Positions 1 to 44,995 of a stretch of 44,995 nucleotides of DNA are shown piece after piece. The translations under genes and the position numbers were made by a program. Source of the DNA: Deltaproteobacteria bacterium (GTDB lineage: Bacteria > Myxococcota_A > UBA9042 > DTJE01); the NCBI GenBank assembly GCA_016875475.1, contig VGRB01000002.1, forward strand, positions 1 through 44,995, read 5' to 3'. The notes under the pieces are model-generated. The model saw nothing but the letters and a program-made list of their open reading frames with translations, did no database searches and was not told the DNA's origin. Positions within the stretch are counted from its first letter, which is position 1. The number at the start of each line of letters is the position of its first letter.

Positions 1-1
1 G

Positions 2-460
2 CGGGACCCCGCGCACCTCAGGCGCGTCATCGAGGAGATGTCGGCACGCTTCGGGCCGTTCGGCGAGGGCGAGGGCGTGCTGGTGCAGCGGATGTGCGCG
101 CCCGCGACCGAGGTCATCGTGGGCGGCCTGCGCGATCCGTCCTTCGGGCCGGTCGTGATGGTCGGGCTCGGCGGCGTGGCCGTCGAGGTCCTCAAGGACA
201 CGGTCGTGCGGCTGGCCCCCGTTTCGATCGAGGAGGCGCGCGACGCGATCCTCGAGATGAAGTCGGCGCCGTTGCTGCTTGGCTCACGCGGCCGGCCCGT
301 CGCGGACATCGACGCGCTCGCGGCGCTGGTCTCGACCGTCTCGCACGTGCTGGCCGCCGCGCCGGAGATCGCCGAGATGGACCTGAACCCATGTCTCGTC
401 TACAGCGAGGGGCAGGGCGTCACGGTCGTGGACACCCGGATCCGGCTGGGCGGGAGCTGA
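2..460 (+). CDS. C-terminal part of an NDP-forming acyl-CoA synthetase / acetate--CoA ligase-like protein (ATP-grasp region); 5' end outside window
   Basis: Frame open from window edge (first ATG at 38) to TGA 458-460. Translation ...EVIVGGLRDPSFGPVVMVGLGGVAVEVLKD...SAPLLLGSRGRPVADIDAL...MDLNP resembles the ATP-grasp tail of ADP-forming acetyl-CoA synthetases (from memory, no search run). Confidence 0.55.
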   Translation, partial: RDPAHLRRVIEEMSARFGPFGEGEGVLVQRMCAPATEVIVGGLRDPSFGPVVMVGLGGVAVEVLKDTVVRLAPVSIEEARDAILEMKSAPLLLGSRGRPVADIDALAALVSTVSHVLAAAPEIAEMDLNPCLVYSEGQGVTVVDTRIRLGGS

Positions 461-476
461 CGCTCACGGGGGGCCG

Positions 477-1511
477 ATGGTCCTGGCAGTGCTCGCTCCG
501 CTGCTGCTGGCCGCGGGCGGGACCGGCGGCCCCGGCCTCGACACCGCCACCCTGCCCCGCCTGCTCGCCGCCGCCGGCTTCGTCCCGCCCGCCCGGTTCA
601 AGGCCCTGGTGATCGAGCTGACCCCGGACGCGCCGGCGCCCGGCGGCTTCCGGCAGCGCAGCTTCTCCTGGAAGCGCACGGCCCTGGACCGGACGGACTG
701 GTGGCCGGCCTCGACCGTCAAGCTGTTCGCCGCGATCGTGGCCCTGGAGGAGGTCGAGCGCCGCAACTTCTCGCCCGCGGCCGAGGTGACCTTCGCCTAC
801 CCGTCCCAGCTCGTCGCCACCACGGTCGAGGCCATGGTCCGGGCCGCGCTGACGCCGTCCGACAACGTCGCGTTCGACCGGCTGGTCGAGCTGGCCGGGT
901 TCGACCGCCTGCACGCCCGGCTGGAGACGGCCGGCTTCCGCGGAACCGTGCTGCTCCGCGGGTACGGCCGCCGGGTCACGTACGCCGGGACCGGGCACGG
1001 CGACCCGCGCCACTCGCCGCGGATCGAGCTGCGCGAGGGCCGGCTCCGCACGTCCGTGCCCGCGCGCATCGGCCGCAGGCGCGGGGGCTGCCCCGACCAG
1101 GGCAACTGCACCACGCTCGCGGACCTCGCCGAGGCGATGCGGCGCGTGATGCTCCACGAGTCCCTGCCGGTCCGCGACGGCTTCGCCCTGTCCGCCGCGT
1201 CCGTGGCGCTGATCCGGTCCGCGCTGGAGGCCGACCGCGAGCGCGGCCGGAACGTGGCGAACGGCATCCGCGAGGCGTTCGGCCGGGACCGCCCGGTCCG
1301 CCTGTTCCACAAGCCCGGCTTCGCGAACGACTGGTTCAGCGACGTGGTGTTCGTCGAGCCTGTCGACCCGACCCGGGCGGGCGGCAAGCGCTGGATCGTG
1401 GCCATGGCGGGCCACCCCGGCCGCGAATCGCTCGACGCCGCGGCCCGCGCGGTCGGGGCCCTCCTCGCCCGCGACGCCCTGTCGCCGGACGCAACCGCCC
1501 AGTCGCCGTGA
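477..1511 (+). CDS. secreted class A beta-lactamase-like serine hydrolase
   Basis: 344-aa ORF with ATG at 477 and a hydrophobic N-terminus. S-x-x-K (ASTVK), SDN (TPSDNVAF) and KTG-like (HKPGF) motifs occur in the canonical order. Confidence 0.6.
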   Translation: MVLAVLAPLLLAAGGTGGPGLDTATLPRLLAAAGFVPPARFKALVIELTPDAPAPGGFRQRSFSWKRTALDRTDWWPASTVKLFAAIVALEEVERRNFSPAAEVTFAYPSQLVATTVEAMVRAALTPSDNVAFDRLVELAGFDRLHARLETAGFRGTVLLRGYGRRVTYAGTGHGDPRHSPRIELREGRLRTSVPARIGRRRGGCPDQGNCTTLADLAEAMRRVMLHESLPVRDGFALSAASVALIRSALEADRERGRNVANGIREAFGRDRPVRLFHKPGFANDWFSDVVFVEPVDPTRAGGKRWIVAMAGHPGRESLDAAARAVGALLARDALSPDATAQSP

Positions 1512-1551
1512 GCCTTGCAGCGCACGTCGCCGGAGGCCGGTCCCGACCGCA

Positions 1552-1581
1552 TTGACAACAACGCCGCATGGGACGTACGGT
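1552..1581 (+). promoter_or_regulatory. candidate sigma70-type promoter for the antitoxin gene
   Basis: TTGACA (1552-1557), 18-nt spacer, TACGGT (1576-1581). GGAGG lies at 1589-1593, 8 nt before ATG 1602. Confidence 0.3.
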
Positions 1582-1601
1582 AGCCAGTGGAGGTACGTAC
1601 G

Positions 1602-1826
1602 ATGACCCTCTCCGCCTCTCGCCTTCGCGGCGACCTCCACCGGCTCCTTGACCACGTGCTGGAGACGGGCGAGCCCCTCGTGATCGAGCGCAAGGGGCGG
1701 CGGCTCCGCGTCGTGGCCGACGCGCCCCGCTCGCGGCTCGCCCGGCTGCCGAAGCGGCCGGGGTTCGTCAAGGGCGACCCCGACGACCTGATCCACCTCG
1801 ACTGGTCGAAGGAGTGGCGGCCGTGA
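1602..1826 (+). CDS. Phd/YefM-type type II antitoxin, no cognate toxin gene present
   Basis: 74 aa from ATG 1602, which is preceded by GGAGG (the ORF track starts at 1587). MTLSASRLRGDLHRLLDHVLETGEPLVIERKGRRLRVV...DPDDLIHLDWSKEWRP matches the Phd/YefM antitoxins that normally precede PIN/VapC toxins. Confidence 0.7.
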   Translation: MTLSASRLRGDLHRLLDHVLETGEPLVIERKGRRLRVVADAPRSRLARLPKRPGFVKGDPDDLIHLDWSKEWRP

Positions 1827-4041
1827 CCCTGCCCGCGGCGTCGATCGTCAGGGCGACGACGAGCGCACCCGGGAGCGACTGGCCCGCGGCCTTCCCGAAC
1901 GCGAGGCACCGCTTCACCGCCGGGAGGACCGCGGCCACGGCCTGGTCCACGGCACGCGCGACCTCGACGGACGCGGCCGTACCCCCGACCTCCGCGGACT
2001 CCACGGTCATCCGGACCGACAGGCGCGCCTCGACCCGCTCGTGGTCATCGCGGCGGTCGGCGGCCGGCTCCTCGGCCGCGCCGGCCGACCGCAGCATCAT
2101 GGGCGCGGAGTGGTACGCGGTCACGCCGGAGCCGCCCGTGGCGCGAGCCGGTTTCGGGGACGGCGGCGGCGCCGCCGCGGAGGGCGTTGCGACCGCTGCG
2201 CGGCCGAATCCCGCTCCGCCTCCGCCCGGGCCGACCAGGCCCGCTGCGCTCCCGTGACCCCGCACCTGCATCAGCGCCCCCGCCTTGCCCGACACGACGT
2301 TCCCGGCGACTCCGCCGGCCTCGTCGCCGTCCTCGCCTTCCCCGAACACGCCTTCCCACGACACGCCGTCCGGCAGCTCGACCGGGACCTCCACCTTGAC
2401 GGGGTCGCCGCGCTCGTTCGTGCGGACCTTCTCCTCGATCGCCACGAACGCCGTGTACCGGGACAGGACCCGGAAGCGCACGGACAGGTCGATCACGCCC
2501 CGCACCAGCGGCTCCTGCTCCCCGTTCAGCATCCGGCGCACCAGGCCGTCGATCGCGCGGCGCGCCCAGAGCGTCCGGAGCACGGTGTTGCGCGGCTCGG
2601 CCGCCGGCAGCGCGACCGCGACCGGCAGCACCACGTCCTCGCCGCCGATCCGGCCCTTCACCCGGACCGTCGCGGTGCCCGGCGCCGCGTACCGCCCGGT
2701 CACGAGCAGCGGATGCCCCGCGAACACGTCCGGCACGCGCCGGCAGGACCTCGCGCACGTCGAGCCCGCCCCAGTCGATCTCCACGTCCGTCAGCAGCGG
2801 GCTGCGCACCTGGTCGTAGAACCGCTCGATCGGCGTCCCCGCGTCCTCGTCGTACCGCACGTACTGCACGGTGCCGCGGCCCTCCAGGGCCATGTTCTCG
2901 AGCAGGTAGCGGTTCACCGACGACCCCACGCCGAACGCGTACAGGCGCGCCTCCCCGATCCGCTCGCGGATCGCGGCCAGGATCTGCGTCTCGTTCCCGA
3001 TGTACCCGTCGGTCAGGAACATCACCACCCGGAGCCGCTCGGGGTCGGGGGGGAAGTCGAGCGCCGCCCGGATGCCTGTCAGCATCTCGGTCCCGCCCTC
3101 GCCTTGCAGCGTGTCCAGGTAGGCGAGCCCGCGCCGCACGTTGTCGGGCGTGTTCGGCACCGGCAGCGGCGACATCCCGCGGGCGGACATCGAGAAGTTC
3201 AGGATCTGGAACGAATCCCCGGGGTTCAGCGCCTTCAGCGAGTGCCGCACCAGCCGCTTCGCCTGCTCGATCGGGTTGCCGCTCATCGAGCCCGAGCAGT
3301 CGAGCACGAACACCATCTCCTTCGGCGTCACGTCGGCCGGGGCGGGTCGCGCGGCCGGGACCATCATCAGCGTGAGGAAGCCGCCGTCGCCGGCCGAGGC
3401 GTGCGTCAGCAGGCCGGTCGCGACGCGCTGCGGGTCCACGTCCCACTCCAGCACGAAGTCCTTGTTCGGGATGGAGTCCTCCGGCGACAGCCGCACGATC
3501 GCGTTCGAGGCGTCGATCTGCGTGGTCACGACCTGGTGCGACTTCGACCGGAGGCCGCGGAACGGCACCCCCGCCGACAGCTTCACCGCGAGCGCGACGT
3601 CGTGCCCGGACCGCTCCCCGGGCCGCAGCACGGGCGGCGTGATCCGGTCCGCGTCTGGCACGGACTGCGGGACGCCGGGAAGCGGCGTCACCGACCCGTC
3701 CGGCGCGCAGGACGCCCCCGGGACGTAGCGCGGTCCGACCACCATCGGGAACGCCAGCGACATCGTGCCGGCGTCGTACTTCAGGTACTGCACGTACCTG
3801 ATCGTGATCTGTTCGCCCGGGCCATCAGCCCCGACACCGCGATGTCCACGTCCGTGTGCGCGAGCGGCATCTCGACCTGCCGCCCGCCCGCGAGCACCGC
3901 CGACAGCACGCCCGTGCCGGGGCCGTCCCCCCGCGCGGTCTGCGCCCCCGCGCCCTTCACGAGGGCGAAGACCATCACCACGACGGTCAGGAGCATCCCG
4001 AGGACGAGCTTCCAGGTCCCGCGGACTTCGTTCGGGTGCAT
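1768..4041 (-). pseudogene. disrupted VIT + von Willebrand factor A (vWA) domain protein gene
   Basis: The protein is split over three ORF pieces. Piece 1, 4041-3781, has a signal/TM segment plus the VIT start (...EMPLAHTDVDIAVSGLMARA). Piece 2, in the 2045..4498 frame, runs from about 3815 to about 2745 (PGEQITIRYVQYLKYD...MVFVLDCSGSMSG...GGTEM...FLTDGYIGNE, a vWA MIDAS). Piece 3, 2736-1768, begins PDVFAGHPLLVTGRY. The frame changes near 3810 and again near 2740. Confidence 0.65.
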
Positions 4042-4146
4042 GCCGGCCTCCTCGAAGAAAAGAGCGACGAGGGGGCAGACGGAGGCGCGCGGGAAACGAT
4101 CTGCGGCAGGCGTGGGAAACGACGATCCCGGCAGCGCACGAGCACG

Positions 4147-5607
4147 TCACACGGGCGGGCGAGCGGGCAGATCGATCCGGAAGACCGACCCCTCGCCCGG
4201 CACGGACCGGAGCGAGATCGAGCCGCCGTGGCGCTCGGCGATCCTCCGGCAGATTGCGAGCCCGAGCCCGGTCCCCTCGACCTTCGGACCCGGGTCGAGC
4301 CGCCTGAACGCCTCGAACACCTCGGCCTGGTGCTCGGGCGCGATCCCGATGCCGTTGTCCCGGACCTCGATCCACGCGCCCCCGTCGGCCTCGCCGCCTT
4401 CGACGTCCACCTCCGGGGGCACGCCGGCCCGCGAGTAGGTCACCGCGTTCGCGACGAGGTTCTGGAGGAGCTGCATCATCTGCTGGGCGTCGGCCCACAC
4501 GACCGGCAGCGGCCCGACGCGCACGGTCGCGCGCGTCCGCGAGAGGGCCTCGGCGAGGTCGTCGCGGACCGCGGCGATGGTGCGCGAGAGGTCCACGGAC
4601 CCGAGGTTGAGCGTCCGCCGGTCCATGCGGCCGTACTCGAGGAGGTCGCGCACCAGACGGGTCATGCGGCCGGTCGCGTCGCCGGTCAGCCTCAGGTACT
4701 CGCTGACCTTCGCATCGGCGATCGAGAGCGCGGACAGGCGCGCGCCCGTCAGCTCGGTCAGCGCCGAGACGGTCTGCAGCGGCTGGCGCATGTCGTGCGA
4801 CACCACCGACGCGAACTGCCTCAGCTCGGCGTTCGTGACCTCGAGCCGCTCCGCCGTGGCCCGCCGGTCAGCGACCTCGGCCTCCAGCCGCGCCTCCAGC
4901 GCCTTCCGCTCCTCGATCTCGCGCTCCAGCCGCTCGTTCAGCCCGGCCAGCTCCGCGGCGCGGGCCTCGGCCTCGGCCTTGCGCGCGTGCGCGCTCCGGC
5001 GCGACCGGTGCTCGCGGACCCGCATGCCCTCCTGGATGAACGCCATGACCGACGCCAGCACGGCCGCGACGACCGGATCGACGAACAGCGCCCAGTCGTG
5101 CTCGGTCAGGGACGCGGTCCGCCACAGGACCAGGAACAGCCCGCCGAGCGGGACCGCATAGACGAGCGGCAGCAGCCGCCGGGCGCCGGCCGCGGCCACG
5201 AAGACCGCCAGGATCGCGTCGAACGCCGCCCCGACGGCGCCGGCCTGGCTGCCCGGGACGTCCGGCCGGTCACCGAACACGTGGATCATCACGCCGACCG
5301 GGTTCAGCATCACGAGCGCCAGCACCAGCGCGTACAGGCCGATCGCGAGCCCGGAGCGATCGCGCAGGACCGTGTACGACGCGGCGACGTAGGCGAGAAT
5401 CCCGACGATTGCCGGCAGCCGCCACGGCCAGATCCCGGTCAGGCCGACGTGCCCGTCGTACCACAGGAAGAAGCCGAGGACCGGGATGCCGATCAGGGCC
5501 ACGAGCCGGGCCGTCGTGAACGTCGCGGCGGCCGACTCGCGCAGGTAGTCCTCGCGGGCCGCGGCGGCGTCCGAAATGGTCCGGAGGAGCTGCTCGGGCT
5601 GCGACAT
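4147..5607 (-). CDS. membrane-bound sensor histidine kinase (multi-TM N-terminus, coiled coil, HisKA, HATPase_c)
   Basis: 486 aa from ATG (cat 5605-5607). H-box FASVVSHDMRQPL, N-box LLQNLVANAV, G-boxes RDNGIGI and GTGLGLAICR. About 6 hydrophobic helices at the N-terminus. Confidence 0.85.
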   Translation of the reverse strand: MSQPEQLLRTISDAAAAREDYLRESAAATFTTARLVALIGIPVLGFFLWYDGHVGLTGIWPWRLPAIVGILAYVAASYTVLRDRSGLAIGLYALVLALVMLNPVGVMIHVFGDRPDVPGSQAGAVGAAFDAILAVFVAAAGARRLLPLVYAVPLGGLFLVLWRTASLTEHDWALFVDPVVAAVLASVMAFIQEGMRVREHRSRRSAHARKAEAEARAAELAGLNERLEREIEERKALEARLEAEVADRRATAERLEVTNAELRQFASVVSHDMRQPLQTVSALTELTGARLSALSIADAKVSEYLRLTGDATGRMTRLVRDLLEYGRMDRRTLNLGSVDLSRTIAAVRDDLAEALSRTRATVRVGPLPVVWADAQQMMQLLQNLVANAVTYSRAGVPPEVDVEGGEADGGAWIEVRDNGIGIAPEHQAEVFEAFRRLDPGPKVEGTGLGLAICRRIAERHGGSISLRSVPGEGSVFRIDLPARPPV

Positions 5608-5636
5608 CGTGACAGATGATATACCAGCCGGGGGGG

Positions 5637-9181
<3,545 letters not shown>

Positions 9182-9193
9182 AGGAGGAGCGAC

Positions 9194-10606
9194 ATGACCC
9201 CGAGCGAAGTCCTCGAATTCGCCGACAAGAACGGTTGCCGGATGGTCGATCTGAAGTTCTCGGACCTGCCCGGCGTCTGGCAGCACTTCAGCGTGCCGAT
9301 CCAGCAGCTCTCGGGGGACTCGTTCCAGGACGGGTTCGGGTTCGACGGGTCGTCGATCCGCGGGTTCCAGCAGATCCAGAACTCCGACATGCTGGTGATC
9401 CCGGACCCCGAGACCGCGGTGCTGGAGCCGTTCACCGAGGTGCCGACGCTGTCGCTGATCTGCAACGTCGTGGACCCGGTGACGCGGCTGCCGTACTCGC
9501 GCGACCCGCGCTTCATCGCGCGCAAGGCCGAGGCGTACCTGAAATCGACCGGCATCGGCGATATCGCGCACTTCGGGCCCGAGGCCGAGTTCTTCATCTT
9601 CGACGACGTGCGGTTCGACCAGGGCCGCCACTTCGGGTTCTACCACCTGGACTCGTCGGAGGGCCGCTGGAACTCGGGCCGCGACGAGGGCCCGAACCTC
9701 GGCTACAAGATCCGCTACAAGGAGGGGTACTTCCCGGTCCCGCCGACCGACTCGCTGCAGGACCTGCGCACCGAGATCGTGCTGACGCTCCAGGGGCTCG
9801 GGATCGACGTCGAGGCGCAGCACCACGAGGTCGCGAGCGCGGGCCAGTGCGAGGTGGACATGCGGTTCAGCCCGCTGACGCAGATGGGCGACCGGCTGAT
9901 GTGGTTCAAGCACGTGATCAAGAACGTGGCGCGGCGGCGCGGCAAGACCGCGACGTTCATGCCGAAGCCGCTCTTCGAGGAGAACGGCAGCGGCATGCAC
10001 TGCCACGTCAGCATCTGGAAGGCGGGCCAGAACCTCTTCTCCGGCAACCAGTACGCCGGGCTGTCCCAGATGGCCCTGCACTTCGCCGGGGGCATCCTGA
10101 GGCACGCGCCCGCGCTCTGCGCGATCACGAACCCGACGACGAACAGCTACAAGCGGCTCGTGCCGGGGTTCGAGGCGCCGGTGAACCTCGCGTACTCGTC
10201 GCGGAACCGATCCGCGGCCATCCGGATCCCGATGTACAGCGCGTCGCCGAAGTCGCGCCGGCTGGAGTTCCGGACCCCGGACCCGTCCTGCAACGGCTAC
10301 ATGGCGTTCGCGGCCATCCTGCTGGCGGGGCTCGACGGCGTCCAGCGCGAGATCGAGCCCGGGCCGCCGCTCGACAAGGACATCTACGGCCTGCCGCCGG
10401 AGGAGGCGAAGAAGGTCCCGCGCGCGCCCGGCGCGCTGACCGAGGCGCTCGACCGGCTCGAGGCGGACCACGACTTCCTGCTGGCGGGCGAGGTCTTCAC
10501 CCCCGACCTGATCGAGAAGTGGATCGACTACAAGCGGGAGGCCGAGGCGCTCCAGGTGTCGATCCGGCCTCATCCGTACGAGTTCGCTTTGTACTTCGAT
10601 ATCTAG
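9194..10606 (+). CDS. glnA: glutamine synthetase type I
   Basis: 470 aa, AGGAGG 8 nt upstream. Full-length GSI-like sequence (DLKFSDLPG..., ...MHCHVSIW..., [24 protein letters not shown]) with the adenylylation-site context [11 protein letters not shown]. Confidence 0.95.
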
Positions 10607-10631
10607 CCGGGCGGACTGAAGCCGCCCGGCT
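10605..10631 (+). terminator. GC-rich hairpin directly after the glnA stop (no U-tract)
   Basis: AGCCGGGCGG (10605-10614), 7-nt loop, CCGCCCGGCT (10622-10631). Confidence 0.4.
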
Positions 10632-10733
10632 ACCCTCGGATGAAGCCGACTCGCCCCGCCTGCGCCTTGGCCCGGCTCGACGGCAGTTCCCGGGGCTCGC
10701 GGCTTATCCTCGGCCCCCCGCTCTGGCGTGCGA

Positions 10734-10792
10734 CCCGTACCCGAGCCCGTACCCGAGCCCCAACCCGTGCCCGTGCCCGAGCCCGTGCCCGC
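10734..10792 (-). repeat. hexamer array GGG-YWC (G-rich on minus strand), about 9 units
   Basis: Plus strand reads cccgtacccgagcccgtacccgagccccaacccgtgcccgtgcccgagcccgtgccc. The region is non-coding. Confidence 0.85.
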
Positions 10793-10950
10793 CGGTTCCC
10801 CACCCCGCCCGCTCCGGCCTCGGGCCGCGCACGCTCAGGGAGGTCGCGGCGTGTCGCGCGGCGCCACCGCGGCGCGGCCCGCCGTGATGAAGGGACGGCC
10901 GTGCGCGGGCGGGGGTCTCCCGGAAGGGATTGTGCGGGCGGGCTGCGCGG

Positions 10951-11032
10951 TGCCCGAACCCGTACCCGTGCCCGAGCCCGTGTCCGTGCCCGAGCCCGAG
11001 CCCGAGCCCGTGCCCGTACCCGACTCGCCCCC
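10951..11032 (-). repeat. second hexamer array GGG-YWC (G-rich on minus strand), about 12 units
   Basis: Plus strand reads cccgaacccgtacccgtgcccgagcccgtgtccgtgcccgagcccgagcccgagcccgtgcccgtacccg. It lies about 158 nt downstream of the first array in the same orientation. Confidence 0.85.
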
Positions 11033-11187
11033 CCCCGGTACCACGCCGAGACATCTTGCGGTCGTCTGCTTTGCAGCCCGCGAACGGCCGACGTAGCATC
11101 GCGCGGGGAACGCGGTCCTCGCCCGGGGCCGCGGCGCCGAATGGCGAGCCCCCTTCATTCTTTGACAAGCCGGTTCGGATCGATCCG

Positions 11188-11340
11188 AGACAGCTCCGCC
11201 GGGGACGGTTCCGTTGCCGTGGCAGTTCCTGTCAGTCGCCGGGTGCTGGGGAACGTCCCGTCCTGTGACAATTCTTGTCAGTCGCCGGGTGCTGGGGAAC
11301 GTCCCGTCCTGTGACAATTCTTGTCAGTCGCCGGTGCTGA
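11188..11340 (+). repeat. 46-bp tandem repeat (one degenerate copy, two identical copies, one partial); likely upstream activating sequence for the pilin promoter
   Basis: Identical 46-mers tgtcagtcgccgggtgctggggaacgtcccgtcctgtgacaattct at 11230-11275 and 11276-11321. A partial copy sits at 11322-11340 and a diverged copy at about 11188-11229. Unit junctions create TGACA-ATTCT-TGTCA palindromes. Confidence 0.85.
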
Positions 11341-11412
11341 AATTTGTCCATGCGCGGTGGGCGTCGCGGTTCGATCACGAGGGATCCCCAATGCGGACGC
11401 GGAGATTGCGAC

Positions 11413-11429
11413 TGGCACACCGGTTGCAT
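11413..11429 (+). promoter_or_regulatory. sigma54 (RpoN) -24/-12 promoter of the pilin gene
   Basis: TGGCAC-ACCGG-TTGCAT matches the consensus TGGCAC-N5-TTGCW with GG and GC at exact spacing. It lies about 110 nt upstream of ATG 11538 and 73-225 nt downstream of the tandem repeats. Confidence 0.7.
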
Positions 11430-11537
11430 CTGGTGGCTTTCGCGGACGGGACGCCTCGGGAGAGAGCGGGCGTTCGAGGAATGAAGGGGCCCGGGGGCAA
11501 CGGGCAGGGGCTGAGGTTTTACAAGAGGAGGTTCGAG

Positions 11538-12119
11538 ATGCTGGGCAAGATGAGACGGTTCGGGTTCAAGGGCTTCACGCTGGTCGAGTTGATGGTCGTC
11601 GTGGCCATCCTCGGCATCCTCGCGGTCATCGCGGTGCCGGCGTTCATCAAGTACATGCGGCGCGCGAAGACCACGGAGGCGATCGACGAGCTGGACAAGA
11701 TCTACAAGGGCGCGGCGTACTACTACACCGCCCCGCACGTCGCGGCGAACGGCTCGCGCATCTTCTGCCAGTTCCCGACGACCCAGGGCCTGACCCCGGC
11801 CGATGACTGCTGCAAGACGCCGGACGCCAACCACGACGGCCGCTGCGACAGCAACACCGGCCTGTGGACCACCCCCTCCTGGTCGGCGCTGACCTTCCAG
11901 ATCAACGACGAGGTGTACTTCCAGTACTCCTTCCAGTCGAACGGGTCGGTCCGCAACTCGGCGCAGGCGACCGCGAACGCGCACGCCGACCTCGATTGCG
12001 ACACGACCTACTCGACCTTCCAGCGGCTGATGTTCGGTGATCCGTCGGCCGCCACGCAGTACGTCGAGTGCGCGCAGATCGGCGCCTCCGCGTTCTTCGT
12101 GGACAACGAGACCGAGTAA
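11538..12119 (+). CDS. type IV pilin-like protein (prepilin N-terminal cleavage/methylation domain)
   Basis: 193 aa, AGGAGG 6 nt upstream of ATG 11538. Leader MLGKMRRFGFKG followed by FTLVELMVVVAILGILAVIAVPAF, with 6 Cys in the globular part. Confidence 0.85.
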   Translation: MLGKMRRFGFKGFTLVELMVVVAILGILAVIAVPAFIKYMRRAKTTEAIDELDKIYKGAAYYYTAPHVAANGSRIFCQFPTTQGLTPADDCCKTPDANHDGRCDSNTGLWTTPSWSALTFQINDEVYFQYSFQSNGSVRNSAQATANAHADLDCDTTYSTFQRLMFGDPSAATQYVECAQIGASAFFVDNETE

Positions 12120-12142
12120 CCCTCTTCCTTCCACCGGCACGC

Positions 12143-12172
12143 GAGGGCGCCGCAAGGCGCCCTCTGCGTTTG
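12143..12172 (+). terminator. rho-independent terminator after the pilin gene
   Basis: GAGGGCGCC-GCAA-GGCGCCCTC stem-loop followed by TGCGTTTG. Confidence 0.6.
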
Positions 12173-12263
12173 TGGACCTCCCCGGTTCGGTTCCCTTTCC
12201 CCTGGACTTGCCCACCCGGCACGGTGCAAACTATCCGCGCCGTCTGTCGCGGCGGAGGCCACG

Positions 12264-13532
12264 GTGAAGATCGCGGTCGTCGGCGGGGGATCGAAACACA
12301 CCCCGGAGCTGTTCGAGGGACTCGTCGCGAACGCGGCGGCGCTCGCGGTCTCCGAGGTCGTGCTCCACGACATCGACCCGTCCCGGCTCGATCCGGTGCA
12401 CGGCTTCTGCCGGCGCATGGCGGACCACGCGGGGGCGCGGTTCGCGACCATCTCGACGCTCGACCTCGCGGACGCGGTCGCGGGCGCGACGTTCGTGGTC
12501 ACGCAGGTCCGCGTCGGCGGCCAGCAGGCCCGCCACCGGGACGAGTCCATGCCGCTCCGCCACGGGCTGCTCGGCCAGGAGACCACGGGCGCGGGGGGCT
12601 TCGCGAAGGCCGTGCGCACCATCCCGGCCATCCTCGAGGTCGCCGCGGCCGTCCGCGCGCACGCGCCCGGCGCCTGGGTGGTCAACTTCACGAACCCGTC
12701 CGGCATCGTGACCGAGGCCCTCCTGCGTCACGGCGGGGTGCGCGGGGTCGGCCTGTGCAACATCCCGATCACGATGCGGTTGGAGGCCGCCGCCGCGCTC
12801 GGCCTGGACGCGGACGCGGTCGAGCTGGACTACGCCGGGCTGAACCACCTGGGCTGGGTCCGCGGCATCCGGATCGGCGGCGAGGACGTCACCGGCCCGA
12901 TCCTCGCGGCGCTCGCCTCGGGAGGCGGCCCGAGGAACGTGCCCGACATGGACTTCGGGCCCGACCTGTTCGGGGCGATCCGCGCGGTGCCCTCGCCCTA
13001 CCTGCGCTACTTCTACGCGACCGAGGAGGTCGTCTCCGAGCTTGCCGCGCGGGGCCGCACCCGCGCCCAGGACGTGATGGACCTGGAGGAGCGGCTGTTC
13101 GCGATCTACCGCGACCCCGCGCAGCACGAGAAGCCGGCCCTGCTCGCGGAGCGGGGGGGCGCCTGGTACTCGCGGGTCGCGGTGTCCGTCATGCTCGGCC
13201 TGCTGTCGGACGCGCCGCGCCGCGAGGTGGTGAACACGCTGAATCGCGGCGCCATCCCCGGCCTGCCGGACGACGCGGCGGTCGAGGTCCCGGCGGAGGT
13301 CTCGCGCGCCGGCGTGCGGCCGCTCCCGGTCGAGCCGCTCCCCGAGGAGGTGTTCGGGCTCGTTCGGCAGGTCAAGTCGTACGAGCGGCTGACGGTCGAG
13401 GCGGCGATGACGCGGTCGCGGGCGAAGGCGCTCGCGGCGCTGCTCGCGAACCCGCTGGTCCGGACGTTGTCTAAGGCACGCGCGGTCCTGGCCGACATGG
13501 AGGCGGCCGGGGACTTCGTGCCTGCGTCGTAG
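12264..13532 (+). CDS. glycoside hydrolase family 4 enzyme (6-phospho-glucosidase-like, NAD+/Mn2+ type)
   Basis: 422 aa from GTG 12264. MKIAVVGGGSKHTPELFEGL (Rossmann fold), HRDESMPLRHGLLGQETTGAGGFAKAVRTIP, and the GLCNIP Cys-Asn-x-Pro motif. Confidence 0.8.
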   Translation: MKIAVVGGGSKHTPELFEGLVANAAALAVSEVVLHDIDPSRLDPVHGFCRRMADHAGARFATISTLDLADAVAGATFVVTQVRVGGQQARHRDESMPLRHGLLGQETTGAGGFAKAVRTIPAILEVAAAVRAHAPGAWVVNFTNPSGIVTEALLRHGGVRGVGLCNIPITMRLEAAAALGLDADAVELDYAGLNHLGWVRGIRIGGEDVTGPILAALASGGGPRNVPDMDFGPDLFGAIRAVPSPYLRYFYATEEVVSELAARGRTRAQDVMDLEERLFAIYRDPAQHEKPALLAERGGAWYSRVAVSVMLGLLSDAPRREVVNTLNRGAIPGLPDDAAVEVPAEVSRAGVRPLPVEPLPEEVFGLVRQVKSYERLTVEAAMTRSRAKALAALLANPLVRTLSKARAVLADMEAAGDFVPAS

Positions 13533-13543
13533 AAGGAGGAACC

Positions 13544-14794
13544 GTGGACAAGCTCGCCCTGTTCGGTGGCACCAAGGTCCGAAGCACGCCGTTCACGCCG
13601 TGGCCCCAGTTCGACGACCGCGAGCGGAAGTACGTGATGGACGCGCTCGAGTCGCGGCGCTGGGGCGGCTACCCGTTCCCGAGCCCGCGCGCGCTCGAGT
13701 TCGGCCGGCGGTTCGCGGAGTACCACGGCGCGCGGTACGGCATCCCCGCGGCGAACGGGACCGTGACGCTCGAGATCGCGCTCCGCGCGGCGGGCATCAA
13801 GGCGGGGGACGAGGTGATCGTGCCCTGCTACACGTTCATGGCGACGGCCTCGTGCGCGGTCCACCTGAACGCGGTGCCGGTCTTCACGGACGTGGAGGCG
13901 CGGAGCTGGTGCATGGATCCCGCGGGCGTCGAGGCCGCGATCACCCCGAAGACGAAGGCCATCATCCCGGTCCACCTCGGGCACCAGATGACCGACATGG
14001 ACCGCATCCTCGAGATCGCGAAGAGGCACGGGCTCGTGGTCATCGAGGACTGCGCGCACTCGCACGGCGGCCAGTGGCGCGGCAAGGGCGTGGGCAGCAT
14101 GGGCGACTTCGGGTCGTTCAGCTTCCAGTCGTCCAAGCTGATGACGTCCGGCGAGGGCGGCGCGATCCTCTGCAACGACGACACGTACCGCGCCAAGGTC
14201 ATGTCGCTCGTCAACTGCGGCCGCAAGGAGCCGGGGTACGACGGCTTCGACGAGCAGCTCTTCGGGTGGAACTTCCGGCTGTCCGAGCTGCAGATCGCGG
14301 TGCTCATGGGCCAGATGGACCGGCTGGACGAGGTCACGCGCAAGCGCGCCGAGATGCTCGCGTACTTCCGCGAGACCCTGCACGCGAACGTCGCCGGCCT
14401 CCGCGTGCTCGACACCGACCCCCGCGTGACCCGGCAGCACGCGTACCAGACCCTGATGCGCTTCGATTCCGCTGCGTTCGCCGGGATCCACCGCGACCGC
14501 TTCCTCCAGGCGCTGGAGGCCGAGGGCGTGGACCTCGACGGGACGTTCTACGTGCCGCTGTACCAGATCCCGATCTTCAACGCGCGGTCGGACGAGTGGC
14601 CGGCCCTGCGCGAGCGGTACGGGGAGGGGATCCTGGAAGGCGGCCGGAGCATCTCGTGCCCGGTCGCGGAGAAGGCCGCGTACGAGGAGGCGGTGTGGAT
14701 GCACTACCCGCACCTGTCCGGCTCGCGGGCGGACGTGGACGACATCGTGACGGCGATCGCGAAGGTGCAGCGACACGCGGCGGAGCTTGCGTAG
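13544..14794 (+). CDS. DegT/DnrJ/EryC1/StrS-family PLP-dependent sugar/cyclitol aminotransferase
   Basis: 416 aa from GTG 13544, GGAGGA upstream. GDEVIVPCYTFMATA..., VIEDCAHSHGG..., FSFQSSKLMTSGEGG (PLP lysine context). Confidence 0.85.
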   Translation: MDKLALFGGTKVRSTPFTPWPQFDDRERKYVMDALESRRWGGYPFPSPRALEFGRRFAEYHGARYGIPAANGTVTLEIALRAAGIKAGDEVIVPCYTFMATASCAVHLNAVPVFTDVEARSWCMDPAGVEAAITPKTKAIIPVHLGHQMTDMDRILEIAKRHGLVVIEDCAHSHGGQWRGKGVGSMGDFGSFSFQSSKLMTSGEGGAILCNDDTYRAKVMSLVNCGRKEPGYDGFDEQLFGWNFRLSELQIAVLMGQMDRLDEVTRKRAEMLAYFRETLHANVAGLRVLDTDPRVTRQHAYQTLMRFDSAAFAGIHRDRFLQALEAEGVDLDGTFYVPLYQIPIFNARSDEWPALRERYGEGILEGGRSISCPVAEKAAYEEAVWMHYPHLSGSRADVDDIVTAIAKVQRHAAELA

Positions 14795-14842
14795 GGGCGA
14801 GCGGCGAGCTCGGGCTGGGGTTCGGGTACGGGAGAGGGGAGG
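14794..14842 (+). repeat. G-tract / GGG-YWC array filling the intercistronic spacer and merging with the RBS
   Basis: ggggcgagcggcgagctcgggctggggttcgggtacgggagaggggagg lies between TAG 14792-14794 and ATG 14848. Confidence 0.75.
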
Positions 14843-14847
14843 CCGTG

Positions 14848-15996
14848 ATGGACAGGATCGGGTTCGGCATCGTGGGATCGGGGTTCATCGCGAAGGTGCA
14901 CCTGGACTCGCTCCGGACCGTGCCGGGCGTCGAGGTCGTCGCGATCGCGGACGTGGACACGCTCCGGGGGCAGGCGTTCGCCGAGGAGAACGGGATCCCG
15001 AAGACCTATCCGTCCCACGCGGCCATGCTCCAGGACCCGGACGTGAACGCGGTCGTGATCGGCGTGCCGAACTGCTACCACGCGCGCATCGCGATGGACT
15101 GCTTCGCGGCGGGGCGCCACGTGGTGTGCGAGAAGCCGCTCGCGCTGACGCTCGAGGACGCGCGGGCCATGATCGCGGCCGCGCGGAAGGCGGGCGTGGT
15201 CCTCGCGTACGCCGAGGAGCTGTGCTTCATCCCGAAGTTCGTGAAGGCGAAGAAGCTGATGGAATCCGGGGGGATCGGCAGGCCCTACCTGGTGCGCCAG
15301 TGCGAGAAGCACGCGGGACCCTACTCGCCGTGGTTCTGGAAGGAGGAGGAGGCGGGCGGCGGGATCCTGATGGACATGGGCTGCCACGCGATCGAGTGCA
15401 TCCGCTGGGTGGTCGGCAAGAAGCGCGTGAAGTCCGTCCTCGCGCACATGGGCACGTACCTCCACGGCGAGATCACGCGCGAGGAGGACCACGTCCTGAT
15501 CGTGATGGAGTTCGAGGACGGCACCGTGGGCCAGGCGGAGTCGTCCTGGGCCTTGAAGGGCGGCATGGATTCGACGCTCGAGGTCTTCGGGACCGAGGGC
15601 GTCGTCTTTGCGGACCTCCTCAAGGGCATGGGACTGAAGGCGTTCTCCGAGAACGGGTTCCCGGACATGTGGGAGCCGTCCAAGGGCTGGGTGCACCCCG
15701 ACTTCGACTGGCTCTGGAACAACGGGTACCCGCAGGAGGACGCGCACTTCGTCGAGTGCATGCGGACCGGCGCGACGCCGATCGAGTCCGGCGAGGACGG
15801 CCTGGACGTGCTGGAGATCATGCTCGCGGCCTACCACAGCGCGGGGATCGGCCGGAAGGTGATGCTCCCGTTCCGGCCCGCCGGGGTGCGCGTGCCGGTC
15901 GACCTGTGGCTGAACCCGCGGCCGGACCTCGGCGCCGGGCCGATCCCGGAGGCGACCGCCCCCGCGTCCGCGGACGGGGCGACCGCGCCCGCCTGA
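14848..15996 (+). CDS. Gfo/Idh/MocA-family NAD(P)-dependent oxidoreductase
   Basis: 382 aa. IGFGIVGSGFIAKVHL, the VVCEKPLALTLEDA motif, and a C-terminal alpha/beta domain. Confidence 0.85.
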   Translation: MDRIGFGIVGSGFIAKVHLDSLRTVPGVEVVAIADVDTLRGQAFAEENGIPKTYPSHAAMLQDPDVNAVVIGVPNCYHARIAMDCFAAGRHVVCEKPLALTLEDARAMIAAARKAGVVLAYAEELCFIPKFVKAKKLMESGGIGRPYLVRQCEKHAGPYSPWFWKEEEAGGGILMDMGCHAIECIRWVVGKKRVKSVLAHMGTYLHGEITREEDHVLIVMEFEDGTVGQAESSWALKGGMDSTLEVFGTEGVVFADLLKGMGLKAFSENGFPDMWEPSKGWVHPDFDWLWNNGYPQEDAHFVECMRTGATPIESGEDGLDVLEIMLAAYHSAGIGRKVMLPFRPAGVRVPVDLWLNPRPDLGAGPIPEATAPASADGATAPA

Positions 15997-16096
15997 CCCC
16001 CCGCACGGGAGGGATCGAACGGACGACCTCGCCGCCGGGCTCGCCGTCGCGCTCGCCGCCGTCGCGTTCGCAGGCGGCTGGGCGTGGCCCGCCTGG

Positions 16097-18118
16097 GTGG
16101 CCGCGGTGCGCGCGGCCGGGCCGGACGCGCCGCCGCGGACCCGCCTCGCCGCCGCGATCGTGATCGCCTGGGCAGGCGGCTACGTCGCCTTCCGGGTGCT
16201 CGGCGCGCTGTCGCTGTTCCACCCGGTCGTCGCGCTGGCGATCGCGATGCCTCTTGCAGTCGCGACACTGCACCCGCGCATTCGCGGACCCGCGTGGCAG
16301 GCGCTCCGCGCCGACGCGCGCGCCGCGACCCACGCGGTCCGCGAGGCAGGCACCCCGCTCCGGGTCGCCATGGCGGCCACGAGCGCCATCGCCCTGGCAA
16401 GACTGGTCCGGGGCCTGTCCGCCCCGCCGCTCGCGTTCGACGCCCTGACCTACCACCTTGCCCGGGCCGCCACGTGGGTGCGGCACGGCGACCTGACCGC
16501 GTTCGCGGCCCCTGACGCCTGGCGCTACTGCGCGCGCTACCCCGACGCGGGCGACTCGCTGTGGGCCTGGGCCCTGCTGCCCGGCTCGAGCGACGCCATG
16601 GTTCCGCTCGCAAGCGCCGCGACGTGGGCCGCGACCCTTGCCGGGGGGTACGTGGCCGCGCGCGCGCTCGGCGGCACGCGACGCTCGTCCATCGCCACGG
16701 CCCTGTGCGTCGGCACCCTTCCCCCGGTCCTCCAGGCGATGACGGCCGCGTACGTGGACCTGCCCGCGCTCGCCCTGCTGCTGCTCGGGATCGGGCTTGC
16801 CGGACGCCACGCCGCCCTCGCGGTGCTCGCGCTCGCGCTGGCCGCTGCGACGCGTGCCGCCGGGCTGCCGTGGCTCGCGATCGGACTCGCTGCCCTCGCC
16901 CGACCGCGCAACGCGGTCGCGTGCGTCGCCGCCGCGGCGATCGCCCTGCCCACCTACCTCGACACGTGGATCGCGACCGGCAACCCGTTGTATCCGCTAC
17001 CGCTCTCCGTGGCGGGCGTCGAGGTCTTCGCGGGCAGCCCCGAGTTCCTCGCCGTCCACTCCGGCGCGGCCACCGGCATGGAGGCATCGGCCTGGACGGT
17101 GCTCGCGGCGCTGTTCGTCCCGACGGGCCTGCCTCACCTGAACCTCGGGCCGTCGATGCCGCTGCTCGCGGGCCTGGGCATCGCCGGCGCGCTCGGGGCG
17201 TGGCGCCCGGGGCGGCGGGCCGCCGTCGCCATCGCCGTGGCCGGGGCCGCGGTCACGGTCGCCGCCCAGTTGTCGGGGGAGGTCCGGGGCTTCCTGGTCG
17301 TGCCGTGGTGGCTCGACAAGGTGGGGCGCTTCCTCCTGCCCGCTGCCGCGGCGCTGATCGTTCTGGCAGCCCCGCTGGACGGCCGGATCGCGGCGGGCAT
17401 CCGCGTCGTCGCGATCGGGACCGGCCTGGCGCTCGGCCTGCCGCTCGGCTGGTCGGGCGCGGACGTGCCGGGCGTCCTGCTCGCGGCGGCGTGCCTGGTC
17501 CCGGCGGCGGTCCTGGTCGCGATCGGGCCGGCGCGGAGGTGGGTCCCGGCGGCCGTCGTCGTCGCGCTCGCCGTCGTGCCCGCGATCCGCTCGGCCTCGC
17601 GCTACCCGACGTGGGCCGCCGCGGCCAGGGGCGACGCATGGGACCTCCACCCCGCCAGCCGCAGTTCGCTGTCCGCGTGGCCGTCGTGGCAGGCGCTCGA
17701 CGGGCCGGAGGGGCGGCGGGTCGCCCTGACCGCGGGCTTCGACGGCGTCGGCCACAACTGGTACACATGGCCCTGGTTCGGGTCGCGCCTCCAGAACGAC
17801 GTCTTCCACGTGCCGGCCACGCGGGGGGGGGAGATCCCCGACTACGCGTTCAGCGACGCGACGGCTCCGAAGCTCGACCGCGACGCGTGGATCGAGCGGC
17901 TGCTCGCGACTCGCGCGGACGTCCTGGTTGCGCTCGACCCTCCCCCGCCCGAGCGGGCCTGGGCGGAGTCCATGCCGGAGGTCTTCCGTCCGCTGGCCGA
18001 GGGACCATGGGGGCGAGCGTGGTCCGTCGATCGGGCGGGGCGGGGCTCCGGCGGCTCGATCTCGAAGCCTGGAGGCCGCTTCGGACCGCCTCCGAAACCG
18101 CTTTCCTTGGGTCCGTGA
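16097..18118 (+). CDS. polytopic membrane protein, GT-C / ArnT-PMT-like glycosyltransferase candidate; true start probably upstream (about 16019)
   Basis: 673-aa ORF with 10 or more hydrophobic helices, an early loop motif PPLAFDALTYHLARA, and a soluble C-terminal ~200 aa. The frame stays open with very high GC3 for 100 nt upstream of GTG 16097. Confidence 0.55.
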   Translation: MAAVRAAGPDAPPRTRLAAAIVIAWAGGYVAFRVLGALSLFHPVVALAIAMPLAVATLHPRIRGPAWQALRADARAATHAVREAGTPLRVAMAATSAIALARLVRGLSAPPLAFDALTYHLARAATWVRHGDLTAFAAPDAWRYCARYPDAGDSLWAWALLPGSSDAMVPLASAATWAATLAGGYVAARALGGTRRSSIATALCVGTLPPVLQAMTAAYVDLPALALLLLGIGLAGRHAALAVLALALAAATRAAGLPWLAIGLAALARPRNAVACVAAAAIALPTYLDTWIATGNPLYPLPLSVAGVEVFAGSPEFLAVHSGAATGMEASAWTVLAALFVPTGLPHLNLGPSMPLLAGLGIAGALGAWRPGRRAAVAIAVAGAAVTVAAQLSGEVRGFLVVPWWLDKVGRFLLPAAAALIVLAAPLDGRIAAGIRVVAIGTGLALGLPLGWSGADVPGVLLAAACLVPAAVLVAIGPARRWVPAAVVVALAVVPAIRSASRYPTWAAAARGDAWDLHPASRSSLSAWPSWQALDGPEGRRVALTAGFDGVGHNWYTWPWFGSRLQNDVFHVPATRGGEIPDYAFSDATAPKLDRDAWIERLLATRADVLVALDPPPPERAWAESMPEVFRPLAEGPWGRAWSVDRAGRGSGGSISKPGGRFGPPPKPLSLGP

Positions 18119-18145
18119 TTGTGGTACTAGTCGTCGCTGACTCGC

Positions 18146-18649
18146 GTGGGGAGTCCAATGGACCCGAGGAACCGGCCGGGCGGGCATTTCGGAAGGGCGC
18201 CCGGCGAGGAGCGGCACCAGGGCAAGCGCAAGTCCCGCACCATCGCCGCGCGACGCCTGAAGAACGTCGACCTGTCCGACGGCATCGAGATCGACGAGGA
18301 GCTGGAGAGGGAGCTGCAGGAGATGCGGCCCAAGCGCAGGTCCGACTGCCAGGGCGGGCCGAGGCCGTGCCCCTGGGTAAGTTGCAAGTACCACCTGTAC
18401 CTGGACATCAATCCCCGCACGGGTTCGATCAAGCTGAACTTCCCGGACGTGAAGCCCTGGGAGATGACCGACTCCTGCGTCCTGGACATCGCGGACCGCG
18501 GCCCGGTGACGCTCGAGGACGTTGGCCGCATCATGAACCTCACGCGCGAGCGCATCCGCCAGCTCGAGGCGTCCGCATCCGAGCGGATCCGGTCCACCCG
18601 CCTCGCGGTCGAGTACCGCACGTATTCGCTGGAGAAGCGGGACTCCTGA
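18146..18649 (+). CDS. small DNA-binding protein with a sigma70 region-4-like helix-turn-helix
   Basis: 167 aa (alternative ATG at 18158). [24 protein letters not shown] is a region 4.2-type HTH. It is preceded by [13 protein letters not shown] and a basic N-terminus. Confidence 0.55.
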
Positions 18650-18686
18650 CACGGGAGGCGGCCCCGATCGGGCAGCGCACCCCCCG

Positions 18687-19127
18687 TCACTTCGTCCTGC
18701 GGGGGCGACCCGGGCCGCGGCGCACCGGAGCATCCGCCTGGGCGGGCTTCGGAGCGGGCGTCGGCGCCGGCTTCGGAGCGGGCGTCGGCGCCGGCTTCGG
18801 GGGGGGAGGCGGCTCCGGCGCGGCGGTCGCCTCGCTGCGGGAGCGGGACAGCTCGTGGCGAAGTCGCGAGACCTCGGACTCCAGGTCGCGGACCACGTTG
18901 CGAAGCGAGGACAGCTCGTCGCGGGTGACCAGCTCGAGCGTGCGCGCCACGAGCTTGACCTGCGCCTCGATGTTCTCGCGCATGTCCGCCTGGAGGTTCA
19001 GCGCCTGGGTCAGGAGGTTCTGGACGCGCTCGTCCGCCAGCACGCGAAGCGCGATCGGCGAGAAGCGCTCCAGGACCGCCTTCATGACCACGTCGCGCCA
19101 GAGGTCGACCACCATGGGGGGCTCCAT
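18687..19127 (-). CDS. UbiK/PhaF-like coiled-coil protein with PAPKPA repeats and an AT-hook-like basic C-terminus
   Basis: 146 aa (alternative ATG at 19115 with GGAG upstream). [30 protein letters not shown] resembles UbiK/YqiC and the PhaF N-terminal coil. The tail reads [20 protein letters not shown]...[11 protein letters not shown]. Confidence 0.5.
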
Positions 19128-19191
19128 TCAAACGGCTGAGGCATGATCGGACGGGAGCGGGGGGAAGTCAATGGCGGGTGCGCCGCGGACC

Positions 19192-21783
19192 CTACACGCA
19201 GACGCCCTGGCAGTCCTGGGAGCAGCCCTCGGGGGAGCACATCGTGGGGCAGGCGATCATGCACTTCTGGCCGGCCGCGCACTCGGCGTCGCCCTTGCAG
19301 CCTTCGGACGGCACGGGGACGCACTCGAAGGCGACCACGCAGGACATCATGCAGGCGGGCTCGGCATAGACGCACGGGGGGCACTCGAACTTCTCGACGC
19401 AGACCTGGCCGGCCGGGCAGGCGACGCCGTCGCCGCAGGTCGCGGCCCTGGGCACGCACTGGCCGTAGCACTCGGCATCGACGCACGGCGGAGCGGGCAT
19501 GAACCCGGCGCCGGACGGGTCGGTCGGGGTGGCGCCGCCGCCGCACGGCGGGCAGAGCTTCTCGCACGCCCAGCCCTCGCCGCAGTCCGCGTCCGAGGAG
19601 CAGCCCTGCTGCTTCGGCACGCACTGGCCGAGGCACTCCTCCTTGCAGCCGCCGTTCGGGTCGCACACGCCCGTGCAGAAGACCTGGCAGACCTCGCCGG
19701 CCGCGCACGCGGTGTCGTCCATGCAGCCGCTCTGGGCGTCCGGGGTGCAGAGCCCGAGGTAGCCTTCGTTGCAGGGAAGGCACGCGGGCTTGGCGGCGCC
19801 GTCCGCGCGCGCGCCGCACTCCATCGTGCAGAACACCAGTTCGCAGTGGAAACCGGGGCCGCACTCGACGTCGGCGTTGCACCGGACCGGCTGGGTCGTC
19901 GGGATGCACTGGCCGAAGCAGCCGCCCATGCAGTCGGCGCCAGGGGCGCAATCGACGCACATCATCCGGCACTCGAACCCGGCCGGGCAGGGCTGGTCCG
20001 GGCCGCAGCCGGACTGCTTCGGGACGCACTCGCCGAAGCAGGCCTCGGTGCACCCGCCGCCCGCGGAGCAGCCGCCCATGCACTGGATCCGGCACTCCAT
20101 GCCCGGGTCGCACTGGGAGTCGTCGTAGCACCCCTCGACCGGCTTCGGGACGCACTCGCCGAGCCACCCGTCGTTGCACGGCGGCATCGGCCCGCACCCG
20201 CCCTTGCGGTCGGGGAAGCACATGTCGGAGTCGTACTGCGCGCAGTAGACCGGCTCGCACACGTAGCCGGCCGGGCAGTCGGTGCCGGCGTTGCACTTGC
20301 CGGGCACGATCACGTCCACGCACTGGCCGAAGCACTGGCCGGTGCACTCGGGCGCCCGGAAGGCCGGGTCCGCGCGGTCGGACGCGCCGCCGTGCGGGGT
20401 CGGGCACGCCTCGGTGCAGAGCCACTCGCAGCGCTGCCCCTTGCCGCAGTCCATGTCGGACGAGCAGCCCTTCTGGATCGGCACGCACTGGCCGAAGCAC
20501 TCCTCGAAGCAGCCGCCCATCGGCTCGCAGGCGCCCATGCAGACCGTCTCACACCGGTGGTCGGGGGGGCAGTCGGCGTCGGCGAGGCAGCCGTTGATGG
20601 GGTCGGTCACGCACTGGCCGATCCAGCCGTCGTTGCAGGGCAGGCAGCCGCCCTTGCCGTCCGGCCGGCACATCATGTCGCAGTAGACCGGCTCGCAGTG
20701 CTGGCCGGGGAGGCAGTCGCCGTCCGCGTTGCAGCCCTTCGGGGGCGGCGGGATCGGGACGCACTGGACCATGCACTCGCCGCACGGCGGGGCGATCTGC
20801 TCGGGGACCGCGGGGTCGGCCATGGCGCCCGCGGCCTTGTCGGCGGCCTCGCCGGCGCACGCCGAGCAGAGGACCTGGCACTCGGTCCCGGCCGGACACT
20901 TCACGACGTCGCAGGACGGCTCCGCGGGCACGCACTCGCCCCTGCACTCCTGCTTGCACGCCACGTCCGTCGCGCCTTCCGGCGCGAACGCGTCGCACCA
21001 GCCCATGCAGAACTGCTGGCAGCGCTTGCCGGGCCCGCAGTCCGCGTCGGACTTGCAGCCGTCCTTCGGCGCGGGCACGCACTGGCCCATCCTGCCGCCG
21101 TTGCAGGGCAGGCAGCCGCCGATGCCGTCGGGGGCGCACATCGCCGGGCACATGACCGGCTCGCAGACGAAGCCCTCGCCGCACTCCTTGTCGTAGTCGC
21201 AGCCCGGCGGGTCCGCCACGCACCGGCCGATGCACTCGCCGCCGAGGCACTTCGGGGGCGGCTCGTAGGCGGGCGCGCCGGCGGCGCGGTCGGAGCCGGC
21301 CTCGGCGGGCATCGTCGGGTCCGCGCACTTCGCGCACGCGACCTCGCAGTGGAAGCCCTTGCCGCACTCCGCATCCGACGTGCAGTCCGTCTTCGCGGGC
21401 ACGCACACGGCCTCGCACGCCACGTCGATGCACTTGTTCGTCGAGACGTCGCAGAGCCCGGTGCACAGCTCGAGGCACTCCTCGCCGGCCGCGCACTTGA
21501 CCGCGTCGCAGCCGGTCGGGGGCTTCGGCAGGCACTGGCCCGCGTGGCCGGCGTTGCACGGCAGGCACTTGCCGTTCGGGTCGGGCATGCACCTGTCCGC
21601 GCAGTAGACCGCGGAGCACTGGAAGTCGGAGCCGCAGTCCGTGTCCGAGTCGCAGTACTTCAGCTCGAACGTCCGGAGGCCGGGCTTCTCCTCGCCCCCT
21701 CCGCCCTCCGTCCCGCACGCCGCGAGACCGAGGGCGCCCGCACAGAGACACGCCGTCAGGAACTTCGTTGCCGTCGTCTTCAT
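19192..21783 (-). CDS. 863-aa cysteine-rich repeat lipoprotein (17 eight-Cys modules)
   Basis: ATG (cat 21781-21783) with GGAGAGGAGGGG upstream. Lipobox LGLAAC-G. Uninterrupted ORF with GC3-rich codons and regular Cys spacing throughout. Confidence 0.8.
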   Translation of the reverse strand: MKTTATKFLTACLCAGALGLAACGTEGGGGEEKPGLRTFELKYCDSDTDCGSDFQCSAVYCADRCMPDPNGKCLPCNAGHAGQCLPKPPTGCDAVKCAAGEECLELCTGLCDVSTNKCIDVACEAVCVPAKTDCTSDAECGKGFHCEVACAKCADPTMPAEAGSDRAAGAPAYEPPPKCLGGECIGRCVADPPGCDYDKECGEGFVCEPVMCPAMCAPDGIGGCLPCNGGRMGQCVPAPKDGCKSDADCGPGKRCQQFCMGWCDAFAPEGATDVACKQECRGECVPAEPSCDVVKCPAGTECQVLCSACAGEAADKAAGAMADPAVPEQIAPPCGECMVQCVPIPPPPKGCNADGDCLPGQHCEPVYCDMMCRPDGKGGCLPCNDGWIGQCVTDPINGCLADADCPPDHRCETVCMGACEPMGGCFEECFGQCVPIQKGCSSDMDCGKGQRCEWLCTEACPTPHGGASDRADPAFRAPECTGQCFGQCVDVIVPGKCNAGTDCPAGYVCEPVYCAQYDSDMCFPDRKGGCGPMPPCNDGWLGECVPKPVEGCYDDSQCDPGMECRIQCMGGCSAGGGCTEACFGECVPKQSGCGPDQPCPAGFECRMMCVDCAPGADCMGGCFGQCIPTTQPVRCNADVECGPGFHCELVFCTMECGARADGAAKPACLPCNEGYLGLCTPDAQSGCMDDTACAAGEVCQVFCTGVCDPNGGCKEECLGQCVPKQQGCSSDADCGEGWACEKLCPPCGGGATPTDPSGAGFMPAPPCVDAECYGQCVPRAATCGDGVACPAGQVCVEKFECPPCVYAEPACMMSCVVAFECVPVPSEGCKGDAECAAGQKCMIACPTMCSPEGCSQDCQGVCV

Positions 21784-21835
21784 CGTCCCCTCCTCTCCAA
21801 TCCGCCCGGACATCCCCGGACTGCCTTCTTCCGTT

Positions 21836-21851
21836 TGCACGGATGATGCCA
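21836..21851 (-). promoter_or_regulatory. candidate sigma54 -24/-12 promoter for the Cys-rich lipoprotein gene
   Basis: Minus strand reads TGGCAT-CATCC-GTGCA, with GG and GC at consensus spacing. It lies about 50 nt upstream of the start codon. Confidence 0.4.
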
Positions 21852-21940
21852 GCCGGATCCTACCGGGGTTTCGCGGAGTTGTACAAACCCACCGCAACGC
21901 CGGAACCCTGGCCCATGACATGCTTGTCGCGCCCGCTCCG

Positions 21941-21968
21941 TTGACGACCGCCCGGGAGCGGTTACAAT
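21941..21968 (+). promoter_or_regulatory. candidate sigma70-type promoter for gap
   Basis: TTGACG (21941-21946), 16-nt spacer, TACAAT (21963-21968). GAGGAG sits before ATG 22015. Confidence 0.4.
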
Positions 21969-22014
21969 CCCGAGCGACCTTGCAGACGACGGCAACAACA
22001 TCGAGGAGCGGAGC

Positions 22015-23064
22015 ATGGCCAGGGAGTTGAGGATCGGGATCAACGGGTTCGGGCGCATCGGGCGCCTGGTCGCGCGCGCGGCGATCGCGCGGGGGCACAA
22101 GGTCCTGGCGCTGAACGACCTGGTCGACCCGAAGGACTTCGCCAAGGGAGTGATGTTCAACGCGAAGCTGTTCCAGTGGGACTCGACGCACGGGCGGTGG
22201 CCGGGGAAGGTCGAGGCGACGGACACGCAGATCGTGGTGGACGGCCAGGGCATCGACGTGCACTCGGCCAGGTCGCCCGCCGAGATCCCGTGGGACCGGT
22301 ACGACCTCGACTTCGTCGTCGAGTCCACGGGCGTGTTCCGCAAGCGCGAGCAGATCGAGGAGCACCTGAAGCGCAACGTGAAGAAGGCGCTGCTGACCGT
22401 GCCGCCGAAGGACTCGGTCGACGCGCTGATCGTGCTCGGCGTGAACGACGCGGCCCTGAAGGCCGAGCACCGGCTGATCTCGAACGCCTCGTGCACCACC
22501 AACTGCCTCGCGCCCGTCGTGAAGGTGCTCCACGAGGCGTTCGGCGTGGTGCGCGGCATGATGACGACCGTGCACGCCTACACGAACGACCAGCGCATCC
22601 TGGACCAGATCCACAAGGAGGACCTCCGGCGCGCCCGCAGCGCCGCGGTCAACCTGATCCCGACCAGCACCGGCGCCGCGAAGACGATCGGCAAGATCAT
22701 CCCGGAGCTGGAAGGACGGCTGGACGGCATCTCGATCCGCGCGCCCGTGCAGGACGGGTCCATCGTCGACTTCGTGTGCGAGCTGGAGCGCATCCAGGTC
22801 CGCGACCCGAAGGAGATGAAGAAGGAGATCAACGCGGCGATGAAGGCCGCGGCCGAGGGCGCGCTCGAGGGCATCCTCGAGTACTCCGAGGACGAGCTGG
22901 TCTCGACCGACATCATCCACAACCCCCACTCGTCGATCTTCGATTCCAGGCAGACCATGGTGATGCCGAACAGCCGCATGGTGAAGGTCCTGGCCTGGTA
23001 CGACAACGAGTGGGGCTACTCGAGCCGCTGCGTGGACCTGATGGAGCGTGCCGCGGCGCTGTAG
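22015..23064 (+). CDS. gap: type I glyceraldehyde-3-phosphate dehydrogenase
   Basis: 349 aa. INGFGRIGR, active site SNASCTTNCLAP, and WYDNEWGYS. Confidence 0.95.
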   Translation: MARELRIGINGFGRIGRLVARAAIARGHKVLALNDLVDPKDFAKGVMFNAKLFQWDSTHGRWPGKVEATDTQIVVDGQGIDVHSARSPAEIPWDRYDLDFVVESTGVFRKREQIEEHLKRNVKKALLTVPPKDSVDALIVLGVNDAALKAEHRLISNASCTTNCLAPVVKVLHEAFGVVRGMMTTVHAYTNDQRILDQIHKEDLRRARSAAVNLIPTSTGAAKTIGKIIPELEGRLDGISIRAPVQDGSIVDFVCELERIQVRDPKEMKKEINAAMKAAAEGALEGILEYSEDELVSTDIIHNPHSSIFDSRQTMVMPNSRMVKVLAWYDNEWGYSSRCVDLMERAAAL

Positions 23065-23075
23065 GCGGGGCGACC

Positions 23076-24587
23076 TCACCCCCCGAACGCGAACAGCACC
23101 GCCCCCTCCCCTGCCCCCGCCACGCCGTCGCGCAGCATCGCGGGCAGCGCCGCGCGCACGGACGCGTGGATCGGCCGGCCGGGCCGCAGCGAGGGCGAGT
23201 CGGGCCGCCCGCCGTCCGCGTCCGACGTGACCACGCCGCCGTCCGGGTACAGCCGCGCGTCGCGGGCGAGCAGGCGGGCCGCGGAGCCGTCCAGGAACGG
23301 GTGGACGGCGGGCAGGGCGACCGCGAGCACGCGGCGCGCGAGGTCGAGCGACGGCCCGCAGTCGAAGCGGCACGGGACGTGCGGCACCAGGGTCACGGGC
23401 GAGAGCGGGTCGAGGCAGTCCAGCTCCCAGCGAAACGCGCGCGATCGGGCGTGCGCGGCGCGCAGCAGGTCGGCCGTGGTCGCGAGGCGGCCGGCCTCGA
23501 CGAACGCCTCGACGCAGCAGTCCGGGTATCCGAGCGCCCGGCCGATGCGCCGGGCGAACTCGTCCGGCTGCATGGCCCCGGACCCGCGGCCCGCGGCGAA
23601 CGCGCGCTCGACGCCGGCCGCCTCGCGGACCGCGACGGGGTCGCGCGAGAGGAAGACGTGGGCGGCCGAGGGCGCGCCGGTCGCGCCGGGGTCGAGGTCC
23701 GGGGGCGCCTCCTCGGGGGGGATCACCTCCGCGTGGAGCCCGAGACGCCGGATCAGGTCGGCCTGCCTCTCCGCCCGCCCCGCGGGGACCACGACGCGGC
23801 CGCAAGGCCGGACCCCGGTCGCGACCGCGGCCAGGTGGACGCGCCCGGACAGCCGGGTCGGGAGGTGGACACGGGCGAGCAGGCCTTCCGGGGACCGCTC
23901 GACCTCCGCCGCCTCGCCCGTCCCGAACGCGCGTATCGTCTCCCGCCGCGCCTCGCCCCGGCCGCCGGCATGCCGGAACGCGGCGAGCGGCACGCCGTCG
24001 CAGGCAAGGAGCAGCGAGCAGCGGTCGCACGGGGCGAAGTAGGCTCGCCCCGGGTCCTCGGTCGGCAGGTCGAGGGCGGGCCCTGGGCCGGACGCGGTCC
24101 ACGCGTTCGACACGACGCGGTCGGGCGACAGGCCCGGGACGAGGCAGAGCGGCGCGCCGCGGACGGCCGCGAGCCGGAAGCCGGAAGGGACGGCGCGCGC
24201 GGCGGGCAGGACGACCTCGTCCGCGGCGCACGGGTTCCCGGTGCCGGACGATGCCACGGCGACGTGCCTCAGGCGGCCCTCGGTGCGCAACGCCGCGATC
24301 GCGCCCCAGTCGCCGTCGCCGGGCAGCGCCGCCTCGACCTCGTCGAGTCCCGCCTCGACGGCGCGGAGCAGCGGCGCCTCGCGGAGGTCGGCCGCGGGCG
24401 CGCGCAGGCGGATGCGCGCGAAGCCGGCGGCCCGGGCGGCGCGGATCACGGCAATCGGAGGATCCGCGGCCGCGCCCGGCCACGCGAGGACCAGCCGGTG
24501 CCTCCGGTCCCGGGGCACCCGCGCGACGACCGCGGCGGGGTCGCCCGGCGGGACCACGTCGAGCACGGTGTCGAGCCGCGGCGCCAT
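23076..24587 (-). CDS. hypothetical protein with a C-terminal GYPDCC ... PHVPCRFDC cysteine motif
   Basis: 503 aa from ATG (cat 24585-24587), overlapping the upstream stop (TGATG). The C-terminal LGYPDCCVEAF...LVPHVPCRFDCGPS resembles what I recall of DUF483-type proteins (unverified). Confidence 0.55.
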   Translation of the reverse strand: MAPRLDTVLDVVPPGDPAAVVARVPRDRRHRLVLAWPGAAADPPIAVIRAARAAGFARIRLRAPAADLREAPLLRAVEAGLDEVEAALPGDGDWGAIAALRTEGRLRHVAVASSGTGNPCAADEVVLPAARAVPSGFRLAAVRGAPLCLVPGLSPDRVVSNAWTASGPGPALDLPTEDPGRAYFAPCDRCSLLLACDGVPLAAFRHAGGRGEARRETIRAFGTGEAAEVERSPEGLLARVHLPTRLSGRVHLAAVATGVRPCGRVVVPAGRAERQADLIRRLGLHAEVIPPEEAPPDLDPGATGAPSAAHVFLSRDPVAVREAAGVERAFAAGRGSGAMQPDEFARRIGRALGYPDCCVEAFVEAGRLATTADLLRAAHARSRAFRWELDCLDPLSPVTLVPHVPCRFDCGPSLDLARRVLAVALPAVHPFLDGSAARLLARDARLYPDGGVVTSDADGGRPDSPSLRPGRPIHASVRAALPAMLRDGVAGAGEGAVLFAFGG

Positions 24588-25582
24588 CAGTTCATCTCGG
24601 CCTCGGCCGCCTTGGCCGCCCGCATGCGCTCCAGCTCCTCCTGGATCGCCCACGCCTGGGCCTTGAGCGCCGCCCTGCCCTTCTTGCGGCGGTACGCCCA
24701 CAGGAACAGCCCGGTGATCAGGATCCAGAGGAACGCGGTCCCGGTCAGGAGCACGATCCACGACGACCACGGGTCGATGGTGCGCTCGAAGGCGCGCCAG
24801 CGGGATTCGACCGACCCGCCGAACACGTCCGCGAACGCGAGGTCGAACGGCATGCCGTTGCGCACCTGACGGACCAGATCGCGGATGCCGTCGATGCCGT
24901 GGCTCTTGTGCAGGAAGCGCAGGAACATCATGGACTCGGCGTACGCGAGGTGCACCGCCGGGGGGGCCGCGGGGAAGCCGTCCGAGAGCGCCTCGGGGCC
25001 GAGGAACGAGCCGGTCGCGGCCGCGTTCATCAGCGTCTTCAGGCGCTCGCCGAGGTCCTCGGAGGCGACGAGCATCGCGAACCCCTCGTGGAACCAGCGC
25101 GGCACGCGGCGGCCGTTCAGCGCGGTGTCGAGATAGAGGTGCGCCAGCTCGTGCACGAACACGTCGGACGAGTGGAAGACCTCGTTCCCGCGGGCGGACA
25201 TGACCACGAGGTCGCGGTCCGACATCGCGAGCCCCGCGACCCACTCGCGCACCGGCCGGCCCGCGCCCGCCATCTCCTCCATACGCTCGTCGGTGCTCGC
25301 GATCCGGACCTCGATCACGCGGTCGTCCGGCACGCCGAGGTAGCCCAGGACGAAGCGGCGCTTGTCTTCCGCGATCCCGGCGAGGCGCTCGGCGAGGCCG
25401 GAGGCGCCGTCGTCGGGGACGAAGCGGAAGTGCGGGGTGGCGATGGGGGGGGAGGCGGCGAGGGCCGGGGGGGGGAGGAGAGACAGGAACAGGGACGGGA
25501 GCAGGGGCAGGGGCAGGGACAGGCGGGTACGGACACGGGCACGGGCACGGGGACCGGGGATGGGGTGCGCGGGGTAGATCAT
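24587..25582 (-). CDS. peptidase MA-like zinc metalloprotease with N-terminal signal peptide and C-terminal TM anchor
   Basis: 331 aa. HELAHLY zinc motif followed by WFHEGFA. C-terminal helix WIVLLTGTAFLWILITGLFLWAY. The ATG overlaps the TonB-like stop (ATGA). Confidence 0.7.
   Translation of the reverse strand: MIYPAHPIPGPRARARVRTRLSLPLPLLPSLFLSLLPPPALAASPPIATPHFRFVPDDGASGLAERLAGIAEDKRRFVLGYLGVPDDRVIEVRIASTDERMEEMAGAGRPVREWVAGLAMSDRDLVVMSARGNEVFHSSDVFVHELAHLYLDTALNGRRVPRWFHEGFAMLVASEDLGERLKTLMNAAATGSFLGPEALSDGFPAAPPAVHLAYAESMMFLRFLHKSHGIDGIRDLVRQVRNGMPFDLAFADVFGGSVESRWRAFERTIDPWSSWIVLLTGTAFLWILITGLFLWAYRRKKGRAALKAQAWAIQEELERMRAAKAAEAEMN
25445..25574 (+). repeat. G-tract / hexamer array (G-rich on plus strand) lying inside the 5' coding end of the minus-strand peptidase gene
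   Basis: gggggggg...ggggcaggggcagggacaggcgggtacggacacgggcacgggcacggggaccggggatgggg. On the minus strand it is translated as PGPRARARVRTRLSLPLPLLPSLFLSLLPPP. Confidence 0.75.
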
Positions 25583-26631
25583 TCGGGCCGCTGCCAGAAC
25601 ATGTTGAATCTCGACGACGAGACCTCCAGCAGGAACCCGAAGTGGAACGCGATCCGGCCGCTGTCGTCCGCGAGCCCGATCGGCGGGTTCGGGAAGGGGC
25701 CGGCCTCGCGGAATGCCCGCATGGCCTCCTGGTCCAGGAACGGCAGGCCCGACTGCTTCGCGACGTCGAGCCGCGAGACGCGCCCGTCGGCGTCCAGCAC
25801 CACGTTCAACACGGTCAGGCGGTCCCGGCTGCCGTAGACCTTCCCGTACGGGTCGCGGGCGCGGTACATGTCGCCCGGGTTCCACTCGTCGCGCACGCGC
25901 TCCTTCACGCGCTGGAAGAAGTCGAAGTACTTGAAGCTGCGGGAGTTCACGAGCGTCGTGTCGCCTTCGTCCGGCACCCCGAGCATCGCGTCGTCGGACA
26001 CGTACCCGCCGGCCAACCCCTTCATGTTGCGGGCCGCGGCCCGGCCGCCGCCGTCGACGGTCGGCAGGAGCAGCCTGTCCATGCCGCCCATGCCGCGCAG
26101 GGTCGGCTCGCCGCCCTCCCCCGGCTGGCCCGCGGTCCGCCCGCGCTCCGGCAGGCGCACGCCCGCGCCCTCCCTGGCGTCCCCGGCCGGCTTCCGCGCG
26201 ACCTGCTTCCCGGGCGCCGCGGGTCTCGGGGCCTCGGCCGGCTCCGGCGCGGGCGCCGGGGCGGGCGCGGGCGCGGCGGCAGGGCGCTTGCGACCCCGGT
26301 CCCGCGCCTTGACCTCGCGATCCACGGCCGTGTTCCAGCGGCTCAGGAAGCGGGCGTCCGGCGGGGGAAGGCGCTCCACGTCCGGCTTCGGGATGTCGAC
26401 CACCTGCCCGTCCAGGTCGGGCTTCCTCGGCGTCCCGGACGCGAGGCCCGCCGCGGGCTTGTCCCTGACAGAGAACGTCACCCAATCCTTTGCGGGGGGC
26501 GGGGCGTCGCTCCGCCGCTCCCCCCAGCCGAGGACCACCAGCAGGATCGCGACGGCCGCGTGCGCGCCCACGGACACGGCGACGCCGATGCCGTCGCGCT
26601 GGCCGTTCGTGAAATCCCACCGGTGCATCAC
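25579..26631 (-). CDS. TonB-like energy transducer (N-terminal TM, Pro/Ala-rich spacer, TonB_C domain)
   Basis: 350 aa. TM segment GIGVAVSVGAHAAVAILLVVLGW, spacer PAAAPAPAPAPAPEPAEAP, and C-terminal ...LTVLNVVLDADGRVSRLDVAKQSGLPFLDQEAMRAFREAGPFPNPP. Confidence 0.75.
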   Translation of the reverse strand: MMHRWDFTNGQRDGIGVAVSVGAHAAVAILLVVLGWGERRSDAPPPAKDWVTFSVRDKPAAGLASGTPRKPDLDGQVVDIPKPDVERLPPPDARFLSRWNTAVDREVKARDRGRKRPAAAPAPAPAPAPEPAEAPRPAAPGKQVARKPAGDAREGAGVRLPERGRTAGQPGEGGEPTLRGMGGMDRLLLPTVDGGGRAAARNMKGLAGGYVSDDAMLGVPDEGDTTLVNSRSFKYFDFFQRVKERVRDEWNPGDMYRARDPYGKVYGSRDRLTVLNVVLDADGRVSRLDVAKQSGLPFLDQEAMRAFREAGPFPNPPIGLADDSGRIAFHFGFLLEVSSSRFNMFWQRPE

Positions 26632-26661
26632 GGAACCCCGGCGAGCCCGAGGGGGCCCGCC

Positions 26662-27084
<423 letters not shown>

Positions 27085-27210
27085 GCCGCAATCCTCCGAA
27101 TCCCGGGACCCTGCCGATACTATCGTTCCCGACGGCTCCCGGGTCAAGGAACGCCGGGGCCCGAATCCCTGTACAATGAGCCCGGCCCCGGCCTTCCACG
27201 GAGAGCAGTA

Positions 27211-28740
27211 ATGCCCGATTCCCCGCCCCTCGTGCCCCCGCTTCGCCGCGACCTGACCTGGGAGGAAGGCGCGGACGGCGTGGTGCGGCTCGCGGATCCC
27301 CGCGCCGGACGCAAGCTGAAGGTGGACGAGCGCGGGCGGCAGATCGCGATGCTGCTGGACCGGCTCCAGACCGCGGACGAGCTGGCGGCCCGGATCGCGG
27401 CGACCGGGCGCGGAATCGCGGAAGAGGCGCTCGCGCGCGTTCTGGCGGCGTTCGACGGGCTCGGGCTGCTCGACACGTCCGAGACGCTCGGCGTGGCGGA
27501 TCGCATGGCGCGGGTCGAGGCGGACTGGAAGGCGGACCCGGCGCGCGTGCCGATCGTGGTCCCGCCGGACCTGCGGTTCGAGTGCCGCGCCTGCGGCTCC
27601 TGCTGCCTCGGCGCGAACATCGGCCCGGTCACGGACGACGTCATGCAGGGTCTGAACCCGGCCCGCCGCAAGGAGCTGAAGCGCGCGTACGCCGGGCGGA
27701 AGGGCCTGTTCTTCTCGATGGTTCCGGACGGCGGAGACGACGAGATCCTGGTCTGCCAGTCGCGCAACGGCGGGTGCGTGTTCATCGACCCGGACGGCCT
27801 GTGCGGCATCCACCGGCGCTGGGGGTCCGAGGCGAAGCCGCACGTCTGCCGGCTGTTCCCGCTGCAGTTCGTGCTGACGCCGCGCGGGGTCGTGGTCGGG
27901 CTCCAGACGGAGTGCCGCTCGATCCTGGACGCGTCCCGGGGGCGCCCGCTGGCGGAGCAGATGGACGCGATCCGCCCGCTGCTCAGGCTCGCGACGCGTC
28001 CGCCGTCCGCGCGCCAGTTCGTGTCGCTGGACGGCGTCGCCACGCTGTCATACGCGGAGTACGAGGCGCTCGAGGACGAGGCGGTGGCGGCGATCGCGGG
28101 TGCGAGCGGCGGGTTCGGCATGGAGCTGGCCGCGGCACGGTGCGTGGCGGCGCGGCTCGAGGCCGCGGGGCGGGCGGCGCCGGAGCCGATCGCCGAGGCG
28201 GACCTGAGGCACGAGTTCTACGGCTTCCTGCAGGACCTCGGCGAGGCGCTCGCGCGGCTGAAGCAGGAGCACAAGACCGAGGGCGAGGGCGTACGGTTCC
28301 ACACGTCGAACCTGGACCTGCTGCTGGACGCGATGTCGGACGTGCCCCTGTTCGCGGACGCGGTGTGTGCGTCGGACGAGGACCCGGAGTCGGCGCGGTT
28401 CGCGCGGCTGGCGATGACCAACGCCTGGAGATCCAAGGACTTCCTGCACCCGGTGGACCTCGCCACGGCACGCGCGGTGTCCGGGCTCAGGTGGTTGCTG
28501 ACGCGCGCCTGCGCGGTGACGCTGGCGCGGCGCGTGTCTCGGCGGCGGCCGCTCCCGCAGGACCTGGTGGACGCGTGGATCGCGGTCAACATGCTGCTCC
28601 GGAACAAGCGGGTGCTCAGGACGATCGCGGACCGGCGAGAGGCCCTGGTGCGCCTGTTCGGGGACCGGCTGGAGGCGCTGGTCGCGATGGGCGGGGCGCT
28701 GGTGGACGTGGATCCGCGGACGGATTTCTACCTGTTCTAG
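27211..28740 (+). CDS. YkgJ-type CxxCxxCC cysteine-cluster protein with an N-terminal PqqD-like domain and a long helical C-terminus
   Basis: 509 aa. FECRACGSCCLG plus CVFIDPDGLCGIHRRWG...PHVCRLFPL (YkgJ/UPF0153 pattern). N-terminal residues ~10-85 resemble PqqD/RRE (GRQIAMLLDRLQTADELAARIA...VLAAFDGLGLLD). Confidence 0.65.
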   Translation: MPDSPPLVPPLRRDLTWEEGADGVVRLADPRAGRKLKVDERGRQIAMLLDRLQTADELAARIAATGRGIAEEALARVLAAFDGLGLLDTSETLGVADRMARVEADWKADPARVPIVVPPDLRFECRACGSCCLGANIGPVTDDVMQGLNPARRKELKRAYAGRKGLFFSMVPDGGDDEILVCQSRNGGCVFIDPDGLCGIHRRWGSEAKPHVCRLFPLQFVLTPRGVVVGLQTECRSILDASRGRPLAEQMDAIRPLLRLATRPPSARQFVSLDGVATLSYAEYEALEDEAVAAIAGASGGFGMELAAARCVAARLEAAGRAAPEPIAEADLRHEFYGFLQDLGEALARLKQEHKTEGEGVRFHTSNLDLLLDAMSDVPLFADAVCASDEDPESARFARLAMTNAWRSKDFLHPVDLATARAVSGLRWLLTRACAVTLARRVSRRRPLPQDLVDAWIAVNMLLRNKRVLRTIADRREALVRLFGDRLEALVAMGGALVDVDPRTDFYLF

Positions 28741-29519
28741 GACCCCCGGTACTCGACCAGCATGACCGTGATGTTGTCGTGGCCGCCGCTCTCCATGGCG
28801 GCGTCGACGAGCTTCTGGCACATCTCCTCGAGCGACCCGCCGTCGGCGAGGATCTCCTCGATCTCCTCGTCCTCGACCATGTCGGTCAGGCCGTCGGAAC
28901 TCAGGAGGTAGACGTCGCCCTTGCGGACGCGCCGGCGGAAGAACTCCAGCTCGGCGCGCTCCTTCAGCCCGAGCGCCTTCATGATCACGTTGCGGTGAGG
29001 GAAGTTCTTGGCGTCCTCGGGCCGGATCATCTCGAGGCGCAGGTACTCGTTCAGCAGCGAGTGGTCCCGCGAGAGCTGGCGCAGGCGGCCGTTGCGGAAG
29101 CGGTAGAGGCGGCTGTCGCCGGAATACACGACGAACAGCGTCGCGCCGTGGAAGTAGGTCCCGACGAGCGTCGTTCCCATGCCGCGGAACGCCGTGCTCG
29201 CGACGGACATCTCGTAGATCACGCGGTTCGCGAAGTCGACCGCCGCGACGAGGTCGGTCTCGCCGGGGCTGTGCAGCCCGAACAGCGCGCGGACCGCCCC
29301 GGCGACGCGGTTCATCATGTCGTCGCCGACCTTGCCGGTGAACCAGTCGCGGATGGCGTCCACGCACAGGTTCGCGGCGACGTCGCCGCGCAGGTGGCCG
29401 CCCATCCCGTCCGCGACCACGTACAGGTCCTGCTCGGGCATCAGCAGGAAGGCGTCCTCGTTCCGCTGCCGGACCCGCCCCACGCTGGTGGTCGCGAACG
29501 CGCGGGTGACCTCGGACAT
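28737..29519 (-). CDS. PP2C-family Ser/Thr protein phosphatase
   Basis: 260 aa. RQRNEDAF, VADGMGGH, LLSSDGLTD and GGHDNITV motifs. Confidence 0.9.
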   Translation of the reverse strand: MSEVTRAFATTSVGRVRQRNEDAFLLMPEQDLYVVADGMGGHLRGDVAANLCVDAIRDWFTGKVGDDMMNRVAGAVRALFGLHSPGETDLVAAVDFANRVIYEMSVASTAFRGMGTTLVGTYFHGATLFVVYSGDSRLYRFRNGRLRQLSRDHSLLNEYLRLEMIRPEDAKNFPHRNVIMKALGLKERAELEFFRRRVRKGDVYLLSSDGLTDMVEDEEIEEILADGGSLEEMCQKLVDAAMESGGHDNITVMLVEYRGS

Positions 29520-29556
29520 GCACCAACCTCGGCAAGAGCCGCGCCCGCCCTCCGCC

Positions 29557-31245
29557 CTACCTCCATGGCGGCGGCAGGATGGGGAGCCTCTCCTTCCCTT
29601 CCTCCGCCCGCTGGAGTTCCATCTCAGCGAACAGGGCGTCGGGCGCCACGGTCGAGACCGGGACCGACCCGGACTCGGCACCACAATACCCGTTGAATAC
29701 CCCGTATCGGTCCGAAGTCGCAACAATCTTGTTGATCGACGAGAGGGGGGTCCCGACGATCTCGAAGCCCCGCACCAGTTCCTCGGCGCCGGTGGCGGCG
29801 TCGACGCGCCAGGCGACCCGGGGCATGCCCTTGTATGCCTGGAAGCCGTAGGTGCTGGTGTTGGTGGCGCCGCCGGCGATCGTCTCGATGATCAGGCCGA
29901 ACGGCTTGCCCTGCCGCCGGACCTCGTCCAGGAGGAGCTGCTTCATGCGCGCGTGCGGGACGGGCTTCGCGCCCCTCACCACGAGGTTCGCCATGCGGCC
30001 GACCGCGCGCTGGAACCCGTCCGAGCGGCCGTGGCCGTTCGAGGCGGAGAAGCCCTCGACCGGGCGGCGCGACAGGAGGAAGCCGCGGAGGACGCCCTTC
30101 TCCACCAGGACCGCGCGCTTCGCGGCCACGCCCTCGTCGTCCACGCGGTACTCGCCGTTCAGCGCGACGCCGTTCGAGCGCGACTCGGTCGGGTCGTCGT
30201 AGATGTCGATGAACGCCGGCAGCACCTGCTGGCCCAGGTGGCCCTTGAACGTGCGCCCTTCCTCCTCGTCCTCCTGGCGCTGGCCCTCCAGGCGGTGGCC
30301 CATGGTCTCGTGGAAGAAGACGCCGGTCGCCTCGGGCGACATCAGCACCGGCACGGTCGCGGGCTCGATGACCCGCGCAGACCGCATCCGGACCAGCAGG
30401 TCGGCCATCTCGCGCGTCTGCTTCAGGATCGTGTCCCTCGACGGCATGTCCGACGCGTCGCGGCCGTAGAACGTGACCGTGTCCTGCAGGAGGAGGCCGT
30501 CCTCGGCCCGGGCGACCGCGGTGACGTAGAACTGGTAGTAGAGGTCCGTCGTCGAGATCCGCGATCCCTCGGTGTTCACGTAGTAGCGCGTCAGGCGCAC
30601 CGCCGACGTCTCGACCGACGAGTCGAAGATGTCGGGGTAGTCGAGGAACACGCCGGAGACCTTGCGGACCGTGGCCTCCCACGCGGGCAGATCGAAGCGG
30701 AGCGCCTTCGGGGGCTCGACGAGACGGACCGGCTCGGCCCTGCACATGCTGCCGACGCGCGAGGTCTTGGGGTCGTTGACCCGCTTCGCCTTGACCTTCA
30801 TGAACGAGACCAGGGCGGCCTTGTACTTGTAGTCCGTCATCAGCCACAGGACGTGCCGCAGCGACTCGGGCGACTGCTCGATCGGGACGAGCGTGTTCGG
30901 GATCCACTTCTGGTTCGGGCTGAACGAGAACTCCGAGTCCTCGGACGAGTCCATCTCGTAGTCGCCGACGCGCACGTCCACCTGGGCGAGCCGGTGGGGC
31001 ACGCGAGTGCTGGAGAACAGCGCGCCGTTCTTGCCGCTGACGTAGTAGCGGTCGCTGTCGCGCACCGTGTAGGCGACGAAGTATGCGGGGTCGTAGTCGC
31101 CGAGCTTCAGTTCCTTGCGGCTCCGCTCCAGCTCCCGGTTCATCGCGTCGAGGATCCAGCCGTCCGCTTCCGCGGCAACCGCCGGCGCGGCCGCCGCGAG
31201 CATGACGACGAGGGCGGCGCCCGCCCCCCATCTGCGTACCATCAC
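29557..31245 (-). CDS. secreted TldD/PmbA-family metallopeptidase
   Basis: 562 aa. Signal peptide ...AAAAPAVAAEA, the HETMGHRLEG motif, and the glycine-rich GNGHGRS... region typical of TldD. Confidence 0.8.
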   Translation of the reverse strand: MMVRRWGAGAALVVMLAAAAPAVAAEADGWILDAMNRELERSRKELKLGDYDPAYFVAYTVRDSDRYYVSGKNGALFSSTRVPHRLAQVDVRVGDYEMDSSEDSEFSFSPNQKWIPNTLVPIEQSPESLRHVLWLMTDYKYKAALVSFMKVKAKRVNDPKTSRVGSMCRAEPVRLVEPPKALRFDLPAWEATVRKVSGVFLDYPDIFDSSVETSAVRLTRYYVNTEGSRISTTDLYYQFYVTAVARAEDGLLLQDTVTFYGRDASDMPSRDTILKQTREMADLLVRMRSARVIEPATVPVLMSPEATGVFFHETMGHRLEGQRQEDEEEGRTFKGHLGQQVLPAFIDIYDDPTESRSNGVALNGEYRVDDEGVAAKRAVLVEKGVLRGFLLSRRPVEGFSASNGHGRSDGFQRAVGRMANLVVRGAKPVPHARMKQLLLDEVRRQGKPFGLIIETIAGGATNTSTYGFQAYKGMPRVAWRVDAATGAEELVRGFEIVGTPLSSINKIVATSDRYGVFNGYCGAESGSVPVSTVAPDALFAEMELQRAEEGKERLPILPPPWR

Positions 31246-31670
31246 TGGCCCTTTCCCCCACCCGGCGCCGAGAAGCGTTCCTCGGCGAGCGCGGCGATGG
31301 CCGCGTCGTCGGCGGGCGGGAACCTGAAGTCCTTGAACTCGTCCGGAGAGACCCAGCGGAAGTCCGCGACGTTGAGAGGCCGGATGTCCTCGTTCAGCAG
31401 GCGGCAGCGGTAGACGCGGAAATCGACCGTGAACTCCGCGTAGTCGTGCCGCGTGTGGTCCACGGCGCCCTCGACCTCGACGTCGGCGGCCAGCTCCTCC
31501 AGCATCTCGCGCCGGAGCGCGGTCGCGTCGTCCTCGCCGGCCTCGACCTTCCCCCCCGGGAACTCCCAGTACAACGGGAACACGGCCTTGGCCATCCGCT
31601 GCGTGATCAGGTAGCGGCCGTCGCGCTCGATCACGGCCGCGACGACGTTGTACACCTTGCGGTCGGGCAA
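31242..31670 (-). CDS. NUDIX hydrolase, MutT-like
   Basis: 142 aa from TTG with GAGGAG 6 nt upstream. Nudix box GGKVEAGEDDATALRREMLEEL. The stop overlaps the TldD start (ATGA). Confidence 0.85.
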   Translation of the reverse strand: MPDRKVYNVVAAVIERDGRYLITQRMAKAVFPLYWEFPGGKVEAGEDDATALRREMLEELAADVEVEGAVDHTRHDYAEFTVDFRVYRCRLLNEDIRPLNVADFRWVSPDEFKDFRFPPADDAAIAALAEERFSAPGGGKGQ

Positions 31671-31766
31671 TCCGGCTCCTCGCCAGCTCGCGGATCCCGG
31701 CTAGCGTACGACGTCGCTGGGCAACTTGGCAACCCGTCGTCGCACCGAACTGCTAATATCCGGGCC

Positions 31767-32555
31767 GTGGACGCGGACTCGCCAGACGCCGGCGCCCCCG
31801 CGGGAGAGACCGGGATCCTCGGCCTCGCGGACCGCGGCACGGGGTTCCCGCAGGACAAGATCAGGTGCCAGGGGACGAGCCTCCGGTACGTGGTCGCCTG
31901 CATGCACAACTGCCGGGAGCGGCATTACTGCAACGAGTTCTGGGAGTTCTTTCGCGCCCGCGGCATCACGCCGGCCCAGTACGCCGGCCAGGACGCGATC
32001 GGGGAGGTGGTCATGAAGAGGGTCGTGTTCGATTGCGATCGGTGCGGGAAGAAGGACGTGGGGGAGCCGTTCTCGGCCTACCGGACGTCCGGCCCGGACG
32101 AGGGCGCGGTCCTGGACCCGGCCGCGTTCCACGAGGTCGCGTCCAAGGCGGGCCCGGCCCAGTGCCCGGAGCCGTTCCTCCTGTCGATCCTGGGACTGCT
32201 GAAGGAGCAGCAGGCCTGGGAACACCTGTGCGAGGCGTGCTTCCGGAAGGTCGCGGGCCTCGCCGGCGGGATCGTCGGCCGGCCGGTCGCGAAGCCGGTC
32301 GCGTCCGAGGCCGCGAAGACGCCCGTGGCGCGCGCGCTCGCGGCCGAGCCGAAGCCGGTCGCGCGGGTGACGGAGCCGAAGGTCGCGCTGAAGCCGGAGC
32401 CCAGGGCAGCGACCCGGGCGCCCGAGCCGAAGCCGGTCCCGGCGCCGAAGGCGAACGCGCACGCGAAGCCCGGGCCGAAGCCGGTGGCCAGGCCCCTCGA
32501 CCTGATGCCGTTGCCGGAGCCGGCGCACCGCGGGCGGAAGGCGGCGCGGGCGTAA
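31767..32555 (+). CDS. hypothetical Cys-pair (zinc-ribbon-like) protein with a Pro/Lys/Ala-rich basic C-terminal tail; start uncertain (31767 GTG, 31902 ATG or 32013 ATG)
   Basis: One frame with about 90% GC3 runs from 31767. CxxC pairs occur at FDCDRCGKK and LCEACF, and C-x3-C at ACMHNC. The tail reads AKPVASEAAKTPVA...EPKPVPAPKANAHAKPGPKPVA. TGCTAATAT (31751-31759) lies 7 nt before GTG 31767. ATG 32013 has GGGGAGG upstream. Confidence 0.5.
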   Translation: MDADSPDAGAPAGETGILGLADRGTGFPQDKIRCQGTSLRYVVACMHNCRERHYCNEFWEFFRARGITPAQYAGQDAIGEVVMKRVVFDCDRCGKKDVGEPFSAYRTSGPDEGAVLDPAAFHEVASKAGPAQCPEPFLLSILGLLKEQQAWEHLCEACFRKVAGLAGGIVGRPVAKPVASEAAKTPVARALAAEPKPVARVTEPKVALKPEPRAATRAPEPKPVPAPKANAHAKPGPKPVARPLDLMPLPEPAHRGRKAARA

Positions 32556-32558
32556 GGT

Positions 32559-32613
32559 GGGGATCGGAATCGGGAAAGATCGGGTACGGGCTCGGGGCCG
32601 GCTGAAGCCGGCT
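32559..32613 (+). repeat. G-tract / GGG-YWC array followed by a GCCGGC-TGAA-GCCGGC hairpin between convergent genes
   Basis: ggggatcggaatcgggaaagatcgggtacgggctcgggg (32559-32597), then gccggctgaagccggc (32598-32613). Confidence 0.7.
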
Positions 32614-33872
32614 CAGGCCCGGACCCAGACCCGGCCGAGCGAGGAGTGCTTGACCGTCGTGCGGGCCTTCTCGTCGTTCTGCCCGGTCAGCGCCAGCGTG
32701 TAGAGCGCGTCGATGACGCCGTGCGTCGCCTTCGACTGCACCGACGAGATCACCCCGGAGTAGCCGAGGTACATGCCCGCGAGCATCCGGACCGGGGTCC
32801 CCTTGGCCAGCACGCCGTTCACGGGCAGCGGCGCCGCGGGCGCGACGGGGGGCGGCACGGGCGCCGACGCGGTCACGTCCTGGGCCGGAGGCGTCCGGGC
32901 CGCGGGCCGGCGGATCGGAGCGCGGACCGACACCGGCACCGGGGCAGCCTGGACGACGGGCGCGGACGTCGTGTCCCAGCTCGTGCCGCGGGTCCCCTGG
33001 CCGACGCGCGTGTGCGCCTTGGAGCCGTCCGGCCCGGCCAGCGTGACGTCGTAGGTGATCGCCGTCCCGCGGGCCACGATCGACACGATCAGGCCCGTCC
33101 AGCCCTGGTACCGCCCCGCGAGCATCCGGACCTCGGTCCGGCGCGGCAGCGCGCCGGGGGGTGTGATTCCCGCGCCGGGAGCCGCCGCCGTGCCGCCGGC
33201 GACCCCGTTGCCGACCGGCACGAGCATCCCGTCCCGGCCGCGGCGCACCCTGCGGGCCGGCGCGGCCCTGGCGGAGGTGCCTGGCGCGGTCCCGGCGGGC
33301 ATCGCGCCGGGCGTCAGGACCTGCCACTTCGACCCCAGGCTGCGCGGGCCGACGTCCGTCCTGGCCCTCCGCCCGTCGGGTCCGTTGATCTCGACCTCGT
33401 AGCTGATCACGCCGTCGCGCACCCGGACGCGCCGGATATGGCCCAGCCAGTCGCGGTAGGTCCCGCCCAGCATGCGGACGGGGGTGCGCTTCGGGAAGGC
33501 GCCCGGAGGGGTCGGCGCCGAGGCCCTCGGGGTCCTGGGGGCCTTGCGCGGTGCAGACGCGCGGACCGTCGCGCGCGAGGACGGTGCACGGACGCGCGGC
33601 TCCTCGGCCGGATGTCCCTCGCCTGCGCGGCGAGCGGCGGCCGCGTGGAGGGCGTCAACGAGCCCGGCAAGCCCGAGGCGCTCGAGGTGGGACCGGGCCG
33701 CCTCGGGGCCGATCTGCATGTCGAGGATCCCGAGCAGCAGTTGGGCCAGCGTCGCCTGGCGCCTGCGCTCCGCGATCGCACGCTCGACGTCCGCGTTCGC
33801 GCGGCCGAAGTCGGCCAGGGCCGCCCGCAGGTCGTCGAACAGGACCGATCTCGCTTCGTCTTCTGCCATCAC
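32613..33872 (-). CDS. hypothetical protein: N-terminal helical region plus three ~60-aa KOW/SH3-like internal repeats
   Basis: 419 aa. The repeats are FPKRTPVRMLGGTYRDWLGHIRRVRV...ISYEVEINGPDGRRARTDV, LPRRTEVRMLAGRYQGWTGLIVSIVA...ITYDVTLAGPDGSKAHTRV, and LAKGTPVRMLAGMYLGYSGVISSVQS...LYTLALTGQNDEKARTTV. Confidence 0.65.
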   Translation of the reverse strand: MMAEDEARSVLFDDLRAALADFGRANADVERAIAERRRQATLAQLLLGILDMQIGPEAARSHLERLGLAGLVDALHAAAARRAGEGHPAEEPRVRAPSSRATVRASAPRKAPRTPRASAPTPPGAFPKRTPVRMLGGTYRDWLGHIRRVRVRDGVISYEVEINGPDGRRARTDVGPRSLGSKWQVLTPGAMPAGTAPGTSARAAPARRVRRGRDGMLVPVGNGVAGGTAAAPGAGITPPGALPRRTEVRMLAGRYQGWTGLIVSIVARGTAITYDVTLAGPDGSKAHTRVGQGTRGTSWDTTSAPVVQAAPVPVSVRAPIRRPAARTPPAQDVTASAPVPPPVAPAAPLPVNGVLAKGTPVRMLAGMYLGYSGVISSVQSKATHGVIDALYTLALTGQNDEKARTTVKHSSLGRVWVRA

Positions 33873-33977
33873 ATCCTCGCGACTACCCGAGTCACACCGG
33901 CGTCACCGCAGGGTCACACCACCACACGCGCCAACCTGCACAATCCGACTGGGAAAGTCAAGCGACAATCGAGAACC

Positions 33978-34532
33978 CTACACAGGCACGCAACCGGTCC
34001 CGAACTCGTACCCCTTCCGGAACGCTCGCAGGTTGAGATCCTCCGTCCCCCTGGGGACCGAGTCGACGACGGCCTTCTCGAAGGCATCGACCGTCAACAG
34101 CCGCGTCACGCCCGCCACGAAGCCGACCATGACCATGCTCAACACGAGTCGCCGGCCCAGCTCCTCCGCGAAGCGGGTCGCCGGGATGCCATACGCCTTC
34201 ACCCCGGGAGGGAGGGGATGGTCCGCGAGCGACACCATCTCCTCCTCGTACAGGAGCATCCCGTCGGGCTTGAGCGACGGCGCGAACTGCGCGTAGGCGT
34301 CCCGCGAGAGCACGACCAGCACGTCCGGGTTCTTGACGTAGGGGTAGCCGATGGGCGCGTCCGCGACCGTGACCTGGGCGCTGCACGCGCTGCCGCGGGC
34401 CTCGGGCCCGAACGCCTGGATCAGGGTCGCGTGCCGGCCGGCGAAGATCGAGGCCGCCTTTCCGACGATCATGCCGGACAGGATCACTCCCTGCCCTCCG
34501 AGGCCGCCGATCCGGATCTCCGTCCTGCCCAT
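33978..34532 (-). CDS. korC: 2-oxoacid:ferredoxin oxidoreductase, gamma subunit
   Basis: 184 aa. IRIGGLGGQGVILSGMIVGKAA...GPEARGSACSAQV is typical of the gamma subunit. It is the last gene of a delta-alpha-beta-gamma operon. Confidence 0.8.
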   Translation of the reverse strand: MGRTEIRIGGLGGQGVILSGMIVGKAASIFAGRHATLIQAFGPEARGSACSAQVTVADAPIGYPYVKNPDVLVVLSRDAYAQFAPSLKPDGMLLYEEEMVSLADHPLPPGVKAYGIPATRFAEELGRRLVLSMVMVGFVAGVTRLLTVDAFEKAVVDSVPRGTEDLNLRAFRKGYEFGTGCVPV

Positions 34533-34578
34533 CGTTTCCTCCCGGTCCCTGCCCGTACCCGAGCCCGCTCCCCCGACC
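34533..34578 (-). repeat. G-tract / GGG-YWC array occupying the whole beta-gamma intercistronic spacer (G-rich on the mRNA strand)
   Basis: Minus strand reads GGGTCGGGGGAGCGGGCTCGGGTACGGGCAGGGACCGGGAGGAAACG, followed directly by ATG. Confidence 0.8.
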
Positions 34579-35463
34579 CTACTCCCCGTACCGCCGGTAC
34601 CGCGGCCCCAGCACCTTCTCGAAGTGGGCGTTCATGCCGTCCAGCCAGGTCTCGCGCTCGCGGTCCACGAACTTCCCGACCACGATGTCGCCCTGGAAGC
34701 CGAGCGCGACCTCCTTCGTGGCGGCGCCGTGCTTCACCACGCTGCGCTCCTTGTAGTACTTCACCTGGTCCACGCCGTCGCCGAGCTTGTTCCGGCGCGA
34801 GTAGAGCGTGGGGCACGGCGCGAGGACCTCGACGAAGGTGAAGCCGGGCTTCGAGATCGCCTCGTGCATGGCGCGCGTGAGCTGCTTGACGTGGAAGACC
34901 GTCCAGCGCGCCACGTAGACCGCGCCGCACGCGTCCGCCAGGAAAGGCAGGTTGAACGGGTTCTCGAAGTTGCCGTAAGGCATCGTGGTCTGCGACGCGC
35001 CGATCGGCGTGGTCGGCGCGAGCTGTCCGCCGGTCATTCCGTATGTGAAGTTGTTCACACAGATGACCGTGAGGTCCATGTTCCGGCGGGCGGCGTGCAC
35101 GAAGTGGTTGCCGCCGATGGCGAACAGGTCGCCGTCGCCCGAGTAGACCACGACCTTCAGCTTCGGGTTCGATAGCTTCAGGCCCGTGGCGAACGGGATC
35201 GCCCGGCCGTGGGTCGTGTGGAACGAGTCGAGGTTCAGGTACCCGGCGACGCGGCCGGTGCACCCGATCCCGGACACGATCGCGACCTGGTCCAGGTCCC
35301 TCTTCGACTCGGTCAGGGCGCGCGCGAAGCAGTTCACCGTCGTGCCGATGCCGCATCCCGGGCACCAGATGTGCGGGATCCGCTCCTGGCGCAGGTACGG
35401 GATGACCGGGTTCTCGACCGGGTACTCCCGCTCGTCCGCCGCGATTGCGAGGTTCTGGCTCAT
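34579..35463 (-). CDS. korB: 2-oxoacid:ferredoxin oxidoreductase, beta (TPP-binding) subunit
   Basis: 294 aa. WCPGCGIG..., GIGCTGR..., and the GDGDLFAIGGNHFVHAARRN TPP motif. Confidence 0.9.
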   Translation of the reverse strand: MSQNLAIAADEREYPVENPVIPYLRQERIPHIWCPGCGIGTTVNCFARALTESKRDLDQVAIVSGIGCTGRVAGYLNLDSFHTTHGRAIPFATGLKLSNPKLKVVVYSGDGDLFAIGGNHFVHAARRNMDLTVICVNNFTYGMTGGQLAPTTPIGASQTTMPYGNFENPFNLPFLADACGAVYVARWTVFHVKQLTRAMHEAISKPGFTFVEVLAPCPTLYSRRNKLGDGVDQVKYYKERSVVKHGAATKEVALGFQGDIVVGKFVDRERETWLDGMNAHFEKVLGPRYRRYGE

Positions 35464-44961: not shown

Positions 44962-44995
44962 TGGGGGCGCTCGACGGGATCGGATCCCAGGTTCC

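Follow-up and report, generated by a model that had tools for sequence, protein, structure and literature searches.

The 44,995 bp stretch of DNA analysed here (the window) carries six non-coding simple-sequence arrays of the G-rich hexanucleotide GGG-Y-W-C, distributed over five intergenic loci and apparently specific to the source lineage, probably within the Myxococcota. Our preferred reading, which we hold at a probability of roughly one half, is that these arrays arose in place, that their G-tracts are under constraint and that three of them possibly act as RNA quadruplexes (G4) at ribosome-binding sites. They would have originated by local duplication and slipped-strand copying, with transposition not involved, and would persist at the least constrained sites, i.e. 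behind stop codons, in intercistronic spacers and in 5′ or 3′ UTRs. Translated versions would likewise persist in signal peptides and linkers. The sample comprises 45 kb of the genome, and a genome-wide GGGYWC family is hence an extrapolation.

The GGGYWC repeats are real and exceed what base composition would yield by chance. The genome has a G+C content of ~73%, and 8.6% of the window is intergenic. Compared to 200 dinucleotide-preserving shuffles of the window, GGGYWC runs of at least two units number 13 (shuffle mean 0.33, maximum 3), runs of at least three units number 5 (0 in the shuffles), GGGNNN runs of at least four units number 9 (shuffle mean 0.07) and canonical G4 motifs number 26 (shuffle mean 9.6). 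The comparison with dinucleotide shuffles proposed in the initial annotation, run within the window, thus gave counts far above expectation. Furthermore, a control set of 1.22 Mb from other bacterial loci, including 95 kb with at least 65% G+C, contained a single GGGYWC run of three or more units. Eight of the 13 strict runs are intergenic, as are 8 of 22 merged G4 motifs (binomial P = 3e-4), with a motif in the pilin 5′ UTR as a ninth.

The sequences named in the initial annotation were all found where it had placed them, and every site passes the G4 rule it invoked (four or more runs of at least three G, with loops of 1–7 nt). G-tracts number 13, 5 and 7 at 10734-11036, 5 at 14812-14839, 4 at 32572-32597, 8 at 34541-34587, and 6 and 10 at 41920-42024. 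The 15-mer GGGCTCGGGTACGGG was recovered at 10737-10760 and 34555-34569 (both minus strand), and its permuted forms at 32582-32596 and 14818-14832. Arrays occur in both orientations, as had been noted, the G-rich strand being plus at three loci and minus at two. An example of a GGGYWC-array sequence, in DNA or RNA oligonucleotide form (d/r), is GGGCTCGGGTACGGGCTCGGGTACGGG. The description of 5–12 hexamers at eight or more sites applies to 10734-10793 (8 of 9 units strict), 10950-11027 (11 of 12) and 41971-42000 (5 strict units and 2 variants), but to none of the other sites: only arrays 1a, 1b and 6 among the six non-coding arrays contain five or more strict units, while 14794-14842, 32559-32597 and 34533-34578 hold two strict units each, within 4–8 G-tracts. 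The original list is in fact heterogeneous and mixes non-coding arrays with coding look-alikes; its assertion that most copies are intergenic is borne out at the five loci and fails at 25445-25574, 39225-39300 and 43755-43782, which are translated.

The first look-alike (25445-25574, plus strand) is a heterogeneous period-6 G-rich stretch that lies opposite the first 46 codons of a Peptidase_MA_2 gene (24587-25582, minus strand) and encodes the signal peptide MIYPAHPIPGPRARARVRTRLSLPLPLLPSLFLSLLPPPALAAS; the ATG at 25582 is the sole in-frame start ahead of the peptidase's conserved portion. The stretch constitutes an 18-residue insertion relative to the homologue in L083, and holds four CGT Arg codons (CGT accounts for 2.4% of Arg codons in window genes). 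The second (39225-39300, plus strand) is antisense to the PEPAPAPELAPEPEPAPAPEPAP linker of a membrane protein (39108-39767, minus strand); unlike in the non-coding arrays, about half of the units here carry a G at position 5 (GGGCGC, GGGTGC). The third, GGACGGGCTCGGGGACGGGCTCGGGGTG at 43755-43782 (plus strand), is located within a carbamoyltransferase gene and reads DGLGDGLG. Three frames are used by the three look-alikes, namely (R-A/V/T)n, (E/A-P)n and G-L-G-D. By open reading frame, genome codon usage and homologues these three are coding repeats, whereas arrays 1a, 1b, 2, 4, 5 and 6 are not.

That the three look-alikes are truly coding lends some weight to the idea that the remaining arrays are also translated low-complexity repeats in unannotated genes or gene extensions, which would read (E/V-P)n from the C-rich or (G-L/Y/H/F)n from the G-rich strand. 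This idea bears above all on the double array at 10734-11027. Array 1a (10734-10793, minus strand) is non-coding and consists of nine in-register hexamers, which read GGGCAC GGGCTC GGGCAC GGGCAC GGGTTG GGGCTC GGGTAC GGGCTC GGGTAC on the minus strand; it begins 127 nt past the glnA stop codon, distal to the terminator hairpin. Array 1b (10950-11027, minus strand) has twelve in-register hexamers, of which 11 are strict and one is GGACAC, and is adjoined by a C9 run at 11028-11036. A G+C-rich core of 156 bp (10794-10949) separates the two, and the G-rich strand of the double array is the non-sense strand for both neighbouring genes. The NCBI annotation places an 81-aa ORF (10851-11096, plus strand) across array 1b; its GTG start is preceded, at a distance of 7 nt, by a GGGAGG ribosome-binding site. 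On either strand the two arrays share one open frame, and the codons of the G-X frame all end in G or C.

Codon statistics and homology searches nevertheless argue against translation. The 81-aa ORF is on record as a singleton only, no homologue of it was found among 1.84e9 representative proteins, and it has no Pfam match. Scores per codon are -0.04 and -0.05 for the ORFs on the plus and minus strands, respectively, and -0.25 for the minus frame of the 156-bp core, compared to 0.53 ± 0.15 for real genes and a 5th percentile of 0.275 for pieces of real genes; for array 1a no coding signal was present in any frame. The codon GTA recurs in the arrays although it accounts for 0.5% of Val codons in real genes, and the rare GAA codon recurs as well. 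Furthermore, arrays 2, 4 and 5 begin after stop codons, and the frames of the arrays are inconsistent with respect to the neighbouring genes. The 81-aa ORF is a spurious gene call, and translation of the non-coding set is very unlikely. A practical lesson is that GGGYWC arrays can draw such spurious calls.

The arrays could alternatively be periodic recognition sites, not quadruplexes, for a partner acting in trans, either a TRAP-like protein that would recognise G (or C) triplets at a 6-nt spacing or a C-rich RNA transcribed from the plus strand of 10734-11027 (CCCGWR) that pairs with arrays 2, 5 and 6. TRAP reads GAG/UAG triplets on single-stranded RNA, and the strict 6-nt periodicity and invariant triplet of the arrays are compatible with recognition of this type. 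Plus-strand RNA of array 1a would be exactly complementary to the 15-mer in the array 5 mRNA, although such complementarity is automatic between arrays of identical units. The glnA hairpin, which precedes both long arrays, has no U-tract, and read-through transcripts would hence carry the two. Against this, no protein that might bind the arrays came to light, neither a sigma-70 promoter nor an intrinsic terminator could be detected in the surroundings of 10734-11027, Rfam gave zero matches in the window including the 156-bp core, and the fold of this core is no better than those of shuffled sequences (z = -1.2 and -1.1). We regard a trans-acting partner as decidedly improbable. On our preferred reading the double array, if active at all, would work at the DNA level. 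A GlnA search of genome contigs returned no relative closer than 70% identity, and in a 78% relative (L086) the upstream context differs. A reading of the arrays as Myxococcus FruA sites was also considered; the FruA consensus is GGGYR-N4-6-YGGGR, and the reading was dropped on account of its mismatched spacing.

The double array is located 500–800 bp upstream of the sole pilin gene in the window, and sugar-modifying genes surround this pilin. An irregular G4 motif, GGGGCCCGGGGGCAACGGGCAGGGG (11486-11510, plus strand), separate from the hexamer arrays, lies in the pilin 5′ UTR between a sigma-54 promoter (11413-11428) and the ATG at 11538, where the initial annotation had located it. This setting invites comparison with the pilE-associated G4 of Neisseria gonorrhoeae, reportedly described by Cahoon and Seifert as a single 16-nt motif: the double array, likewise a G-rich quadruplex-capable sequence upstream of a type IV pilin gene, could initiate recombination that drives pilin antigenic variation. 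Unlike the single 16-nt element, it is a long hexamer array, and similar arrays occur beside unrelated housekeeping genes such as those for ferredoxin oxidoreductase and aminotransferases. No promoter was detectable adjacent to it, and the pilin sequence is invariant across assemblies. A blastn search with the pilin gene found only itself in the 45 kb, and because the window has no silent cassettes the pilE-like role was dropped; we consider it extremely unlikely.

In contrast to the double array, arrays 2, 5 and 6 lie on the mRNA strand, and it is there that the preferred reading would have the arrays act at the RNA level. Array 2 (14812-14841, plus strand; GGGCTG GGGTTC GGGTAC GGGAGA GGGGAG) is located in the 50-nt spacer at 14795-14844 between the stop codon of a DegT-family aminotransferase gene and the start of a GFO/IDH/MocA oxidoreductase gene, and its final G-tracts are the ribosome-binding site. 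Array 5 (34541-34578, minus strand) lies in a 46-nt spacer (34533-34578) and extends from the stop codon of the beta-subunit gene of a 2-oxoacid:ferredoxin oxidoreductase up to the ribosome-binding site for the gamma subunit, with the mRNA strand reading GGTCGGGGGAGC GGGCTC GGGTAC GGGCAG GGACCG GGAGG AAACG ATG. Arrays 2 and 5 thus occupy the entire spacer between stop codon and ribosome-binding site. Array 6 (41967-42017, plus strand; GGGCTC x3, GGGTTC x2, GGGGAC, GGGGAA, AAGGG) lies immediately 5′ of the ATG at 42018 (or GTG at 42042) of a second DegT-family gene, in a divergent intergenic region with irregular G-tracts 5′ of the array at 41920-41956. Array 4 (32572-32597, plus strand; GGG AAAGATC GGG TAC GGG CTC GGGG) is preceded by GGGGATCGGAATC and leads into a GCCGGC-TGAA-GCCGGC hairpin between convergent genes. 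It begins 16 nt past the stop of the plus-strand gene at 31767-32555, the G-rich stretch as such starting at 32559, 3 nt past this stop.

On the sense strand, array 5 is 0 nt from the stop codon and arrays 2 and 4 are 16–17 nt away, with the G-rich stretch around array 2 itself starting 0 nt behind the stop. Orientation is mixed, with three arrays in sense near ribosome-binding sites, one in sense in a 3′ UTR and two antisense; neighbouring genes are mostly housekeeping genes. The G-C skew of the array spacers ranges from +0.33 to +0.49, compared to values of 0 or below for most window spacers. An interpretation of the arrays as the upper end of a general tendency of 5′ UTRs towards G-richness was rejected, since skew is neutral or negative in most spacers.

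Minimum-energy folds computed with the ViennaRNA G4 energy model include a quadruplex in arrays 2, 5 and 6, with gains of 8.6, 10.1 and 24.7 kcal/mol, respectively. For arrays 1b and 4 and for the motif in the pilin 5′ UTR the minimum-energy fold was free of G4s, the model favouring hairpins at the two arrays. The original designation of all arrays as G-quadruplex motifs therefore stands as a sequence rule and, at the level of predicted RNA folding, extends to arrays 2, 5 and 6 but not to 1b and 4. Hence, RNA quadruplexes are predicted beside three ribosome-binding sites. Each of these arrays follows a stop codon or promoter and precedes a ribosome-binding site. An RNA quadruplex there could take in the Shine-Dalgarno G's or lie right beside them, and would then set how strongly the downstream cistron is translated. 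Relatives L212-L214 lack a spacer at the array 5 junction, their beta gene running 14 nt into the gamma gene, and the array 5 spacer may accordingly replace direct coupling by overlap. A search for POR-gamma homologues returned no relative above 80% identity. A far-reaching extension of this model, is in our view a long shot: GGGYWC RNA quadruplexes, inserted between stop codons and ribosome-binding sites in place of coupling by overlap, would form a genome-wide post-transcriptional layer of K+- or helicase-responsive translation gates, and a C-rich transcript from 10734-11027 would release the G-rich arrays by pairing with them. If true, this would amount to a regulon encoded by repeats, in bacteria for which selection against RNA quadruplexes on the sense strand is supposed.

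The composition of the units provides the main indication of constraint. A tally of 28 units gave GGG followed by CTC (10), CAC (8), TAC (4), TTC (3) and others (3). Positions 4–5 account for 24 non-consensus cells out of 56, compared to 3 out of 112 for positions 1, 2, 3 and 6 taken together (Fisher P = 8e-11). All 28 units carry A or T at position 5 despite the ~73% G+C, and G-to-A changes are nearly nil among ~84 tract G's, although the invariance of GGG follows in part from the way in which the arrays were recognised, namely by their G-tracts. Variation had indeed been stated to be nearly confined to positions 4–5, and it is concentrated there; it had also been taken as a signature of slippage, which does not follow, as the neutral decay of a slippage array would strike the G's too. 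The pattern suggests constraint or, alternatively, homogenisation at the level of units. The G3 tracts, the final C and the A/T loop centre are those parts of the unit that have been kept, probably through constraint, and such keeping would maintain at least four regularly spaced G-tracts whose loops are free of G, as a three-tetrad quadruplex requires.

With respect to origin, the flanks of nine sites are unrelated and share no common non-array sequence of the kind expected for REP/BIME or MITE elements; hence, the arrays are not a mobile element. The sole match beyond the hexamers among the sites is one 15-nt direct repeat around the 10734-11027 site. Sequence similarity links the array 5 spacer to the terminal 27 nt of the beta gene, with a score reached in 9 of 1000 shuffles, while for array 2 an origin by duplication was not significant (207 of 1000 shuffles). 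Array 2 is identical in L081 and L082 and missing from the syntenic DegT-GFO spacer of relative L083, array 4 is the same in L208, and array 5 is the same in four other assemblies. Judging from their absence at matching positions in relatives (the L083 spacer and the L212-L214 overlap), the arrays are apparently lineage-specific insertions, and are young by the same token; the 18 additional residues of the peptidase are a further insertion of this kind.

Slippage was put forward initially as the source of the arrays. A comparison of copy number at arrays 2, 4 and 5 gave zero differences in 2–4 other same-strain assemblies, which are nearly clonal (99.8–100% identical), with five independent assemblies of the strain agreeing in all; the comparison covers these three arrays, as no other assembly was found to span arrays 1 or 6. 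Given the lack of polymorphism among same-strain assemblies, ongoing slippage stays a candidate only. Phase variation by contingency repeats is not supported, given this same lack of polymorphism and the mostly housekeeping neighbours; the 6-nt unit moreover means that the arrays cannot switch genes by frameshift.

These observations also bear on a neutral account, in which the arrays are microsatellites produced by slippage or local duplication with no role, their uniform units reflecting recent expansion from few seeds and their position behind stop codons merely marking the least constrained part of a spacer. A metagenome search for (GGGYWC)5 returned at least 120 matches, and those listed are mostly pure microsatellites, many of them marine and likely eukaryotic or telomere-like. 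Plain (GGGCTC)n, (GGGTTC)n and (GGGCAC)n microsatellites are common among the matches listed, and such arrays in GC-rich bacteria are often coding (EP)n linkers. The youth of the arrays and the resemblance of array 5 to a duplicate of the adjoining gene end are further points in favour of a neutral by-product. Against it, separate loci have the same limited set of units, whereas independent neutral arrays at 73% G+C should drift everywhere. Array 5, seemingly of local origin, bears the exact 15-mer of array 1a, for which we estimate a chance of ~1e-3 from base composition. The zero length polymorphism also speaks against active slippage, albeit in assemblies that are nearly clonal. On balance a neutral by-product is a serious but rather unlikely explanation, and we retain that of in-place origin with constraint on the G-tracts. 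Mixed-unit arrays 0–28 nt behind stop codons were also observed in the GC-rich metagenome contigs L115, L196, L135 and L110, among the matches listed. L115 and L135 were considered as contigs of the same organism and rejected, with a tetranucleotide correlation of 0.90–0.91 compared to 0.98–0.99 for true same-genome pieces; among the metagenome matches listed there was no other contig of the source organism.

To our knowledge, quadruplex-prone bacterial repeat families are known from very few lineages. The strict G-tracts, the A/T-centred G-free loops, the placement between stop codon and ribosome-binding site and the apparent replacement of one ancestral overlap make the hexamer family a simple system in which to ask whether bacteria tune operons through RNA or DNA quadruplexes, or tolerate the products of slippage. 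The translated proline-rich linkers of GC-rich bacteria, for example those of the TonB type, with their (Glu-Pro)n, (Val-Pro)n and (Ala-Pro)n repeats, are related at the sequence level, since GGGCTC, GGGCAC and GGGTAC on one strand read GAGCCC, GTGCCC and GTACCC on the other. Such linkers occur in the window at 39225-39300 and in a TonB-like gene (25579-26631), as well as in many metagenome contigs (e.g. L092, L123, L148 and L201, among the matches listed). The non-coding arrays differ in that they lie outside genes or fail coding tests, are devoid of the Ala-Pro units GGGCGC and GGGTGC, and use GTA. Holder and Hartig are said to have described position effects of G4s in E. coli reporters, with a G4 at the Shine-Dalgarno sequence depressing translation. 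Overlap with or abutment on the Shine-Dalgarno sequence is shared by arrays 2 and 5, a likeness of sequence to what were reporter constructs; those constructs contained single regulatory sites, whereas the motif here belongs to a repeat family.

The closest known class is that of the dispersed quadruplex-forming heptamer repeats (STRR-type), GGGAATC in Xanthomonas and GGGGA(C/T)T in Nostoc/Anabaena (Rehm et al. 2015, PLoS One, PMC4692102). These are present in hundreds of copies genome-wide, and their genome-wide abundance, in vitro G4 folding and inter-strain length variation have been demonstrated, with no function assigned (PMC4692102). It follows from this lack of a known function that the GGGYWC arrays, too, could be tolerated by-products. 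The initial annotation knew of no described repeat family with this unit; within a limited literature this holds for GGGYWC itself but not for the class, which has been described (PMC4692102). The hexamer host, an uncultured bacterium of ~73% G+C that probably belongs to the Myxococcota, is unlike Xanthomonas or Nostoc. The heptamer unit is 7 nt long (GGGNATC or GGGGAYT) and that of GGGYWC 6 nt, which places the arrays outside the heptamers proper; heptamer copies are near-perfect, whereas units here are mixed within an array, and heptamers avoid divergent promoter regions, in one of which array 6 lies. [quoted passage not shown] Both kinds of repeat consist of head-to-tail units of a G3-4 tract and a G-free, A/T-containing spacer, typically with four or more G-tracts, occur on both strands with a strong non-coding bias, favour the first tens of bases past stop codons or co-directional spacers, and lie beside genes of all functional classes. 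By analogy, the GGGYWC arrays can be regarded as the six-base counterpart of the Xanthomonas and Nostoc heptamer arrays.

The G-rich hexamer arrays of the window (unit GGGYWC) form a real, non-random and lineage-specific family of non-coding repeats. Runs of at least two exact (strict) units number 13, compared with a mean of 0.33 in 200 dinucleotide-preserving shuffles of the window, while runs of at least three units number 5 compared with 0. The corresponding values are 9 versus 0.07 for (GGGNNN) runs of at least four units, and 26 versus 9.6 for canonical G4 motifs. Across other bacterial loci totalling 1.22 Mb, a single (GGGYWC) run of at least three units was encountered. Intergenic DNA accounts for 8.6% of the window, yet contains 8 of the 13 strict runs and 8–9 of the 22 G4 motifs that remain after merging (P = 3e-4). 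Array-bearing spacers have a G-C skew of +0.33 to +0.49, whereas most array-free spacers have a skew ≤0 (i.e. are not G-rich), showing that the arrays are more than the extreme of a general UTR style.

The array sequences were found at the positions originally reported, and the 15-mers shared between sites are exact copies. The reported array size of 5–12 hexamers applies to three arrays at two loci (array 1a, 10734–10793, and array 1b, 10950–11027, both on the minus strand, and array 6, 41967–42017, on the plus strand), but the stretches at 14794–14842, 32559–32597 and 34533–34578 hold two strict units each, within 4–8 G-tracts. The latter contain array 2 (14812–14841, plus), array 4 (32572–32597, plus) and array 5 (34541–34578, minus).

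One whole metagenome contig of 44,995 bp, deposited at both JGI and NCBI, makes up the window; its G+C content is 69–77%. Frame-specific GC analysis combined with Pfam reveals an ordinary chromosomal segment of ~40 genes with a coding density of ~91%, including glnB-glnA, a type IV pilin, sugar-modifying enzymes, GAPDH and ExbD/TonB, as well as a four-subunit 2-oxoacid:ferredoxin oxidoreductase, a radical-SAM enzyme and a carbamoyltransferase. For one of the enzymes, the best named relatives are from Myxococcota (~60% identity; closest relative overall 78%), and no GlnA with >70% identity was found among species representatives. The same strain (99.8–100% identity) is present in four other samples, as short contigs.

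The copies had been described as mostly intergenic; this holds for six arrays, which are non-coding, but three listed sites are translated. The 25445–25574 site lies downstream of ATG 25582, the sole in-frame start available ahead of the conserved portion of a Peptidase_MA_2 gene; this ATG overlaps the stop codon of a TonB-like gene as ATGA. The site encodes a signal peptide with an n-region (PRARARVRTR) that is an 18-residue insertion compared to a homologue and contains four CGT codons, CGT representing 2.4% of Arg codons in this genome. Within 25445–25582 (minus strand), the insertion consists of hexamer repeats read as Arg-Ala/Val/Thr with this rare codon, and the signal-peptide codons include G8 (25445–25452) and G9 (25466–25474) homopolymers. 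The remaining two sites encode a PEPAPAPE-type linker (39225–39300) and DGLGDGLG (43755–43782). A further coding proline-rich microsatellite occurs at 18745–18819, where a 24-bp tandem repeat (3.1 copies) inside gene 18687..19127(-) encodes a 20-residue proline-rich stretch; its Ala/Lys/Thr-Pro units differ from those of the non-coding arrays.

Arrays 2, 4 and 5 each follow a stop codon and precede the next gene, and their frames bear no consistent relation to those of the flanking genes. The 10734–11027 region is open on both strands, and the NCBI annotation places an 81-aa hypothetical protein (10851..11096, plus strand) across array 1b, with a GGGAGG ribosome-binding site. A search of 1.84 billion representative proteins gave no homologue of this ORF, and it has no Pfam match. 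It scores -0.04 per codon for codon usage, compared to 0.53 ± 0.15 for real-gene pieces of the same length (81 codons); for the alternative minus-strand ORF the score is -0.05, and for its inter-array part -0.25. Reading the arrays as Val-Pro would require GTA, a codon accounting for 0.5% of those used for Val here. Given the lack of homologues and the non-coding codon statistics, the 81-aa ORF is almost certainly not a real gene but an annotation artefact caused by the absence of stop codons in the repeat.

Alignment of 28 in-register units from the three long arrays reveals a distinct pattern of constraint. Positions 1–2 are G in 28/28 units, position 3 is G in 27/28 and position 6 is C in 26/28. 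Position 4 is C in 18, T in 8 and G in 2, while position 5 is evenly split between A and T (14 each) and never G or C, despite the 73% G+C of the genome. Non-consensus cells amount to 3/112 at positions 1, 2, 3 and 6 versus 24/56 at positions 4–5 (Fisher P = 8e-11). The GGG invariance is partly inherent in how arrays were recognised, but the position 6 C and the position 5 A/T are not. In the 39225–39300 coding linker, position 5 is G in approximately half of the units (GGGCGC, GGGTGC), hence the non-coding arrays are more than just decayed Pro-rich linkers.

Arrays 2, 4 and 5 are on the sense strand and start 16–17, 16 and 0 nt after a stop codon, respectively, with the G-rich stretch surrounding arrays 2 and 4 beginning 0 and 3 nt past it. 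Arrays 2 and 5 occupy the entire spacer as far as the Shine-Dalgarno sequence, their last G-tracts (GGGGAGG and GGGAGG) making up this element. Array 6, also on the sense strand, adjoins the start codon of a DegT-family gene, and array 4 continues into a terminator-like hairpin. The G-rich strand of arrays 1a and 1b is opposite to glnA and the pilin gene. Hairpins at 10607–10635 (after glnA) and 32594–32612 (after 31767..32555) have in common a GCCGG(G)C-type stem with a CTGAAG or TGAA loop and no U-tract, and were missed by a consensus terminator scan. These may represent the terminator style of this organism.

Sense-strand RNA was folded using ViennaRNA with quadruplex energy terms. G4s are predicted for arrays 2, 5 and 6 (gains of 8.6, 10.1 and 24.7 kcal/mol), while array 1b is predicted to form a hairpin in place of a G4, its GGGCUC units pairing together. 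At array 4 the model favours the terminator hairpin over a G4, and no G4 fold is predicted for the irregular motif of the pilin 5′ UTR. The 156-bp core separating arrays 1a and 1b is no more strongly folded than its shuffles, and the window has no Rfam match. The constraint pattern and placement fit a putative quadruplex-forming spacer that could tune translation of the downstream cistron. A serious rival is that the arrays are a tolerated by-product of slippage. The initial annotation had inferred slippage, which is supported neither by the variation pattern nor by the limited, nearly clonal population data: at the arrays that they span (2, 4 and 5), the other assemblies show no length difference.

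The flanks of the nine sites have nothing in common, which argues against a mobile element. No array is present in the DegT-GFO spacer of a relative (L083; 68% identity, 61% G+C). In the operons of three relatives (L212, L213 and L214, around 2990–3020), the oxidoreductase beta and gamma genes share a 14-nt overlap; at the junction compared with them in the window (34533–34611), the 46-nt array 5 spacer (34533–34578) keeps the two genes apart. This spacer is similar to the final 27 nt of the beta gene, with a score reached by 9/1000 shuffles; the same test at array 2 was not significant (207/1000). The spacer looks like a diverged tandem copy of the beta-gene end, which would make this an overlap resolved by duplication. 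Together with the array-free relatives, this resemblance makes the arrays appear to be insertions of recent, lineage-specific and, at least in part, local origin.

In relatives, the SpoIID, pilin and GH4 glycosidase genes are contiguous (L083 7173–11269, corresponding to window 5637–12119). In the window, SpoIID is separated from the pilin gene by an amino-acid permease, glnB, glnA and the double array, which places the largest arrays at a gene-order break. A 15-nt direct repeat, CCGACTCGCCCC(G/C)CC, flanks the whole double-array region (10646–10660 and 11020–11034; 374 bp start to start), followed by a C9 homopolymer at 11028–11036. The repeat could be due to chance, or be the scar of an insertion or duplication. 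The pilin gene (11538..12119, N_methyl motif) is preceded by a perfect sigma-54 promoter, TGGCAC-N5-TTGCA, at 11413–11428. A 46-bp tandem repeat (2.7 copies, 11219–11339) lies ~75–195 nt upstream of this promoter, each copy containing the palindrome TGTGACAATTCTTGTCA, which probably marks where a PilR-type enhancer-binding protein binds. Exactly inside this repeat, further assemblies of the strain break off (L081 and L082 begin at window 11305).

A metagenome scan for five strict units retrieved at least 120 loci. Among the matches listed, most are microsatellites of a single unit, (GGGTTC)n, (GGGCTC)n or (GGGCAC)n, and many are of marine origin, show TTA variants at the ends of their contigs and are probably eukaryotic. 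On the GC-rich bacterial contigs among these matches, many arrays encode (EP)n or (VP)n linkers (L092, L123, L148, L201). A few listed contigs (L115, L196, L135, L110) carry mixed-unit non-coding arrays 0–28 nt after stop codons; their tetranucleotide signature assigns them to other organisms, thus the habit is not unique to this genome.

No description of the GGGYWC unit was found in the literature searched. Prokaryotic hexanucleotide repeats are usually coding according to a short-tandem-repeat survey (PMC12699852), making a non-coding hexamer family somewhat unusual. The closest described class comprises the heptamers GGGAATC of Xanthomonas and GGGGA(C/T)T of Nostoc (Rehm et al. 2015, PMC4692102). 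These number ~186 per Xanthomonas genome, are ~90% intergenic on both strands with four units preferred, and are transcribed and fold into G4s in vitro, with no function found (PMC4692102). In contrast, the window unit is 6 rather than 7 nt long and of other sequence, units are mixed within one array, the host lineage differs, and one array is located in a divergent region, a location the heptamers avoid.

Follow-up and report, generated by a model that had tools for sequence, protein, structure and literature searches.

The 44,995-nucleotide window analyzed here, from contig VGRB01000002.1 of an uncultured Deltaproteobacteria bacterium (Myxococcota; GCA_016875475.1), carries a gene for an 863-residue cysteine-rich protein on its reverse strand (19192-21783). 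With moderate confidence, we read this protein as a lipid-anchored, head-less rod of 17 disulfide-stapled modules of the TIGR04201 type, placed at the cell surface or in the envelope. The repeat type is already known; as judged from the sequence, what differs here is the head-less, lipobox-anchored array of eight-Cys modules in A-B-C order.

To our knowledge, the only place where bacterial Cys-rich repeats of the TIGR04201 type have been described is the stalk of TraA, which is presumed to be rigid, and we know of no structure or disulfide map for them. TraA is the outer-membrane-exchange receptor of myxobacterial kin recognition. The model TIGR04201 derives from its Cys-rich region, for which a rigid-stalk role was proposed, and describes a tandem repeat of approximately 22 amino acids with three invariant and two less conserved Cys (PMC3325183). 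AlphaFold renders the same region of TraA as a disulfide-stiffened β-hairpin shaft (PMC12045341). A literature search on the eight-Cys subfamily found nothing beyond the TraA papers and no solved structure. No purer or more regular example was found than the present family, which has 17 modules, strictly eight Cys in each, a three-module period, a simple lipid anchor, and nothing else; hence, it should lend itself well to experiments on the fold, disulfide connectivity, and mechanics of the repeat. It is also a possible robust modular scaffold for protein engineering and suggests that, in uncultured Myxococcota, such rods may act in their own right.

Organization of the module array

The protein has a mass of 86 kDa and contains 139 Cys (16.1% of residues), matching the figure of about 139 from the sequence-only reading of this DNA. 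Three of them (C12, C14, and C23) lie within the signal peptide and lipobox. The remaining 136 fall into 17 consecutive modules of exactly eight Cys each, which make up five A-B-C triplets and two terminal modules (Table 1). A triplet HMM recovered five full A-B-C triplets (aa 36-188, 189-341, 342-488, 489-626, and 627-776) and a two-module tail. Thus, the module count proposed earlier and a super-repeat running about five times were both borne out.

Table 1. Features of the cysteine-rich protein gene, in window coordinates.
Feature	Positions	Strand	Basis
Shine-Dalgarno-like sequence GGAGAGGAGG, 5-14 nt 5' of the ATG	21789..21798	-	Reading of the upstream sequence
Lipoprotein signal peptide with lipobox L-A-A-C (LGLAAC23), aa 1-23 (predicted)	21715..21783	-	Sequence; conserved in homologues
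Gly/Glu-rich tether from lipid anchor to first module, aa 24-43 (predicted)	21655..21714	-	Sequence and homologues
Triplet 1, modules 1 (A), 2 (B), and 3 (C), aa 44-188	21220..21654	-	Eight Cys per module; triplet HMM, 174 bits
Triplet 2, modules 4-6, aa 189-341	20761..21219	-	Cys count; triplet HMM
Triplet 3, modules 7-9, aa 342-488, modelled with AlphaFold2	20320..20760	-	Cys count; HMM; pLDDT 82.7
Triplet 4, modules 10-12, aa 489-626; short C-type loop in module 12	19906..20319	-	Cys count; HMM
Triplet 5, modules 13-15, aa 627-776	19456..19905	-	Cys count; triplet HMM
Modules 16 and 17 (B-like), aa 777-863, C-terminal	19195..19455	-	Cys count
Stop codon	19192..19194	-	Translation

The three module types are distinguished by the gaps between successive Cys. 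Type A (modules 1, 4, 7, 10, and 13) has gaps of 5,5,4,3,7,2,7, with modules 10 and 13 as variants; type B (modules 2, 5, 8, 11, 14, and 17) has 4-5,5,3,3,4-12,3-4,3; and type C (modules 3, 6, 9, 12, and 15) has 4-5,5,3,2-3,5-25,2-4,3. Module 16 has gaps of 5,5,5,2,6,3,5, which is the commonest eight-Cys spacing across the wider superfamily. The general spacing formula given earlier was otherwise correct and only slightly narrow, as the third gap extends to 5 and the fourth is 2-3, once 7.

Modules are joined by Pro-containing linkers of 6-9 residues (VPxxxxG), and the C modules carry Pro/Ala loops from C5 to C6 that reach 25 residues. A Gly follows C2 at a distance of two or three residues in all 17 modules, and an acidic residue stands between C1 and C2 in 15 of the 17. 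The protein contains ten CxxC motifs, no CC, and no CxC. Within the family, no peptide is better conserved than the A-module motif PDGxGGCLPCNDGxxGxC; over 51 triplets, the A-module non-Cys residues G37, P41, N43, G45, and G48 (triplet numbering) vary little or not at all. The protein ends in ...CQGVCV, one residue past the final Cys, and the NCBIfam scan gave no C-terminal match to MYXO-CTERM (TIGR03901) or TIGR04289 at E<=10.

Assignment of the repeat

TIGR04201 was the sole NCBIfam match of the query, with 14 bits and an E-value of 0.041 over nine stretches, below the 25-bit cutoff. The close homologues P0001 and P0003 scored 17.6 and 20 bits on the same model. In an hhalign comparison, the eight-Cys module profile of the family aligned with modules of TIGR04201-positive proteins at 98.5% probability (E 3.3e-15, 52 of 56 columns). 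The family profile also matched P0022, itself a 45-bit protein on TIGR04201, at E 7e-42, and 63 of the 85 superfamily representatives matched TIGR04201 at E<=0.001. As expected of this tandem repeat, all 17 modules begin with C-x4-5-C-x5-C, and the neighbouring GAPDH gene and the labels of the metagenome-assembled genomes (MAGs) that hold homologues agree with its restriction to Myxococcales/Myxococcota. These profile comparisons identify the module as a diverged version of TIGR04201, the second named Cys-rich repeat of myxobacteria and the type present in the TraA stalk.

The earlier statement that no named domain could be assigned is therefore superseded by the NCBIfam and hhalign matches, and distant homologues already bear names. 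The same reading had set the module apart from the myxococcal CxxGxxxxExCDDGN repeat, and rightly so: TIGR02232 (myxo_disulf_rpt) was absent from the NCBIfam scan at E<=10. Its further statement that the module is not EGF-like was too strong, since C1-C4 of the A module have the DPY spacing Cx5Cx5Cx4C; it stands insofar as no significant match was obtained. A Pfam scan of the query returned no match even at E<=10, and neither the eight-cysteine-cluster domain TIGR04289 (heavy_Cys, 52 aa) nor TIGR04292 matched it at E<=10.

Signal peptide and predicted location

All 13 homologues with a complete N-terminus have a lipobox-like Cys at aa 16-25 and, after it, a Gly-rich tether. The present protein has both, with Cys23 as the +1 residue that would be lipidated. 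The lipoprotein nature and the linker of about 20 residues (aa 24-43, Gly-rich) noted earlier were thus both upheld. The best-supported prediction is that the protein is exported, anchored by an N-terminal lipid, and located in the envelope. The mature form would have 841 residues and a pI of ~4.2, being strongly acidic; the net charge of the protein is about -69. Lys at +2 is an inner-membrane retention signal in M. xanthus (PMC3222651). The +2 residue is Gly in the present protein, and Lys at +2 occurs in none of the 13 homologues. Under this sorting rule, which is borrowed from a distant relative, an outer-membrane or surface location would be expected.

Structure prediction and disulfide connectivity

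The AlphaFold2 model of triplet 3 (pTM 0.54) shows one β-hairpin per module. The paired strands 20-24/48-52, 68-79/83-94, and 111-115/143-147 bear C3 and C8 in each module, with a disordered loop from C5 to C6 in the C module. The whole-protein model, built with 12 sequences, was poor (pLDDT 49.7, pTM 0.22) and was used for the repeated secondary-structure pattern only; the hairpin pattern recurs 17 times in it, with no globular domain. Since the pTM is low for both triplet and whole protein, rigidity between modules is at most tentative. Searches with these sequences and models found no usable template. The best Foldseek match of the triplet model in the PDB (E 2.9) is noise, as Foldseek performs poorly on elongated chains of very small domains. 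The sole PDB sequence match of the whole protein was CREMP (9pgb_A, E 0.064) and that of the triplet profile was a spider toxin (E 0.15), and neither was usable.

Cys counts in the superfamily were even in most modules. Among 177 superfamily proteins, 4, 6, 8, and 10 Cys were counted in 189, 283, 561, and 80 modules, respectively, and 5, 7, and 9 Cys in 92, 59, and 34. Losses come in pairs: B5 with B6 in P0009 and P0012/13, C5 with C6 of the C module in P0009, and B1 with B3 in P0012, the single case for C1 and C3. C4-C7 are jointly lost in module 16 of P0002 and P0009, and four-Cys remnants retain C1, C2, C3, and C8. This paired loss (C1+C3, C5+C6, C4-C7) fits four intramodule disulfides. From the strand register and a handful of co-losses, the best-fitting connectivity would be C1-C3, C2-C8, C4-C7, and C5-C6; a pure ladder with C1-C2 and C3-C8 is an alternative pairing. 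A pure DPY-type pairing (C1-C3, C2-C4, C5-C6, C7-C8) was rejected, because C7 and C8 lie four residues apart in one predicted strand and because C4-C7 disappear together from module 16 in P0002 and P0009. Four disulfides per unit and a rod-like surface or envelope role, both suggested in the sequence-only reading, form the best-supported interpretation in the light of the co-losses, the even counts, the AlphaFold2 models, and the TraA shaft.

Comparison with known systems

TraA of M. xanthus (MXAN_6895) shares the repeat type with the present protein, that is, a core C-x-x-D-x-D-C-x-x-G-x-x-C followed by more Cys. Tandem copies, a Myxococcota lineage, export, and a lipid envelope anchor are common to both, and in both the repeat region is predicted to form disulfide-stiffened β-hairpins in an extended shaft. 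The differences lie in what surrounds the repeats. TraA has a PA14-like variable head, whereas the present protein has no Pfam or NCBIfam domain of this kind and its modules start at aa 44. TraA carries a MYXO-CTERM tag, which is replaced here by the N-terminal lipobox anchor. The adjacent traB gene of TraA, encoding an outer-membrane β-barrel with an OmpA domain, has no traB/OmpA counterpart near the present gene. Finally, TraA has nine irregular repeats, in contrast to the 17 regular eight-Cys modules of the A-B-C super-repeat.

The nearest named relatives are the 'Cys-rich repeat' and 'eight-cysteine-cluster-containing' proteins of Myxococcota MAGs; as cluster names, 'Cys-rich repeat protein' and 'eight-cysteine-cluster-containing protein' were the only ones found, and on distant members only. 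These proteins combine TIGR04201 with a C-terminal TIGR04289 heavy_Cys domain and match Pfam PF27854 (DUF7107). They belong to the same phylum, are homologous at the module level (E 1e-19 to 7e-42), contain 10-17% Cys, and consist predominantly of eight-Cys modules. TIGR04289 stands at the end of 29 of the 85 superfamily representatives, including the C-termini of the distant homologues P0016, P0017, P0029, and P0034. In the distant homologues inspected, the N-terminus has no lipobox and module length varies irregularly, in contrast to the lipobox and strict A-B-C order of the present protein.

Among animal proteins, the DPY module of Drosophila DUMPY (1OIG) and CREMP of the avian eggshell membrane (9PGB) also build structural fibres from long tandem arrays of tiny disulfide-stapled hairpins. 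The DPY spacing noted above for C1-C4 of the A module is also the commonest spacing of four-Cys modules in the bacterial superfamily. The spacings compare as Cx5Cx5Cx4C for DPY and Cx4Cx5Cx8C for CREMP against 5,5,4 for A and 4-5,5,3 for B and C, the bacterial modules then adding four more Cys. The animal modules thus have four Cys, whereas those of the present protein have eight and are bacterial and lipid-anchored. In two-disulfide modules such as DPY, CREMP, and truncated EGF, disulfides join C1-C3 and C2-C4 over a β-hairpin, a pattern for which the single co-loss of C1 and C3 and the four-Cys remnants may be indirect hints. No significant match to DPY or CREMP (Pfam PF21164, 1OIG, 9PGB) was found by Pfam, PDB search, or Foldseek, and the likeness may be convergent. 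Metallothioneins, which share the very high Cys content, are small, cytoplasmic, metal-thiolate-bound proteins rich in CC and CxC; the present protein is exported, has a mass of 86 kDa, lacks CC and CxC, and shows a paired-Cys signature. The Dictyostelium repeats PF00526 (Dicty_CTDC; spore-coat proteins and PsiA/DicA1) are likewise extracellular Cys-rich tandem repeats of a social soil organism; they are eukaryotic with another spacing, and the present protein has no Pfam match to them. The authors of the TraA study noted that Dictyostelium Cys-rich repeats resemble TIGR04201 (PMC3325183).

Proposed function and alternatives

In the proposed rod, Sec export and lipidation would be followed by oxidation of four intramodule disulfides in each module. 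The fold would be an EGF/DPY/CREMP-like two-disulfide core, with an N-terminal loop over a β-hairpin; two additional disulfides across the strands would extend and staple this hairpin. With short Pro linkers between them, the modules would form a stiff rod that resists proteases and lacks free thiols, and the C modules would carry disordered Pro/Ala loops. As the protein lacks a head domain, it is probably the rod that does the work, possibly as a fibril, a scaffold, or a spacer at the surface or in the envelope. The A-module motif PDGxGGCLPCNDGxxGxC would be the most likely ligand or cation contact.

A bolder version, which we offer as speculation that is rather unlikely to hold in full, makes the protein a head-less, 'stalk-only' relative of TraA, a disulfide-laddered nanorod and bacterial counterpart of DUMPY and CREMP, whose rods coat the cell or form envelope fibrils. 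If so, such rods could set a fixed distance from the outer membrane to neighbouring cells or a substrate, and the three-module period would present five binding sites at regular intervals, along with five disordered loops. TIGR04201-type repeats would then be an independent structural material of Myxococcota, beyond a receptor spacer.

The A-module motif, as the family's most conserved peptide, also bears on a different primary role, that of a multivalent binder (an adhesin or matrix organizer) in which the acidic C-x-x-D-x-D-C loops and PDGxGGCLPCNDG would provide five regularly spaced sites for Ca2+, polysaccharide, mineral, or a partner protein. The near-invariance of the A-module non-Cys residues in the 51 triplets, the high negative charge, and the three-module periodicity kept in all orthologues agree with such a role, as does the function of TraA-type proteins in cell-cell adhesion. 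However, the conserved Gly, Asn, Asp, and Pro could be mere turn formers for the fold, no known binding domain was found with Pfam or NCBIfam, and no conserved partner gene lies nearby. We consider binding as the main role improbable, at about the level of the stalk-only idea.

A good deal less probable is that the modules are knotted domains resembling protease inhibitors or toxins, which would shield the cell surface against proteases or inhibit enzymes of prey or competitors. This reading is suggested by weak Pfam matches among the 85 superfamily representatives (Dickkopf_N in 23, Antistasin in 3, and WAP, Kazal, and carboxypeptidase inhibitor in 1 each) and by a Kazal-like segment that, on inspection, ends homologue P0014. 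Such matches are typical of cross-hits between Cys-rich profiles; the query has none even at E<=10, the PDB sequence and fold searches were empty, and no reactive-site loop is conserved.

Slightly less credible still is the thiol or metal buffer raised in the sequence-only reading, a metallothionein-like periplasmic or surface protein whose 136 Cys would be reduced or redox-cycling and would sequester soft metals or oxidants. The high Cys content of a strongly acidic protein, the ten CxxC motifs, and a MopE-type putative metal-binding motif (PF11617) in some distant superfamily members would suit it. It is disfavoured by the lipoprotein signal, which directs the protein to an oxidizing compartment, and by the lack of the CC and CxC that dominate in metallothioneins. 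Exactly eight Cys per module, the even counts that prevail superfamily-wide, the paired losses, and a confident β-hairpin model that sets Cys opposite each other across strands argue against it as well, and metal-resistance or redox genes are not conserved next to the gene.

Gene, homologues, and genomic context

The translation of 19192-21783 yields 863 residues and a stop codon. A longer mechanical ORF reaches 24483, there being no in-frame stop upstream in this 72% GC DNA. The ATG at 21783 is the predicted translation start in preference to the longer ORF, because the Shine-Dalgarno-like sequence (Table 1) provides a ribosome-binding site and the N-termini of 13 homologues agree with it. 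The gene is real: long spurious ORFs are numerous in all six frames of this high-GC DNA, but a chance ORF or a repeat assembly artefact is ruled out with near certainty by a GC3 of 0.978 in the ORF frame (TGC in 135 of the 139 Cys codons), an identical protein on an independent Logan contig, and 14 homologues with intact ORFs and invariant Cys. A search for DNA-level tandem repeats in the gene found none that could mislead an assembler; the array is therefore old and diverged.

The 14 homologues are collinear with 41-57% identity and nearly all Cys invariant, and the three-module periodicity is common to all orthologues. Triplets at the same position share 49-62% identity between orthologues, usually more than triplets within one protein (40-54%), which points to an old array with separate constraint on each position. 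The family is rare. A search of 1.84 billion representative proteins with its profile gave 237 matches at E<=0.001, of which only about seven are close relatives. A genome-contig scan with the single protein gave no match, and that with the alignment gave two MAG loci only.

Rfam and tRNA scans of the whole window gave no match. No conserved neighbour gene was found at six homologue loci, which thus offer no operon or functional clue. Near the homologue locus L004, a thioredoxin_3 gene and a weak Dicty_CTDC protein were observed, and they are not conserved. Homologue loci lie in MAGs labelled Deltaproteobacteria and Anaeromyxobacter. The present gene is flanked by a divergent GAPDH gene and by a gene for a BMFP-like small protein, and the GAPDH is closest, at 77%, to that of a 'Myxococcota bacterium' MAG.

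The gene and its homologues

The Cys-rich protein contains 139 Cys (16.1%), 13% Gly, 10.5% Ala, and 10% Pro. The mechanical ORF of its gene extends to 24483 only because no in-frame stop interrupts the 72% GC DNA in that stretch. A GGAGAGGAGG ribosome-binding site just 5' of the ATG at 21783, the same N-terminal starting point in 13 homologues, and the codon-position GC of the frame (0.63/0.59/0.98) place the start at this ATG. TGC is used for 135 of the 139 Cys codons. The view that the frame is an artefact and not a real gene is refuted, and its probability is negligible.

Features of the window, the Cys-rich protein, and its modelled triplet
Feature	Position	Strand	Remark
Cys-rich gene	19192-21783	-	translates to 863 aa, then a stop codon
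GAPDH	22015-23064	+	upstream of the Cys-rich gene, divergent
BMFP-like coiled-coil gene, 146 aa	18687-19127	-	directly downstream of the Cys-rich gene
Sigma70_r4 protein, 167 aa	18146-18649	+	downstream of the Cys-rich gene
Gly/Glu-rich tether	aa 24-43		directly after the lipobox
Type A modules	1, 4, 7, 10, 13
Type B modules	2, 5, 8, 11, 14, 17
Type C modules	3, 6, 9, 12, 15		Pro/Ala-rich C5-C6 loop, 5-25 residues
Module 16			divergent, outside types A, B, and C
A module strands	20-24 and 48-52		AlphaFold2 triplet 3
B module strands	68-79 and 83-94		AlphaFold2 triplet 3
C module strands	111-115 and 143-147		AlphaFold2 triplet 3

Among 5.8 billion proteins, a search identified 14 close homologues with E values of 1e-95 to 1e-274 and 41-57% identity; every one comes from a metagenome or MAG. 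None of the 14 has a functional name; three are called 'hypothetical protein' and the others are unnamed. Distant matches (E 1e-19 to 1e-4) include the names 'Cys-rich repeat protein' and 'eight-cysteine-cluster-containing protein'. Against 1.84 billion representative proteins, the family profile gave 237 matches at E<=1e-3, of which 13 reached E<=1e-30; close relatives among the profile matches number only about seven, and the family is rare. MAGs labelled Deltaproteobacteria and Anaeromyxobacter supplied two of the homologue loci. No protein is more than 79% identical to the adjacent GAPDH, whose best named relative is from a 'Myxococcota bacterium' MAG. The source organism is an uncultured member of the Myxococcota. 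A literature search found no paper on this Cys-rich subfamily.

Module architecture

The signal peptide holds C12, C14, and C23 and ends in the lipobox L-A-A-C23. The remaining 136 Cys make up 17 back-to-back modules with exactly eight Cys in each. An HMM built from the triplets recovered five full A-B-C triplets plus a two-module tail, and the same organisation in every homologue. The sequence-only reading had described an 863-aa protein of 17 eight-Cys modules in an A-B-C super-repeat; translation, Cys count, and the triplet HMM confirmed this, the sole flaw being a generalised Cys spacing that was slightly too narrow. Tandem Repeats Finder reported no DNA repeat matching the array, and identity among the triplets inside the protein is only 40-54%; thus, the array is old and is neither a recent expansion nor an assembly artefact.

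The close homologues align collinearly with the query, with nearly every Cys invariant, and differ in length by whole triplets gained or lost. Same-position triplets of orthologues are 49-62% identical, usually above the within-protein value, which argues that each array position is individually conserved. P0014, a close homologue, lacks modules 16-17 at its end and has in their place a segment (aa ~420-478) that looks Kazal-type by inspection; such a protein would combine the Cys-rich rod and a protease-inhibitor-like domain in one fusion.

Relationship to TIGR04201 and TraA

A Pfam scan of the query returned nothing. NCBIfam gave one match, to the Cys-rich repeat model TIGR04201 (Myxo_Cys_RPT), sub-threshold at 14 bits vs a cutoff of 25 and spread over nine stretches. 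This lead holds up at the profile level: in hhalign, the 8-Cys modules of the family matched TIGR04201-positive modules with a probability of 98.5% (E 3.3e-15, 52/56 columns), and the homologue P0022, matched by the family profile at 7e-42, scores 45 bits on TIGR04201. Among 85 superfamily representatives, 63 matched TIGR04201 at E<=0.001, 29 carry a C-terminal TIGR04289 'eight-cysteine-cluster' domain, and one has a MYXO-CTERM tag.

TIGR04201 was derived from the Cys-rich part of TraA, a polymorphic Myxococcus xanthus receptor for outer-membrane exchange, in which this part is proposed to be a rigid stalk presenting a PA14-like head (PMC3325183). The Cys-rich protein has the same repeat but lacks the head domain, the MYXO-CTERM tag, and a traB neighbour, and the TIGR04289 domain of its distant homologues is likewise absent. 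Within the TIGR04201 superfamily, the most fitting description is a new subfamily that is very regular, anchored through a lipobox, and composed of repeats only. No new kind of domain is involved: this repeat type is known and already has a name, and annotations as Cys-rich repeat proteins exist for distant relatives. The novelty lies in the subfamily as such, with repeats only and a lipid anchor at the N-terminus, and in its conserved A-B-C period, in which each module has strictly eight Cys. We further propose a nested architecture, a '4-Cys core plus hairpin rungs', that would link the superfamily's 4-, 6-, 8-, and 10-Cys modules.

Three distant TIGR04201-type proteins (P0019, P0020, and P0023) contain inserted 'CGNGxDDDxDGLVDExC' segments, which may be the MopE-type putative metal-binding motif PF11617. 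PF11617 is listed for the homologue P0035 and was matched by one of the 85 representatives.

Predicted structure and disulfide pairing

AlphaFold2 was run on triplet 3 (aa 342-489) with an alignment of 51 triplets (mean pLDDT 82.7, pTM 0.54). Each modelled module is a short C1-C2 turn plus one beta-hairpin, the strands of which hold C3(-C4-C5) and (C6-C7-)C8; in the C module, the long loop between C5 and C6 is disordered. In the register of the B hairpin, C5 faces C6, C4 faces C7, and C3 faces C8. The whole-protein model was unreliable (pLDDT 49.7); it nevertheless repeated the hairpin pattern 17 times and contained no globular part. No solved structure similar to the triplet was found by sequence or fold search.

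Disulfide pairing was inferred from the evolution of the cysteines. In 177 superfamily proteins, even counts prevail (4/6/8/10 Cys in 189/283/561/80 modules) over odd ones (5/7/9 Cys in 92/59/34 modules). Palindromic spacings such as 3,4,3 and 3,3,5,3,3 are frequent in 6-Cys and 8-Cys modules. Cysteines also disappear in pairs: the fifth and sixth of the B module in P0009 and P0012/13, C5 and C6 of the C module in P0009, and the first and third of the B module in P0012. In module 16 of P0002 and P0009, C4-C7 are gone together and C1, C2, C3, and C8 are kept. The one scheme that fits all of these observations is C1-C3, C2-C8, C4-C7, and C5-C6, which we prefer to a C1-C2/C3-C8 ladder.

Each module would accordingly resemble an EGF/DPY/CREMP-like two-disulfide core in which as many as two additional rungs lengthen and staple the hairpin. 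In CREMP and DPY, an N-terminal loop lies over the hairpin (bioRxiv 10.1101/2025.09.16.676614). The commonest 4-Cys spacing in the superfamily, 5,5,4, gives its minimal form the same spacing as the Drosophila DPY module. Superfamily modules opening C-x5-C-x5-C form a 4/6/8/10-Cys series, often palindromic around the loop. Their likeness to EGF-derived modules may reflect convergence or deep kinship.

Export and proposed role

In all 13 homologues with a complete N-terminus, a lipobox-like Cys lies at aa 16-25 ahead of a Gly-rich tether, and position +2 is never Lys. In M. xanthus lipoproteins, Lys at +2 denotes the inner membrane and Ala at +7 the matrix (PMC3222651); under this rule, the Cys-rich protein would by analogy reach the outer membrane by default. 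The mature protein (841 aa, about 86 kDa, pI 4.2) has 119 acidic vs 50 basic residues. An even number of Cys in each module would leave no thiol available for covalent multimerisation.

We suggest that the 17 TraA-stalk-type modules form an acidic rod, anchored by lipid and stiffened by disulfides, that may serve as a spacer, fibril, or scaffold in the envelope or at the surface; taken as a whole, the inference up to this function has about an even chance of being correct. The likeliest contact site would be the conserved A-module motif PDGxGGCLPCNDGxxGxC. A multivalent adhesin binding Ca2+, polysaccharide, or a partner overlaps with this rod and is a less probable reading. A protease-inhibitor-like array, for which weak Cys-rich cross-matches in relatives are the sole basis, is improbable. 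A thiol or metal buffer is marginally more doubtful still, and the data speak against it: the protein is exported, its cysteines are even in number and lost in pairs, and the mature chain contains no CC or CxC motif.

Gene neighbourhood

The Cys-rich gene stands alone: neither GAPDH nor the BMFP-like or Sigma70_r4 gene recurs beside homologues at six other loci. For both P0008 (the closest homologue, 57% identity) and P0181 (the closest GAPDH, 78%), the longest contig is listed as 6560 bp; therefore, the GAPDH adjacency may be kept in the nearest relative, though lost in more distant ones. The 146-aa protein has a sub-threshold BMFP/UbiK-like coiled coil (24 bits vs a 37-bit cutoff) along with a C-terminal (P-A-P-x-P-A-P-K) repeat tail, and its gene has its own promoter-like site at 19171-19143. 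In the 167-aa protein, only a helix-turn-helix of Sigma-70 region 4 is recognisable (PF04545, E 2.6e-7), with the Cys-containing stretch CPWVSCKYH ahead of it; this stand-alone protein is sigma-r4-like and putatively DNA-binding.

Near the homologue P0005, its locus (L004) encodes another protein, at 454-1659, with a weak match to the Cys-rich repeat family Dicty_CTDC (PF00526), and has a small Thioredoxin_3 gene at 6937-7191, an arrangement not conserved in the other homologue loci. On the forward strand of the window, a 458-aa ORF (14787-16163) and a 673-aa Ala/Leu-rich ORF (16097-18118) that looks like a polytopic membrane protein have no Pfam match; together with the DegT/DnrJ aminotransferase and family-4 glycosyl hydrolase just upstream, they may form an uncharacterised glycan-modification cluster.
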